Assembly (NCBI GenBank): GCA_965603015.1
Contig: CBFDBJ010000003.1
Location: 8,013 to 72,012, forward strand
Length of the DNA: 64,000 nt
Direction of reading: 5' to 3'
Source of the DNA: an uncultured Alphaproteobacteria bacterium
Lineage (GTDB): Bacteria > Pseudomonadota > Alphaproteobacteria > M2410
The notes under the pieces were generated by a model. The model searched no databases. It had not been told where the DNA came from and saw only the letters and a program-made list of their open reading frames with translations. A program made the translations under genes and the position numbers. Below are positions 1 to 64,000 of this stretch, in pieces (the stretch's first letter is position 1; each line of letters opens with the position of its first letter).

Positions 1-388
1 TCTTTTTCTTCGATTTCGGTGTCCGCGTGTGGTCCACCTTCTCGGTAATTCGAGCTGCCTTACCGCGCAGACCGCGAAGGTAGTACAGCTTTGCACGACG
101 AACCTTGCCGCGGCGCACAACATCGATCGAGTCAACGAGCGGCGAGAACAACTGGAACACACGCTCCACGCCCTGGCCGTAGGAAATCTTCCGGACCGTG
201 AAGTTTTCGTTGATGCCGCCACCGGACCGGCCGATGCACACGCCTTCAAAGGCCTGAAGACGCTCGCGCGTGCCTTCTGTCACCTTGACGTTGACCCGCA
301 GCGTATCGCCTGGACCAAATTCAGGAATGTTCTGCTTGTTGGCCATGGACGCCATTTGTTCGGCTTCAAGCTCTTCAATAATATTCAT
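1..388 (-). CDS. rplS: 50S ribosomal protein L19 (N-terminal ~129 aa in window; C-terminal end runs off the left edge)
   Basis: Reverse-complement from ATG at 388-386 translates [78 protein letters not shown]..., a textbook L19. No stop before position 1. It sits downstream of trmD in the conserved rpsP-rimM-trmD-rplS operon. The listed + ORF 29..571 is its antisense. Confidence 0.85.
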
Positions 389-445
389 CGGTCTACCCTT
401 TGCTCTTCATCGTCGCTCACGCCTCTTGCGCGAAGACTTCAATTT

Positions 446-1165
446 CTATCTCTCGCCGTTCTCGTCCAGATAACTCTTTTTGTATCTGGCCCAAAGATCG
501 GGTCGCCGCTCTTTCGTTATCCTCACCGCCTCGGCTTTTCGCCAGGCTTCAACGTTGCCGTGATGCCCTGATGTGAGCACCTGAGGTATTTCATGTCCTT
601 CCCAAACTGCGGGCCGCGTGAAGTGCGGATATTCCAGCAGATGGCTCTCAAAACTCTCATCCTCGGCGCTCGCCTCCTTGCCGAGGATCCCCGGCAGAAG
701 TCTGACCGTCGCCTCAATCAGCGCCATGGCCGCGACCTCGCCGCCGCAGAGGATAAAATCGCCAAGGCTGATCTCCATGATCCGCCGCGCCTTTATCACT
801 CGATCATCAACCCCTTCAAATCGCCCGCAGAGCAGCGACAGTCCAGGGCCTTGTGCCAGCTCTTTTACCCGCTCCTGCGCCAGGGGTTTGCCCCGGGGTG
901 ACAGGTAGATAACCGGCCGTTCTTCTTTCTCCTTGTCGCGGACGCTGTCGATAGCCCCTGCAACAATATCGGCTCGCATTACCATGCCCGGGCCGCCGCC
1001 GGAAGGCGTGTCATCCACGGAGCGGTGTTTATCGCTCGCAAAGTCCCGAATGTCCACCGTTTCAAGGCTCCAGATGCCTTTTTCAAGACCGCTTCCCGGT
1101 AAAGAGCCGCCCAGCGGCCCGGGGAACATCTCCGGAAAAAGGGTTAACACTGAAACATCAAACAT
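446..1165 (-). CDS. trmD: tRNA (guanine37-N1)-methyltransferase TrmD
   Basis: ORF 446..1285 (-). The TrmD-like sequence begins at the internal Met: [32 protein letters not shown]...SPRGKPL...[10 protein letters not shown]. The first 40 codons of the track ORF overlap rimM and are probably not translated. Confidence 0.9.
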
Positions 1166-1781
1166 CCTCGCCACCGCTTTTTGCGCCACTTTGGCGGATC
1201 TTCCTTTTGCCGCTCTTGGCACCGGCAGACCTGTCCTTTGGCGCTTTTGGTTCCGGCAAGACGCCTTCGGGCGGATCAACAACAATGTGGCCTTCGCTGA
1301 TCAGAACCTGGGGCACCGCCTCCAGCGTGAACGGCAGCATGGCAACGCCCCCTGCAGCCAAACTCACTTCCAGCATCTCGCCAGCGCCAAAATCATAAAC
1401 GGCCAAAACCGTTCCCAATGTCGCTCCGCCGAGATCCAGGGCGGTGAGCCCGATCAGATCCGCATGGTAAAACTCGTCCTCCTCTTCGCCGGGCAACAGC
1501 GCCCGATCGACATATAGTTCGTGACCCTTAAGCGCTTCAGCCGCATCGCGGTCCTCTACGCCCTCCAGTCTTGCGATCACGGCGTCCCTCGCGGCGCGCA
1601 CGATACTGATCTCAACACCCGTTGCCCCGCCTGCTTGAGCCTCGGCAACCAGATCCACCGACCCATAGGCCCCGACATCTTCAGGGGCGCCGGTGTAAGG
1701 CTTTATCTTCACCTCACCGTGGACACCCGATGCGCCGATGATGAGGCCAAGACAAACTCTTTTGCCGCTATCAGGAGCCAT
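1158..1781 (-). CDS. rimM: 16S rRNA processing protein RimM, with a Lys/Gly-rich C-terminal tail
   Basis: 207-aa ORF. The RimM/PRC-barrel pattern reads [19 protein letters not shown]...VDPPEGVL. Operon position is between rpsP and trmD. Confidence 0.85.
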
Positions 1782-1793
1782 CCGTCCGAGGTC

Positions 1794-2216
1794 CTAGCTT
1801 GCCGCTTCTTCGGCTGGAGCCTCTTCAGCAGGCGCTTCAGCAGGTGCAGCAGCGGCAGCTTCAGCAGCAGCTTTTGCGTCTTCGACGGCCTGCGCCTTTT
1901 CTGCGACACGTTCCTGCGCCTTCTTGCCAGGCTTGGCTCTGTTCGGGTTATTGCCGTGCTTCCAGTCACCAATGTCGATGGTCTTGAGGAAACGGGCGAC
2001 GCGGTCCGTCGGTTTGGCGCCAACAGAGAGCCAGTACTCGATCCGGTCCTTGACGAAGGTCAGACGGTTTTCGTCGTCCTTTGCCAGCATTGGATTGTGG
2101 GTGCCGACCTTTTCGATGAACTTGCCATCGCGAGGGCTGCGGGTGTCCGCAACGACGATCCGGTAGTAAGGACGCTTCTTGGTGCCGCCGCGGGCCAGTC
2201 TGATTTTTAGTGACAT
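1794..2216 (-). CDS. rpsP: 30S ribosomal protein S16, with an Ala/Glu-rich C-terminal extension
   Basis: Start [42 protein letters not shown] is canonical S16. ATG checked at 2216-2214. C-terminal tail is [24 protein letters not shown]. Confidence 0.92.
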
Positions 2217-2259
2217 GAGTTTGTTTTTCCTTGTTCAACAAATGTGTTCTTGAAATTCG

Positions 2260-3774
2260 CTACTTCTTCTTCGTTCCAGGCAGTCCGGGCAACCCCCCCA
2301 TGGCGCCTTTGGGACCACCAAGCCCTGGCAATCCGCCCATACCTTTTGGCAAACCTCCGCCAGGGCCGGTTAATTTCGAAAGATCGGGCAATGCTGCGGG
2401 GTCCATGCCCTGCATATCCGGCATGGCTCCGCCGCCCATGCCGCCGAGCAGGCCCTTCATGCCCTTCTTGCCCATCTTCTTCATCATGTCCGCCATCTGG
2501 CGATGCATCTTGATCAGCTTGTTAACATCCTGAACCTGAACGCCGGCGCCTTTGGCAATGCGTTTCTTGCGCGACGCGTTGAGGAGTTTGGGTGTTGCGC
2601 GTTCCTTCGGCGTCATCGACGAGATGATGGCTTCCTGATGGATCAGCACCTTGTCATCCATATCGAGGCCGCCGGCCTGCTTCTTCATCTTGCCCATGCC
2701 GGGCAGCATTCCCATGATGCTCTGCATACCGCCCAAACGGCGCATCTGCTTGAGCTGTTCGGCAAGGTCTTCGAGATCGAAGGTGCCTTTTTTCATCTTG
2801 GCCGCGATCTTCTCGGCCTTTTCGACGTCGATGCTTTCGGCGGCTTTCTCGACGAGAGAAACCACGTCGCCCATATCGAGGATACGGTTGGCAATGCGCG
2901 AGGCATCAAATGCCTCGATGGCATCCATCTTTTCGCCAACGCCGAGGAACTTGATCGGCGCGCCGGTGACCTGGCGCATGGACAGCGCCGCGCCGCCGCG
3001 GCCATCGCCGTCGGCGCGGGTCAACACGATGCCGGTCAGATTGAGCCTTGAATTAAACGCTTCAGCGGTCTTGACCGCGTCCTGGCCTGTGAGACTGTCA
3101 GCCACCAGCAAGGTCTCGACCGGATTGGTGGCGGCGGCAACGTCAGCGACTTCCTGCATCAGGGCTTCGTCAACGGTGACGCGGCCCGCGGTATCGAGAA
3201 TGACAAGATCATAGCCGCCCAGTTTGGCGGCTTCCACGGCCCGCCTGGCAATGGCGACCGGCATCTGGCCTTCGATAACGGGCAAGGTCGCAACGCCGGT
3301 GTCTTCGCCCAGAATGCGCAGCTGTTCCTGAGCCGCCGGGCGGCGCACGTCGAGGGAGGCGAGCAGGACTTTCTTGTTTTCCCGCGTGGTGAGGCGCAGC
3401 CCGAGCTTGGCGGTCGAGGTGGTTTTACCGGAACCCTGCAGACCGGCCATCAGCACGACGGCGGGCGGGGCAACATTCAGGTTAAGCAGCGGCTGGCCCG
3501 CGTCGCTGACCCCGCCGAGCATTTCAACCAGTTCGTCGTGAACGATCTTGATGACCATCTGGCCCGGCTGCACCGAGCGCAGCACTTCGGCGCCGACAGC
3601 GCGCTCACGCACGGCATCGACAAAGGTCTTTACAACCGGCAGCGCCACATCGGCCTCAAGCAACGCCACGCGCACTTCGCGCAAGGCGGCCGCGACATCG
3701 GACTCAGATAGCGAGCCGCGCCGCGTCAGTGCGTTAAGGACGCCGTTGAGGCGATCTGACAAGGTCTCGAACAA
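2260..3774 (-). CDS. ffh: Signal recognition particle protein Ffh (SRP54)
   Basis: NG domain with GLQGSGKTT P-loop and DTAGR. Met-rich M domain and a Gly/Met-rich tail. The track ORF starts at a TTG at 3831. An in-frame TTG at about 3774 gives the canonical N-terminus (M)FETLSDRLNGV, so the shorter start is preferred. Confidence 0.9.
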   Translation of the reverse strand: MFETLSDRLNGVLNALTRRGSLSESDVAAALREVRVALLEADVALPVVKTFVDAVRERAVGAEVLRSVQPGQMVIKIVHDELVEMLGGVSDAGQPLLNLNVAPPAVVLMAGLQGSGKTTSTAKLGLRLTTRENKKVLLASLDVRRPAAQEQLRILGEDTGVATLPVIEGQMPVAIARRAVEAAKLGGYDLVILDTAGRVTVDEALMQEVADVAAATNPVETLLVADSLTGQDAVKTAEAFNSRLNLTGIVLTRADGDGRGGAALSMRQVTGAPIKFLGVGEKMDAIEAFDASRIANRILDMGDVVSLVEKAAESIDVEKAEKIAAKMKKGTFDLEDLAEQLKQMRRLGGMQSIMGMLPGMGKMKKQAGGLDMDDKVLIHQEAIISSMTPKERATPKLLNASRKKRIAKGAGVQVQDVNKLIKMHRQMADMMKKMGKKGMKGLLGGMGGGAMPDMQGMDPAALPDLSKLTGPGGGLPKGMGGLPGLGGPKGAMGGLPGLPGTKKK

Positions 3775-3850
3775 AGAGCGTTTCCTGTTTCCTCGGGTTC
3801 CTCTTCCAGTTCGAGGCCGAGGGACCCTCAAACTTTCTATCTCTCATTTT

Positions 3851-3931
3851 GTCATTGCCGGGCTTGACCCGGTAATCCAGTGGCACCGAATTCCGACGCT
3901 TCTGGATACCCGGATCAAGTCCGGGTATGAC
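3851..3931. repeat. REP-like palindromic element, subfamily A (copy 1)
   Basis: Left arm is gtcattgccgggcttgacccggtaatccag. A near reverse-complement right arm is ctggatacccggatcaagtccgggtatgac. Same architecture as the copies at 22736 and 25402. Confidence 0.8.
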
Positions 3932-4120
3932 ATGGCGTTTGTTGGTCGTTTTGGCGTAACACACTCAAAACAAAGAGGTATCGCACCAGTGGGCGAAAAC
4001 TTCGCTGACTGGTGTTGACCCCCGAACTCCAACGATCGGCGGCGGAAGAACAAGTGGTTCTACCGGAATTGATGCGGTTTCTAGGGGGTTAGAGGAAGAG
4101 AGTCAAGGGTTACGGCAGCC

Positions 4121-4525
4121 TCACCAGCGCCACCGTCGCCATGCCACCACAGCCACGAACCAGAAGAACAGGCCGATGGTGATCCAGTCGGCGTGGCGGA
4201 AGACCCACCAGCGGCCGAAGAAGATCCACATGAACAGGATCGGGACGCCGGCGAGGAGGCCGTAGAAGGCGAAGTCGGCCAGTACCGTGTCGGCGACCGG
4301 GCCGAGCCAGCGGCCACGGACGGCCGGGTCGGGGGCAGGCTGCGCGCGGGTGACCTCTTCGAAGGCGGGTTCGGGGGGCTCGACTTTGGCAGGCGGCCTT
4401 ACGATCAGCTCGGTCACATCAGCCGTTTGAGCCGCTTCTTCTGGCACCTCCGGCGCAGACCCCACTGACGCAGGCTGGCGGCGCGGGGTGACTTCGGAGG
4501 TGTTGTCTTTGCGGCAGTCGTTCAC
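4121..4525 (-). CDS. hypothetical small membrane protein (Pro-rich N-terminus, two C-terminal TM helices)
   Basis: Track ORF 4121..4621 begins inside the REP-B element. A GTG at about 4525, preceded by gagagatggaaa, gives 134 aa ending ...FYGLLAGVPILFMWIFFGRWWVFRHADWITIGLFFWFVAVVAWRRWRW. No recognisable family. Confidence 0.3.
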   Translation of the reverse strand: MNDCRKDNTSEVTPRRQPASVGSAPEVPEEAAQTADVTELIVRPPAKVEPPEPAFEEVTRAQPAPDPAVRGRWLGPVADTVLADFAFYGLLAGVPILFMWIFFGRWWVFRHADWITIGLFFWFVAVVAWRRWRW

Positions 4526-4540
4526 TTTCCATCTCTCAAA

Positions 4541-4660
4541 CTGTCGTCCCGGGCAAGCAACGCGCGACCCGGGATCTCGGGGCAAGGTCCCCGAACCGGT
4601 CGTGGATCCTGTTTGTAGCACAATCGTGCCCGGAGGTCCCGGCTCAAGGCCGGGACGACA
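4541..4660. repeat. REP-like palindromic element, subfamily B (copy 1)
   Basis: Reads tgtcgtcccgggcaagcaacgcgcgacccgggatctcggggcaag ... gcccggaggtcccggctcaaggccgggacgaca. Composite nested palindrome. Confidence 0.8.
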
Positions 4661-4690
4661 CGGGGATTTAATGTACTTCGGGGAATTAAT

Positions 4691-5833
4691 CTACCCCAGC
4701 GCCCGCTCAATAAAGCCGGCCCACAACATGCCGCCGCGCAGGTCACCGACGAGGCCGCCGGCCATCTGGTTCATGACATAGGCCCCGCTCAAATGGGCGT
4801 CGGTGTCGATGACGACGAGAGAGCCACCCCAGCCACCCCAGAAACAGGTGTTTGGGTTGGGCGACAGGGGCGTGGCTTCGGAGTTCAATCCAAAGCCCAT
4901 GCCAAAGCGAACCGGCATCGCCAGCACCAGGTCCTCGCCCTCGGTCTGGACATCAAAAATCGTTTTGACCCCGGCCTCGGACAGATAGCGCTTGCCGCCT
5001 GCTTGCCCGCCATTGGCCAGGATGGTGTGAACCTCGGCGATGGACCGTGCATTGCCATGACCATTGGCGGCCGGGATTTCGGCGCGGCGCCAGGCCTCGT
5101 GCCCGGCCCAGGTGGCATCCACCGCCGGGCTGGCGAAGGTCCTGTGCGCGATACTGCCCTTCTCGCCGGTCGCCAGGGCCGCTGATGCTCCGGCAGCAGG
5201 AATAATCGTGATGACCTGCGCGTCTTTTTCAGGGGGGACGCCGATGAAAAAGTCGGCCCCCATGGGGCCGGCCACTTCTTCAGCAAAGAAGGTGCCCAGG
5301 GTCCTGCCGGTAACCCGGCGCACGATTTCGCCCTGCAACTGGCCCTGGGTCAGCGCGTGATAACCCGACTGACTGCCCGGCGTCCACCACGGGGCCTGTG
5401 CGGCCAACAGTGAGGCAATATAGTCGTGATCGCAAACCTGCGCCTCGGTGACCGGCTGGTCGAGGCCTGACAGGCCCGCCGAGTGCGACATGATATGGCG
5501 GACCTCGATGTCCTGTTTGCCGTTTTGGGCAAACTCCGGCCAATACTTTGAAACCTTTTCATGGAAGTCAATGTCGCCGCGGTCGGCCAGCATCAGCATG
5601 ACAAGGGCGGCCATGGTCTTGGTCGAGGAATAGACGTTGACGATGGTGCCTTCCTCCCAGGCCAGGGTTTTTTCCTTGTCCTTGTACCCGCCCCAGATAT
5701 CGATGACCGTTTCGCCTTCAACGGTGGCGCAGAAACTCGCGCCAACATCGGCGCCGCTCTCAAGATTTGATGCGAAGGCTTCTCTCACACTTGCGAACTT
5801 CTCGTCGCATTTTCCGTGTACATCAACTGACAT
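4691..5833 (-). CDS. serine hydrolase of the beta-lactamase/transpeptidase-like superfamily (EstB/class C-like)
   Basis: SxxK motif in YSSTKTMAALVMLML. Start reset to the internal ATG at 5833-5831, which follows GGAGAAG (MSVDVHGKCDEKF...). The longer track ORF runs into the REP-C element. Confidence 0.75.
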   Translation of the reverse strand: MSVDVHGKCDEKFASVREAFASNLESGADVGASFCATVEGETVIDIWGGYKDKEKTLAWEEGTIVNVYSSTKTMAALVMLMLADRGDIDFHEKVSKYWPEFAQNGKQDIEVRHIMSHSAGLSGLDQPVTEAQVCDHDYIASLLAAQAPWWTPGSQSGYHALTQGQLQGEIVRRVTGRTLGTFFAEEVAGPMGADFFIGVPPEKDAQVITIIPAAGASAALATGEKGSIAHRTFASPAVDATWAGHEAWRRAEIPAANGHGNARSIAEVHTILANGGQAGGKRYLSEAGVKTIFDVQTEGEDLVLAMPVRFGMGFGLNSEATPLSPNPNTCFWGGWGGSLVVIDTDAHLSGAYVMNQMAGGLVGDLRGGMLWAGFIERALG

Positions 5834-5877
5834 GTTCTTCTCCCCTGTTTTTGTTTTTATTGTCAATACACCCTGTC

Positions 5878-5998
5878 TGTCATCCTCGACGAGCGGAGCG
5901 AGATCGGGGATCCACACCATAAAACCTTCATCTCGCGTGATGATAGCCTTCAGGTATGGATCCCCGATTCCGCCTTCGGCGGCCCGAGGATGACAACA
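5878..5998. repeat. REP-like palindromic element, subfamily C (copy 1)
   Basis: Reads ctgtcatcctcgacgagcggagcgagatcggggatccacacc ... ggtatggatccccgattccgccttcggcggcccgaggatgacaaca. Termini match the other subfamilies. Confidence 0.8.
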
Positions 5999-6010
5999 CA
6001 AGAGTGTTGT

Positions 6011-8065
6011 TTAATTGCGGCCAAGTTGACGCCATAGATAGGTGTATTGCAAGGCGTAATGCCTTGCGTGCTGGGCCATGTTAACGCCGCGGCCGTGGCC
6101 GCCTTCGGTGTTCTCGTAATAGAGCGGAGCGTGGCCCTGCTCTTTCATGCGGGCCATCATCTTGCGGGCGTGGCCGGGATGGACGCGGTCGTCTTTGGTG
6201 GACGTGTAAAAGAAGACGCGCGGGTAGGTCTTGCCCTCATGGACATTTTGATAGGGCGAATATTTTTCTATCCAGGCGCGCTCTTCGGGAATATCCGGGT
6301 CGCCATATTCTCCCATCCAGCTGGCTCCGGCGAGCAGCTTGTTATAGCGCAGCATATCGAGCAGCGGGACATCGCACAGCACCGCATTAAAAAGCTCCGG
6401 GTTCTGAGTAAAGGTTGCGCCGACGAGAAGCCCGCCGTTTGAGCCGCCGGAGATGCCAAGGTGGCGCGGCGCTGTGATCTTGCGGGCGATGAGATCGCGC
6501 GCCACGGCTGCGAAGTCATCAAACGCCTTCTGGCGATTTTCTTTCAGCGCCGCCTCATGCCACTTCGGGCCAAACTCGCCGCCGCCCCGGATATTGGCCT
6601 GCACATAGACACCGCCGGATTCCAGCCAGCCTTTGCCCGTTATCGGCATATAGGCGGGCGGTCTGGAGATTTGAAAGCCGCCATAGGCATCAAGAACTGT
6701 CGGGTTAAGGCCGTTCAGGGCCATGTCCTCGCGGGCGACAACAAAGTAGGGAATGAGTTCGCCGTCGGTGCTGGCGACTTCGAACTGCCAGACCTCAAGC
6801 CCGTCCGTGTCAAACCGCTGTGGCAGGGACATGACAGGCCGGCAGGTCGCTCCGCCCTTTGCCAGATGATACAGCGTCGGGGGCGTGAGGAAATTTTCAT
6901 AGGAGATAAAGGCGTCATCGGTGCCGGAACTGGTGGCAAGGGACCCAATCGCGCCGTTGCCGGGCATGTCGACGGCGGTTTCTGTCCAAGCCCCCTCCCG
7001 GGTGTCCGAGTTAAATTCAAAATGACTGACCTTGCCGATGACATTATCGAGGGTCACGAGATAGACGCCGGATTTGGCGATGCCGCCGAAATCGATGGCC
7101 GAGCGCGAACCCGGTTCATGGACGAGGGCAACACGGGAGATGGCGCCATCCGTCAGAAAATCATCCAGGCTAAAGGAAACGAGCGCGCCAGCGTTCCAGA
7201 TCTTGCCACCGACCTGCCAGTCTTCGCGTAAAAGCACAATCGCTTGTTGCCCGTGGAATCCGTAGAAGTCAAATTTGGCGGGAAGTGGAACCGGGACGGT
7301 CTGCCCATCGACATGAAAGCTGAGTTCATAGGTAAAGAATGTCACCCACCGATTGAGCACGCCGACAAATTTCGTGCCAACAAGGTGGCTTGACGGGAAC
7401 ATGCCGGTGTCGTCGACACTGCCTTCAACAAGGATTTGCGCATCGGCGATATCAGTGCCGCGCTGCCACAATTTTGCAAACCGTCCGTAGCCGGATGTTG
7501 TCAGGCTACCCTCGCCAAAATCGGTGCGGACAAGAAGCGTATCGGGGCCCATCCAGGCGACAACAGATTTTGCCTCGGGCAGGTAGAAACCACCGTCAAC
7601 AAACTGGCGTGACATAACATCAAACTCGCGCACGACCGAGGCGTCCTTGCCGCCGCGCGAGAGCCGAATGAGGGCGCGGGTGTGATCGGGGGCGCGCGAT
7701 GTTGCGTCTTGCCAGACCCAATTTTCATCCTCGGCTGCGGCCAGCGCATCAAGATCAAGCAGGGTCTCCCAGACCGGCTCACCTGCGGCGTAGGTTTTGA
7801 GCGGCGCGCGGCGCCAGATCCCGCGCACATGGGCAGCATCCTGCCAGAAATTATAGACAAAGGCGCCGTCCCGCCCGGCCCGAGGGGTGCCATAGGGAAT
7901 GCGTGCCTCGTCGTTGAGGACCTCAAGAGCGGCGGCCTCGATGACCTCGTAGCGCGGGTCGGCGGAGAGCTCTTCAAGCGTCGCCTCACTCTCGGCGGCA
8001 GCCCATTTCAGGGCTTCGGCGCCCTCAACCTCTTCAAGCCAAAGCCAGGGATCTTCTGTCGACAT
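6011..8065 (-). CDS. prolyl oligopeptidase family serine peptidase (S9A)
   Basis: 684 aa. N-terminal beta-propeller region, then a C-terminal alpha/beta hydrolase with GISGGSNGGLLVG (GxSxGG) and the catalytic-region pattern ...DDRVHPGHARKM... Confidence 0.85.
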   Translation of the reverse strand: MSTEDPWLWLEEVEGAEALKWAAAESEATLEELSADPRYEVIEAAALEVLNDEARIPYGTPRAGRDGAFVYNFWQDAAHVRGIWRRAPLKTYAAGEPVWETLLDLDALAAAEDENWVWQDATSRAPDHTRALIRLSRGGKDASVVREFDVMSRQFVDGGFYLPEAKSVVAWMGPDTLLVRTDFGEGSLTTSGYGRFAKLWQRGTDIADAQILVEGSVDDTGMFPSSHLVGTKFVGVLNRWVTFFTYELSFHVDGQTVPVPLPAKFDFYGFHGQQAIVLLREDWQVGGKIWNAGALVSFSLDDFLTDGAISRVALVHEPGSRSAIDFGGIAKSGVYLVTLDNVIGKVSHFEFNSDTREGAWTETAVDMPGNGAIGSLATSSGTDDAFISYENFLTPPTLYHLAKGGATCRPVMSLPQRFDTDGLEVWQFEVASTDGELIPYFVVAREDMALNGLNPTVLDAYGGFQISRPPAYMPITGKGWLESGGVYVQANIRGGGEFGPKWHEAALKENRQKAFDDFAAVARDLIARKITAPRHLGISGGSNGGLLVGATFTQNPELFNAVLCDVPLLDMLRYNKLLAGASWMGEYGDPDIPEERAWIEKYSPYQNVHEGKTYPRVFFYTSTKDDRVHPGHARKMMARMKEQGHAPLYYENTEGGHGRGVNMAQHARHYALQYTYLWRQLGRN

Positions 8066-8072
8066 GGGGGGG

Positions 8073-8927
8073 CTACTTTCCTATTACGCGAGCGCGGTAG
8101 TTACGCACGGCATGGGCGACCGTCGAGGGATGCACCTCGAAGTGCGCCGCGATATCAACCTGGCGGTGACCGCCGTCAAGATGGGCGGCGGCCATGGCTT
8201 CGCCGCGGCCTGTCCAGGTCCGCTGATAGTGGTCAAGCGAGTGTTTGGGTTCACGCGGCGCACGGCGACCTGATGCAAGAGCCTCAAGGACTTTCGGATC
8301 CATATCCGGCTCCTGACGCAGCAGCTTGAGGCCGGGCGGTGTTTTGGCCAGCTCGCGCTCAAGCCCGGGGATATTGTCGATGCCATCGTTTACATATTTG
8401 CAAAACGCCGCACGGCCATCCGTATCCTGACTTTTGAAATCCGAAAGAATTATCTCGCGGCCGTGCCACGACGGCACCGCTGCGGCGCCCGGCAAGAAGG
8501 TGGCGTAGTTTGACCATTGCCAGTCTTCAGGCTTTTGGGTGAGGCCGGCCTTGACCGGGTTGAGCGCGATGTAGCGCAGCAACGCCATGAGGTAGCGCTC
8601 CTCCTCCACGAGGAAAGATTTGTAGCGGCCCTGAAAAAGATGCCCGACATTCTCGTGCCGCCAGTTGGCCGATTGCGAGAAGCGCGAATTGAGACGACGC
8701 ATGCCGCTGGCCAGATTGGCCTCCTTCGTGCGCAGCAGCAGATGATAGTGGTTCGGCATCAGGCAATATGACAGGACCGACCAGGACAGCTCGTCGGCGA
8801 TCTCGCCGAGCAGGGTCAGGAATTTGCGGTAGTCCGAGGCGTCGAGGAAGATCTCCTGTTTGCGATTGCCGCGGGCGATGATGTGGTGGGTCGCACCGGC
8901 GAAATCTGCACGTAAGGGACGGGGCAT
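8073..8927 (-). CDS. IS200/IS605-fold HuH (Y1) transposase-like protein, RAYT-like, with a C-terminal DnaA-domain-IV-like HTH
   Basis: COG1943-type signature HHIIARGNRKQEIF...YCLMPNHYHLLL...GHLFQGRYKSFLVEEERYLMALLRYIALNPVKAGL (HuH = HYH, catalytic Y region). C-terminal part ...MAAAHLDGGHRQVDIAAHFEVHPSTVAHAVRNYR resembles the DnaA C-terminal HTH. Start reset to the ATG at 8927, preceded by GGAGG. Confidence 0.7.
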   Translation of the reverse strand: MPRPLRADFAGATHHIIARGNRKQEIFLDASDYRKFLTLLGEIADELSWSVLSYCLMPNHYHLLLRTKEANLASGMRRLNSRFSQSANWRHENVGHLFQGRYKSFLVEEERYLMALLRYIALNPVKAGLTQKPEDWQWSNYATFLPGAAAVPSWHGREIILSDFKSQDTDGRAAFCKYVNDGIDNIPGLERELAKTPPGLKLLRQEPDMDPKVLEALASGRRAPREPKHSLDHYQRTWTGRGEAMAAAHLDGGHRQVDIAAHFEVHPSTVAHAVRNYRARVIGK

Positions 8928-8957
8928 GGGGAGGTCCTCCTTCGGGTTTTCCCCCTG

Positions 8958-9001
8958 ATACCATGATTTGGGGTCAGGCACCATATGGGAAATCATGGTA
9001 T
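8958..9001. promoter_or_regulatory. nested palindrome in the divergent RAYT-like/dapF intergenic region
   Basis: ataccatgattt - 20 nt - aaatcatggtat gives a 12-bp perfect stem. The loop carries the palindromic ccatatgg. Confidence 0.35.
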
Positions 9002-9037
9002 GGTGCGGAGGGGCGGCTGGCCCTATAAGCTTGGGCC

Positions 9038-9943
9038 ATGTCCAAATCCTCTTCACATAAGTCGCGGCCGTTCGTCAAAATGCACGGGCTGGGCAATGAT
9101 TTTATCATTATCGATGCCCGCACGGAGCCGTTTGCGCTGGGCGAAGCTGCTGTCCGCCTGCTCGCCGACCGCAAGCTCGGCGTCGGCTGTGATCAGCTCA
9201 TCGTGATGGAACCACGGCGCGGCCAGGGCGACACCTATATGCGGATCTGGAACCCCGATGGCGGCGAGGTCGAGGCCTGCGGCAATGCCACGCGCTGTCT
9301 CGGCCGGATCCTGATGGAGGAAAGCGGCAAGGCCGAAGCCGTCATCGAGACCGTCGCGGGGGATCTGAAGGCAACTTCGGGCGGACCCGGCATTGTCACC
9401 GTCGATATGGTCACCGTTGATATGGGTAGGCCAAAATTCGACTGGCAGGACATCCCCTTGCGCGAGAGCATGGACACGCGGCTGATCGACTATATGGCGG
9501 TGCCGGGGACGGCCTTCGGGCTGACCGGACCGAGCGCCGTCAATATCGGCAATCCGCACTGTGTGTTTTTTGTCGAGGATGTGCACGCGCATGACCTTCA
9601 GGCGCTGGGCCCCGGCATTGAAAATCACATGCTGTTCCCCGAGCGCACCAATGTGGGTTTTGCCGAAGTTCGAGGCGCGGGCAAAATTCGCCTGCGCGTC
9701 TGGGAACGCGGCACCGGAGAGACGCAGGCCTGCGGCACCGGGGCTTGCGCTGCAGCGGTGTGCGCCATGCGCCAGAGCCTGACCGACCGCACGGTTGATG
9801 TCGAGCTCGACGGCGGAACCTTGACCATTGAATGGGATGCGGCCACGGACCATATCTTCATGACCGGCCCCGCGACGCTTGCCTATCGCGGCGAGCTTGC
9901 ACCTGAACTTATTGACGAGCTGCTGAAATTAGCGACCGCATGA
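9038..9943 (+). CDS. dapF: diaminopimelate epimerase
   Basis: N-terminal MHGLGNDFIIID and NPHCVFFVED motifs. 301 aa. Confidence 0.9.
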   Translation: MSKSSSHKSRPFVKMHGLGNDFIIIDARTEPFALGEAAVRLLADRKLGVGCDQLIVMEPRRGQGDTYMRIWNPDGGEVEACGNATRCLGRILMEESGKAEAVIETVAGDLKATSGGPGIVTVDMVTVDMGRPKFDWQDIPLRESMDTRLIDYMAVPGTAFGLTGPSAVNIGNPHCVFFVEDVHAHDLQALGPGIENHMLFPERTNVGFAEVRGAGKIRLRVWERGTGETQACGTGACAAAVCAMRQSLTDRTVDVELDGGTLTIEWDAATDHIFMTGPATLAYRGELAPELIDELLKLATA

Positions 9944-11271
9944 CCGATACCCTTGAAAAATCAGACGAGCTGGTAAAATCAAAGGCGCCGGAGATCGTCA
10001 CCTTTGGTTGCCGCCTCAATGTGTTTGAGGGCGAGGTGATGCGCGGCGCGGCCAAAGAGGCCGGGCTTGAAGGCGCCGTGATCTTCAATACCTGCGCCGT
10101 CACCGCAGAAGCGACCCGTCAGGCGCGTCAGGCCATTCGCCGCATGGCGCGGGAAAACCCGGATACGCAAATTATTGTCACAGGCTGCGCGGCGCAAATC
10201 GCGCCGGAGACGTTTGCCGACATGCCCGAGGTTGCCCGGGTTGTCGGCAATCAGGAGAAACTCAAGGCCGATACCTGGGCCCGCACGATCCCTGAAGGTC
10301 GTAATGCCCAAGGCGCGCTGGTCGAGGTCGACGATATCATGGCGCGCGCCAGCGTTGATGCCTCAATGGTCGAAGGGCTTGAAGGGCGCACCCGCGCTTT
10401 TGTTCAGGTCCAGAACGGCTGCGACCATCGCTGCACGTTTTGCATTATCCCCTATGGCCGGGGGCCGAGCGCCAGCGTGCCGCAAGGCTCGGTTGTCACT
10501 CAGGTGCGCCGTCTGGTTGAGAACGGTTTCAAGGAGGTCGTCCTTACCGGGATTGATATCAACTCCTACGGGCCGGACCTTCCGGGCAGCCCGAGGCTTG
10601 GCCGTCTGGTCGAACAGATCCTGACCCATGTGCCGGAGCTGGAGCGGCTGCGCTTCGGGACGCTCGATCCGGCGGCGATTGATGACAGGTTGTTTGATCT
10701 TCTGGCCTCACATCCCCGGGTCATGCCGAACGCGCATTTTTCCATGCAGGCGGGGCACGACATGATCCTCAAGCGCATGAAGCGGCGTCATTTGCGCGCC
10801 GAAGCTATCGAGCTGTGCAAGGCTCTGAAAAAGGCGCGGCCCGAAATGATGTTCGGGGCTGATTTCATTGCCGGGTTCCCGACCGAAACCGAAGAGATGT
10901 TTGAGGCGAGCCTGGCGCTGGTCGATGACGCGGATCTGACGTTCCTGCATGTCTTCCCCTATTCGGTGCGCGAAGGAACGCCGGCGGCCAAAATGCCCCA
11001 GGTTTCCGGCGACACCATTCGGGCGCGGGCGGCCCGGCTGCGGACAAAGGGCGAAGCGGCCCTGGCGCGCCATCTGACCTCGCAGGTCGGAACCCGTCAA
11101 AGAGTGCTGGTGGAGCGACCGGACTTCGGGCATACGGATCAGTACACCCGCATTCGCCTTGAAGGCGGGGCAACCCCGGGCGCGATTTCAGAGGTTCTGA
11201 TTACCGGGCATGACGGGCACGCGCTCATCGGCGAGACCCGGCCCCTTACAGAAGCAAGACGTCCCTTATGA
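9940..11271 (+). CDS. mtaB: radical-SAM methylthiotransferase, MiaB/RimO family, MtaB-like
   Basis: TFGCRLNVFE MTTase N-domain. Radical SAM motif CDHRCTFCIIPYGRG. C-terminal TRAM region. Conserved dapF-mtaB-ftsY neighbourhood. Confidence 0.85.
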   Translation: MTDTLEKSDELVKSKAPEIVTFGCRLNVFEGEVMRGAAKEAGLEGAVIFNTCAVTAEATRQARQAIRRMARENPDTQIIVTGCAAQIAPETFADMPEVARVVGNQEKLKADTWARTIPEGRNAQGALVEVDDIMARASVDASMVEGLEGRTRAFVQVQNGCDHRCTFCIIPYGRGPSASVPQGSVVTQVRRLVENGFKEVVLTGIDINSYGPDLPGSPRLGRLVEQILTHVPELERLRFGTLDPAAIDDRLFDLLASHPRVMPNAHFSMQAGHDMILKRMKRRHLRAEAIELCKALKKARPEMMFGADFIAGFPTETEEMFEASLALVDDADLTFLHVFPYSVREGTPAAKMPQVSGDTIRARAARLRTKGEAALARHLTSQVGTRQRVLVERPDFGHTDQYTRIRLEGGATPGAISEVLITGHDGHALIGETRPLTEARRPL

Positions 11272-12386
11272 GTGAAGAGCCGACAGAAAAGAAACGGTTT
11301 GGCTGGCTACGCGGCAAGGACAAGGCCGCAGCGGTCGAAACCACCGCGACAACCGAACCGGTTGAAGAGCCGGTTGCGGAGCGTGCCCCTCCCCTTGAGA
11401 CTTCTGACACGGCGGAGCCCGAGGCGCCGAAAAAGAAATCTTTCTTTCAGCGCCTGAAATCCGGCCTCGCCCGATCATCCAGCTCGCTGTCTGAAGGCAT
11501 CACCGGGATTTTCACCAAGGCAAAGCTCGATGCCAGTACACTCGAGGAGCTTGAAGATCTGCTGATCATGACCGACCTCGGCGTCGAGACGGTGACCGCG
11601 ATCACGGCGAAACTGGCAAAGGACCGGTTCGACAAGGAAATCTCCAGCGAAGAGATCAAACAGTTTGTCGCTGATGAAATCACAGCCATCCTTGATCCGC
11701 TGGCCAGGCCGTTTGAGGTCAATGCCTCCCACAAGCCTCACGTGGTCCTGATGGTCGGGGTCAACGGCACCGGCAAAACGACGACACTGGGCAAGATGGC
11801 GGCGCGCGAAATCGCTTCAGGGCATAAAGTGATGATCGCGGCCTGCGATACGTTCCGGGCCGCCGCCACCGAACAACTCAAGGTTTGGGGGGAGCGCTCC
11901 GGTGCGCCGGTGATTTCAGCCGCCCCCGGGGCCGACGCCGCCGGGCTTGCCTTTGACGCGCTGAAAAAGGCCAGGGATGAGAATGTTGACGTTCTGTTTA
12001 TCGATACGGCAGGACGTTTGCAGAACAAGACAGAACTGATGGCGGAACTTGAGAAGATCATCCGCGTGATCAAGAAGCAGGATGAAAGCGCGCCGCACTC
12101 GGTGCTTCTGGTGCTTGATGCCACAACCGGCCAGAACGCGCTCGGCCAGGTTGAAGTCTTCAAGGCGGTCACCGATGTCACCGGCCTTGTCATGACAAAG
12201 CTCGACGGGACGGCCCGCGGCGGCATTCTGGTGGCAGTTGCCGCCAAATATGGCCTGCCGCTGCATGCCATTGGCGTTGGCGAGGATATTGATGACTTCC
12301 AGCCGTTCGAGGCGGCGGCTTTTTCGGCTGCGCTGGTCGGGCTGGACACGGATCTTAACCAGGATGCAATTGACGCCGAGGCATAA
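11268..12386 (+). CDS. ftsY: signal recognition particle receptor FtsY
   Basis: Acidic N-terminal region. NG domain with GVNGTGKTTTLGKMA, DTAGR and TKLDGTARGG. Confidence 0.9.
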   Translation: MSEEPTEKKRFGWLRGKDKAAAVETTATTEPVEEPVAERAPPLETSDTAEPEAPKKKSFFQRLKSGLARSSSSLSEGITGIFTKAKLDASTLEELEDLLIMTDLGVETVTAITAKLAKDRFDKEISSEEIKQFVADEITAILDPLARPFEVNASHKPHVVLMVGVNGTGKTTTLGKMAAREIASGHKVMIAACDTFRAAATEQLKVWGERSGAPVISAAPGADAAGLAFDALKKARDENVDVLFIDTAGRLQNKTELMAELEKIIRVIKKQDESAPHSVLLVLDATTGQNALGQVEVFKAVTDVTGLVMTKLDGTARGGILVAVAAKYGLPLHAIGVGEDIDDFQPFEAAAFSAALVGLDTDLNQDAIDAEA

Positions 12387-12404
12387 TCAGGCCAGGTAGA
12401 GATC

Positions 12405-12432
12405 ACGCCGTTTGGGCGTCTTTGTTTGCAAT
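12405..12432 (+). terminator. possible weak intrinsic terminator after ftsY
   Basis: acgcc-gtttg-ggcgt followed by ctttgtttg. Short stem, so weak. Confidence 0.25.
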
Positions 12433-12452
12433 GAAAGAAGTTCGCAAGGCCC

Positions 12453-13076
12453 ATGACCCAACGTATGCGTACAGCCCTTGATTTCGGACCCTTGCTGGCC
12501 TTTTTGGCTGCTTTTTTGCTGTTTGACATATTTGTTGCCACAGCCGCGGTGATGGTGGCCTCGTTCATCTCGCTGGCGATTCACTACAAGATTACCAGGA
12601 AGATCGCCCCCATTCCCGCCTTTACGTGCGTGGTGATGCTCATCATGGGTGGACTAACACTCTATCTCAGGAACGAAACGTTTTTGATGATGAAGCCGAC
12701 GATCGTCTATGTCTTCATGGGGGCAGGGCTGATTTTCAGCGCCCGGACTGGCAAAAACATTCTTGGCACAGCCATGGGCCCCTATATGAAGATGCCGCCA
12801 GAGGGATGGAAAATCTTTCTGACACGGTTTGGGGTCTTTTGCTTTTTTGCAGCCGGGCTCAACGAAGTCTTGCGTCACCTGGTGCAGATTGAAATTCTAA
12901 CCCTGAAGAATTGGGTCACTTTCAAGGTCTTCGGCTTTACTGCCCTCTTCTTTCTTTTTTCCATGTCGCAGGCGCCGCTTCTGTCGAAGTACCTTGAACT
13001 TGAGGAAGACGAAAGTCAGGACCCCGACACAGCTTTGGCTAGCGCTGAAAATGGAACTGAAACTTCGGGTCAGTGA
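12453..13076 (+). CDS. yciB: intracellular septation protein A (YciB/IspZ family inner membrane protein)
   Basis: 207 aa, 5 TM, YciB-like pattern. Conserved position after ftsY. Confidence 0.8.
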   Translation: MTQRMRTALDFGPLLAFLAAFLLFDIFVATAAVMVASFISLAIHYKITRKIAPIPAFTCVVMLIMGGLTLYLRNETFLMMKPTIVYVFMGAGLIFSARTGKNILGTAMGPYMKMPPEGWKIFLTRFGVFCFFAAGLNEVLRHLVQIEILTLKNWVTFKVFGFTALFFLFSMSQAPLLSKYLELEEDESQDPDTALASAENGTETSGQ

Positions 13077-13626
13077 GATCCGGGTTACCAAAGGGAGCGA
13101 TCACGTCCCTGCCCGCCACTTCCCGGTCATGCACCAGCGCCCAGACGACGGACGGAAAGGCCAGCTCCTGCCAGGGAATGTCCTCATATCTGACGAGATC
13201 GACCTCGAGGCTTTCAAAACCGGGTGAAAGATCCGGGTCAAGCAACCGGGCGCGGTACATCAGCTGGACCTGACTGATGTGGGGCACATCATAAAGTGCC
13301 AGCAAATCGCGGATCGCGATTTGAGCGTTCGCCTCCTCCATGGCCTCACGTTTTGCCCCGTTTTCTGCGGTCTCGCGCTCCTCCAGGAAGCCTGCTGGCA
13401 GGGTCCAGAAACCCTTGCGTGGCTCAATGGCGCGCCGGGCCAGGACAATCTTGTCCTCCCACTGAATCACCGAGCCAACGACAATTTTTGGATTAACGTA
13501 GTGAACCCATCCGCACGTGTCGCAAACCTGACGCTCTTTATCGTCCCCGTCAGGAACTTTCGAAGAGAAATCAAACCCGCGTGTCAGCGGATTGTCCGTG
13601 CCCGCCTTTGTGGTCTTGTCCGCCAT
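13039..13626 (-). CDS. NUDIX hydrolase with N-terminal zinc-ribbon
   Basis: CDTCGWVHYVNP zinc ribbon. Nudix box GFLEERETAENGAKREAMEEANA. Start reset to the internal ATG (MADKTTKAG...) at about 13626. Convergent 38-bp overlap with yciB. Confidence 0.8.
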   Translation of the reverse strand: MADKTTKAGTDNPLTRGFDFSSKVPDGDDKERQVCDTCGWVHYVNPKIVVGSVIQWEDKIVLARRAIEPRKGFWTLPAGFLEERETAENGAKREAMEEANAQIAIRDLLALYDVPHISQVQLMYRARLLDPDLSPGFESLEVDLVRYEDIPWQELAFPSVVWALVHDREVAGRDVIAPFGNPDLTDPKFQFHFQR

Positions 13627-13872
13627 CACTTGTATCTTTCCATAAAGCAAACTATATTGTCCGTGGGTTGACTGTCCGATCACCCCGTTTGTACTTCCAG
13701 TGAGGAAATTCGCATACGAACGGACAAAAAGCGCTTAAAATCAGGAAGTTTTCACCCCCCGATTCATTGCATACGGATAAATTCACGTTATCTTTACCTC
13801 GTTCGAATCAATGTACATCACATGATTACAAACTCTGATAACAACTCTCTCTAACAAACCGAGGAAATTAAA

Positions 13873-14514
13873 ATGGCTGGTCCCAAATTTGATCTGTCTG
13901 ATTCACCTGGCCACCTGCTGCGCCGGGCTCAACAATATTCATTTGATCTCTTTTCGAAAGAGATCGGCAACAGCAGACTGACACCGCGCCAGTTCGCCGT
14001 TCTGCTCACGGTACAACAAAACGAAGGCCTCAGCCAAACGGATCTTGTCAAGCGCACCGGTATTGACCGCTCGACGCTGGCTGACATGATCTCCCGGCTG
14101 ATCAGCCGCAAGCTTCTCTCCCGCACCCGGACCAAGGCCGATGCGCGGGCCAATTCGGTCAAAATCACGGCCTCAGGTGCGAAAGAGCTCTCTTCGCATG
14201 CCGCCAAGGTCAAATCGGCTGAAGCCAAGATCATGGGCCCGCTTGCCGCTTCCAAGCGGAAAGACTTCATGGCCGCGCTGAAGGCTATTGCTGCCGCCGC
14301 TGACGCTCTTGAAGCTGCTGCTGCCAAACCTGCCAAGAAGGCCGCCAAGAAGAAAGCTGCGCCAAAGAAAAAGGCTGCAAAGAAGAAGGTTGCCAAGAAG
14401 AAAACAGCCAAAAAAGCTGCCAAGAAGAAGGCCGCTCCCAAAAAGGCTGCGAAAAAGAAGGCGGCACCAAAGAAAAAGGCTGCAAAGAAGAAAGCTGCCA
14501 AGAAGAAGAGATAG
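13873..14514 (+). CDS. MarR-family transcriptional regulator fused to a histone H1-like Lys/Ala-rich (AKKAA-repeat) C-terminal tail
   Basis: N-terminal 140 aa show the MarR winged-HTH pattern (LTPRQFAVLLTVQQNEGLSQTDLVKRTGIDRSTLADMISRLISRKLLSRTRTKADAR). The last ~65 aa are AKKAAKKKAAPKKKAAKKKVAKKK... repeats. Confidence 0.8.
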   Translation: MAGPKFDLSDSPGHLLRRAQQYSFDLFSKEIGNSRLTPRQFAVLLTVQQNEGLSQTDLVKRTGIDRSTLADMISRLISRKLLSRTRTKADARANSVKITASGAKELSSHAAKVKSAEAKIMGPLAASKRKDFMAALKAIAAAADALEAAAAKPAKKAAKKKAAPKKKAAKKKVAKKKTAKKAAKKKAAPKKAAKKKAAPKKKAAKKKAAKKKR

Positions 14515-14538
14515 CTTTCATTTTAACTGCAAAATTAC

Positions 14539-14570
14539 GGGTCGGAGCTGTCATGCTCCGGCCCTTTTTT
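14539..14570 (+). terminator. rho-independent terminator after the MarR-H1 gene
   Basis: gggtcggagc-tgtcat-gctccggccc stem (1 mismatch) followed by tttttt. Confidence 0.7.
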
Positions 14571-14607
14571 GTTTCCTGCTCTTTTCAACTTCAATGAGGA
14601 AAAGGTG

Positions 14608-15153
14608 CTATTCGCCCCGCGCGGCTTTGACTACGGGCTCGATCTTGCCCACCCAGTCACTCGGCCGCATGGGCCCGACATGTTTGAGAATAATCTCGCC
14701 CTTGCCATTGATGACAAAAGTCTCGGGCACGCCGTAGACACCAAAGTCAATGCCGACGCGGCCCGTCACATCGGCGCCGGTTTTTGTGTAGGGATTGCCC
14801 AGCTCGGTGAGGAACCCCAGGGCATCCTCGGACTTGTCCTTGTAATTGAGCCCATAGATCGGGACCGCCCCTGCCCTTGCCAGTTTCATCAGCACGGGAT
14901 GCTCGGTCCGGCACGGACCGCACCACGACGCCCAGACATTGAGCACAATGACCTCGCCGGTCATTAAATCCTGTCTGGACAACCCGCCATCTTGTCCGGA
15001 CTGAAGACCGGGAACAGCCGACAGGGCAAAATCCGGGGCCGGTTTTCCGATCAGAGCAGAGGGAATGTCCTGCGGGTTACCCTGAAGTCCGACATAGAGG
15101 AGAAGAGCGAGGCCGCCGAACAGCGCGAGCGGGATCATGGACAGCCGCCGCAT
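14608..15153 (-). CDS. ccmG: cytochrome c biogenesis thiol:disulfide oxidoreductase CcmG/DsbE
   Basis: Signal anchor plus thioredoxin motif WASWCGPCRTEHP. Terminal gene of ccmABCDG. Confidence 0.9.
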   Translation of the reverse strand: MRRLSMIPLALFGGLALLLYVGLQGNPQDIPSALIGKPAPDFALSAVPGLQSGQDGGLSRQDLMTGEVIVLNVWASWCGPCRTEHPVLMKLARAGAVPIYGLNYKDKSEDALGFLTELGNPYTKTGADVTGRVGIDFGVYGVPETFVINGKGEIILKHVGPMRPSDWVGKIEPVVKAARGE

Positions 15154-15362
15154 CAGGGCGCCGCATTTGCCTCGGCCGGGTCGGCCGGGTCGGCTTTTTT
15201 GGAATAGACCGGCACGCCCGCCTCCAGGCTGGCGACATCGCGCGAGGCCCGCCGGTAAGCGGCAATACTCTCCAGCGTGAGGCCGATGAGGACCAGAGCG
15301 GAAATGCCGTAGGCGGGCCAGATATAGCCCGCGTAGCCGCCCATGGCGAAGAACTCACTCAT
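15153..15362 (-). CDS. ccmD: heme exporter protein CcmD
   Basis: 69 aa, single TM. Pattern GGYAGYIWPAYGISALVL. Lies between ccmC and ccmG. Confidence 0.8.
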   Translation of the reverse strand: MSEFFAMGGYAGYIWPAYGISALVLIGLTLESIAAYRRASRDVASLEAGVPVYSKKADPADPAEANAAP

Positions 15363-16111
15363 GCTGCACCTGCCTGAACGGCCGCGCGGGCCCGTGAAAG
15401 CTGCAACGAGCGGACCCGTCGCTTCAAAATTTCCGTGCGCATACGAAGCAGCAACAAGGCGACAAAGAGAGCGCCGTAGGCCAGCGCCATGATCGCCAGC
15501 GGCCAGAGCATCGACGAATGAATTGCAGGGCCGTCCATTTTAGCCAGGCTGGTGGGCTGATGCAGCGTGTTCCACCATTCGACCGAAAATTTGATAACCG
15601 GAATATTGACGACACCGACAAGGCACAGAACCGCAGCGGCCTTGGCAGCCTTGACCGGTTCTTCCATGGCCTCCCAGAGGGCCATGTAGCCGATATAAAG
15701 GAAGAACAGCACCAGCACGGACGTAAGCCGCGCGTCCCAGACCCACCATGTGCCCCACATGGGTTTGCCCCAGAGCGAGCCTGTGATCAGCGCCAGCAGC
15801 GTGAACCCGGCACCGATCGGGGCGGCGGCCTTGGCGGCCATATCGGCCAGCGGATGTTTCATGATCAGCGCCACGGCGGAGGATGCGGCCATGAACATAT
15901 AGACCATTGTCGCCATGGAGGCGGCTGGCACATGGATGAACATCATGCGGACGGTCTCGCCCTGCTGATAATCCGGCGGGGCGACGAAAAGCGCCATATA
16001 GAGGCCTGTACCGAGGAGCCCGACCGCGATCACCCAGATCCACGGCAGGAGTTTGGCGGACAGATCCATGAAGCGTTTCGGATTGGCTAATTCAAAATTG
16101 AGCTTAAACAT
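15359..16111 (-). CDS. ccmC: heme exporter protein CcmC
   Basis: 250 aa polytopic membrane protein with the WWxWD-type tryptophan-rich motif (WGTWWVWDARLTS). Confidence 0.9.
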   Translation of the reverse strand: MFKLNFELANPKRFMDLSAKLLPWIWVIAVGLLGTGLYMALFVAPPDYQQGETVRMMFIHVPAASMATMVYMFMAASSAVALIMKHPLADMAAKAAAPIGAGFTLLALITGSLWGKPMWGTWWVWDARLTSVLVLFFLYIGYMALWEAMEEPVKAAKAAAVLCLVGVVNIPVIKFSVEWWNTLHQPTSLAKMDGPAIHSSMLWPLAIMALAYGALFVALLLLRMRTEILKRRVRSLQLSRARAAVQAGAA

Positions 16112-16216
16112 GACACCGGTGTAGCTGTTTTAAAAAGGGTTCGCAACAAGGCATAAGCGCCATCGCCTGAGACCAAACAACGCAGCTGCGACCAGGGCGA
16201 CTGCGGTCAGGGCCGT

Positions 16217-16885
16217 TCAGGTCATATTGAGTTTCAAGGCTGCGCCTGAGGCCAGCGGGGAGACGACGAGGGTCATCAGCGTCACAGCGGCAAGCAGCAT
16301 ATGGCTCGGGCTCCACAACGCCTCGGATTTGGCCGCGGCGACCCCGAAAATCAGCACCGGAACCTGAAGCGGCAGCACCAGCAGGGAAAGCAGGAGGCCG
16401 CCACGCCGCAGACCCACGGTGAGCGACGCGCCGATCGCCCCGATCAGCGACATGGCGGGAGTGCCAACAAGCAGCCCGACCAGCAGCGGACCCAGCAGGC
16501 CGTCGGGCAATTGCAGCAGGATGGCCAGGATCGGGCTGGCGACGATCAGCGGCAGGCCTGTTGTGAGCCAGTGGGCGGTGCATTTGACCAGAACCAGGGC
16601 GCCCCTGGGCAGGGACGAGAGCATCAGCAGGTCGAGGGTGCCATCTTCAAAATCTGCCTGAAACAGCCGGTCGAGCGAAAGCAGCATCGACAGGACGACG
16701 CCGACCCAGATCATACCGGCGGCGATCTTCGACAGAAGCGCACCTTCCGGCCCAACACCAAAGGGAACCATGGACACGACAATAATGAAAAAGATGACCG
16801 CAAGCAGACCACCGCCGCCGATCCGCGCGGACAGGGTAAGATCACGTCTCAGGAGCGCTGTCATGGTGCCGAGGAGTTCAAACAT
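16217..16885 (-). CDS. ccmB: heme exporter permease CcmB
   Basis: 6-TM ABC permease. Start reset to the ATG at about 16885 (MFELLGTMTALLRRDL...), 2 nt after the ccmA stop. Confidence 0.85.
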   Translation of the reverse strand: MFELLGTMTALLRRDLTLSARIGGGGLLAVIFFIIVVSMVPFGVGPEGALLSKIAAGMIWVGVVLSMLLSLDRLFQADFEDGTLDLLMLSSLPRGALVLVKCTAHWLTTGLPLIVASPILAILLQLPDGLLGPLLVGLLVGTPAMSLIGAIGASLTVGLRRGGLLLSLLVLPLQVPVLIFGVAAAKSEALWSPSHMLLAAVTLMTLVVSPLASGAALKLNMT

Positions 16886-17570
16886 TGTTACCCTCCTTTT
16901 GGCCACTCTCCTTTTGACCACTCCGAGGCATTTCCACCGTCAGCGTGCCCTGCACCGAGAGCCGCAGCGACTGAAGCGCCTCGGCCTTCAAACCGATGTC
17001 CACATGGGTGGTGACGAGGAGGGCCCCGCCGGTCTCGCAATGGGTTTTCATCAGGCTCGCGACCAGCGCAACGCCCTCCACATCAAGCGAAACGCTGGGT
17101 TCATCAAGGATCCAGAGCGGCCGGGTGCCGAGCAGAAGTTTTGCCAGACCGAGGCGCTTTTTCTGGCCCGCCGACAGGAACGCGCCCGGCACATCGGCGA
17201 GACCGCCAAGGCCGAGGGTCTGAAGCGCCCGCTCAACATCGCCCGGGACACCGTAGAGCCCGGCCCAGAAGTCGAGATTTTCGCGCACCGTCAGGCTTGG
17301 CTTGACCGCATCAAGATGACCCACATAGTGAAACAGCGACGTGTACTGCTCGTCTTCTTCCGTGATCACCTGTCCCGCCTCATCAAGCCAGCTGAGCGCG
17401 CCCTCCTGATAATCCACCAGCCCGGCGACAACGCGCAGCAGGGTTGATTTGCCCGAGCCGTTGGGGCCACGCAGGATTGAGGCGACGCCGGGATTGAGCT
17501 CGAGAGAAACACTCTCCAGAACATGGCGGCCGCCGCGAAAGCAGGTGATGTCCGACGCAACAAGTTTCAT
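16878..17570 (-). CDS. ccmA: heme ABC exporter ATP-binding protein CcmA
   Basis: Walker A GPNGSGKSTLLR, signature LSAGQKKRLGLA, Walker B ILDEP. Confidence 0.9.
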   Translation of the reverse strand: MKLVASDITCFRGGRHVLESVSLELNPGVASILRGPNGSGKSTLLRVVAGLVDYQEGALSWLDEAGQVITEEDEQYTSLFHYVGHLDAVKPSLTVRENLDFWAGLYGVPGDVERALQTLGLGGLADVPGAFLSAGQKKRLGLAKLLLGTRPLWILDEPSVSLDVEGVALVASLMKTHCETGGALLVTTHVDIGLKAEALQSLRLSVQGTLTVEMPRSGQKESGQKEGNNV

Positions 17571-17585
17571 AAATACTCGATATCT

Positions 17586-18401
17586 CTACTCAAATTTACC
17601 GCCCCGGCCCTTGCCCTTGACGAAACCGCCGACGCCTTCGCGCAGCTGCGGCGAGGCAAGGCTGGCGCGGCCATGTTCAAATTCACGGGCCATGGCCTCG
17701 GGGTAGGCCAGATCCCATTGCTCAATGGCCGACAGGCGGTCGTTGCGCATGCAGTCCTGCGGGAACTTAGCAATGTCTGCAGCCAGTGCAAGGGCCATCT
17801 CCAGTGCGCCGCCCTTTGGCGCGATCCGGTTGGCAAGACCGATGGCAAGGGCTTCTTCGGCTGCGACAGGACGCCCGGTCAAAATCAGATCAAGCGCGCG
17901 CGAGTGACCGATCAGCCGGGGCAGACGCACGGTGCCGCCATCGACCAGCGGCACGCCCCAGCGCCGGCAAAAGATCCCCATGACGGCATCTTCTTCCACG
18001 ACCCGCATATCGCACCACAGCGCCAGCTCCATGCCGCCGGCTACCGCATAGCCCGAGATCGCCGCAATGACCGGCTTGGACAGCACCATGCGGCTTGGAC
18101 CCATGGGGCCCTCCATCAGCCGATCAAAATCCGCGCCGGTCTTTGGTTCTTCAATCGGATTTGAATCGCGGCGTTCACCACTCATCATGGCTTTGAGATC
18201 AGCCCCGGCGCAAAAGGTCTGGTTGGCGCCGTGAAAAACAGCAACCTTCTGGCTGTCATCGGCATCAAAGGCGGTGAAGGCTTCGGCAAGGGCGCGAGCC
18301 GTTGTGCCATTCACCGCATTTTTGACTTCGGGACGGTCGAGGGTGACGATAGTTATGGACCCGCGTTTTTCGCTGCGGACGGATTCAATATTTTCGTTCA
18401 C
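17586..18401 (-). CDS. enoyl-CoA hydratase/isomerase (crotonase) family protein
   Basis: Crotonase fold pattern ITLDRPEVKNAVN...FCAGADLKAM...ISGYAVAGGMELALWCDMRV. Confidence 0.85.
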   Translation of the reverse strand: MNENIESVRSEKRGSITIVTLDRPEVKNAVNGTTARALAEAFTAFDADDSQKVAVFHGANQTFCAGADLKAMMSGERRDSNPIEEPKTGADFDRLMEGPMGPSRMVLSKPVIAAISGYAVAGGMELALWCDMRVVEEDAVMGIFCRRWGVPLVDGGTVRLPRLIGHSRALDLILTGRPVAAEEALAIGLANRIAPKGGALEMALALAADIAKFPQDCMRNDRLSAIEQWDLAYPEAMAREFEHGRASLASPQLREGVGGFVKGKGRGGKFE

Positions 18402-18418
18402 AACTCTGTCCTCACTGT

Positions 18419-18586
18419 TTGTCGTCCCGGCCGTAGCGTAGCGAAGAGCCGGGATCTCAGGGCAAGATCAATCTACACATTCAGACCAGTACCTGTTTCA
18501 AAATCCTGCCCTGAGATCCCCCTCTCGGGTGTGCATAGCACGCCCTGACGGGCAGTGGGGTCGCGCTGCGCTTGCCCGGGACGACA
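18419..18586. repeat. REP-like palindromic element, subfamily B (copy 2, extended with an inner palindrome)
   Basis: Reads tgtttgtcgtcccggccgtagcgtagcgaagagccgggatctcagggcaag ... cctgccctgagatccc ... gcgcttgcccgggacgacaag. Confidence 0.8.
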
Positions 18587-18876
18587 AGAACTGGAATCTG
18601 ATTCTAAAACTGGTTCCATACCCCCAAGGGTTACCCGGTCGTTAACACCGATGGAAGCGCTTTCAGGCCATCGGACTTCCGTGCGACGTTCGGTCCCTGA
18701 CAAATCGCAATAAATCTCAAAAAATCGGGTAAAAACGCAAGAAAATCGAACCGCCGCGATTGTCTATTAAGGCTCACGGGTCTACAAAGGCCTCATCTTC
18801 CCCCGTTGGTGCGCACGCCTCGTGGGAGCGAATTCACCCCGGATAGACACCTAAATCCAAAGCATTCCGGAAGACG

Positions 18877-18894
18877 CCCTCCTCTAAAGGAGGG
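18877..18894 (+). promoter_or_regulatory. hairpin in acnA leader (ccctcct-ctaa-aggaggg)
   Basis: 7-bp perfect stem about 30 nt upstream of the acnA ATG at 18925. Pairs an SD-like AGGAGG with CCUCCU. Confidence 0.3.
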
Positions 18895-18924
18895 CCGCTC
18901 CCGCATATTGAAAGGAACGCACCC

Positions 18925-21615
<2,691 letters not shown>

Positions 21616-21643
21616 GCTAGTTTGATAGATTGAAAATGACGAA

Positions 21644-21672
21644 AGGCCTCGGAGAGATCCGGGGCCTTTTTT
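21644..21672 (+). terminator. rho-independent terminator after acnA
   Basis: aggcctcgg-agagat-ccggggcct followed by tttttt. Confidence 0.65.
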
Positions 21673-21695
21673 CACTGCGATTACATCTACGTGAT

Positions 21696-22694
21696 CTAGA
21701 GGGAATTTTCCCAAGAAATTTCAGGCACTGGATACATGGTATGTAACTTTGCGGTGCTTTCGAAGGAACTCCAGATATTGGCGTTCAGCGGCCGATACTT
21801 CGAGCCATCATTGATAGGTGGATCTCCAATATCAAGAAAATCACAAAAAATCTCTCTTGCGACCGTGATAATTTTGGCTTCAGTCGGAGCCTCCCGAGCG
21901 ACAGTTCCAATATCCATTCGAGCGAAGGGAAAGAGTTTCCCCACCATATAATTCAATATCGCCAGATCATACATCCTTTGCGCCACAGATGTCGCCTCAA
22001 CTTCAATCGGATCTTCGTGGAAGTCCTCCTTCTTGAATTCAAGGCGCGCATTATGCACTTGATAGTGTATGACCATTTCCATCATTACTTGAGCCGTGTC
22101 TTTGTCCATATGCTCAATTGCTGACTTGAGAACACCAATGTCTTCTTTGGGTTGCTGGGGAAGCATACCTTCTCGACCTCCCGCGACAAACGCAATATAA
22201 CTCGTGCACTCTTCCAGATAACTGGCAATTGCGGCCAAGGCATCCGGCATTTGAGCTCTCAAAGACATAGTTCTGCGAAGCGCTACATCCCTGTGTCTTG
22301 CAGTCTCCTCTGAAGCGACTTTTCTTTGCAGCGTAATCTGCCTCTTGATAGTTAGAACCGTCCAGACAGCAGCGATGATCGCCCCCAATGCCCCAACCAG
22401 AGTTTGCCATCTTTCCAAGGTATCCCATAACACATCCCAGGAAACCAAGAACGCGAACTCGAGCCATCCACCAACGATCAATCCAACACCAAAGATCAGA
22501 AGAAGGGCTCGCCTCTTTCTTATCCACCCAATCAGAGAGTTGAGCATGCTGCTGTTCCTTCTGACGAATTTTGCCTTCTTCCAGATATCATCGCCCAGTT
22601 CCGGGATATCGCTGAAGTCGATGTCCCTGTCTTTCACGGCTGCCAGTTCAGAACGTGATTTTTCGGTTGGTGTTTCAGGGTCATTGCTCATCAT
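21696..22694 (-). CDS. hypothetical membrane protein (two TM helices plus ~200-aa cytoplasmic domain), no recognised family
   Basis: Long ORF in a visibly AT-richer stretch. TM segments LLLIFGVGLIVGGWLEFAFLV and LVGALGAIIAAVWTVLTI. The track start at 22712 is GTG; ATG ATG lies at about 22694/22691. Confidence 0.5.
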   Translation of the reverse strand: MMSNDPETPTEKSRSELAAVKDRDIDFSDIPELGDDIWKKAKFVRRNSSMLNSLIGWIRKRRALLLIFGVGLIVGGWLEFAFLVSWDVLWDTLERWQTLVGALGAIIAAVWTVLTIKRQITLQRKVASEETARHRDVALRRTMSLRAQMPDALAAIASYLEECTSYIAFVAGGREGMLPQQPKEDIGVLKSAIEHMDKDTAQVMMEMVIHYQVHNARLEFKKEDFHEDPIEVEATSVAQRMYDLAILNYMVGKLFPFARMDIGTVAREAPTEAKIITVAREIFCDFLDIGDPPINDGSKYRPLNANIWSSFESTAKLHTMYPVPEISWENSL

Positions 22695-22735
22695 AATACG
22701 AGTGTATACCACACTTTCTCCACCATTTTAGATCT

Positions 22736-22821
22736 GTCATCCCCGGGCTTGACCCGGGGATCCAGAGCTTCACCCTCCGAGCCAACCGCTTCTGGATTAC
22801 CGGGTCAAGCCCGGCAATGAC
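22736..22821. repeat. REP-like palindromic element, subfamily A (copy 2)
   Basis: gtcatccccgggcttgacccggggatccag ... ctggattaccgggtcaagcccggcaatgac. Confidence 0.8.
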
Positions 22822-22836
22822 AAAGGGAGAGAGTAT

Positions 22837-23208
22837 ATGGAGAAGAGAACATTTGACGAACGTCTGCACCTCGCCTACCCTCCCCCCATGGATGCCTTTG
22901 ACTTCAAGACCCTGCAGGCCCGCTGTGAGGCGATCTCGGCGCGCTATGCTGAAGCGAACGACTTCGCGCGCGATGCGGACTGGTTTTTGTTGAAGCTGCA
23001 GGAAGAGATGGGCGAGGTGACGCAAGCCTATATGAAGGTCTCGGGGCGCGGACGGGCACATGGCAAATCGCGCGGCGCCCTCAAGCAGGATCTTGCCGAC
23101 GAGGTTGCCGACCTGTTCGGACATCTGCTGCTGTTCTGTGAGCACAATGACATCGACCTGGCACAAGCCTTTGAAGACAAGTGGCTGGTGCATGAGAAAA
23201 ACCTCTGA
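22837..23208 (+). CDS. MazG-like nucleoside triphosphate pyrophosphohydrolase (small single-domain)
   Basis: 123 aa. Carries EExGE-type motif LQEEMGEVTQA and second acidic motif LADEVADLFGHLLLF. RBS GGGAGAGAG precedes the ATG. Confidence 0.65.
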   Translation: MEKRTFDERLHLAYPPPMDAFDFKTLQARCEAISARYAEANDFARDADWFLLKLQEEMGEVTQAYMKVSGRGRAHGKSRGALKQDLADEVADLFGHLLLFCEHNDIDLAQAFEDKWLVHEKNL

Positions 23209-23228
23209 GAGCCGCTCGTCCCCCTCGT

Positions 23229-23354
23229 GTTGTCGTCCTCGGGCCGACCGAAGGGAGGAACCGGGGATCCATACCTGAGAACTGTCACCAAGCGGGATGC
23301 GCGTTCTCGGGTATGGATCCCCGATCAGCGCCCCGGCGCTATCGAGGACGACAT
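23229..23354. repeat. REP-like palindromic element, subfamily C (copy 2)
   Basis: tgttgtcgtcctcgggccgaccgaagggaggaaccggggatccatacc ... gggtatggatccccgatcagcgccccggcgctatcgaggacgacat. Confidence 0.8.
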
Positions 23355-24074
23355 CGCGAGCGGTTGGGAAAACCCATATCGACCGCCGCTTACCGATACA
23401 GCCGGTGGCAGGTGTGAAACCTCAAACAGGTCATGACCTTGCTTGAGGTTTTGCCAGAACTCTTCCCAGTTCTCACCGTCGATCTTCTTCATCGCCTCAT
23501 CTGTCATGCGAAAAGGGAAGATGTGAACGTCAAAGCCTGCCTGGCCGTTGTTCAGGGCGGCTTCCGCCAGGACGTAGATTTTTTCGATACCGAAATTCTT
23601 CATGGCGTAGCAGCCAATGGAAACACAGGATCCGTGGACCATGAGAAAACTGCCCGTGCGCCCGTTGGCGCGGTCAAATGCATTGGGGAAGCCAAGATTG
23701 AAGGAAAGATGATAGCGGCTCGCAGGATTCATTTGTTCGGGCTCCACACGATAGAACCCCTCCGGGGACTGGCCATCGCCCTCAGCCAGCTTCGGACCGA
23801 GACGGCCTGACCAGGTGCAAATCTCGAAGGTTTTAAAGAGACGGTATTGATCGCCATCTCTTAGCCAGACTTCAAGCTCCTTTTCCGTCTTGAAAATTAT
23901 TATGAAGACGGCGCTGCCCATCTTGAGGCCAGCCTTGCCGAGCTCTTCTGCGAGGCCTGGCACCACGCGGGCTCGAACCGCATCAGAGCGCTGCGAGACC
24001 GGAACGGGGTCGGCGAGCGCGGCGGCAGAACTGGTCAGGAGGACCGCCAGAGTAACAAGGTGGACAAACTTCAT
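23325..24074 (-). CDS. L,D-transpeptidase-fold (YkuD/YafK-like) secreted protein
   Basis: Signal peptide MKFVHLVTLAVLLTSSAAALA. Catalytic-type motif FLMVHGSCVSIGCYAM (H-G-x-x-x-S-x-GC). The 3-prime end of the ORF extends into REP-C. Frame taken from the ORF track. Confidence 0.55.
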   Translation of the reverse strand: MKFVHLVTLAVLLTSSAAALADPVPVSQRSDAVRARVVPGLAEELGKAGLKMGSAVFIIIFKTEKELEVWLRDGDQYRLFKTFEICTWSGRLGPKLAEGDGQSPEGFYRVEPEQMNPASRYHLSFNLGFPNAFDRANGRTGSFLMVHGSCVSIGCYAMKNFGIEKIYVLAEAALNNGQAGFDVHIFPFRMTDEAMKKIDGENWEEFWQNLKQGHDLFEVSHLPPAVSVSGGRYGFSQPLAMSSSIAPGR

Positions 24075-24157
24075 ACTCGAGATGCTGCACCATGGATGAG
24101 GCAACTTCAAGGCATGGCCAGGGCTGGTATATGAGAGATACCTCTGACCTCGGGTTT

Positions 24158-24277
24158 GTCATCCCGGACAAGCAAAGCGCGATCCGGGATCTCGGGGCAA
24201 GACGCGGGGGTCAACTCAAATCACAACATGGAGCACCATCTTGCCCTGAGGCCCCGGATCAAGTCCGGGGCGACAAG
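24158..24277. repeat. REP-like palindromic element, subfamily B (copy 3)
   Basis: tgtcatcccggacaagcaaagcgcgatccgggatctcggggcaag ... cttgccctgaggccccggatcaagtccggggcgacaag. Confidence 0.8.
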
Positions 24278-24358
24278 ACTGAATGATAGAGGGTGCGCTT
24301 GACACTACCTGCCGTGCCACTCAAACTCCACGCAAACAAAAACACAGGGAGAGAGTTC

Positions 24359-25378
24359 ATGGCTGATACACGTGCCGAGATGAAGGCCTGGCTGGACCAG
24401 GTTGTTGAGCCGATCATCGATCCGGAGCGCGCCATCATTGATCCGCATCATCATCTTTGGGAGCGGCCGGGCATGTCGCCCTATATGCTGGAGGATCTGT
24501 GGGGCGATACGTCGAGCGGGCACAATATTATCAAGACTATTTTCATGGAATGCGGATCGGCCTATCGCGAGGGCGGGCCGGAGCATCTCAAATGCGTCGG
24601 CGAGACCGAGTTTGTCATGAAGGTTGCCGAGGAGAGCACCCGGCGCGCGGCGCACGGCCATCCGGAAATTGCGGCGATTGTTGGTGCGGCGGATCTGCGC
24701 CTTGAGGGCGATGTTCTGGACGAGGTTCTCGATGCCCAGGTCGAGGCGGGCAAGGGGCGGTTTCGCGGCATTCGTCATGCGCTGGCCTGTGCCCCCGAAG
24801 GCGAACCGATGATGATTGCCGGGCGGGCGCCGAAAGGCCTCAGCGAGGACGCAGGCTTTCGGGCCGGCGTCAAGCGACTTGGCGCGCGCGGTATGACCTA
24901 TGACTCATGGCACTATCACTTCCAGAACCGGGAGTTTGCGGCGCTGGCCCGCGCCTGCCCTGATACCTCCATGGTCATTGACCATTTCGGCACGCCCATC
25001 GGGGTCGGCTCCTTTGCCGAAAAGAGAGACGAAATTTTTGCGGCCTGGCAAGACGATATTGCAGAGGTTGCGGCCTGCGAGAATGTCACGGCCAAGGTTG
25101 GCGGACTGGCGATGCCGGACAACGGCTTTGGCTGGATGGGCCGTGCGGTTCCTCCGACATCGGATGAACTGGTTGAAGCGCAGGGGCGTTATTACACACA
25201 CATCATCGAGTGCTTCGGGCCGCAGCGCTGTATGTTTGAATCCAACTTCCCGGTCGACAAGTTTTCGCTCAGCTATCAGGTCTACTGGAACGGCATGAAG
25301 AAGATCGCGGCGGATTTTTCAGAAGACGAAAAGAACGCGCTGTTCAGCGGGACGGCGGCGCGGATTTACGACATTTAA
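24359..25378 (+). CDS. amidohydrolase-2 (TIM-barrel metal-dependent hydrolase) family protein
   Basis: Start at the ATG after GGGAGAGAG (MADTRAEMKAW...). HHH at IIDPHHHLWE and the pattern DSWHYHFQ...IDHFGTP are typical of PF04909-type amidohydrolases. Confidence 0.7.
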   Translation: MADTRAEMKAWLDQVVEPIIDPERAIIDPHHHLWERPGMSPYMLEDLWGDTSSGHNIIKTIFMECGSAYREGGPEHLKCVGETEFVMKVAEESTRRAAHGHPEIAAIVGAADLRLEGDVLDEVLDAQVEAGKGRFRGIRHALACAPEGEPMMIAGRAPKGLSEDAGFRAGVKRLGARGMTYDSWHYHFQNREFAALARACPDTSMVIDHFGTPIGVGSFAEKRDEIFAAWQDDIAEVAACENVTAKVGGLAMPDNGFGWMGRAVPPTSDELVEAQGRYYTHIIECFGPQRCMFESNFPVDKFSLSYQVYWNGMKKIAADFSEDEKNALFSGTAARIYDI

Positions 25379-25401
25379 CCCTTCCCTCTCACCCCTTCTT
25401 T

Positions 25402-25473
25402 GTCATTACCGGACTTGATCCGGTAATCCAGAAGGCGACGCACTGGATACCCGGGTCAAGCCCGGGCATGACA
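25402..25473. repeat. REP-like palindromic element, subfamily A (copy 3)
   Basis: gtcattaccggacttgatccggtaatccag ... ctggatacccgggtcaagcccgggcatgac. Confidence 0.8.
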
Positions 25474-25507
25474 GAAATTTATATTGGGTGCTGAGTGCAA
25501 TCGGGCC

Positions 25508-25969
25508 CTAGTTTTCCTCGTCGCGGCGTGGCTTGAGGTCGAGGGCGGCGAAGGGCGTCGGGTTATCTTCTGATGCATCAACGACGGCGCGGCCGATGGG
25601 CCAGATGGCGAAACCGGAAAACTTCATGTGCTGCCAGGCGAAGGGGATGCCGATAATGGAAACGGCCAGTCCGAACGCCATGACCAGGTGAGCGATGGCC
25701 AACCAGAACCCGGCAAACAGCAACCAGACGATATTGCCAACAACGCCGAAGCGGCCTGTTCCGATATCGACCTCACCGGTCAGCTCGGACCGGTCGATGA
25801 CCTTGCGGCCAAACGGCCACAAAGCGAAGAGGCCCATGTTGATGGCGGCGCGCGCGAAAGGGATGCCGACAATCGAGATGATCATGATGAGCGCCGAGAC
25901 AAACCACCAGGCCGCAAAGGCGAGGCCGCCGAAGATCAGCCAGAGAATATTCAAAATGATATTGATCAT
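25508..25969 (-). CDS. yccF: YccF-family inner membrane protein (DUF307)
   Basis: Tandem internal repeat ...IVGIPFARAAINMGLFALWPFGRKV... / ...IIGIPFAWQHMKFSGFAIWPIGRAV... is diagnostic of YccF. Start reset to the internal Met (MINIILNILW). Confidence 0.75.
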   Translation of the reverse strand: MINIILNILWLIFGGLAFAAWWFVSALIMIISIVGIPFARAAINMGLFALWPFGRKVIDRSELTGEVDIGTGRFGVVGNIVWLLFAGFWLAIAHLVMAFGLAVSIIGIPFAWQHMKFSGFAIWPIGRAVVDASEDNPTPFAALDLKPRRDEEN

Positions 25970-26089
25970 GCGCTTTCCCCAAGCCGAATTGCTGTGGAAC
26001 TCCAGTAGCTCCGGCTCAAAGGAGCCGAGCACATAATCTAGTTATGCGACAGGCAAAACTCTGCAAAGAGGTTTACATATAATCTGTTT

Positions 26090-27121
26090 CTAGACGGAAA
26101 TATCAGCGAAGCTGCCGGGGCGAATGTCACGCGGAGGATTTGCCTGCGAAGAGGGCTGTGAGGGGGCATGGGCGGCACCAGGCGCGGTAAATTGGGGCGC
26201 TTCCGGCGCTGAGCCGATGCCTGTCCGCTTCTCATCCGTCCCTGTTTGTGGCCCTATTCCAAATCCGACTTCCGGTTTGCCATCTGGCAGTGCCGCGGGC
26301 TGTGCGCCTGTCGGAGCCGCTGGCGCTGTTGTCGCCTCCGGCTTTTCCGCGCCCTCAACGGGTTTTATCTCTTCTGGTGCGCCAGATTTGTCAGCAGGTT
26401 TTTCAGTCGTCTGGTCAGCAGCCTTTTCGGTGCTTTGAGCAAGCAACTCGGCCTGAGCCCGCTGGCTGATGGCATCGGCTGTTGCGGCTACGGAGCGGTC
26501 CTGGCCGGAGGGCTGCGCCGGAGCGTTTGCCGCGGCCTTGACCTGACGCATTTTCTGAATGGTGGCGCCCGGATCTCCTGCGACCGGAGAGACATCGATG
26601 GGAACCTCGCCGCCTACTGCGTAACGCTGGCCATCAGGGCCCTGCTGATACTGATAGGAGGGTGCGCCCGCATGAGCACCGCCGGCAGCGGCGTGTGCCT
26701 GTTCATGGCGGCGGACTTCCTGGTCGCGCGCCTTGAGTTCTCTAACCTGGTCGGTTTCCTCCTCGGACAGCTCGCCCGGAGCGGCTGCCTTTTCGCCTCG
26801 ATGGTCGACCTTCTCGTCAGCCTTCTGGTCAACTTTCTCTTCTGGTGCTTTGGGCTTGATACCCTGGAGCGCCTCGATCCCGTCCATGCCGATCGCCAGA
26901 AGTCCCTGGGGCGGGGCGACAGGACGCGGCGTTTCGGTGGCTGTTGCACTGCGCGCTTCGGGGCCGGTGCCGCGGGCCTGGGGGCCGCCTTGCGGAGCGG
27001 CTGGATCTTTTGACTGGCCCTGGTAAGAGGTGCCGCGCCCGACGCGAGCTTCATCGCCGCCGCGCAGGTCGGACTGCGGGGTCGAGGGAGAACGAACGAA
27101 GGGTGTCAGGGCGCCGATCAT
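26090..27121 (-). CDS. SprA-related family protein (low-complexity P/A/Q-rich protein with conserved ELKARDQEVRRHEQAH...GPDGQRYAVGGEV core)
   Basis: Core motif EEETDQVRELKARDQEVRRHEQAHAAAGGAHAGAPSYQYQQGPDGQRYAVGGEVPIDVSPVAGDPGATIQKMRQV matches, as I recall it, the family annotated as putative metalloprotease CJM1_0395/SprA-related. Flanks are compositionally biased. Confidence 0.5.
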   Translation of the reverse strand: MIGALTPFVRSPSTPQSDLRGGDEARVGRGTSYQGQSKDPAAPQGGPQARGTGPEARSATATETPRPVAPPQGLLAIGMDGIEALQGIKPKAPEEKVDQKADEKVDHRGEKAAAPGELSEEETDQVRELKARDQEVRRHEQAHAAAGGAHAGAPSYQYQQGPDGQRYAVGGEVPIDVSPVAGDPGATIQKMRQVKAAANAPAQPSGQDRSVAATADAISQRAQAELLAQSTEKAADQTTEKPADKSGAPEEIKPVEGAEKPEATTAPAAPTGAQPAALPDGKPEVGFGIGPQTGTDEKRTGIGSAPEAPQFTAPGAAHAPSQPSSQANPPRDIRPGSFADISV

Positions 27122-27193
27122 ATGCACACTCAGGTAATTGCAGGGATGGCAAACCTATCCGGCAAAGCTCAACGGGGTCTGAAGAAATATGGT

Positions 27194-28258
27194 TTAAGAA
27201 ATATTATCCATGTTTTCGGCAAAAAACCGGTCATCTGCAGCATAATTAAAATCTTCGGGATTGATATCCACGAGACATTTCAACTCCCAGGTAACCATGC
27301 GGTCGATGGCGGTTTGGAAATCAACAGGCGCGTTGAACCCCAGCTTTTCCCCGATTTTCAACGCATCGATCTGCAGCATCTGGTTGAAATTGCCGCCTGC
27401 GGCCAGCGCGGCGCGGTTTTCCGGCAGATCGGCGAGCGGCGCGGTGACAATTTTGCCTTGCCAGTTCATTGACGCGGCGATGGCCTCAGCCCAGCCCTTT
27501 TGGGCCAGGGTATTCACATCGGCGACATTGAAGATCTCCCCGCCCGCCGCTTCATGGGTGGCAGCAAGAGCGATCGCGGCGGCAACATTGTCGATGTAGC
27601 CATACGTCGAGATCCAGTTGGCATAGAAGTCGGGAAACAGAATCGCGGGCCGCTCATCAGCCATATGTTTGACCATGTCGCGGAAACGGTGCTGGCGATC
27701 CCCGGGGCCATAAATCATCGGCAGACGCATGACCGTACCTTCAAAATCGAAATCTTCCAGGCAGGCCTTTTCAAGCGGGATCTTGTCGTAGTTGCCGCCG
27801 CCGGAATGATCCATAATCTCGCGGTAGGGATAGAGCTTTTCTCGTAACGGGCCCGTTTCGGATTGAAAACCGGTTATTACGGGACCGGGTTCAACACCCA
27901 GCAGCCGCCCCATGGCGCGGTAGACATCACAGGATGACGCCATCACATAGCGGCGGACCCGGCCGGAGAAGAATGCCATGACCGGCAGATCGTCCTGCGC
28001 CGTCATGGCATAGATATCAATGATTGTTTCGGGGCCGAAATAATTAATCTCAGAGATTGTTTCGGATCCGGTGCGATTATTCTCGTCGGCATATGCGGCC
28101 AGGTCCGTGCGATCTGCCATGATGTGCCGGACGCCCGGAGGCAAGTCTACCGGCTTCTGGCCGCGGGAGAGGACACACAGTTCATGACCCTGGATTGCAA
28201 GGTTATGACAAAGAGGTTTGCCGATAAAGCCGGTGCCGCCTAAAATCAGAATACGCAT
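27194..28258 (-). CDS. NAD-dependent epimerase/dehydratase family protein
   Basis: N-terminal Rossmann motif MRILILGGTGFIGKPL. Size and pattern of the extended SDR family. Confidence 0.8.
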   Translation of the reverse strand: MRILILGGTGFIGKPLCHNLAIQGHELCVLSRGQKPVDLPPGVRHIMADRTDLAAYADENNRTGSETISEINYFGPETIIDIYAMTAQDDLPVMAFFSGRVRRYVMASSCDVYRAMGRLLGVEPGPVITGFQSETGPLREKLYPYREIMDHSGGGNYDKIPLEKACLEDFDFEGTVMRLPMIYGPGDRQHRFRDMVKHMADERPAILFPDFYANWISTYGYIDNVAAAIALAATHEAAGGEIFNVADVNTLAQKGWAEAIAASMNWQGKIVTAPLADLPENRAALAAGGNFNQMLQIDALKIGEKLGFNAPVDFQTAIDRMVTWELKCLVDINPEDFNYAADDRFFAENMDNIS

Positions 28259-28376
28259 GGAGCAATCGCCTCTCTTTGAGTTATTTGGCCGCGTCCGCTG
28301 TTTTTCTTCCCATTCAGGGCAGAATGCCTATAGTGCGCGCGGCTCGACAAGAAGGCCCTGATTAAGGAAAACACCC

Positions 28377-29588
28377 ATGGCACAAGAAGACGTCAAAAAA
28401 GTAGTTCTCGCCTATTCCGGCGGGCTCGATACCTCGATTATCCTGAAATGGCTGCAGGATGAATACAAGTGCGAGGTGGTCACCTTCACCGCCGATCTGG
28501 GCCAGGGCGAGGAGCTGGAGCCGGCGCGCAAAAAGGCCGAACTGCTCGGCATCAAGGAAATCTATATCGAGGATCTGCGCGAGGAGTTCGTGCGCGACTA
28601 TGTCTTCCCGATGTTCCGCGCCAATGCGCTTTACGAAGGGATCTATCTGCTGGGCACCTCGATCGCCCGGCCGCTGATCGCCAAACGCCAGATCGAGATC
28701 GCCCGGGAAACCGGCGCTGACGCCGTGTGTCACGGCGCGACCGGCAAGGGCAACGATCAGATCCGCTTTGAGCTTGGCTATTATGCCCTCGAGCCTGGCA
28801 TCAAGGTTATTGCCCCGTGGCGCGAGTGGGACCTCAACTCCCGCACCAAACTGATCGACTATGCTGAAAAGCACCAGATTCTGGTGCCAAAAGACAAGCG
28901 CGGCGAAGCGCCGTTCTCGGTCGACGCCAACCTTCTGCACACCTCGTCGGAAGGCAAGGTTCTGGAAAACCCCGCCGATATCGCGCCGGAGTATCTTTAT
29001 CAGCGGTCGGTGTCGCCGGAGGCCGCACCCGACACGCCAACGATCATCGAAATCGGATTTGAGTCAGGTGACGCCGTCTCCATAGATGGCAAGACGCTCT
29101 CTCCGGCGCAGCTCCTCACCAGACTCAACGAACTGGGCGGGGCCAACGGTATCGGCCGCATCGATATTGTGGAAAATCGCTTCGTTGGCATGAAGTCCCG
29201 CGGCGTCTATGAGACCCCCGGCGGGACCATTCTTCTTGCCGCGCACCGGGGCATCGAGACCCTCACCCTCGACCGCGGCGCAGCTCACCTGAAAGACGAA
29301 ATCATGCCGCGCTATGCAGAGCTGATCTACAACGGGTTCTGGTTTGCGCCGGAACGCGAAATGCTCCAGGCGTTGATCGACAAGTCCCAGGAGCACGTCA
29401 CCGGCAGCGTCACCGTCAAGCTTTACAAGGGCAACGTGGATGTGATTGCACGCACGTCGCCCAATTCTCTGTACTCGGAAGAGCATGTCACGTTTGAAGA
29501 AGACACCGTCTACGACCAGCGCGATGCGGAAGGGTTCATCAAATTGAACGCTCTCAGACTGCGCCTTGCCGCGAAGCGGAATCGTTAA
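28377..29588 (+). CDS. argG: argininosuccinate synthase
   Basis: [12 protein letters not shown]-binding motif. 403 aa, type 1 ArgG. Confidence 0.95.
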
Positions 29589-29706
29589 CCATGGGCTTGC
29601 GCCCATAGCCTTTCAAAGTTGTTGATGTTGCGACCAAATGTCGCTACCTTTCACCTCATCATCCGGGGCCATTTACGGCCGCTTCGGGGTGCAAGGGAGT
29701 TGACGT

Positions 29707-31605
29707 GTGAGGGGCGAGCCAATCTCGGATGTTGCGGTGAAACCGCTGTCCATACGGCGCACCATACGGCTCGCCTTGGCGGCCTATGTCTCCTTCATCA
29801 TTACGGTTTTCGCAATCCTGCTGTTTGGCGTCAGGTACGCGCCGTTGACCTCGCTTGCGATTTTTGGTTGCGTGCTTGTTGCCGCGTCGCTGACGCTCTC
29901 CTGGTTCGTGCTCTACACCTTTCGCCAGCCCGTCCGGGAACTCCTTGAGCGCTCTCGTGGCCTGTCCGAAGCCGGAGAGCCGGAAAATCCCGGCGGCGGA
30001 GACTTCCATCATCTGGCCAGCGCCTTCGATGAGATTTCAGGCCGTCTTGTTGACACCCGGGAAACTCTGGTCAAGGAAGAGAGCCGCACGCGCGCTCTTC
30101 TGGAAAACACGGTCGATGCCATTGTGTCAACCGATGCCGGCGGCGCCATCCTGACCGCTAATGCCGCGACCAAAAAGCTCTTTGGTCATGACCCTGACAA
30201 TCTGATCGGCATGAATGTCCGCACACTGGCGGGCGGCATGGACCGCCTCCATCATGATCAGTATATACAAAGTCATCTGGAGAGCGGCGAAAAGCGGATC
30301 ATCGGGCGGCCGCGTGAAGTCCTTGGTCAACGTGCTGACGGGACGACCTTTCCGGTCGATCTGTCGGTTGCCCGCATGCAGATCGAAGGCGAGGTTATCT
30401 TCATCGGCGTGATGCGGGACCTGACCGACCGTGTCGCCCTTGAAGAACAGTTGCGCCAGGCGCAAAAAATGGAAGCGGTCGGGCAACTGACCGGCGGCGT
30501 GGCGCACGACTTTAACAATCTTCTGGCCGTGGTTCAGGGTAACCTGGAAATGCTGCGCAGCGATATGCAGAGCGATGGCCCGCTCAATCGCGAGGAACTT
30601 CTCGAGCTGTGCACCGAATCCCTGCATGCCGCAAAGCGCGGTGCTGACCTGACACAGGGCCTGCTCGCGTTCTCGCGCAAGCAGACGCTCAAGCCCGAAC
30701 TCTTCGATGTCAATGAAGCCATCGACCGCATGGAAAACCTTCTGCGCCGCACACTGGGCGAGACGATCGACCTCAAAATTGCAAAGAAGGTGGGCGGCTG
30801 GCAGGTCAAGGCAGATCCGGCGCAGCTTGAAAGTGCGATCCTCAACCTTGCCGTCAATGCCAATGACGCCATGGGTCATGTCGGCACGTTGACGATTGAG
30901 ACAACTGACACGACCCTTGATGAACATTACGCCGCGACCCACGAAGAGGTCGAACCGGGTGAGTATGTTCTTATCGCGGTCAGCGACAACGGACCGGGCA
31001 TATCAGAAACGGTTCTCAAACGGGTGCTTGAGCCCTTCTTCACGACCAAGGAAGTTGGCGAGGGCAGCGGCCTTGGCCTTTCCATGATCTATGGCTATGC
31101 CAAACAATCGCGCGGTCACCTCAGTATTTATAGCGAAGAAGGCGTTGGAACGACGGTCAAGCTCTACCTGCCGCGATCATTGTCGAAGAACGAGGCCGCT
31201 GCAGAATTTGAAGCCGGGGAAGCCAATGTAGACGGCAGCGAGGTTATCCTGGTGGTCGAGGATGACGAGGCGCTGCGCCGCACGGTCACGCGCATCCTGA
31301 AGCGAAAGGGATATGAGGTTCTGGTCGCCCAAGACGGGCCCGACGCGCTCCTCCAGCTGGATACCGCCGACCATATTGACCTCATTTTGTCAGACGTCAT
31401 CCTGCCCGGCGGCATGACCGGCCCCGCGCTTATAGCAGAGGCTCAAAGAACGCACAGCGGGATCAAGACCATCCTTATGTCAGGCTATACCAAGGAAGCC
31501 ATCATGCACCGCGGCGACATCTCCGAAGATGTCCGCCTGATCCACAAACCGTTCTCGCCGCAGGACCTGGGCGTCGCTCTGAGGGAAATTTTGGGGGAGC
31601 GGTGA
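29707..31605 (+). CDS. hybrid sensor histidine kinase/response regulator (TM - PAS - HisKA - HATPase_c - REC)
   Basis: Two N-terminal TM helices and a PAS region. H-box [20 protein letters not shown]-boxes. C-terminal receiver [11 protein letters not shown]...[15 protein letters not shown]. The start is GTG in the track. Confidence 0.85.
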
Positions 31606-31676
31606 TTTTTGCAATGTGTCGCCCTGAAGCACTGTCTTCTGCGGCCAAATATCAACCGATGGAGACTTGGGGGCCG

Positions 31677-33131
31677 TCAGGCCTCTCCTAACGGGGCTGC
31701 ATCTCCCAGAATCGTCCTGAGTTCCTTGTGTGGATTTGGATCGGTTTGCACCGTCGCCTGGATATATGACAAGACCGATGTGGGCCAGACGTGAACTTTG
31801 ATGTTGCCTGCCTTGATTGTACCATAGTGGGTTCTTGAGGACATGATGGCGCTCTTCAGCCGATGTTTTTTGGCGAATGATATGAGGGGCTTCAGCACGT
31901 CGCCATTACGAGCCATTCGGTCGCTCCACTTTATCTCATAGATCCGTCTGGGCTTTTGCGTCCCTGGATGGAGCACGACAAAATCCACCTCCCCTGTATC
32001 CCAATGGGCATAAACGGGCTCTTCACCGAAGCTTCCCGGACGCCATTGCGCAAGAAATGCTGTCTCTATAACAAGCCCTACGTCCTGATCGTCCGGCGCC
32101 GAAAACCCAAACATCGCAGATCGAAGAGACGGGTTTGTTAGATAGACTTTGAACCGTGAAGCTCTCTTGAACCTCTTCGCACTTCGGTCGATCTTGTATA
32201 GGCGCCGCACGAGGAAGGCGGCCTCAAGATAGGTGAAGAACTTCTCTATTGTCGGCGCCGTCAAGCCTGTCGACTGAGCCAATTCGCCGGGGCTGATTTC
32301 CTGACCGGAATTAAAGGCTATAACCCTGAAGAACTGAGCAAGATCTCTGAAGTCGGCAATTCCATATATATTCGGGAGATCTCTGGAAAGAGCCTTTTCA
32401 ATTATATCTCCACCGACGAACTTCGATATTTGGTCCGATGTCAAATCGCCTATCGCCATTTCGGGAAATCCCCCGAAGTTGATATACTGAAAGAACAGTT
32501 CGTTGAACTCTTCTACCCTCGATTCAATATCAGACGTTCGGTCTACAAGACCCGCCGCATCACCAATCCGCAGATCAACAAACTCCTTGAAATTCATTGG
32601 CGGCAGTAGAAAGTCGGAGAACCGACCCGCACCGGACTCGGCACTTTGGGCTCGCAGCGCCGCCGCAGCGGAACCTGATGCTATAAACTTGCCTTTGGGT
32701 CTTCGGTCGACAAGAGACTTCAGATGAATTTCCCAATTCGTCAAATACTGAATTTCATCAAAGAACACGAAGTACTCTTCATCGTCGGCAATGTTATTTG
32801 CTTCCAGAAAACACGCTACGAGACGCTCCAAAGGCAACCCCAGAAAGACCGGGTCATCCAGCGAGCAATACAGTATCTTCGATGCCTCGATATCCCTTGC
32901 GATAAATTGTTCGATCACCTGGTGCAAAAGGACGGTTTTACCAACCCGTCGCGGGCCCATGAGCAAAACTGCCCGTCGAATGGCCCGCTGGCTGGCCTGC
33001 TCAAACAGGGGCGAAAAATAGTGCCGGCGATAGCTCTGTTCAGCCCGATAGTCTTTCTTCTTTTCCCACCAGGGATTGTCGGATTGAAATCTGCCACGGA
33101 TTTCCTTGTCTGACAGTTCTTTGATCGCCAT
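31677..33131 (-). CDS. COG1373-type uncharacterised AAA ATPase (AAA_14 + DUF4143 architecture)
   Basis: P-loop LLMGPRRVGKT, Walker B FFDEIQ, long C-terminal DUF4143-like region. The gene and the 200-bp region upstream (33132..33340) are markedly AT-rich compared with neighbours. Confidence 0.7.
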   Translation of the reverse strand: MAIKELSDKEIRGRFQSDNPWWEKKKDYRAEQSYRRHYFSPLFEQASQRAIRRAVLLMGPRRVGKTVLLHQVIEQFIARDIEASKILYCSLDDPVFLGLPLERLVACFLEANNIADDEEYFVFFDEIQYLTNWEIHLKSLVDRRPKGKFIASGSAAAALRAQSAESGAGRFSDFLLPPMNFKEFVDLRIGDAAGLVDRTSDIESRVEEFNELFFQYINFGGFPEMAIGDLTSDQISKFVGGDIIEKALSRDLPNIYGIADFRDLAQFFRVIAFNSGQEISPGELAQSTGLTAPTIEKFFTYLEAAFLVRRLYKIDRSAKRFKRASRFKVYLTNPSLRSAMFGFSAPDDQDVGLVIETAFLAQWRPGSFGEEPVYAHWDTGEVDFVVLHPGTQKPRRIYEIKWSDRMARNGDVLKPLISFAKKHRLKSAIMSSRTHYGTIKAGNIKVHVWPTSVLSYIQATVQTDPNPHKELRTILGDAAPLGEA

Positions 33132-33409
33132 GGGCTGAGAACCTTTTGCTCCTTTAACATTAACATCTTTATACTATACCAGTAAATCTAAATGTCAAAT
33201 ATAATTCAATGGGTTACAGAAGGTGAAAATAAAATACGTATATTAGAAAATGACTGTATCATTATCTACTGTATTTGTATTTTTCTAATAACTACAGTAT
33301 GTTATGGGAATAGATAGTGTAGATCCCGGTTCTTTCTTCACTTGCCGTATGCACAGCTGAGGCAATCCTGTACTGACATCAACTGCATCCCTTCATTCCG
33401 GCAGGCCGC

Positions 33410-34732
33410 ATGCCCGACTTTCCTTCTGATTTCATATTCGGTGTCTCGACCTCGGCCTATCAGACCGAGGGGGCGGTGCGCACGGGCGGGCGCGGGGAGA
33501 GCGTCTGGGACCGGTTTTGCCACCTGCCGGGCAATATTGCGAACGGCGATCACGGCGATGTGGCGTGCGATCATTATCACCGCTATGGCGAAGACATCGA
33601 CCTGATGGCCGAACTCGGTCTTGATGCGTGGCGGTTTTCGATTTCGTGGCCGCGGATTTTTCCAGATGGCTCCGGCGCGATCAACCGCGAAGGCCTCGAT
33701 TTTTATGACCGGTTGATCGATACGGCTCTGGAGCGCGGCGTTACGCCGTGGGCCTGTTACTATCATTTCGACCTGCCACAGAAGCTTCACATTAAAGGCG
33801 GCTGGGCGGTACGCGATGTGGCCTATTGGTATGCTGATTATGTCGGCGAGATGGGCGCGCGGATTGCCGACCGGGTGAAAAACCACATTCTGATGAACGA
33901 GCCGTCGACCAGTGCCGCCCTGACCACCCTGCATGGTACGCGGCACCGGGACCTTACGCCCGCTGATATGCATCATGCAGCGATGCACCATCTCAACCTT
34001 GCCACGGGTCTGGGAGCCGAAGCGCTGCGCAGCCTGAAGCACGAACTGCGCATCGGTACCGCCATCGAGGCGCCGTGGATCCAGCCGGCGCGGCAAGAGG
34101 AGGAAGACTTTGCGGCCTGCGAAAAGGCGAGAGACTGGCATGAGCGGGCGTTTCTTGATCCGCTGCTGCACGGCAGCTACCCCGAAGCGATCTATGAGCG
34201 CCTGCTGCCGTTCATCCACGACGGCGACCTGGGCAAGACGCTGTGCGCTCTCGATTTTCTCGGGCTCAATCACTCTTCGCGCAAGCGCATCCGGGCGGCG
34301 GATAACAGCCGTGGGTACCGCGACGCCGGGCCACCGGACGGCGCGCCGTTGACCGAGACGGGGCTCGAGGTCTGGCCCGCCGGGATCGGCAAACTGGCGG
34401 CGCACATGAGCCAGGCCTGTCCCGGGCTTGATCTTTACATCACCGCAAACGGCGCCGCCTTTGCCGACAAGCCTGAACTCAATGGCTATGTCGAAGACCC
34501 CGGCCGGATCTCCTATCTGGCTGAAAACCTCAACGCCTGCCTTGAGGCCATGGACAAGGGCGCAAGGTTGAAAGGCTATTTCGCGTGGTCCCTCACCGAC
34601 AGTTTCGAGTGGACCCGGGGCTATGCACCGCGCTTCGGGCTCGTGCGAGTTGACTATGGGACGCAGGCCCGCACGCCCAAGGCCTCTTACAACTGGTACC
34701 GCGATGTGGTTCAATCGCGGCGCCTCAAATAG
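33410..34732 (+). CDS. GH1 family beta-glucosidase
   Basis: N-terminal FIFGVSTSAYQTEG. Catalytic-nucleophile region ITANGAAF (ITENG-like). The 516-aa antisense ORF 33338..34888 is rejected. Confidence 0.85.
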   Translation: MPDFPSDFIFGVSTSAYQTEGAVRTGGRGESVWDRFCHLPGNIANGDHGDVACDHYHRYGEDIDLMAELGLDAWRFSISWPRIFPDGSGAINREGLDFYDRLIDTALERGVTPWACYYHFDLPQKLHIKGGWAVRDVAYWYADYVGEMGARIADRVKNHILMNEPSTSAALTTLHGTRHRDLTPADMHHAAMHHLNLATGLGAEALRSLKHELRIGTAIEAPWIQPARQEEEDFAACEKARDWHERAFLDPLLHGSYPEAIYERLLPFIHDGDLGKTLCALDFLGLNHSSRKRIRAADNSRGYRDAGPPDGAPLTETGLEVWPAGIGKLAAHMSQACPGLDLYITANGAAFADKPELNGYVEDPGRISYLAENLNACLEAMDKGARLKGYFAWSLTDSFEWTRGYAPRFGLVRVDYGTQARTPKASYNWYRDVVQSRRLK

Positions 34733-34745
34733 AAAGAGCCGCACC

Positions 34746-35273
34746 ATGGACATGTCAAAAATCCCCGTTGGAGCCAACCCGCCGGAAGAAGTGAATGTGA
34801 TGATCGAAGTGCCGCTTGGCGGCGCGCCGGTGAAATATGAGCTGGAAAAGGAAAGCGGTGCGATCTTCGTTGACCGCTTCCTGCACACCGCGATGTTCTA
34901 TCCGTGCAACTATGGCTTCATTCCCCATACGCTGGCCGCCGATGGCGACCCGGTCGATGTGCTGGTCGCGGGGCCAACGCCGGTCATCCCCGGCGCCATC
35001 ATCAGGTCGCGCCCTGTGGGCATGCTGGTGATGGAAGACGAAGCGGGGATGGACGAGAAGGTTATCGCGGTCCCGGCCGATGCGCTGCATCCCTATTATT
35101 CCAACATTCAGTCCTACAAGGATCTGCGGCAGATCCTGCTCGATCAAATCTCCCACTTCTTTGCCCACTACAAGGACCTTGAACCGGGCAAGTGGGTCAA
35201 GCTGACCGGCTGGGAAGACGCCGACGCGACCCGTGCGATGATCCTGGCCTCGATTGAGCAGGCGAAAGACTGA
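34746..35273 (+). CDS. ppa: inorganic pyrophosphatase
   Basis: Start at ATG 34746 (MDMSKIPVGANPPEEVNVMIEVP...). Family I PPase motif DGDPVDVLV. Confidence 0.9.
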   Translation: MDMSKIPVGANPPEEVNVMIEVPLGGAPVKYELEKESGAIFVDRFLHTAMFYPCNYGFIPHTLAADGDPVDVLVAGPTPVIPGAIIRSRPVGMLVMEDEAGMDEKVIAVPADALHPYYSNIQSYKDLRQILLDQISHFFAHYKDLEPGKWVKLTGWEDADATRAMILASIEQAKD

Positions 35274-35279
35274 CGCCCT

Positions 35280-37253
35280 ATGGATACGGTCTTGCTTCCT
35301 GTTCCCTGTGATATTCAATGGAAAGATGGCTGTTTACCGTTTCCGGCTCATGGCGTTCCCGACACGCCAGAGCTGGGGGAGTTGATAACAAGCTGGCTGT
35401 CGGATTGCGGAGATCTCTTTCAAATCGACACAAGGCCGCAAGCAGGAGAAATCCCATCATCGCGCCTTGTTCTTTCCTGCCCTGCACCGGAAGAAACCCT
35501 CCCGTCATTTGAGGATGACGCTTCCTACGCGCTGGACATTGATGGCGAAGGCATCCGTCTGTCCGCCCCGACACGGACAGGCATCTTCTACGGGTTTCAG
35601 ACCCTGCTTCAACTGGTCAAACAGCAAGACGGCGGGTTGGTCTTCCCGCACTGTTCCATTCGCGATACGCCGCGCTTTGCCTGGCGCGGATTGATGCTCG
35701 ATGTTTCGCGCCACTTCATGCCGCTCGATCTTGTGAAGCGCATGATTGATGGCATGAGCAAAGTGAAGCTGAACGTGCTGCATCTCGGGCTTTCCAACAA
35801 TCAGGGCTTCAGGGTTGAAAGCAAAAACTTCCCGCGCCTGCACACCGTCGCATCAAACGGCGCGTTCTACACTCAGGATGAAATTCGCGAGCTTGTTGAT
35901 TTTGCCGCCAAACGGCGCGTGCGCATCGTGCCGGAGTTCAACATGCCGGGCCATTCGACTTGCTTCACCCTCGCCTACCACGAGCTTGCGACGGGCAAAC
36001 CGCCAACACAGCTGCGCAAGACCTCAGGCGTCTTTGACGACGAAATGAACCCGGCGTCGGCGCACATGGACCGCTTCCTTGAGGGCTTTATCGGCGAGAT
36101 GGCCGCACTCTTCCCCGACCCGTACTGGCATTTCGGCGGCGACGAGGTGACCGGCAAGGCCTGGGATGCGGACGACGGGGTGCAGGCCTTCATGAAAGCC
36201 AATGGTCTGGCAGACAACAGGGCGCTGCAGGCGCATTTTACGGCCCGGGTTTTGAGGGAATTGAACAAACATGGCAAGAAGGCCATCGGCTGGGAAGAGG
36301 TTGCCGAAGGTTCGCCACCAAAAGACACAATTATTCAGCCGTGGATGACACCGGCCTCCAACGATATCTTCGAGGGCTACCCGCTCATCGTTTCGACAAG
36401 CTATTATCTTGATCATTTTCTGCGAGCCGAGGACTACACCACCATTGATCCGGAGCCGGACGATAGCACCCGCACTGTGATCGGCGCGGAAGCCTGCGTC
36501 TGGAGCGAGGTGATGAACGCCGACAATGTCGAGGCGATTATCTGGCCCGGCGCACTCGCGCTGGCCGAGCGCTTCTGGTCGCCGCAGGGCACTTCCGATG
36601 TGCCCGGCAAGACATCGGCGTGGCCGCGGATCATGGCAGCGCAAGACCGGATGGAGAAGCTTGACTGCGCTGACCTTGACGCGCCGAAGCGGCTGGCGGA
36701 GCGGCTTTGCGGCGGCACTGTCCCGCCGTCTGTTGCGCTCCTGCGGGACTATACCGCGCCGCTGGTCTACTATTTTGTAATCAACCGGGCAAAAGCGCCG
36801 CACGATGTCACCGCGCCATTTTCGCGGTTGATTGAAACATTGCTGCCCGAGACAGACGCCATGCACAGGTTTGAAGCACTGGTTGATGCGGCGCTGGCAG
36901 GCGACAGAGCCTCTCTTATTGTTGAATTGAACCGTCTTGCCGGGCTCAGGGACGCCTTTCGCTCAGAAACCGCGCGGCTCCCGGGTCTGCAGGAAAATCA
37001 ACCACTGGCGGATGCACTAAGTGATATTGGAAAGTCCTGCCTTGAGGTGCTGGAAGGCCGTCCTGCCAGCCACGATCTGCCGCTCGATGCCCTGATGCCG
37101 CCCGCATCAAACGACCTTACCGGTGTGCTTCAGGCGGTGGCGAGACGACGCAAGGCAGACCTTCCCGTGCTGCTGAAGGAAACGAACATTGCAATTCTTC
37201 CGGCGCTTCGACGAGTGCTTGAGAGCGCGGATCCCGGCGCGACACCATGTTGA
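35280..37253 (+). CDS. GH20 family beta-N-acetylhexosaminidase
   Basis: Catalytic region RGLMLDVSRHF...HLGGDEV-type (WHFGGDEVTGKAWD). 657 aa. Confidence 0.8.
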   Translation: MDTVLLPVPCDIQWKDGCLPFPAHGVPDTPELGELITSWLSDCGDLFQIDTRPQAGEIPSSRLVLSCPAPEETLPSFEDDASYALDIDGEGIRLSAPTRTGIFYGFQTLLQLVKQQDGGLVFPHCSIRDTPRFAWRGLMLDVSRHFMPLDLVKRMIDGMSKVKLNVLHLGLSNNQGFRVESKNFPRLHTVASNGAFYTQDEIRELVDFAAKRRVRIVPEFNMPGHSTCFTLAYHELATGKPPTQLRKTSGVFDDEMNPASAHMDRFLEGFIGEMAALFPDPYWHFGGDEVTGKAWDADDGVQAFMKANGLADNRALQAHFTARVLRELNKHGKKAIGWEEVAEGSPPKDTIIQPWMTPASNDIFEGYPLIVSTSYYLDHFLRAEDYTTIDPEPDDSTRTVIGAEACVWSEVMNADNVEAIIWPGALALAERFWSPQGTSDVPGKTSAWPRIMAAQDRMEKLDCADLDAPKRLAERLCGGTVPPSVALLRDYTAPLVYYFVINRAKAPHDVTAPFSRLIETLLPETDAMHRFEALVDAALAGDRASLIVELNRLAGLRDAFRSETARLPGLQENQPLADALSDIGKSCLEVLEGRPASHDLPLDALMPPASNDLTGVLQAVARRRKADLPVLLKETNIAILPALRRVLESADPGATPC

Positions 37254-38220
37254 GCTTTTCCGGTCTGGCCAACAGCAGACGCTTGCGGCCGTAGTCAACG
37301 GCAAACGGCGTTTGGCCCATCAGGTCCATGCCGAGCAGCATGGAGAACCGATCGGCGCGCCCGACGGTGAACTGCGCGAAAACCACCTCGACATCCTTCC
37401 AGACCTTTGAGCCGGCCTTCAGCGCCGGGAGGCGCACGATATAGCCGCGAATCGGATTGCCATTGACGCCGGTCATGGTGACTTGCTGTGCGCCTTCGAG
37501 GCTGACGCCCAGCTTTTTGTGCTCCGACGTCAGGATGGTGGTCATACTGGCGCCGGTATCGACCAGCGCGTTGAGCCTCTTGCCATTGATACCGGCTTTG
37601 ACAAACAGGGCTTTCTGCTCACCCTCAAACCGCAAGGGAATGGAATCAAAATATCCTGGCATGCTGCGCGTCAGGTTTGTCGTCTTCGGATAAAGCACCA
37701 TCATGTCGCGGGGAAAATCAAAGACCACAACATGATTTGTCAGATAGTCTGCCCCAAGAATACCTGAGAGGGGGCGACGATAATAGGAATAGTAATCGGG
37801 ATACTCCATCAAATGAGCCGGGTCGAGAGCAAAGACGGCAGCGCGGACAGAGCCAAATTCAAGAATTTTCAAGCGGACAAGACCGTCCGCCGCAGAGACC
37901 GTGATGGTTTCAACATGGTTGTTCTCGAGCGCGTTTTGCTGCACCACGGAATTCCAGATCCCGCTGGATGTGGCTCCGGTATCCACAACAAATTCAAACG
38001 GCCCCTTGCCATTGACATAGACGGGAGCGGAAATTTCATTGGCGCCGTGGACGGTCATGGCCATCTCCGCCACGACTTTGGCGGGGTCCTGAAGCGGCAC
38101 GTCTTCTGCAAGGGCTGACCCGGACAGGTCGGCGGCCGCGACCAGCACTGAAATCAGCACCTGACAACCCCGAAAGAGACGCGCGGAGCTCTCCCCCTTT
38201 TTGCAGGATTTGGCCTTCAT
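37117..38220 (-). CDS. secreted pseudo-dimeric retropepsin-like aspartic peptidase (two DTGA active-site motifs)
   Basis: Signal peptide. FEFVVDTGATSSGIW and LNALVDTGASMTTIL, i.e. tandem clan-AA Asp_protease_2-type lobes. The last 137 bp overlap the convergent GH20 gene. Confidence 0.65.
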   Translation of the reverse strand: MKAKSCKKGESSARLFRGCQVLISVLVAAADLSGSALAEDVPLQDPAKVVAEMAMTVHGANEISAPVYVNGKGPFEFVVDTGATSSGIWNSVVQQNALENNHVETITVSAADGLVRLKILEFGSVRAAVFALDPAHLMEYPDYYSYYRRPLSGILGADYLTNHVVVFDFPRDMMVLYPKTTNLTRSMPGYFDSIPLRFEGEQKALFVKAGINGKRLNALVDTGASMTTILTSEHKKLGVSLEGAQQVTMTGVNGNPIRGYIVRLPALKAGSKVWKDVEVVFAQFTVGRADRFSMLLGMDLMGQTPFAVDYGRKRLLLARPEKLNMVSRRDPRSQALVEAPEELQCSFPSAAREGLPCVVSPPPEAHR

Positions 38221-38333
38221 TTAGTCTTTTCCCCTGTTCGGCAACATTGCCCCCCGGCACGGCATTTCCCTGTCAGGTTAACCGACCGGTGTATTTGAGG
38301 CAACAGATCAACTCGCAGGCCGAAAAGCAGCGA

Positions 38334-39344
38334 TCAAACTTCCATGGGGATTTTGGGGCGGTAGAAGTTGAGGCGCAGGGCGTCGATTTTGCTGATGAGT
38401 TCGGGGGCGAGCGGGCCTTTGGCAAGACCCTCGACCAGCTCCTTTTGCTCCTGGCGGTTCTTGACGCCGGTCACGACGGTGGACACGCCCTCCATAGAAA
38501 GAGAGTAGCGATGGGCCAGGACCGCCGGGTTTTCACCCAGTTCCTCGCACAAGTCACGCCACGGTTTGGCGCGAATATAATCCATCATGTCGGGATCCGT
38601 GGTGTCGAGAAGCCGGTCCATTTTTGCGGTGAGCGCGCCGGCCTGGACGGCGCGAATGCCGATCACACCGACGTTATTATTGATTGCTGTACGGATAATA
38701 TTGCGCGGTTCGGGCGGCTCTTCATAGCGCCGGATGCCGCCGGGGCTGTCCATCAGGTTGGCGATGACCTGAACCGCATCAGGTTTTTGTTCGTGGCGCA
38801 GCGCCTGCATGACAAGCGAAGGCAAGCCAACACCGGTAATCCCCCACGCGGCAATCAGGCCCTTGGCCTTGAGTGCTGCGATGGCTGGCAGAAAGGCATC
38901 TTCGTAAGACCGCCACCGCGTGCACCACAGGTGCTGCGTGTCGGCGTTCTGCTTCATCTCGTAGTCTTCAGGAATAATCTGGGAATGCAAAAAGAAAATA
39001 TCGGCCTGCTCGCGTTTCATAGTCTTCAGAGAGCGAACGATGGAGCGCTCGATTTTCTCCAACATCTTGTCTGCGCTGAGTGTCCCCGCATTACATTTTG
39101 TGGTGATGCGCACGCCATCCGGCAGCTTGCCGTCAAACGCCTCGCCGATTACGCTTTCCGCCTCGCCCTTGCCATAGGACGGCGCCATATCGAGCAGGTT
39201 GATGCCCAGATCAACGGCTTCGCGCGCCGTGGCAATGGCCTCCTCGCGCGTGGTCTCGCCCCAGATCTGGCCAAGCCCGCCGCCGCCGAGCGCCAGTGCG
39301 CTAACCGGCCAGAGATTTCCAAGTTGTCGCCGTTCCATCATCAA
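38334..39344 (-). CDS. aldo/keto reductase
   Basis: AKR pattern LDMAPSYGKGEAESVIGEA...HSQIIPED. 336 aa. Confidence 0.85.
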   Translation of the reverse strand: MMMERRQLGNLWPVSALALGGGGLGQIWGETTREEAIATAREAVDLGINLLDMAPSYGKGEAESVIGEAFDGKLPDGVRITTKCNAGTLSADKMLEKIERSIVRSLKTMKREQADIFFLHSQIIPEDYEMKQNADTQHLWCTRWRSYEDAFLPAIAALKAKGLIAAWGITGVGLPSLVMQALRHEQKPDAVQVIANLMDSPGGIRRYEEPPEPRNIIRTAINNNVGVIGIRAVQAGALTAKMDRLLDTTDPDMMDYIRAKPWRDLCEELGENPAVLAHRYSLSMEGVSTVVTGVKNRQEQKELVEGLAKGPLAPELISKIDALRLNFYRPKIPMEV

Positions 39345-39369
39345 TCTCCTGTCGGTCGCCGAGGTCTAT

Positions 39370-40272
39370 CTAGTTCAGGGCAGAGGGTACAGGCACGCCG
39401 GCGATGCGGCAAGCGGCGGCCACCGTATTGCGCAGCAGACAGGCGATGGTCATGGGGCCGATGCCGCCGGGGACAGGGGTGATCGCTCCGGCCACCTCTT
39501 TGGCGGCCTTGTAATCCACGTCGCCGACGAGGCGGGTCTTGCCCTCCCCGCGTTCCGGCGCATCGATCCGGTTGATCCCCACGTCAAGGACCAGGGCGCC
39601 CGGTTTAATCCAGTCACCCTTGACCATTTGCGGCACGCCGACGGCGGCAACGAGAATATCTGCCGTGCGGCAGAGGTCGGGCAGATCTTTGGTACGCGAA
39701 TGCGCCATGGTGACGGTACAGTTTTCTGCGAGCAGCAATTGGGCGACCGGCTTGCCGACCAGGATCGAGCGTCCGATAACGACCGCATGTTTGCCTGTGA
39801 GGTCGCCAAGCGTGTCCTTTGCCAGCATCACGGTACCAAGCGGCGTGCAAGGGACGAGCCCCTCCTGGCCCAGCATCAACTTGCCGGCGCTCATCGGGTG
39901 AAGACCATCGACATCCTTTGATGGCTCGATGGTTTCAACGACTTTCTTTTCGTCGATGTGATCCGGCATCGGCAGCTGGCACAGGATACCGTGGACAGAG
40001 GGATTGGCATTGAGATTTTTGACAAGCGCGATGACGTCAGCCTCGGGCGTGTCGGCGGGCAAGAGATGTTCAAAACTCTCCATCCCGGCTTCGCGGGTCT
40101 TGATGCCCTTGTTTTTGACATAGACCTGGCTGGCCGGGTCGTCGCCAACCAGAACCACGGCAAGACCGGGGGTCAAATCATGGTCTTTTTTCAGGCTTGC
40201 GACGGCGTCGGCGACACGGGCGCGCAGGCCTTCGGCAAATTCAGTTCCGCTAATACGTTTGGCTTCACTCAT
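39370..40272 (-). CDS. folD: bifunctional methylenetetrahydrofolate dehydrogenase/methenyl-THF cyclohydrolase
   Basis: Pattern [16 protein letters not shown]...GGIGPMT. 300 aa. Confidence 0.92.
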
Positions 40273-40582
40273 TAAATTGTCCGAGCCAGGCTGTCAGTAT
40301 TTCTTCAAGCCGTTTTGGCTCTCCCTCGATCAGAATCATTTTGTTGCGTGACTGCTCACCGGCTATCACGCGCATGGTCGAGGGCGCAAGTCCTGTCTCT
40401 TTGCCGAGCAGTTTTATCAGCACTTTATTGGCTTTGCCGTTCTCCGGCGCGGCCGTGACGCGGACTTTCAGAGAAACCTTGCCATCTGCGGCCACATAGA
40501 GCCCGGCAACCGCATCGGATGAGGATTTTGGCGTCACCCGGCAGGCGAGGCGCGCGCCCTTCTGGTCCTGGCGGAGAGGCAT
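40265..40582 (-). CDS. yggU: DUF167 (YggU) family protein
   Basis: 105 aa. Pattern [22 protein letters not shown]. Conserved folD-yggU-yggT vicinity. Confidence 0.75.
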
Positions 40583-40600
40583 CCGCAGACCCTCTACGGC

Positions 40601-40882
40601 TTACTGAAACAACATTGAAGCCAGCAACCACCATGCAACCTGCACGCCGACGATGAGAACGATGGGCGAAAGATCGAGACCACCAATGGGCGGAATGACA
40701 CTGCGGAGCTTTTTGTAGGCCGGATCGGTCATCTTGAAGGTGAACGTATGAACACTCCGCACGAAGGCACTGCCACTGTTAATCACCTGGAAGTTGATCA
40801 ACCAGCTCAGGATGACATCGGCGATGATGATCCAGACGTAAAGACGGACCAGCAGGTCTATGGCTTGGAAGGGAGACATCAT
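40601..40882 (-). CDS. yggT: YggT family membrane protein
   Basis: Start reset to ATGATG at about 40882 (MMSPFQAIDLLVRLYVWIIIADVILSWL...). The track ORF is over-extended upstream. Confidence 0.7.
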   Translation of the reverse strand: MMSPFQAIDLLVRLYVWIIIADVILSWLINFQVINSGSAFVRSVHTFTFKMTDPAYKKLRSVIPPIGGLDLSPIVLIVGVQVAWWLLASMLFQ

Positions 40883-41071
40883 TTTGCCGTTTCTCCTTGA
40901 TTGGCGGGCTAAAGGGACATGTAGCGATTGATGCGGGCAACTGCAACCCCCGGGCCCCGTCCCGCCGGCAGGTTTCCGGGACAGGTCTTGCCATTTCCCG
41001 TCAGGCCTGAAAATCTTGCTCGCACGGCTCATTGATGTTGAAGTGATTGACATGTTTAGCCCTCCCCTTCA

Positions 41072-41201
41072 TGTCATCCCGGACGTAGCGATAGCGAAGA
41101 TCCGGAATCTCGGGATGAGATCGGGGAGGAGTTCGCGCGATCCTGTCCCGCGGAATCGTGCCCTGAGACCCCGGGTCGCGCTTTGCTTGCCCGGGGCGAC
41201 A
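41072..41201. repeat. REP-like palindromic element, subfamily B (copy 4)
   Basis: tgtcatcccggacgtagcgatagcgaagatccggaatctcgggatgag ... cgtgccctgagaccccgggtcgcgctttgcttgcccggggcgaca. Confidence 0.8.
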
Positions 41202-41221
41202 TTTATTTAGATGAGGGAAAC

Positions 41222-41959
41222 ATGACAGATCTTCTCGACTTCACAGGCAAGACGGTGCTCGTTGTGGGCGGCTCAAGCGGCATCGGCAATGGCATTGCAC
41301 AGGGCTTTCGGGCCAAAGGCGCGACGGTTCATGTCTGGGGCACGAGGGCGAGCGCGGCTGACTATGACGGCGAGGAAGGCAGCGACCTTGAAGGACTGTC
41401 CTACACACAGGTCGATGTCAGCTCCTCGCAAAATGTGGCCGAAGCGCCGCTTTCCTTCGACGCTCTTGATGTTCTGGTGCTGAGCCAGGGGACGGTGATC
41501 TATGGTCGCGGCGAGTTCGAGATGGAGGGGTTTGAGCATGTCATGGATGTCAACCTGACCAGCCTGATGGCCTGTGCGGTGCGCTGCCATGATCTCATCG
41601 CCGCCACCAAAGGCTCGGTCATTACGGTCAGCTCGACGGCAGGGTTTCAGGCAACGATGGGCAATCCGGCCTATGCGGCGTCCAAATCCGCTGCGGTCGG
41701 CCTGACCAAGGCGCTGGCCAAGGCGTGGGCGCGCGATGGTATCCATGTCAACGGGATCGCGCCCGGGCTGGTCGATACCAAACTGACCAAAATCACCACC
41801 GATAGTCCCGAGCGCCTCAAAGGCTCGCTGCGCGCGATCCCGGCGCGGCGCCTCGGCACGCCGCAGGACATGGCCAACGCCGCCCTCTTTCTGGCCTCGC
41901 CGATGGCGTCCTATATCTACGGGCAGACGATCATTGTTGATGGCGGGATTGTGCTTTAG
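41222..41959 (+). CDS. SDR family oxidoreductase
   Basis: Motifs TVLVVGGSSGIGNGIA and YAASKSAAVGLTKALA (YxxxK). Start at the ATG after gagggaaac. Confidence 0.85.
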   Translation: MTDLLDFTGKTVLVVGGSSGIGNGIAQGFRAKGATVHVWGTRASAADYDGEEGSDLEGLSYTQVDVSSSQNVAEAPLSFDALDVLVLSQGTVIYGRGEFEMEGFEHVMDVNLTSLMACAVRCHDLIAATKGSVITVSSTAGFQATMGNPAYAASKSAAVGLTKALAKAWARDGIHVNGIAPGLVDTKLTKITTDSPERLKGSLRAIPARRLGTPQDMANAALFLASPMASYIYGQTIIVDGGIVL

Positions 41960-42121
41960 GGCGCAGGGCTGGTCCTTCTTTTGTGCCTGACCGGCTTGCA
42001 GAACAGCTTGCTTGCGGCAAAAAGCCCGAGCTGCTATGGCTCGATTTCAAAGTTTCAAGGCGACGGGACATTGCAATTTGCCTAAAAATGAAGGCCCAAC
42101 ACGCCAGGACTTCAGTTTGGT

Positions 42122-43129
42122 ATGATGACCACAGGGCTCACCACTATGTCGCGCGGTAGAATTATTGGCGTGTCCACCGCGATTAGTCTCGTTACGCTGA
42201 TCGCCCTCCTCCTCTATAGTGACCTGGGCGTCTTGCGAGGCATTTTCCTGCAAGCCGATCTGTATTATTTTTTATTATGTGTTGCAGCCTACCTGGCGAT
42301 TGTTTTCTTCAGGGCCTGCCGGCTCCGGGTACTATTGCCTGCAGAGTCTCGCACGTCCCTGGCGTCCTGCTTTCAGCTCATTCTGGGTCATCAGATGATT
42401 TTTGCCATTGCCCCGGGGGGCCTGGGCGACCTCGCCTTTCCAGCGATGGCCAAAGTGCAGCTCAAGATTGGATGGCAGGAGGCGCTCAACAATCTCCTCA
42501 CCGTGCGTATTCAGGATTTTCTTTTCTTGAGTGTCATAGCGGGCATCAGCGCCGTGATTATGCTGACCGAGATCGGCGCCACAGTATCACTCCTGTTGCT
42601 CATTTCAGGAAGCATAATCTGCATACTGATATCAACACTGACGCCCGTCGCGTCAATGCTTCTGAACACTGTGATCCCCTGGGTGCAGAATAAATCACAT
42701 CAAATTCGAGCAAAGTTTCATTTGCCCGTAGATGCGCGCGAGAACACCTTTGTCAGCATCGACCATATTTCCGCCACCGCCCGCGCCCTTTCCATGGGCT
42801 TTACCGTCCTGTCATGGTTCGCAGCGGCACTTATGTTATGGATGGCGTTCTTGACCTTCGGCTTTGAGATCGCCGAATTTCACATCCTTATCCTTTTGCT
42901 CGGCCTCAATCTGATTGGAGCCGCCGCGATCTTCACAATAGGAGGAATGGGGATTGCCGAGGCGGGCCTGGCCGGCCTCCTCGTTGCCCTGGGCTATGAC
43001 AAGAGCAGCGCAATTCCTGTCGCTATGCTGGTCAGGCCAATGATTCTTTTCATTACACTCGGATTTGGAGGCGGCTACATTCCCCGCCTGCTAACCCTCA
43101 CCAAACTGCCAGACCGAAACCCTGAATAA
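42122..43129 (+). CDS. flippase-like membrane protein (lysylphosphatidylglycerol-synthase TM region / UPF0104 family)
   Basis: 335 aa, about 8 TM. Pattern typical of the YbhN/MprF-flippase-domain family. Confidence 0.55.
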   Translation: MMTTGLTTMSRGRIIGVSTAISLVTLIALLLYSDLGVLRGIFLQADLYYFLLCVAAYLAIVFFRACRLRVLLPAESRTSLASCFQLILGHQMIFAIAPGGLGDLAFPAMAKVQLKIGWQEALNNLLTVRIQDFLFLSVIAGISAVIMLTEIGATVSLLLLISGSIICILISTLTPVASMLLNTVIPWVQNKSHQIRAKFHLPVDARENTFVSIDHISATARALSMGFTVLSWFAAALMLWMAFLTFGFEIAEFHILILLLGLNLIGAAAIFTIGGMGIAEAGLAGLLVALGYDKSSAIPVAMLVRPMILFITLGFGGGYIPRLLTLTKLPDRNPE

Positions 43130-43771
43130 GGGCAAAGACAATGGCAGAGATGCACCCGAAACCAACGTGAACAGCTCCTTCACCTCTCGCTCGATCGCAT
43201 AGATGTTGGTCTCGTGATAATGGCCGTCAAAGCCGGCGATCTTGCGCCCCAGGCGATACAGCATGTTTTCTGTCGGTCCGGAGATGACGAGGAGCCCACC
43301 AGGCTTCAAGGCCGTTCTTAATTTGACAAGTATCTCCACAAAATTGCTGTTGTGCTCAAGAGAGTCCAACGCAAATATCAGGTCATAGTGCGCCGCGGGC
43401 AAGTGCTCCAGGTTTTGCTCATGCGCATCGGGAATTTGCTTTGCCAGGAAGTTTCGGGCCACAGCCTCTTCTTCGACAAAATGATACTCCCAGTTACCTG
43501 TCAGATGCGCCAGTTCTCCAACTGATGCACCAAAGTCCAGAACCGAAAGGCTCCGATTATTGCTACCTTCAGGGGGGTTGTTTCGCAGGCCGGTTTTCGC
43601 CATTGCCACGGCTTTGAACAACCGCCACCAGCTGACATAGGCTGCCAGGATATTTGGATGGCAATAAGACGGAACACAGGTTTCTTCCCATTCTTCAAAG
43701 TGGCCTTTTACATTAATGGCGTTGGCAAGCACCTTGCGTCTGTTTGATATGTGTCGGAACGCGCTAATCAT
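43091..43771 (-). CDS. class I SAM-dependent methyltransferase
   Basis: Motif I VLDFGASVGELAH. Motif post-I/II LVISGPTENMLYRLGRK. Start uncertain: the track ORF overlaps the GT2 gene by 56 bp, and an internal Met (MISAFRH) lies at about 43771. Confidence 0.65.
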   Translation of the reverse strand: MISAFRHISNRRKVLANAINVKGHFEEWEETCVPSYCHPNILAAYVSWWRLFKAVAMAKTGLRNNPPEGSNNRSLSVLDFGASVGELAHLTGNWEYHFVEEEAVARNFLAKQIPDAHEQNLEHLPAAHYDLIFALDSLEHNSNFVEILVKLRTALKPGGLLVISGPTENMLYRLGRKIAGFDGHYHETNIYAIEREVKELFTLVSGASLPLSLPLFRVSVWQFGEG

Positions 43772-43814
43772 TTGCTCTCTCACTTCATCCTGTTCGTATG
43801 GCTCTCGCCGGGTC

Positions 43815-44780
43815 TCAGAGTTTTCGCAGATCTTTGTGGATTGGCCTGGACGGTAAATTGGAAATGTCAAAATTCAGAAAATTGAACAACATTTGAATAC
43901 CAACCAGGAATGGCAAGGCAGCAAGCATCACTGTTCCCGTTGTCGCGGTTACGCCAGTTTCAATAGACTGCCCCCAGGCCGTCACACCGACCACCAGTCC
44001 AAACAAAGTCAGGCACGTTCCGGTTATGATCGATATCGAGGCAATCGAAAAGCCACGCAGGAAATAGTTATACATCAGTCGTTTCAGGAAGTTCCGGGCA
44101 TGCAGGAACGGGAACGTCATCAATACCTTGAATTCACTCATGTTGCTGGTCTCTTCGGCATAGACACTCACCATGGGGATCTCCACAACCTTGCCTCTGA
44201 CAATCGCCATTCGGAACAAGATATCGGATTCAAAGAAATACCGATCATTTAACTTGTTCAACTCCAGTTCATTGGCCACTGCGGCATGGATCGCGGTGAA
44301 CCCATTGACCGGGTCGAACAGATCCCAGTAGCCGGTTGACAATTTTGTCAGAAAAGACAGCGCAATATTGCCCAACATTCTGGATCGGGGAATCTGCTTG
44401 ATGGACGCCATATTGAAAAAGCGATTGCCCTTTACATAGTCTGCTTCGCCCTGAAGAATGGGGGCAATCAGATCGGGGATAATGGCCGGGTCCATCTGCC
44501 CATCACCATCCAATTTCACAATTACATCCATGCTGTCGTCGATTGCCGCCTGATAACCGGTTTTTGTCGCGCCTCCCACTCCGGTATTCACGGTGTGATG
44601 AACGACCGTGACACGGGGGTCCGTGGTGGCAAGGCGATCAAGGATCGACCCCGTTTCACCGGGACACGCATCATTAACACAATATATCCGGACGACTTCA
44701 TCACCGATGCGATTGACCACATCAGCAATGCTGTCAGATACCTTGAAACACGGAATGACAACTGCAACTTTCGCCTTCAT
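43815..44780 (-). CDS. GT2 polyprenyl-phosphate glycosyltransferase (GtrB/ArnC/DPM1-like) with C-terminal TM anchor
   Basis: VVIPCFKVSDSI...VNDACPGET N-terminal GT-A pattern. DGD motif in KLDGDGQMD. Two C-terminal TM helices. Confidence 0.8.
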   Translation of the reverse strand: MKAKVAVVIPCFKVSDSIADVVNRIGDEVVRIYCVNDACPGETGSILDRLATTDPRVTVVHHTVNTGVGGATKTGYQAAIDDSMDVIVKLDGDGQMDPAIIPDLIAPILQGEADYVKGNRFFNMASIKQIPRSRMLGNIALSFLTKLSTGYWDLFDPVNGFTAIHAAVANELELNKLNDRYFFESDILFRMAIVRGKVVEIPMVSVYAEETSNMSEFKVLMTFPFLHARNFLKRLMYNYFLRGFSIASISIITGTCLTLFGLVVGVTAWGQSIETGVTATTGTVMLAALPFLVGIQMLFNFLNFDISNLPSRPIHKDLRKL

Positions 44781-46339
44781 TGAATGTCCTCACCAAATTC
44801 CTGCTCATCCGCTTGAACATAAAAATCAAACCCTTCAACGCTGCTCACTTTCCTGTACTTTTCCCAGAGCTCGGCAAATTTCAAATCCTCGCTATAAAAG
44901 GCCGTAAAATCAAATGGCCGATCAGCGATTGCATGCTGCACCTTGCGCCGGTCTACCAAAACCAGATGCGGAGAAAAGGTCTCGAGGGTCAGCATGACCT
45001 CCGATCGGGCAAACTTTTCCAGCCCTTCGTCCCGCACGTGTCTGTCTGTCCTCGACTTGACGATGGCAGGGATAGCCATGTGGCTGTTGCTTCTTCCCAC
45101 CCATCGGGCGCTCACCACTAAGGCCGTTGGAAAGCCGGGGAACGGGTGCGTTGAAAAGGCTGTGAAGGTGCGGTTCGCAGCAAGCTTCTCTACTTCAGCT
45201 GAAATTCGGGTTTGCCGCAGCTGCAGCGGGCCTGCCTCGCCGGTCTCCCGGATTGACCAGAGTGCCGCGGGCAGGCCAAACCCGACGAAGAGCATGAGCA
45301 GGATCAAATAGAGGATGCTCCGTGACGCTCTCGGCCTTATCACGCTGGATTGAAAGCTCCGGTCCGGCGCATTCGCTGTCGCCAGAATGCCAATGGCAAC
45401 CGTCACGTAGACCGGGAACACATGATAGGTATATCCCTTGGACTGCCACAGAAAACTGAAGGCAAATCCCAGTGCAACAATCAGCAAAATGACCTGCTCC
45501 GAGGACAGGCGGAACCGGTTTACCGAAAGGATCGCAACCCAGGCCAGCAGAGCCAAAAACAGGGACTTGTAGGCGCCGATAATATCCATCTTCGCTTCAT
45601 TGAAGCCCCAGTAAAGATCCGTAATAAGAGGAATAACCTCAGTCAAATAGGCCGGGGCAAAAAGCACTGTGCTGGTCAGAGCTATAATTATTGATACGGC
45701 CAGGGCGTAATACTCAATCCAGGTGAACACCTTCAGGCCGGACCTGTACAACGAGTACAAGCCCATCACTGCGGGAATGAATAACAAGTAGGGCTTTAAC
45801 AGGATACCGATTGCAGCCAGTATACCAGCGGTAATGGCTGATACAGCGCCCGGCGTGAGACCGCGCAACCGCACGATGTTAGTGGAGGCAAAGACGAGAA
45901 TACAAAAGAGGGATATGTATTCGCGCTGCCCAAAATCCCGCCAGGCGAAGGCAAAACAAAAGAAGGCGATACAGCCGACCACTTGCCAGGCCAAAAGACA
46001 GTCTTCCTTGCGCCTTGTCATATTCAGATTGACGTAAATTTGGTACAGGCCTGCTGTGGCGCCAAGCAGAATAGCGACGCGGTAAACCTCATAGGACGGT
46101 CGTCCAAGACCCTGGGCCAACCACACAACAGGGAGGTTCAAAAACCAGATAAACGGCGGATTTGGCTCTATGATATCCCGGCCATAGACGGCGCCTTGTG
46201 TCATCCTCTCGGCGCCAAACAAAATCCATCCGATATCATGATTGATGGGAACGTTGAATTGAACCAGTGTGCACACTAATATGCTGAGCAGCACTGCAAA
46301 CACTCGCCAGTACGGGTCCACCCTCATTAAGAATGTCAT
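44777..46339 (-). CDS. GT-C superfamily polytopic membrane glycosyltransferase (ArnT/PMT/Gtr-type-specific-like)
   Basis: About 12 TM helices followed by a C-terminal soluble domain. The 4-bp ATGA overlap with the GT2 gene suggests translational coupling. Start is either at 46384 (track) or at MTFLM about 46339. Confidence 0.6.
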   Translation of the reverse strand: MTFLMRVDPYWRVFAVLLSILVCTLVQFNVPINHDIGWILFGAERMTQGAVYGRDIIEPNPPFIWFLNLPVVWLAQGLGRPSYEVYRVAILLGATAGLYQIYVNLNMTRRKEDCLLAWQVVGCIAFFCFAFAWRDFGQREYISLFCILVFASTNIVRLRGLTPGAVSAITAGILAAIGILLKPYLLFIPAVMGLYSLYRSGLKVFTWIEYYALAVSIIIALTSTVLFAPAYLTEVIPLITDLYWGFNEAKMDIIGAYKSLFLALLAWVAILSVNRFRLSSEQVILLIVALGFAFSFLWQSKGYTYHVFPVYVTVAIGILATANAPDRSFQSSVIRPRASRSILYLILLMLFVGFGLPAALWSIRETGEAGPLQLRQTRISAEVEKLAANRTFTAFSTHPFPGFPTALVVSARWVGRSNSHMAIPAIVKSRTDRHVRDEGLEKFARSEVMLTLETFSPHLVLVDRRKVQHAIADRPFDFTAFYSEDLKFAELWEKYRKVSSVEGFDFYVQADEQEFGEDIQ

Positions 46340-46350
46340 GCTGTACGCGT

Positions 46351-46572
46351 TCACTGGTCCGGCACCTTGCTGATCTGCGACCATGCGCGCAGCCGGTCAT
46401 CAGGATCTCGGTCTGCGCGGTCGGGACCTGCGGCGCACGACAAGTCCTCAGACGCATAACTGAAACGCTTGTGCAATTCCTCCAGCCCGTCTTCCTCGTT
46501 AAAAACAGGAATAAGGATGGAGAGCGTGTAGCTTTCCTTTTCTGCACTCTCGCAGCTGATCTCTTGTGTCAT
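46351..46572 (-). pseudogene. remnant N-terminal fragment of a GT2 glycosyltransferase
   Basis: MTQEISCESAEKESYTLSILIPVFNEEDGLEELHKRF matches the DPM1/GtrB-type N-terminus (SIVIPVYNEE...). It then degenerates and stops after 73 codons, overlapping the GT-C gene. Confidence 0.4.
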
Positions 46573-46776
46573 CGGGCGCGCATTGCTCTGCCGTGTTTAC
46601 AGTGCGCTAACCCTAGCTCAACAGCCTTTAATGACCGTTAAGCAACCCTCGAAACCCCGGAACCGGCATTAAGACTTTGATAATCTGCTCGATCCCCGGC
46701 CCCCCCGCACCTGACGGGACATCACGAAGAGCATAATTTCAGAAGTAAACGGGGAGCTTAGTGTGCCGGGCTGGCG

Positions 46777-46911
46777 TATCAGGCCAGCGCCAGAAAGCTG
46801 CCGACGGCAACGACGGCAACCGTTAGATAGCCGGCCACGAAGAGAAGGAAGGCTTCTCTGGTTTTTCCGGGCTTGCGCCCATTTTTCTGTTCGGAATTCG
46901 ATACGTGGGAC
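46777..46911 (-). CDS. possible 44-aa single-TM small protein
   Basis: ATG preceded by GAAGGAA. Reads MSHVSNSEQKNGRKPGKTREAFLLFVAGYLTVAVVAVGSFLALA then stop. Below the track size cutoff. Weak evidence. Confidence 0.2.
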
Positions 46912-47022
46912 ATGCATCATTCCTTCGACAAAAATAATTACCCCTGAATGCGAGAAGTCCTAGACCCTTGTGCCGGATCTGACAACCCTCAATCGAGCTA
47001 CATTTTTGTGAAAAACCCGATC

Positions 47023-47949
47023 TTAAAATCTGCCACCTTCGTGGAGCCAGCGCCGCAGATCCGCGGGAAGTTTTCTTGCGACTGCTTCTTCATAGAATGC
47101 AAGATCGTCACCTGAAAATGCGGTCTGCCATTTGCCGGATCCACCCTGGTTGAAGAAGCGGCTGTTGTCTTTCCAGCCACCCCAGTCGACGTCCGGCGCC
47201 ATCTGATCTGCAGCGCCCTTCATCGCGTCAAAGCGCGCGGCCTCAACCAGAGACGGCCAGACCTCCTCGTTCACGGCAACCCCGAGAACACCGGAAATTC
47301 GCCGCATTTCACCATCAAGATCACGCAGCAGATCGCCATAATGGACAAAGTGAATATTCGGCAGGGTACGGAACTTCCAGAAACTTGTGGCATGGGAAAA
47401 CAACGACCAGAAGGGCCAGCCGTCGTCCTCCCAGTCAAAGCAGCCGGTGGTGAGCCAGGCGCGCAGCATGGACGCAAGATCCGTTGGCATCTCGTCCAGC
47501 TCAACCCGCGAACGGGTCGAGTTCGCCTGGAGAACCTCGCCCGCCGCATCGTTGGAATTGTCCATGTGATTGAGCATGGACATAAAAATATCGCGCGGAT
47601 CACGGGCAACGAAAAGATAGGTCGCTGCGCGGCGATACGGCAGACCGTCGAGCGGGGTATGGCTCTTGATGAAGCGCCGGTGGGTTTGTGCCTCGTAGTC
47701 GGCGCGTAACTTCTCGATTGGTTGCCCGTTAATCTCGAGCCAGGGCGAATAGGTCGTCAGCGGCTGTTCCAGCTCCGGCGTCTGGAACACCAGCAGCGAA
47801 CAGATGCGCTGCATCCACGTGGTACCGGCCTTGTAGGCGGTACAGATCAGGATATCGTCATCACGATGTTTGAAACCCTCCCATCTGGCAGAATTCCAGA
47901 TGAAATGCTCATAGTGACGCGTCAGCTCAGGCAGATGCTCATCAGCCAT
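47023..47949 (-). CDS. PAPS-dependent sulfotransferase family protein
   Basis: 5-prime-PSB motif ICTAYKAGTTWMQRI. 3-prime-PB region RDPRDIFMS. 308 aa. Confidence 0.75.
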   Translation of the reverse strand: MADEHLPELTRHYEHFIWNSARWEGFKHRDDDILICTAYKAGTTWMQRICSLLVFQTPELEQPLTTYSPWLEINGQPIEKLRADYEAQTHRRFIKSHTPLDGLPYRRAATYLFVARDPRDIFMSMLNHMDNSNDAAGEVLQANSTRSRVELDEMPTDLASMLRAWLTTGCFDWEDDGWPFWSLFSHATSFWKFRTLPNIHFVHYGDLLRDLDGEMRRISGVLGVAVNEEVWPSLVEAARFDAMKGAADQMAPDVDWGGWKDNSRFFNQGGSGKWQTAFSGDDLAFYEEAVARKLPADLRRWLHEGGRF

Positions 47950-48123
47950 TGTCAGACATCCTCCCCTGGATTCTCTTGCTTGAGTTCGGAGGGATTAAAT
48001 AGATGGTTTCTCGCCGGATCAAGCATCACCATCAAGCATCTCTGTCAGGCGGTGGATCAGTCGTCGATTGACGGGTCGGCGATATTTTGATATTTGTCGA
48101 AATATGAACAGGGAGCGAAGCGC

Positions 48124-49428
48124 ATGAACGAAGAAAATCCTGAAATCACTAGCGCCGCGGAAGACTGCGACTGCAAGGAGGGCATGTTTCCCGATCCGGG
48201 CAGGCGGGCGCTCTTGCTCGGTGGCGCGGCTCTGGCGGGGACCGGATTGCTCGCTGGCAGGGCCGGGGCACAAGCGGCTCAGGGCGCATCGCAGCACGCG
48301 GTACTTGATGATCCAACGAGCCAGCCCGGCCCCGCATCCGGTGGCGGCTATGGCCTGCGCTCACAGTTTGAGACCGTATCGCGCTGGGAATTTCCCCTGC
48401 CCCAACCAGGTGTGTCCGGTTCCTTCACACCACTGGCCGGCACCCATGGCACGATCACGCCCTCGGGGCTTCACTATGAGGTCCACCGAGGCGGTGTGCC
48501 GACGATTGATCGGGCGCGGCACAGGCTCTTGATCCATGGCAAGGTGAAGCGCGCCAAAGTTTTCACCATGGCTGATCTCTATCGTTTTCCCTCCGTCACA
48601 CGCACCGCGTTTCTTGAGTGCGCTGGCAATGGCGGTATGGAATATGCGCGGCCCAGCATGCCACATGTTCAGGGCACGCATGGATTAACCTCCAATTCTG
48701 AATGGACCGGTGTTGCACTCTCGACCCTGCTGCGCGAAGTCGGTCTTGACGATGGCGCAGAGTGGCTTTTGGGCGAGGGTTCGGACGCTGGCATGCACAC
48801 CCGCTCGATCCCGATCGACAAGGCGATGGACGATGCGATCCTGGCCTATGCGCAGAACGGCGAGGCGATCCGCCCGGAACAGGGTTATCCGCTGCGTCTC
48901 CTTCTGCCCGGCTTTGAAGGCAATATGTCGATCAAATGGCTGCGCCGCCTTGACGTGACCGACAAGCCGAGCTTCACCCGGCCAGAGGTTACCACCTATG
49001 CCGACACGCTGGCGGACGGGACAACACGCTATTTCACCTGGGAGATGGAAGCCAAGTCCGTCATCACCTTTCCGTCTGGCACCATGAAGCTGCCGATCCC
49101 TGGCACCTACGAGGTTACCGGCCTTGCCTGGTCCGGTCGCGGCAAGATAACCGGCGTTGAAATATCTACCGACGGCGGCAAGACATGGGGGCAGGCAAAT
49201 CTTGTCGCGCCGGTCCTGTCCATGGCCCACACGCGCTTTACCTTCGGCTGGCGCTGGGATGGCAAGCCCGCCGTCCTGCAATCGCGCGCCACAGACGAGA
49301 CCGGTTATGTGCAACCGACCATCAAGGCGCTGGTTGATGTGCGCGGGGTCAATTCGAAAGACCACAATAACGGCATCCAGAGCTGGGCCATCGACGCAGA
49401 AGGGAATGTGACCAATGTTCATGCCTGA
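48124..49428 (+). CDS. sorA: sulfite dehydrogenase molybdopterin subunit (sulfite oxidase family, Tat-exported)
   Basis: Tat motif RRALLLGGAALAG. Moco-Cys motif FLECAGNGG. C-terminal dimerisation domain. Start chosen at ATG 48124 after GGGAG. Confidence 0.8.
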   Translation: MNEENPEITSAAEDCDCKEGMFPDPGRRALLLGGAALAGTGLLAGRAGAQAAQGASQHAVLDDPTSQPGPASGGGYGLRSQFETVSRWEFPLPQPGVSGSFTPLAGTHGTITPSGLHYEVHRGGVPTIDRARHRLLIHGKVKRAKVFTMADLYRFPSVTRTAFLECAGNGGMEYARPSMPHVQGTHGLTSNSEWTGVALSTLLREVGLDDGAEWLLGEGSDAGMHTRSIPIDKAMDDAILAYAQNGEAIRPEQGYPLRLLLPGFEGNMSIKWLRRLDVTDKPSFTRPEVTTYADTLADGTTRYFTWEMEAKSVITFPSGTMKLPIPGTYEVTGLAWSGRGKITGVEISTDGGKTWGQANLVAPVLSMAHTRFTFGWRWDGKPAVLQSRATDETGYVQPTIKALVDVRGVNSKDHNNGIQSWAIDAEGNVTNVHA

Positions 49429-49954
49429 GAACAAAATCCGGACAAGCCTTCTGTGCGGGCTTTTACTTGCGGCTTGCAATCCCGACAGCAACGCCCGGAC
49501 CGGCGAGCAATTTCCGGAGCTTGGCAGCCCGGCGCCGCATGCGTTGATCGAGGCCTGGGATCGGGATGTGCGCTATGACGGCGCCGGACTGCCGCCGGGC
49601 GAAGGCACATACGATCAGGGGGCCCGGGTCTATGCCAAACACTGCACCGCCTGTCACGGCGAGGCGCTGCGCGGCGTCGAAGGTGTTCAGGGTGGGCCGC
49701 TGATCGGGGAGGGTCCGACCGTGACACAGCACTGGCCCTACGCGCCGACCTTCTTTGACTACGTGCGCCGCGCCATGCCGTTCAACGCGCCGAACTCGCT
49801 TGCCGATGACCAGATCTATGCGCTTGCTGCCTATATCTTCGCCGAGGGCGGTATTTACCCGGCAGACAAGCCGATGAATGCGGCGGCGCTGACGGCAATG
49901 GAAATGCCAAACCGTGATAATTTCGTGCCCGACCCGAGGCCGGATGTGAAGTGA
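49415..49954 (+). CDS. sorB: sulfite dehydrogenase cytochrome c subunit
   Basis: Signal peptide. Single heme motif KHCTACHGE. Start overlaps the sorA stop. Confidence 0.75.
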   Translation: MFMPENKIRTSLLCGLLLAACNPDSNARTGEQFPELGSPAPHALIEAWDRDVRYDGAGLPPGEGTYDQGARVYAKHCTACHGEALRGVEGVQGGPLIGEGPTVTQHWPYAPTFFDYVRRAMPFNAPNSLADDQIYALAAYIFAEGGIYPADKPMNAAALTAMEMPNRDNFVPDPRPDVK

Positions 49955-50002
49955 TGCGGCACCCTTCCCGGGCGAACGATCATCTGACCGCGCCCGGCCC
50001 CG

Positions 50003-51400
50003 TCAAGACCCGGCCCGACTAAAGGCAAGAGTGACCGTCGTGCCTTTGCCGACTTCGGAGGCCAGCGTTACAGTGCCGCCGTGCAGATCCATCAAACCCT
50101 TGACCATGGAGAGCCCCAGCCCTGTGCCCTGGCGTTGACCACGATAACTGTTGTCGACCTGCTGAAAGGGCATAAAGAGATTCTTTTGAACCTCTTCGGG
50201 GATGCCTTCGCCCTCATCAGCGATGGCGATATAGACAAACTCTTCGTCCTGACGACAGGCTATATCGAGCTTCTTGTCCTCGGGAGAATATTTAATCGCG
50301 TTGGAAAACAGGTTGAAAAAGATCTGGCGCGCCGCGCGCTCGTCAACTTCTACATGCCCAACGGTATCGGCACCACTGATCGACACATCAAAACCTTCTT
50401 TGCTGATGTCGCTGTCGAGCAACCGCAGACTGGTGCGCATGACGTCCGGAATCGCAAGGGGCTGAGTGTGCAGCTCAAGCTGACCGGATTCAATTTTGGC
50501 CAGGTCGAGAACGTCGTTGAGGATGGACAATAGATGGTGGCCACTATCATGAATATTGGTAATAAAATTGATATTTTGCGGTCTGGGCAGGTCTTCTGCC
50601 CTGGTTCCAGCCAGGATCTCCGAAAACCCGATGATGGCATTCAGGGGCGTGCGTAGCTCATGGCTCATATTCGCCAGGAATGCGGATTTGGCCTTGTTGG
50701 CGCGAACCTCATCATCGCGAACCGCACGAACTTCGTCGCCAAGCATTTCATGATTGATCCGAAGCATCACATGACGACGGTATCTTTCGTTCAACTGCTG
50801 ACAGATAATGATGAGCCACAGAATAAAAGGAATAGAAAGACCAAAAGTGAGGACACTCATTGGCGTGGGGTAGATGGCAAACAGGGCAAGAACGGTCAGG
50901 AAGGGCGGTATTGCGGTTACAATGAAGTGAGAGCGCAAGTTGGAATACTGAACGACGCCGGTGAACAAATATCCAAACAGCATGATCTCAAGAAAGAGAT
51001 TGTTTACCAGATCGCCTGGCACCCACATCAAGACAGAAACATAGGACCAGGTGAGCCCCGCCAGGAGCTGGTTCACCAAAAATAGTCTGTGCCATTTGTC
51101 AGAGTTCGGGCTTTTTTCTTCAAAGTATACGCGTGCCGCCAGGAATGAAACTCCCGAACAGATCATGACCGCCGCCAGTGCGAACAGACTGTTGCGCAGG
51201 GGAACCGCACCCAAAATACTGGAAACATGCGCCAGAAGGGTGACTATACCCCCCCAGATCAGCATACCGGTCGCGCTGGTTCGGTAGGACCCGGCCGTTG
51301 TCCCAACCTGCTCGGCAAAAAGACGGTCACACATTGCCGACCCCTCTGCATCGCAGGTCACACCAGGCGTTTTGTGATTTCCTGAAAGTTCCCCAACCAC
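50003..51400 (-). CDS. membrane sensor histidine kinase
   Basis: Six N-terminal TM helices. H-box MSHELRTPLNAIIGFSEIL. N/G-boxes GTGLGLSMVKGLMDLHGG. Confidence 0.85.
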   Translation of the reverse strand: MVGELSGNHKTPGVTCDAEGSAMCDRLFAEQVGTTAGSYRTSATGMLIWGGIVTLLAHVSSILGAVPLRNSLFALAAVMICSGVSFLAARVYFEEKSPNSDKWHRLFLVNQLLAGLTWSYVSVLMWVPGDLVNNLFLEIMLFGYLFTGVVQYSNLRSHFIVTAIPPFLTVLALFAIYPTPMSVLTFGLSIPFILWLIIICQQLNERYRRHVMLRINHEMLGDEVRAVRDDEVRANKAKSAFLANMSHELRTPLNAIIGFSEILAGTRAEDLPRPQNINFITNIHDSGHHLLSILNDVLDLAKIESGQLELHTQPLAIPDVMRTSLRLLDSDISKEGFDVSISGADTVGHVEVDERAARQIFFNLFSNAIKYSPEDKKLDIACRQDEEFVYIAIADEGEGIPEEVQKNLFMPFQQVDNSYRGQRQGTGLGLSMVKGLMDLHGGTVTLASEVGKGTTVTLAFSRAGS

Positions 51401-51518
51401 TCAAACACATGCCCTGTCTTGAACTTTACTATTGAGCCCCTTCAACAGCACCGACTATTAAGACAATCCGGTAAAGGATGTGTTGCGAAAGAGCCTGGAT
51501 ACACCCCTGGCCCGTGGA

Positions 51519-52178
51519 TCAGGCAAAACGCTCACCCCATGTGTCAGCAAAGAAGAGCTCGGCAACAGGCTTTCGCGCGACAGGTCCATGGCCCTTGCCG
51601 ACAGGATAGCCGAGCGGGATCATGGCGGCGGTGCCCCAACCCTCAGGGATGCCGAGCAGTGTCTTCACGGCGTCCTCTTCCATGCACAGCAATGTGGTCA
51701 GGACACAGCCGAGCCCCTCGGCGCGGGCGGCGAGGAGAAGGTTTTCCACCGCCGGGTAGATCGAGCCGCCGCCGACGACCGAGACACGGTCCAGCCCGGC
51801 ATCGGTCACGGCCATATAGTCCGGATTAAAGCAGACGACGACCAGAACCGGCAACGCCTTCATATGGTCTGCCAGATGATCGCCTGCGGCCAACGTTCGT
51901 TCTTCTTTTGCTCGCTCTTCATCAGACAAACGGGACGACCCCTTCCTGTGCATCGCCGCGTAGTCGTTCCATCTTGCCTTGTAGAGCTCGCCGAGGCGGG
52001 TCTTTGCGACTGTGTCTGTCACGGCAATCATGCGCCACGGCTGCCGATTGCCGCCGGTCGGGGCGAAGGTCGCGGCCTCAAAAACCCTCGTCAGCACGTC
52101 GTTCGGGATCGGATCCGGCCGTAGCTTGCGGACTGCCCTCATCGTGCTCATGGCTTCGTACAGTTTCATATCGCTCAT
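51519..52178 (-). CDS. nitroreductase family protein
   Basis: MRAVRKLRPDPIPNDVLTRVFEAATFAPTGGNRQPWRMIAV. Start at the internal ATG (MSDMKLY). Confidence 0.8.
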   Translation of the reverse strand: MSDMKLYEAMSTMRAVRKLRPDPIPNDVLTRVFEAATFAPTGGNRQPWRMIAVTDTVAKTRLGELYKARWNDYAAMHRKGSSRLSDEERAKEERTLAAGDHLADHMKALPVLVVVCFNPDYMAVTDAGLDRVSVVGGGSIYPAVENLLLAARAEGLGCVLTTLLCMEEDAVKTLLGIPEGWGTAAMIPLGYPVGKGHGPVARKPVAELFFADTWGERFA

Positions 52179-52310
52179 GGGATCACCCTTTCTGCAGACC
52201 TGTCTCATACTGTTTGATCAATCTCTGGCGTGCTCGTGTCAAGATCTTTGGTCGACAGATGTTGGCACATGAGGCTGGTATCGCGATCCTTTATTCGCTA
52301 TCCAGGGGAC

Positions 52311-53462
52311 ATGAAGTCTTTTGATATTGTCATTATTGGCGGCGGCATTGCCGGGGCGTCACTGGCCTGGCGGCTGGCACGGGAGCCAGGGGGGCGTTCG
52401 ATCGCCCTTCTGGAAACCGAGGGTCAGCCAGGGCAGCACGCGACAGGCCGCTCGGCAGCGTTCTTTTCGGAGACCTATGGCAACGAGACGATCCGTGCCC
52501 TGACAACGGCCAGCCGCGTGTTTTACTATTCACCGCCGGAGGGTTTCTCGGAGACGCCGTTGCTGGCGCCCAGCGGTGCGCTTTTTATTGCCCGCAAGGA
52601 CCAGTTGGCGGCGCTTGAGGAACACTATCAATCCACCCGGGTTCTGACGCCGAGCATTGAAAAGCAGACACGCGACTTTGCCCTTTCGCTTGTGCCCGTG
52701 CTGGAGCCGGACGCGGTTGAGGCGTGTGTCTGGGAGCCGGACAGCCAGGCGATCAATGTCCATGAGCTGCTGCAGGGCTACCTGCGCGGCGCGCGGGCGG
52801 GTGGCACGCAAATCCTGACCCGGCGCACAGTCACCGGCCTTGAGAACCGGGGCGGCTCCTGGGCTGTGACAACTGGCGACGAGACTATTGAGGCCGGGCT
52901 TGTGGTCAATGCCGCCGGGGCCTGGGCCGGACAGGTCGGCGCGCTTGGCGGCGCGCTTGATATCGGTCTTGAGCCGCTGCGCCGCTCGGTCTGCGTGATC
53001 GATCCCGCAAAGGCCGACGGTATTGAGGGCGATATCTCCGGCTGGCCTCTGGTTCTGGATGTGGACGAGGCGTTTTACTTCAAGCCCAGTGGCGGCATGA
53101 TCTGGCTGTCGCCTGCCGACGAAGATCCCAGCCCGCCGTGCGATGCAGCGCCCGATGAACTGATCCTGGCGCAGGCGGTCGATCAGCTTGAGCGCGCCAC
53201 CGGCATTCGGGTGCGCCGGTTTGAACACAAGTGGGCGGGCCTGCGAAGCTTCGTCGCGGACCGCACCCCGGTGGTCGGGTTCGACCCGCTTCAGGATGGG
53301 TTTTTCTGGCTGGCGGGGCAGGGCGGCTATGGCATCCAGACATCCCCGGCGCTGTCAGAGGTGGCTGCGGAGCTGATCCTGGGCCGCGGCCTGCCGCCGG
53401 CTTGCACCAAAGCGGGCGTCACGCTTGAGGCGCTCGACCCGAAGCGACTTCAAGTGGTTTAA
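52311..53462 (+). CDS. FAD-dependent oxidoreductase (DAO family)
   Basis: DIVIIGGGIAGASLAWRLA dinucleotide-binding motif at the reset start (MKSFDIV...). Confidence 0.8.
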   Translation: MKSFDIVIIGGGIAGASLAWRLAREPGGRSIALLETEGQPGQHATGRSAAFFSETYGNETIRALTTASRVFYYSPPEGFSETPLLAPSGALFIARKDQLAALEEHYQSTRVLTPSIEKQTRDFALSLVPVLEPDAVEACVWEPDSQAINVHELLQGYLRGARAGGTQILTRRTVTGLENRGGSWAVTTGDETIEAGLVVNAAGAWAGQVGALGGALDIGLEPLRRSVCVIDPAKADGIEGDISGWPLVLDVDEAFYFKPSGGMIWLSPADEDPSPPCDAAPDELILAQAVDQLERATGIRVRRFEHKWAGLRSFVADRTPVVGFDPLQDGFFWLAGQGGYGIQTSPALSEVAAELILGRGLPPACTKAGVTLEALDPKRLQVV

Positions 53463-53484
53463 GCGGCTAATGATCAGCCTGTAA

Positions 53485-53898
53485 TCAGCTGAAAATATCG
53501 AGCAGCGTGTCCTGCATCTGGCCGACCGTCCGCACAACATTGGCGGAGGCCTTGTAGGCGTGCTCGGCGACCATCATATCCGTGAGCTCATATTCCAGCG
53601 AAACATCAGACGGCTTTTCAGGCGGTCGATCCTGAGGTAAATTGTCAAAAGGCAGCGACAATTGCTGCGCCAATTGCTGTGGCTGAGCAGGGGCGGCAGC
53701 CCCGCCGGATTCCTGGTTGGTAACTTGATCCACCGGCAAACGCTCGGATACCACGGGACCACTGCCGGTGGATTGCTGTACCACTTCGGAAGCTCTATAG
53801 CCCGGGGTCAAAACGTTGGCCACGTTGTCGGCGCGGATCGCGAGGCGATCAGCGGCGGCATTCATTCCGGCTACGGAAGATGTTAATGCAATGCTCAT
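53485..53898 (-). CDS. flagellar basal-body rod protein family (FlgB/FlgC-like), orphan
   Basis: N-terminal Flg_bb_rod signature LAIRADNVANVLTPGYRA. C-terminal rod motif VSLEYELTDMMVAEHAYKASANVVRTVGQMQDTLLDI. Gln/Pro-rich linker between them. Confidence 0.55.
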   Translation of the reverse strand: MSIALTSSVAGMNAAADRLAIRADNVANVLTPGYRASEVVQQSTGSGPVVSERLPVDQVTNQESGGAAAPAQPQQLAQQLSLPFDNLPQDRPPEKPSDVSLEYELTDMMVAEHAYKASANVVRTVGQMQDTLLDIFS

Positions 53899-54179
53899 GG
53901 CCGAAGCCTACGACAGCACCAACGATGTGTCAAGTTTTCTCAAGTAAAAACAATGGTTTACGAAATTTAACCATCCGTATCCGGATGATAGTTAAGGGGA
54001 TGTAAACAAAATATTTCAATTTGTCTTAACGGCTTGGCGCGCGGGTTACAGCGACATCAAAGACCATCTGCCTTCAAAACCACCTGCCTGACAGGTCCCT
54101 TTGTCTGAAAAATCCGGGATGGTTCAGGTATGATCCGCGACCCTGCGCGCAAGCGAACAGGGCCGATCCGACCTGATCA

Positions 54180-54199
54180 TGATTGATCATGATCAATCA
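54180..54199. promoter_or_regulatory. perfect 20-nt palindrome tgattgatcatgatcaatca
   Basis: Exact reverse-complement symmetry. Contains two GATC. Confidence 0.5.
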
Positions 54200-54245
54200 G
54201 GGCCCTTAACCAATTTGCAGCGGATTCGAATGTCGGGATAAAGTA

Positions 54246-54293
54246 GAGCGGAACAGATCCTATGAAGGGGTCGCGACTGGATCTGTTCCGCTC
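54246..54293. promoter_or_regulatory. hairpin with perfect 15-bp stem (gagcggaacagatcc - 18 nt - ggatctgttccgctc)
   Basis: Read directly. No U-tract, so not a canonical terminator. Followed by a second 7-bp stem, ttgctct-aattaacgcc-agagcaa. Confidence 0.5.
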
Positions 54294-54438
54294 GAAGCTC
54301 TGTTGCTCTAATTAACGCCAGAGCAATGCAGACCTCGCAAAGACCATGCCAGGCACGCGGCGCGCGCAATATCCTGTATTTTTTCCATAATTTGGCTTTC
54401 GAGCAACTTTGAAGAGAACTTCCGGGGTGGTCTTTGCA

Positions 54439-54472
54439 TTTTGCAATTCGATTTGCAAATCGAATTGCAAAA
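54439..54472. promoter_or_regulatory. perfect 34-nt palindrome ttttgcaattcgatttgcaaatcgaattgcaaaa (candidate operator)
   Basis: Exact 34-nt dyad built from TTGCAA and TCGAA modules. Ends about 50 bp upstream of the FliL-like ORF. Confidence 0.55.
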
Positions 54473-54524
54473 CACGATTCCGGCTCTGGCGCTATCATGG
54501 GCCAGGTCCACCTCCCCTTAACGC

Positions 54525-55064
54525 TTGTCGCCTATGGTCGGAGCCATGAAAACACCAGCAACAAAGGTTAATGGCATGAGGACGTCACAGATCCCGGGTC
54601 TGAGGCACCGCTCTTTGAGCCGCCAATTGTCCTTCAGTATTACCCACAGCCTGATGGCGCCCCTTATACTGTTACTGGTGTTATCATTCCATCACGAGAG
54701 CGCACTGGCCGCCAGCGGCGGGGGCAACAGTGGCGGTGGTGGAGGCGGCATGGACAGGATGGTGGCCATTGTGCCGATGCCCATCACGATCATCCATCAG
54801 TCCAGGATCAAGGGCATCCTGATGGTGGAATTTTATCTCGAGGCTCCGGACGGAGCCGAAGCAGGACGGATCAATCAGTTGATGCCACGGCTGATGGATG
54901 CCTATCGGACCGGGCTGACCGAGTTTGCGGTGAACGAAGTTCGCCTTGACCGGCCGGTTGATCTGGATCGCCTGGAGCTTTATCTGAACCGCGAAACCCG
55001 CAGCGTCACCGGCAACACGGGCGCCCGCGTCATCTACAAGCAAATCATGGTTCAAAGAAAATAG
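54525..55064 (+). CDS. FliL-like flagellar basal-body-associated protein (start uncertain)
   Basis: TM segment APLILLLVLSF. Gly-rich linker. FliL-like C-terminal pattern ...IKGILMVEFYLEAPD...INQLMPRLMDAYRTGL...ARVIYKQIMVQ. The true start is probably one of the internal Mets. Confidence 0.45.
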   Translation: MSPMVGAMKTPATKVNGMRTSQIPGLRHRSLSRQLSFSITHSLMAPLILLLVLSFHHESALAASGGGNSGGGGGGMDRMVAIVPMPITIIHQSRIKGILMVEFYLEAPDGAEAGRINQLMPRLMDAYRTGLTEFAVNEVRLDRPVDLDRLELYLNRETRSVTGNTGARVIYKQIMVQRK

Positions 55065-55072
55065 ATCCGGCG

Positions 55073-57049
55073 CTAGTTTCCGATGTGCTTGTCGAGAAAC
55101 GCTTCCAGCTCGGTGAGAGCACGTATCCGGTTTTTTTCAAATGACAGATTGTGATCACCACCTTCAAAGATGACAAGCTTGTACGGTTTGTTTTCCTTTT
55201 TCAGGCGTTTAGCCATGAGTTTCGACTGATCTACCGGAACAACCCGGTCGTTTTCGCCGTGCATTAGAAGAATTGGTATTGCTATTGCGTCGACGTTGTT
55301 TGCTGGCGAGGTGTCACGGAGACGACCACTGTCATCCCACCGATCACCAATTCGGGGATCATTGCCGTCGTTGAATTTGAACGCACCCCAATGGGCCAGA
55401 AGTTTCTTAACATCCGACACTCCGCCAAAGCTGGCCGCACACTGATAAAGATCGGATGTCTTGACGGCACCCATGAGCGCTGCATAACCGCCGTAAGAGC
55501 TGCCGACGATGCAAATGCGCTGCGGATCAGCAATACCCTGCGCAATCAAGGCAAGGGTCCCGTCGGTCAAATCATCCTGCATCGCAAGACCCCATTGATG
55601 ATGACCGGCCTCCTCGAATTCCTTGCCATATCCGGTTGACCCTCTGAAATTGGGCTGCAACACAGCATAGCCCCGACTCGCGAGAAACTGTGCCCGGTAA
55701 TTGAAGGCCATGGTATCGCGCGAGTTTGGCCCGCCGTGAGGCATGACGACTGTCGCGTAGGGGCCGGGCCCGACCGGTCTGGTCAGGTAGCCGGGGATAG
55801 CAAGGCCGTCGCGTGCCACAAATTCGAAAGGCTCAACGGGCATCAATTGCCGGCCCTTGAGCAGGGGGTACTTGCGAGCGATCTCGACAACACGGGCCTC
55901 ATTTTTCAAGTAAAGAAACCAGGTCCCTGGTTCATTACCATTGCTTGAGAGTACAGCCCATTTCTGGCCAGCGCTGTCCCTGCTGACCAATGTGGTCTCA
56001 TTTCCCGGAAGCAGTTTATTCACAGCTTCGGCTGCGCGCTTCCAGGCACTGTCAAAGTATGTGGACCGCGGGTAGTGATCCACATACCAGACCCCAACGG
56101 CGACACTGCCGGCTTCGTCAAGCCTGACGCCGCCAGCATCTAGCTTGTCGTTTGAAAATACCGTACGAATAACTTTCGAAGATGGCAGATCGAGCAGGTG
56201 AATCTCTTGCCGACCACCCGCCCCCTTGCTGCTGACGAACAATCTGTTTGGATCTTTGCTGAATGCAAGGGCTGAGTAGCCGCCCAAACCGTCTATGTCG
56301 TCATCCAGTATCTTGCGCCAACCCGACTTTTCCTTATCCTTCAGCTCGGTGATGAAATCGCGCTGATTTACTCGATACCTATACCTGATCCGCACATCCC
56401 CATCGGCATCTGCCTCGTACCCGCCGATTTTGCTATCCTTGCCGGAAACAACTCTCTTGAGGCCCCCGGTATAAACATCAAGCTTGTAAACCTGCAGTTC
56501 CCATCCATTGCCCTCCCGATCCAGTTCAATCAGAATGTTGTCCGGGTCGTTCGGAAGTATATGCAGAACTCTGTCCTGCAATTGTGCAACCCGACCACTG
56601 GTCAATTCAAACTTCGACTTCGTGGCACGCCTGGCCTTCGGTATCATCTGTTTGTTGCGCAGGTCGCTGTCCATGGCCACCATGCGGGTTTCAACTACTC
56701 CGGTACCCCCTCGATATGCGGGGATCTCCAGAACCGCAACCAGACGCGTGTCATTGACCCAGAAGATCCGACTGAGCTCTTCATCAAGCTTCTTTCTGCC
56801 CTCAAAGGTCAGGACCTTAACGTTTTCTCCCGGCGTTCCATACATGTCATAGACTGTCAGAACCTTGGCTCCCTTGTAGGTCTGGATTGCAGCGTAGTGC
56901 GTTCCGCCAGGGGAGAGTTTGACCGACTGAACCATAGGCAGCTGCCCAAAGGCCTCAACCGGCGGCGGCGTGGTGGCTGCAAGGGCCGAACTGCAGAACA
57001 ACGCCGTCACTATTGAAAATACCGCCGAATATCTGGACACGCCTGCCAC
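55073..57049 (-). CDS. S9 family serine peptidase (periplasmic beta-propeller plus alpha/beta-hydrolase)
   Basis: Signal peptide. Motifs GSSYGGYAAL (GxSxG) and PILLMHGENDRVVP. 658 aa. Confidence 0.85.
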   Translation of the reverse strand: MAGVSRYSAVFSIVTALFCSSALAATTPPPVEAFGQLPMVQSVKLSPGGTHYAAIQTYKGAKVLTVYDMYGTPGENVKVLTFEGRKKLDEELSRIFWVNDTRLVAVLEIPAYRGGTGVVETRMVAMDSDLRNKQMIPKARRATKSKFELTSGRVAQLQDRVLHILPNDPDNILIELDREGNGWELQVYKLDVYTGGLKRVVSGKDSKIGGYEADADGDVRIRYRYRVNQRDFITELKDKEKSGWRKILDDDIDGLGGYSALAFSKDPNRLFVSSKGAGGRQEIHLLDLPSSKVIRTVFSNDKLDAGGVRLDEAGSVAVGVWYVDHYPRSTYFDSAWKRAAEAVNKLLPGNETTLVSRDSAGQKWAVLSSNGNEPGTWFLYLKNEARVVEIARKYPLLKGRQLMPVEPFEFVARDGLAIPGYLTRPVGPGPYATVVMPHGGPNSRDTMAFNYRAQFLASRGYAVLQPNFRGSTGYGKEFEEAGHHQWGLAMQDDLTDGTLALIAQGIADPQRICIVGSSYGGYAALMGAVKTSDLYQCAASFGGVSDVKKLLAHWGAFKFNDGNDPRIGDRWDDSGRLRDTSPANNVDAIAIPILLMHGENDRVVPVDQSKLMAKRLKKENKPYKLVIFEGGDHNLSFEKNRIRALTELEAFLDKHIGN

Positions 57050-57215
57050 CCCCGTTTGAAAACACCCTTGTTGGTCGTGGCGAGGTTAATGGGGTCACAA
57101 CCGGAGCGCAACTGTAGCCGCCACATACTTGCAAGACATTGAGTGGCGCGAAATCGGGGGGCTGCTCGGAAAATCGTCAGATTCAGGCTTTTCGCAGTGC
57201 AGCATTATCCGTTAG

Positions 57216-57248
57216 AGTGCCTGTGGAGTGCCTGTAGAGTGCTCGTGG
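57216..57248 (+). promoter_or_regulatory. three tandem 11-bp repeats AGTGCCTGTGG / AGTGCCTGTAG / AGTGCTCGTGG upstream of mutA
   Basis: Read directly, about 55 bp upstream of the mutA ATG. Candidate binding-site array. Confidence 0.35.
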
Positions 57249-57303
57249 CAAACTGGCCGGGGCGCGAGCCTCTGGCCCAAACAAAAACAACAAGAAGAAT
57301 GCA

Positions 57304-59238
57304 ATGAGCGAAACAGCCGATAGCACAGGGCAAGCCCTGAACCTTGACCTCAGGGACGACGGGGGTTTTCCGGTGATCGACGAGGCGGCGTGGCGCGGCC
57401 TTGTGGACCAGACCCTGAAGGGGGCGGATTTTGACAGGCGCCTGGTAAAGAAAACCGCCGATGGCATCGCCGTCAAGCCGCTTTACGGCGCTGCGGACAC
57501 CTGCGGCGAGACCGGCCTGCCCGGCCAGATGCCGTTTACGCGCGGCGGTGCGGCGGCGCACGCGCTGTCGCGGCCATGGGATATTACCCTGCGGGTCGAG
57601 CATCCTGACCTTGCCCAAGCCAATGCGATCATCCTCGAGGGTCTGGAAGGCGGCGTCAGCCATCTTGATCTGGTGATCGCCGATCACACCCAGGGCGGCC
57701 TGACGATCAGGGACAAGGCGGACATGGAGGCCCTGATGCAGGGGGTCGACCTGTCGCTGATATCTGTTTCGATTACCGGCGGCGAGGATGCCGGCATGGT
57801 GTCGCGCTTTGTGGCGATGATCGGCGGGCCAAAGGTTGTCAAAGGCGCCATTGGCCTTGATCCGCTCGGGGCTCTGGCGACCCGGGGCGGCCTTGCCAAA
57901 AGCCTTGAGGAAAGCCTTGGCTTTGCCGGCTCTGTGGCGCAGCAGACAGCCGGTATGACCGATACCTTCCGTACCATGAGCGTCGATATGCGCGGCTATG
58001 ATGCGGCGGGGGCCTCACCTGCCCTGTCGCTGGGGATTGCCATGGCAAGCGGCGTGACTTATTTGCGCGCGCTAGAGGCGGCCGGACTTTCGATTGATAC
58101 CGCTGCGAAGCAAATTTCTTTTACCCTGACCACAGATACCGATTTGTTTGTGTCCATCGCTAAATTGCGGGCGGCACGGACCTTGTGGGCGCGCATTGTT
58201 ACCGCTTCAGGCGGCACGCCAGACAGCGCAGCGATGGTCATCGGGGTTGAGACGGCAAGTCGGGTCATGGCGCAGCGCGATCCACATACCAATATCCTGC
58301 GCACGGCGATTGCCGGGTTTGGTGCAGCAATCGGCGGCGCCGACGCGCTTTCGATTTTGCCGTTCACTCACGCCCTCGGGTTGCCGAATGAGCTGGCCCG
58401 CCGGGTTGCACGCAACATCCATGTCCTGCTCGCCGAGGAGACAAACCTTGGCCGGGTGATCGATCCGGCGGGCGGTTCCTTTGCGCTTGAGCGCCTCACC
58501 GATGACGTGGCAGCGGCGGCATGGCGCCATTTTCAGGAGATTGAGGAGCAAGGCGGCATGGCCGCAGCCCTGACCTCCGGGTGGGTCCAGAGCCGCATCG
58601 CAGAGCTCGACGCCGCGCAGGCGCGCGACGTGGCGACACGCAAGATCACGCTGACCGGCGTCTCCGAGTTTCCGGACATTGCCGGGGCTGTGGTGGATCT
58701 GGAGCCGCGCCGCCGCCCTGACACTAACGGGGCAGACATTGCCGCGCCGGAGTTTGTCATTCAAGTTGAGGCGCTTGAAGCGAGGCGTCTGGCGGAACCC
58801 TTTGAAGCCTTGCGCGACCGGGCCGATGCGCACGCCAAATCCAGCGGTGCAGCGCCGTCGATCTTCCTTGCCAATATTGGCCGCCTTGCCGACTTCACGG
58901 CGCGGGCCGGGTTTGCTCAAAATATTTTTGAATCAGGCGGCATCCAGGCACGATCCGGAGAGGGGCATACCAGTGCTGCAGACGTCGTAAAAGCTTTCAA
59001 GGCCAGCGGCACGTCTGCCGCTTGCCTGTGTTCGAGCGATGCTCTTTACGGGGAGCATGCGACCAACTTTGGCAAGGCGCTGAAAGACGCCGGAGCGAAA
59101 CTGATCTTCCTGGCCGGCAATCCGGGCGAGGCGCGCGCGGCTTATGAGGCCGCCGGGGTTTCACACTTTATCCATGTCGGGACGAATGTCCTCGAAGCGC
59201 TCGCAGAAGCGCAAGACGCCTTAGGAGTTCCCGCATGA
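57304..59238 (+). CDS. mutA: methylmalonyl-CoA mutase small (beta) subunit
   Basis: 644 aa with MCM-beta architecture. Overlaps the mutB start by 4 bp. Confidence 0.85.
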
Positions 59239-61412
59239 GCCAGATCCCTGATTTCACACAAGTTGCACTTGAGGCAGATGCTTCCCCGGACGCGGCGAAG
59301 TGGGCGCAAGCTGCAGAGGCTATACGCGGCGAGGAGGCCCTCACATGGGAGACGCCGGAGGGCATTCCGGTCAAGGCGCTCTACACCGCCGAGGACGTGA
59401 AAGGCCTTGATTACCTCGACACATATCCCGGTTTTGCGCCGTTTATTCGCGGGCCCTACCCGACGATGTATGCCACGCGGCCATGGACGATCCGGCAATA
59501 TGCCGGGTTTTCGACCGCCGAGGACTCCAATGCGTTCTACCGGCGCAATCTGGCGGCGGGACAAAAAGGCCTGTCGGTGGCCTTCGATCTTGCGACCCAC
59601 CGCGGTTATGATTCCGATCATCCGCGCGTTGCCGGCGATGTCGGCATGGCGGGGGTTGCGATCGATTCCATCTACGACATGCGCACATTGTTTGCGGGCA
59701 TTCCGCTCGACGAGATGTCCGTCTCGATGACCATGAACGGCGCGGTGCTTCCCATACTCGCGCTTTATATTGTCGCGGCAGAAGAACAGGGCGTGCCCCC
59801 GGAAAAACTGTCCGGCACGATTCAGAACGATATTCTGAAAGAGTTCATGGTGCGCAATACCTATATTTATCCGCCGACGCCCTCGATGCGGATTATCTCG
59901 GACATCTTTGCCTATACCTCAAAGAACATGCCGAAATATAATTCGATCTCGATCTCCGGCTATCACATGCAGGAAGCCGGGGCGAGCGCGGACCTGGAAC
60001 TGGCCTATACGCTGGCGGATGGTCTGGAATATGTCCGCGCCGGGATCAAGACCGGCCTTGATGTCGATGCCTTTGCGCCGCGCCTGTCCTTCTTCTGGGC
60101 CATTGGCATGAACTTCTTCATGGAGATCGCCAAGATGCGCGCGGCGCGGCTGATCTGGGCGAAGATGATCCACGAGTTCAATCCGAAGAATGAGAAATCA
60201 CTGTCGCTGCGCACCCATTGCCAGACCTCCGGATGGTCGCTCACGGCGCAGGATGTCTACAATAATGTAACGCGCACAGCCATCGAGGCCATGGCGGCGA
60301 CGCAGGGCCACACCCAGTCGCTGCATACCAATGCGCTTGATGAAGCGCTCGCCCTGCCGACGGATTTCTCGGCGCGGATCGCACGCAACACGCAGATCCT
60401 GATCCAGCAGGAAACCGGCACCTGCCGCATTATCGACCCGTGGGCGGGCTCATACTATGTTGAGAAGCTGACCCACGATCTTGCCGCCCGCGCCCTCGTC
60501 CACATCAATGAAGTCGAAGAAATGGGCGGCATGGCCAAAGCCATCGAGGCCGGTATCCCGAAGATGCGGATCGAGGAAGCCGCGGCGAAAACCCAGGCCC
60601 GGATCGACACCGGGACCCAGACCGTGGTCGGCGTCAATAAATATCAGGTGAGCGACGATGCTGTGCTTGACGTGCGCAAGGTGGATAATTCCGCGGTGCG
60701 GGCGCAACAGATTGCCTCGCTCAAAAAACTGCGCGCCTCGCGCGACCAGCCGGCCTGCGATGCAGCGCTGGAGGCCCTGACAAGGGCAGCGGCGAGCGGC
60801 GACGGCAATCTGCTGGCGCTGGGCGTCGATGCGGCGCGCGCCATGGCCTCGGTCGGAGAGATTTCCGATGCGCTGGAAAAGGTCTATGGTCGTCACCGGT
60901 CCGATATCAAAACCATCAGCGGGGTCTATGCACAAGCCGTGAACAAGAATTCAAAAAATATCAAACGGGTCCGAGACCTCGTCGAAAGTTTCGAGACCCA
61001 TGAGGGTCGCCGCCCGCGCATTCTCGTTGCCAAGATGGGCCAGGACGGCCACGACCGCGGCCAGAAGGTGATCGCCACGGCGTTTGCCGATCTCGGCTTT
61101 GATGTCGATATCGGCCCCCTGTTCCAGACCCCCGAGGAAGTGGCGCAGCAGGCGGTTGAAAACGATGTCCACATGGTCGGTGCCTCGTCGCTCGCCGCCG
61201 GACACCTGACACTCATCCCGGCGCTGAAAAAGGCGCTGACCGCGCTCGGCCGTGACGACATCATGATCGTCGTCGGCGGCGTCATCCCGTCGCAGGATTT
61301 TGACGCGCTCTATGCAGCGGGCGCGAAGGCGATCTTCCCGCCGGGTACGGTGATTGCCGACGCGGCGGTGAAGCTGCTGGAAGATTTAAGCGCGGCGCTC
61401 GGGGTGGAGTGA
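59235..61412 (+). CDS. mutB: methylmalonyl-CoA mutase large (alpha) subunit
   Basis: 725 aa. Substrate-binding barrel. C-terminal B12-binding domain with DxHxxG motif [17 protein letters not shown], ending ...[15 protein letters not shown]. Confidence 0.95.
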
Positions 61413-61447
61413 GAATCCGAACCTGTTGACTTTCCGAAAGAAGATGC

Positions 61448-61954
61448 ATGCTCGATTTTATTACTGGCTTCGAAGACCCCGAAATTCAAAAAAGGGCTTT
61501 TCGAGTCTATCTGGTTTTTGTTGCAAGCTTGTTTGCGCTGGCAATCCTGTCGGTCGCACTGGGGTATGTATTCAGCTCAGAGTTTCGGAGCGAGGCTTCC
61601 TTAAGTAGCCTGCTCACGCAAGTTTTCATGATACCGCTCTTGGCGGGCTATACAGCCTGGCCGTTTGGCGTCTATCGACATTGCCCGGATCCAATTTCCA
61701 CAAAAATCGCAATCGGATTTCCGATGATGCTGGGAACTCTCTTCGGACCTCTCATGATTGTTGTGATGCTGACAATGCCGCCGGTGGAGCAAGAGGCGTC
61801 TCTAAGCCTGATTGAGCTTTTTCTTGTTCCTCTGTTCTTTAGTGCTGTTGGTCCCTTGATGATGGGATTCATGAGCTCTGCCGCTTTGTTTTCTTTGCGG
61901 GTGGTCTTGAAAGGAAAATTGAGAGTCGCCGCACCTAATCCGGACAATGGATGA
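61448..61954 (+). CDS. hypothetical 4-TM membrane protein (cassette 1)
   Basis: 168 aa. ATG after GAAAGAAG. AT-richer than mutB. No family recognised. Confidence 0.5.
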   Translation: MLDFITGFEDPEIQKRAFRVYLVFVASLFALAILSVALGYVFSSEFRSEASLSSLLTQVFMIPLLAGYTAWPFGVYRHCPDPISTKIAIGFPMMLGTLFGPLMIVVMLTMPPVEQEASLSLIELFLVPLFFSAVGPLMMGFMSSAALFSLRVVLKGKLRVAAPNPDNG

Positions 61955-62104
61955 TCGGCGGCGGCGACGGCGGCGGCATCCCGCCCCAAGACTTCGACGA
62001 GCTCTATGCCTCGGGCGCCAAAGCGATTTTCCCTCCGGGCACGGTGATTGCCGATGCGGCGGTGAAGCTGCTGGAAGATTTGAGTGCGGAGTTGGGAGTG
62101 GAGT
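61955..62104 (+). pseudogene. orphan diverged copy of the mutB 3-prime end (encodes [51 protein letters not shown])
   Basis: About 80 percent nucleotide identity to mutB 61283..61412, including synonymous differences. Ends in a TAA at the position homologous to the mutB stop. Confidence 0.75.
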
Positions 62105-62133
62105 AATACAGGTCAACCGGAAATGACTTTGAA

Positions 62134-63036
62134 ATGATACCTGACTGGATGAACTCGGTAGAAGGCTTTGTTGGCCTCTACCTCACAACACTGGCGTGCT
62201 GGTCGGTGCTTATTTGGAGGTTGGGTGGTGGCCAGAAACGTTTGATTCTGATTATCGGAATGACTCTTCCTGGCTTTGTTGTCTCATTGTTTGCCTTTGG
62301 CCCTCTTGAATCAGACTTTGTTGAAAAACACGCGTTCATTGTAATCAGCCTGATTACTATGGCGGTGTCAGGCCCGCCCTTTGCGCTTCATCTAGACTTT
62401 GCAAACTACCGCGAGCGACAAGACGAGAAGTGGGCGTTTAGTGTCGCTCTGCCGAACAGCATCTCGCTAATCCTTGGTTCGTTTGTCGCCTTGATCCCTG
62501 TAGTATCAATCTTCACAACGCTGATTGCAGTGCTAGCACTTGTTATCGTAGACAAGGCTCGTGATCCCCTCGTCCCGCCACAAAATCTACCAATTGAACT
62601 GGAGGTTCATTGGTTTCTATTTCCTCCTTTTCTTCATCTCCTGCTGCTGTTCTTTCCCTTCCTGTTCCTTTGGATGCATCTGGAAACCAGAGAGCCCCTC
62701 TGGCTAGCCCTCTTTGTCTTTTTATTAGTAGGGCCCGCTCTCCAGGTCTTTTTCTTCTTCAAACCAATGCGCGTGCATTTCTTGTCCGACAAGATTGTCC
62801 TCAAGCTCCTGGGCCGCACCTATTTTTACGATTGGTTGAAGATCGAGAAATTCGAAGTTCAGAGCATTGGCGTCGTCACAACGATAAAGGCGGCCTGTAA
62901 AGCTGGCACACCAATCAGACAAGTCCTTCGCTTTCCCTATTATGGCGCTTACCATCCACGTGACCTTGTGGAAACCCTCAATGCTCTGCTCGACGCAGGT
63001 GCTGGCTCACACTCCATAATTCAAGGCAGAACCTAG
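62134..63036 (+). CDS. hypothetical polytopic membrane protein with C-terminal soluble domain (cassette 2)
   Basis: 300 aa, about 6 TM. C-terminal ...HFLSDKIVLKLLGRTYFYDWLKIEKFEVQSIGVV... could be a bacterial PH-like domain. No confident family. Confidence 0.5.
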   Translation: MIPDWMNSVEGFVGLYLTTLACWSVLIWRLGGGQKRLILIIGMTLPGFVVSLFAFGPLESDFVEKHAFIVISLITMAVSGPPFALHLDFANYRERQDEKWAFSVALPNSISLILGSFVALIPVVSIFTTLIAVLALVIVDKARDPLVPPQNLPIELEVHWFLFPPFLHLLLLFFPFLFLWMHLETREPLWLALFVFLLVGPALQVFFFFKPMRVHFLSDKIVLKLLGRTYFYDWLKIEKFEVQSIGVVTTIKAACKAGTPIRQVLRFPYYGAYHPRDLVETLNALLDAGAGSHSIIQGRT

Positions 63037-63041
63037 GAGCG

Positions 63042-63788
63042 ATGCCCGACAACCACTACATACACTCCCGACTGGCGCAGGTCTATGACGTATCCGATCA
63101 GCCTTATCCTGCCGAGAAGACATTCTATCTATCGCTTGCGGGCGCGCCACCGCGCAAGGTCCTTGACCTTGGCTGCGGGGTCGGCAACCTGTGCCACGGG
63201 TTTCGCGAGAACGGTCACGAAGTGACCGGCGTTGACCCGGCCCCGGCGATGCTTGATGTTGCGGCTGCCAAGCCCGGCGGCGCGGCGATCAAGTGGATCA
63301 CCTGCGATGCGCAATCGTTTCGGTCAGATGAGCGCTTCGACCTCATCATCATGACCGGCCACGCCTTTCAGGTGCTTCTGAATGATGAGGATATTCAGGC
63401 AACACTCAAAACCATGCGCGATCATATTGCACAGGACGGCACGCTGGCCTTTGAGTCTCGTAATCCCGAAATCGACTGGGTCACCCGCTGGACCGCCAGA
63501 CCTGATACCGTGTGGGAGCTGAACCCGCGCGAAACCGTCTCGATTTCAACACACGTTCTGGACCGGTCCGGAGACACGATCTCTTTTGAGCATCATTACC
63601 GGTTCCCTGATGAGGAACTGGTGTCGTCCAGCACTCTGAAATTTACAACACTGGCTGACCTAACCAAATTTCTGGAAGATGCCGGATTTCAGGTTGAAGC
63701 CTGTTACGGCGACTGGGATCGCTCGCCCTTTGTACCCGAGACTTCCCTGGAAATGATCATCGTCGCGAAACCAGGGGATGAGGTCTGA
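63042..63788 (+). CDS. class I SAM-dependent methyltransferase (cassette 2)
   Basis: Motif I VLDLGCGVGNLCHGF. Motif II region FDLIIMTGHAFQVL. 248 aa. Confidence 0.75.
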   Translation: MPDNHYIHSRLAQVYDVSDQPYPAEKTFYLSLAGAPPRKVLDLGCGVGNLCHGFRENGHEVTGVDPAPAMLDVAAAKPGGAAIKWITCDAQSFRSDERFDLIIMTGHAFQVLLNDEDIQATLKTMRDHIAQDGTLAFESRNPEIDWVTRWTARPDTVWELNPRETVSISTHVLDRSGDTISFEHHYRFPDEELVSSSTLKFTTLADLTKFLEDAGFQVEACYGDWDRSPFVPETSLEMIIVAKPGDEV

Positions 63789-63815
63789 GGCGGAGCCAGA
63801 GGCTTGAGGCCACCT

Positions 63816-63880
63816 TCCCTCCGGGTACGGTGATTGCCGTCGCGGCGGTCAAGCTGCTGGAGGATTTGAGTGCGGAGGCC
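63816..63880 (+). other. third, truncated copy of the mutB 3-prime end segment
   Basis: ttccctccgggtacggtgattgccgtcgcggcggtcaagctgctggaggatttgagtgcggag encodes [21 protein letters not shown]. It breaks off at gcggag/gcctttaa. Confidence 0.7.
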
Positions 63881-63883
63881 TTT

Positions 63884-64000
63884 AATAGGCCTCAGCTACG
63901 GCTTCTTCTACCAACTGTTTCAACTGTTCATAACCAAAGCTGGGCATAGGCCGACCATTGACAAAAAACTCGGGAGTAGCGCGGACATTAAGCGTTTGTC
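63884..64000 (-). CDS. DsbA-like thioredoxin-fold protein, C-terminal end only (gene continues past the right edge)
   Basis: Reverse-complement reads ...QTLNVRATPEFFVNGRPMPSFGYEQLKQLVEEAVAEAY then stop, resembling a DsbA-family C-terminus. A gaggcc-tttaata-ggcctc hairpin lies at its stop. Confidence 0.4.

Follow-up and report, generated by a model that had tools for sequence, protein, structure and literature searches.

The window, by which we mean the whole 64,000-nucleotide stretch of DNA analysed, contains an intact mutB gene (coordinates 59235–61412, forward strand) that codes for the 725-residue large subunit of methylmalonyl-CoA mutase, with homologues carrying PF01642 and PF02310, and that is preceded by mutA (57304–59238). 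The 3′ end of mutB recurs downstream, and a repeat search and alignments bear out the first-pass annotation in that three direct copies bracket two low-GC cassettes. Copy 1 is the repeated part of the live gene end (61263–61412), copy 2 is an orphan at 61951–62106 matching mutB 61263–61412, and copy 3 is a truncated orphan at 63809–63877 matching mutB 61329–61397, all on the forward strand. Cassette 1 (61413–61950) consists of a 35-nt spacer and an ORF (61448–61954) for a 168-residue multi-pass membrane protein, and cassette 2 (62107–63808) encodes a 300-residue protein and a 248-residue SAM methyltransferase; both are on the forward strand. The right flank of the array is the 3′ end of a minus-strand DsbA-like thioredoxin gene (63882–64000) that runs off the window, recognised by its similarity to the related genome L081: window 63878–64000 is 98% identical to L081 6490–6612, where the gene is annotated Thioredoxin_4/DSBA.

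As had been described, the cassettes are AT-richer than mutB, with GC contents of 0.489 (cassette 1), 0.491 (300-residue ORF) and 0.569 (methyltransferase) compared to 0.605 for mutB; that of the whole window is 0.577. No tRNA or tmRNA genes were found in the window, and no Rfam families within 56500–64000. An HUH Y1 transposase-like gene is located at 8073–9056.

The repeated mutB ends and the cassettes between them

The repeat search of the window aligned 61268–61410 directly with 61962–62104 (84% over 143 nt) and returned a three-copy family at 61327–61395, 62021–62089 and 63807–63875 (88–90% over 69 nt). Beyond these, direct-repeat families of 35 nt or more in the window comprise only a coding repeat rich in Lys/Ala, short palindromes of REP type, and three two-copy pairs of low identity (~74%) that look like chance matches. 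Copy 2 has an in-frame 6-nt expansion and is intact to its TAA stop, forming the complete, stop-terminated orphan reading frame (51 residues) proposed previously. Copy 3 lacks the last 15 nt and is joined 4 nt past the stop codon of the dsbA-like gene (63882–63884), with the sequence GTGCGGAG to the left of the junction and GCCTTTAATAGGCCTC to the right, and the same letters are present in the relative L086.

Copies 1 and 2 have an identical run of 26 nt in common and differ at 20 of 126 nt (15 synonymous and 5 non-synonymous; pN 0.053, pS 0.47, pN/pS ~0.11). Comparison of copy 2 with the mutB ends of the genus gives 13–14 differences in 126 nt, which makes it as close to those ends as they are to each other. 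Because the differences are mainly synonymous, the copies derive from functional mutB genes and not from duplication in place, in keeping with the earlier view that this is not a recent local duplication; the pattern indicates divergence under purifying selection. The repeats are direct and near each other, as they would be after tandem duplication of the gene end in place or through faulty assembly, but the copies are 10–24% different, mostly at synonymous sites, and the DNA between them is unrelated and of low GC. Moreover, the same architecture with different cargo is found in independent assemblies from other samples (L081, ERR12804456; L086, ERR13063750), and the junction of copy 3 with dsbA is reproduced exactly in L086. 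L081, L086 and the synonymous divergence together refute duplication or artefact, to which we give a negligible probability; misassembly, a concern of the first-pass annotation, is excluded by the presence of the architecture in three independent assemblies.

The contents of the cassettes are as first described, namely a 4-TM protein in cassette 1, and a protein with ~6 TM segments (62134–63036) and a SAM methyltransferase (63042–63788; Methyltransf_25, Pfam E 3e-18) in cassette 2. The cassette 1 ORF has a stop codon overlapping the ATG of copy 2, such that the cassette fills the gap between the copies to the nucleotide. The 168- and 300-residue proteins are hydrophobic and multi-pass, and neither has a Pfam family or a plasmid match. 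An exhaustive search of 1.84 billion proteins gave five matches to the 168-residue protein, the best with 87% identity and the others with 27–36%, suggesting a rare family; the 87% homologue occupies the same position in L086, and a 36% homologue is present in L087. Among 5.8 billion proteins the 300-residue protein has no counterpart in another genome, its sole match being a 100%-identical copy. PADLOC reports generic methyltransferase-domain matches only for the 248-residue protein, PHROGS gave nothing for the cassette proteins, and a methyltransferase 1.4 kb downstream of mutB in L082 is 59% identical to that of cassette 2. Since the window cassettes and mutAB share one orientation and no promoter or terminator is predicted between them, they are probably transcribed by read-through from the mutAB promoter.

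Searches for the means of mobility were negative. Neither the cassettes nor the ~56 ORFs of the window include a tyrosine or serine recombinase by Pfam, in agreement with the initial statement that the window contains no integrase, and none is present in the 10 kb downstream of the array in L081, which is syntenic and, with L086, was used in place of the DNA beyond position 64000. The annotated genes of L081 and L086 likewise include none, and a rough screen by tblastn gave the same result. No autonomous element with a mutB-end attP was found in viral, metagenome, phage or plasmid searches. The repeat-core pattern matches nothing in viral or metagenome contigs, a looser pattern finds one distant mutB in single copy, and no phage record has a mutB end. 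There is no second mutB end in L082, L083 or L088, nor in 80 distant mutB loci (at most 75% amino acid identity, among the matches listed), and, of 272 plasmid or chromid records, a single one has two mutB-end places.

Empty, single and differently filled sites in related genomes

The clade sample consists of five genomes (the window, L081, L084, L085 and L086), with the four relatives ~90% DNA-identical to the window over mutAB, a ~10% difference that blurs the mapping of crossovers. Two have an empty site, one has a single cassette, and two have two cassettes each with different cargo. In the empty sites of L084 and L085 mutB continues straight into native intergenic DNA. An empty site had been predicted in which mutB abuts the DsbA-like gene; empty sites do exist, but they adjoin a REP-containing spacer and a PEP-CTERM gene and not dsbA.

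L081 contains two different cassettes between three mutB-end copies, one encoding an Abi_alpha protein (a weak PDC-S47 match in PADLOC) and the other a plasmid-like protein with an HUH motif and homologues on alphaproteobacterial plasmids (P0123; its AlphaFold model, pLDDT 34, is too poor for use). These cassettes are in the opposite orientation, and copy 2 of L081 is strongly diverged (~76%). The last copy is contiguous with native intergenic DNA (L085 12152–12333 corresponds to L081 6199–6380 with 93% identity) and is the displaced original gene end, as expected if the previous end is pushed downstream, a feature of the earlier proposal that thus holds. An element-derived origin of this copy was also considered, as it has more differences from L085 than the adjacent spacer, and was rejected, since the excess (7–9 against ~4.5 expected) is not significant. 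The empty sites and the different cargo of L081 likewise uphold the claim of repeated insertion of foreign cassettes at the mutB terminus.

L086 contains cassette 1 only, followed by one orphan copy that has the left edge of window copy 2 and the dsbA junction of window copy 3; cassette 2 and a single repeat are therefore the whole difference between the window and L086. Copies 2 and 3 differ at eight sites, and of these the L086 orphan corresponds to copy 3 at six and to copy 2 at two, the latter being private non-synonymous changes of copy 3. Copy 3 is thus more aptly taken for the orthologue of the right-hand portion of the lone L086 orphan, instead of the mosaic of the other two copies proposed at first. 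The pattern places the exchange where the homology begins on its left side, a point at which RecA would have too little identical sequence alongside; in this, the sole mappable exchange, the switch is within the first 2 nt of homology. Cassette 2 was gained or lost at an orphan copy and not at the live gene, unless it was excised from L086.

Counted back from the end of the gene, the orphan copies have their left edges at 150, 84, 84 and 55 nt (mutB 61263, ~61329 twice, and ~61358). The conserved core that the first-pass annotation put forward as the crossover site finds no support here, as the left edges fall at three positions and the mapped exchange is outside the core. The 84-nt edge shared by two unrelated cassettes was considered as a sign of site specificity and downgraded, such a coincidence not being rare with four junctions in 150 nt. 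There is no conserved inverted-repeat core or common fold among the copies; the mutB core is GC-rich and by eye unlike proteobacterial dif, the type of 28-bp XerC/XerD site that borders Xer-dependent modules (IMEX, pdif modules).

All four cassettes are compact and whole; each begins right after a stop codon and ends 0–250 nt from a complete gene, and gene fragments are absent. What follows mutB varies in every relative, even in those without repeats (L082 and L083). Overall, the comparisons show recurrent gain and loss of cassette-plus-repeat units, and the mutB 3′ end is a real insertion hotspot.

How the cassettes may be gained and lost

We give an approximately even chance to the reading in which non-autonomous gene cassettes, forming a small family and moved in trans, use the mutB 3′ end as their attachment site. 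A cassette unit would consist of one or two genes and a 55–150-nt imitation of the mutB terminus ending exactly at the stop codon. The imitation would recombine with a resident copy, either the live gene end or an orphan in the array, inserting the unit and becoming the new end of the upstream copy such that mutB stays intact, and the resident end would be displaced downstream as an orphan. Repeated insertions would build the array, and the reverse reaction would remove a cassette and one repeat. As the cassettes lack a recombinase gene, we infer a site-specific recombinase that acts in trans, its gene located at another place in the genome, on a mobile element passing through, or on a parent element since lost; strand exchange would occur at the left edge of the homology via a circular intermediate.

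This attachment-site reading is favoured by the whole, compact cassettes, which would not be expected from random deletion or illegitimate joints. The cargo (the Abi_alpha protein, the HUH-motif protein, the unique 300-residue protein and the 4-TM protein of a rare family) is also typical of mobile DNA. Against it, a single recombinase with one core site would not simply account for three left-edge positions, copy 2 of L081 (~76%) is much more diverged than a simple serial model predicts, and the cassettes leave hardly any room for attP arm sites. The serial insertion proposed by the first-pass annotation is upheld by the empty and filled relatives, whereas its site-specific nature is something we can likewise only infer, neither a recombinase nor a parent element having been found.

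A second explanation, which we regard as possible though clearly less probable, has no dedicated recombinase, and DNA of relatives arriving by gene transfer agents, transformation or vesicles, with a mutB end and any sequence that follows it there, would integrate at mutB by homology. The route would be RecA recombination of the Campbell type, for a circularised fragment, or homology-facilitated illegitimate recombination, with one homologous crossover in mutB and one illegitimate joint within the mutB end of the recipient. The orphan ends would stay, and recombination between the repeats would lead to loss or swapping of cassettes. The lack of any recombinase in or near the arrays fits this well, as do the variable left edges of the orphan copies, the position of copy 2 within the genus-level diversity of mutB ends diverged under purifying selection, and the variability of mutB-downstream DNA in all relatives including the repeat-free L082 and L083. 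In addition, the L082 methyltransferase lies natively downstream of mutB, the donor arrangement that homologous entry requires, and the identical 26-nt run of copies 1 and 2 suffices for rare RecA exchange. However, all four cassette right ends are outside genes and truncate none, which is unlikely for random illegitimate joints where genes are densely packed; the only mappable exchange is in the first 2 nt, where RecA has no flanking identity; a circular donor is needed to add a cassette to a single-copy site; and the repeats are short (55–150 nt) and 76–90% identical.

It is improbable that the cassettes are immobile remnants of large elements with an integrase (islands, prophages or ICEs) that once sat at the mutB end and lost nearly all their DNA, the integrase included, by deletion, which is how a CIME classically arises. 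A tandem of gene 3′ ends arranged as attL-cargo-attR is the architecture of decayed elements and accretion (PMC5704250) and also corresponds to the tandem island insertions reported at tRNA genes (bioRxiv 10.1101/2020.12.28.424599) and at ssrA (PMC3146451), and a deletion at copy 3 did take the last 15 nt and the native spacer. On the other hand, the cassettes are pristine, each with one or two genes and with neither pseudogene remains nor pieces of an integrase, the fit of cassette 1 between its flanking copies is exact to the nucleotide, and the difference of exactly one cassette and one repeat between the window and L086 points to gain or loss of units after the array existed.

With these observations mutB, a central-metabolism protein gene, joins the list of chromosomal attachment sites, and we found no literature report of its terminus in this role, consistent with the initial remark that the site is undescribed. 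What it holds, in an uncultured alphaproteobacterial clade, is an array of very small, intact, integrase-less cassettes and not large islands. If they are moved in trans, this would be a lightweight means by which genes, among them those for defence such as Abi, are exchanged singly or in pairs, with an integron-like logic at a different site. The set of five genomes is a ready-made system for discriminating between site-specific and homology-driven array growth.

Comparison with known systems

The array resembles integron arrays in having compact, mostly promoterless genes each with a 55–150-nt site, in its position beside a fixed site, in the gain or loss of one cassette and one site at a time, in cargo mostly without known relatives, and in the co-orientation of the window cassettes with the upstream operon. 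It differs in that no intI, attI or Pc adjoins it, with mutA-mutB upstream instead, and in the opposite orientation of the L081 cassettes. The repeats duplicate coding sequence and have no conserved hairpin of the attC type: when five copies were folded as single-stranded DNA in the plus orientation, and the three from the window in the minus orientation as well, the z-scores ran from -2.2 to +1.4 and no structure was common to them. An integron-like system of minimal circular cassettes that has no integrase beside it is unlikely in our estimation. Such cassettes would have the mutB-end imitation as their site, enter the live gene end or any of the orphans, and be read through from mutAB, and their catalyst would be a recombinase new to cassette capture, for example a chromosomal enzyme or one of HUH type (such as that of L081 cassette B or the Y1 gene at 8073–9056).

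Homology-facilitated illegitimate recombination is known from naturally transformable bacteria and normally deletes recipient DNA and leaves random joints. The likeness is in entry beside a one-sided homologous anchor, variable joints near that anchor, and no mobile-element enzyme, whereas the mutB array has whole-gene cassettes separated by ordered repeats.

Tandem insertions also occur at tRNA genes in the tycheposons of Prochlorococcus (bioRxiv 10.1101/2020.12.28.424599) and in the ssrA islands of Dehalococcoides (PMC3146451). In both, successive insertions push older elements inward, partial target copies separate the units, and the cargo is flexible and often defence-related, all as at mutB; the target here is a protein gene, with no tRNA or tmRNA gene in the window. 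The mutB units further differ from tycheposons in lacking a tyrosine recombinase and a replication module, none having been found, and in their longer, diverged repeats.

CIMEs (cis-mobilizable elements), described with accretion at the fda 3′ end among ICESt1/ICESt3-related elements of Streptococcus thermophilus, are att-flanked, lack integration and transfer genes, and arise by decay from an autonomous ICE or IME that has the same att sites and can mobilise them after accretion (PMC5704250). The mutB units similarly lack integration and transfer genes and are arranged in tandem, with direct repeats of a protein-gene 3′ end flanking each insert and the target gene kept intact by a replacement end that the element would bring. 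They differ in their target, not reported in the literature found, in being far smaller (0.5–1.7 kb, one or two intact genes) with no decay debris, in repeat left edges that vary between cassettes, and in that the viral, metagenome, phage and plasmid searches found no related autonomous ICE or IME. Integrative elements with their own integrase share with the array the flanking repeats of the target gene end and, in relatives, an empty site and a displaced native end, but have a tyrosine or serine recombinase inside, next to an att site, where the mutB units have none. The closest known counterparts of the mutB array are CIME/accretion arrays together with tandem island insertions.

Repeated mutB ends and the cassettes between them

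The mutA (57304-59238, +) and mutB (59235-61412, +) genes are followed by three open reading frames on the same strand, of 168 aa (61448-61954), 300 aa (62134-63036) and 248 aa (63042-63788), and then by a minus-strand dsbA-like gene (stop codon at 63882-63884) that extends past the window edge. The 168-aa and 300-aa products are hydrophobic and have no Pfam match, the 248-aa product is a clear SAM methyltransferase by Pfam, and no Rfam families were found in the mutB/cassette region. No promoter or terminator is predicted between mutB and the cassettes, and these are therefore likely to be expressed through read-through from mutAB.

A direct-repeat search matched the mutB 3' end (copy 1) with a segment beyond the 168-aa gene (61268-61410 and 61962-62104; 84% over 143 nt), and identified a three-copy family at 61327-61395, 62021-62089 and 63807-63875 (88-90% over 69 nt). 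Across the whole window, direct-repeat families of 35 nt or longer are otherwise limited to a Lys/Ala-rich coding repeat, to short REP-like palindromes, and to three two-copy pairs whose low identity (~74%) makes them look like chance matches. By alignment, copy 2 spans 61951-62106, corresponds to mutB 61263-61412 and runs to a TAA stop; copy 3 spans 63809-63877, corresponds to mutB 61329-61397, lacks the final 15 nt, and is joined 4 nt past the stop of the dsbA-like gene. GC content is 0.489 in cassette 1 (61413-61950); within cassette 2 (62107-63808), the 300-aa ORF has 0.491 and the methyltransferase gene 0.569, whereas the mutB value is 0.605 and that of the whole window 0.577. Repeats, alignments and composition thus confirm the first-pass annotation that three diverged direct copies of the mutB end bracket two AT-richer cassettes.

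Of the 126 coding positions aligned between copies 1 and 2, 20 have changed, 15 synonymously and five non-synonymously (pN 0.053, pS 0.47), and because the differences are mostly synonymous the divergence evidently happened inside working mutB genes. Copy 2 is an open 51-aa frame (61951-62106), with a start ATG that shares bases with the stop codon ending the 168-aa gene (ATGA); the orphan end in the related contig L086 is likewise in frame, as a called 72-aa ORF (629-847), with a TAATG overlap. Relative to mutB and the L086 orphan, the left part of copy 2 (61951-61990) carries a (GGC)n-type expansion, GGCGGCGGCGACGGCGGCGGC, an in-frame gain of 6 nt that probably arose by slippage in an unconstrained copy. 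Elsewhere in the window, a MarR-family regulator (13873-14514, +) has at its C-terminus a Lys/Ala-rich stretch that resembles a histone-H1-like tail and is encoded by repeats with a 15-nt period (14315-14507).

The mutB site in related genomes

Close relatives were contigs reached by a MutB homologue search, and the window, L081, L084 and L085 share 89.5-92% DNA identity over mutAB. L084 and L085 (NCBI GCA_048633335.1) each contain one mutB end and represent the empty site predicted previously; mutB had been expected to abut the dsbA-like gene there, and is instead followed directly by a spacer with a REP-like palindrome, a PEP-CTERM gene and FTHFS. Downstream of mutB, L081 has two minus-strand genes, one for Abi_alpha and then one for a 207-aa protein, each followed by a mutB-end copy: a degenerate one (~5181-5246) after the first, and one that reaches its stop codon (6174-6229) after the second. 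The native spacer then leads to dsbA, dsbB and FTHFS. The unbroken alignment between L085 12152-12333 and L081 6199-6380 (93%) identifies the second of these copies as the end that mutB originally had, since moved downstream.

L086, reached because it encodes a protein 87% identical to the 168-aa product, contains mutB, cassette 1, one orphan copy, then dsbA and dsbB. Its orphan shares its left edge with window copy 2 (mutB 61263) and its right end with the exact junction of window copy 3 (GTGCGGAG|GCCTTTAATAGGCCTC), so that cassette 2 and one repeat are precisely what the window has in addition to the L086 arrangement. No second mutB end is present within ~10 kb of mutB in L082, L083 (88-89% MutB identity) or L088, nor among the 80 distant mutB loci listed, and only one of 272 plasmid/chromid records with a mutB end has it in two places. 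These filled, one-cassette, empty and control loci show the feature to be real, recurrent and clade-specific, and the relatives' empty, one-cassette and differently filled sites exclude an assembly artefact or a local duplication.

On the right flank of the array, the dsbA-dsbB pair (L081 6494-7592; window 63882-64000) is itself low in GC (0.47) and is replaced by the PEP-CTERM gene at the empty sites (L085 12563-13093), so the whole mutB-FTHFS interval is flexible and has two or more segments that vary independently. In L082 (12194-14369), mutB (89% MutB) precedes a low-GC 330-aa minus-strand gene with a weak SIR2_2 match and a methyltransferase 59% identical to that of cassette 2, with no mutB-end repeats; this order may be a donor-type arrangement.

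Exchange points and candidate mechanisms

Every cassette starts directly after the stop codon of a mutB-type end and finishes 0-250 nt away from an intact gene, with no partial genes left over. Decay of large islands would fit the general architecture (PMC5704250) but not such pristine cassettes, and we regard it as unlikely. Eight of 69 sites distinguish window copy 2 from window copy 3; the L086 orphan has the copy-3 base at six, and the copy-2 base only at two, both of them private non-synonymous changes of copy 3. This pattern places the window/L086 exchange within the first 2 nt of homology, as read from sequences whose flanks diverge unequally (mutB flank ~90%, dsbA flank ~96%) in genomes that are not close.

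We propose that small non-autonomous cassettes, each with an imitation of the mutB end, would recombine with whichever copy of that end is already in place, leaving mutB intact and pushing older ends downstream, with gain and loss in cassette-plus-repeat units. A recombinase acting in trans, to which we give an even chance, is favored because the units are whole and compact and the single exchange that can be mapped falls at the homology edge. In line with the first-pass statement that the window has no integrase or recombinase gene, Pfam finds no tyrosine or serine recombinase among the ~56 main ORFs covering it, and no recombinase in any cassette ORF of the window or L081. Over the following 10 kb, L081 carries genes for DsbA, DsbB, FTHFS, an aminotransferase, an alcohol dehydrogenase, GDT1 and LuxR/LuxI. 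XerD, lambda Int and Hin queries of approximate sequence gave a negative result in a rough tblastn screen.

The failure to find a recombinase speaks for the main rival, homology-driven entry of related-strain DNA by Campbell-type or homology-facilitated illegitimate recombination, as do the variable mutB-downstream DNA in all relatives, the repeat-free methyltransferase of L082, and the three different left edges of the orphan copies. Measured from the gene end, these edges are at 150 nt (window copy 2, L086), ~84 nt (window copy 3, L081 copy 2) and 55 nt (L081 copy 3). We consider homology-driven entry a possible but rather doubtful account. The same edges leave the common core proposed as a crossover site not established, and no conserved hairpin common to the mutB-end copies was found. 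Serial insertion at the mutB terminus is thus upheld by the empty, single-cassette and alternatively filled sites; that it is site-specific is not established.

The 207-aa protein of L081 cassette B (5303-5926, -) has HUH-like motifs (FYTINF, HAHWLV, VNYMMK) and a weak, below-threshold Pfam match to REP_ORF2-G2P (E 1e-3). A word-based search of 5.8 billion proteins found no relatives. Alphaproteobacterial plasmids, among them the small pRm1132f of S. meliloti, encode homologues annotated as hypothetical that are 28-36% identical, and the protein marks cassette B as plasmid-related. The window also contains an IS200-like Y1_Tnp gene (8073-9056, -; 327 aa; E 1.8e-12 by Pfam) that is probably REP-associated, and several families of short, REP-like palindromic repeats (TGTCAT(A/C)CCGGG...) at 3897-3932, 22787-22822, 25438-25473, 4542-4586/24157-24201 and 5905-5968/23262-23325; together they look like a REP/RAYT system. 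The same palindrome type is present in the native spacer 3' of mutB in L081, L084 and L085.

Relationship to known arrays

The mutB array resembles an integron in its compact cassettes and unit-wise turnover, but is set apart from integrons by having no intI and no attC fold. Our literature search found no report linking methylmalonyl-CoA mutase with attB. The logic is that of CIMEs and tandem accretion at a protein-gene 3' end (PMC5704250), and of tRNA and ssrA sites, where successive insertions push older elements inward (bioRxiv 10.1101/2020.12.28.424599; PMC3146451). The mutB array differs from these systems in its target gene, in that no related autonomous element was found, in its several repeat edges, and in units that are very small and intact.
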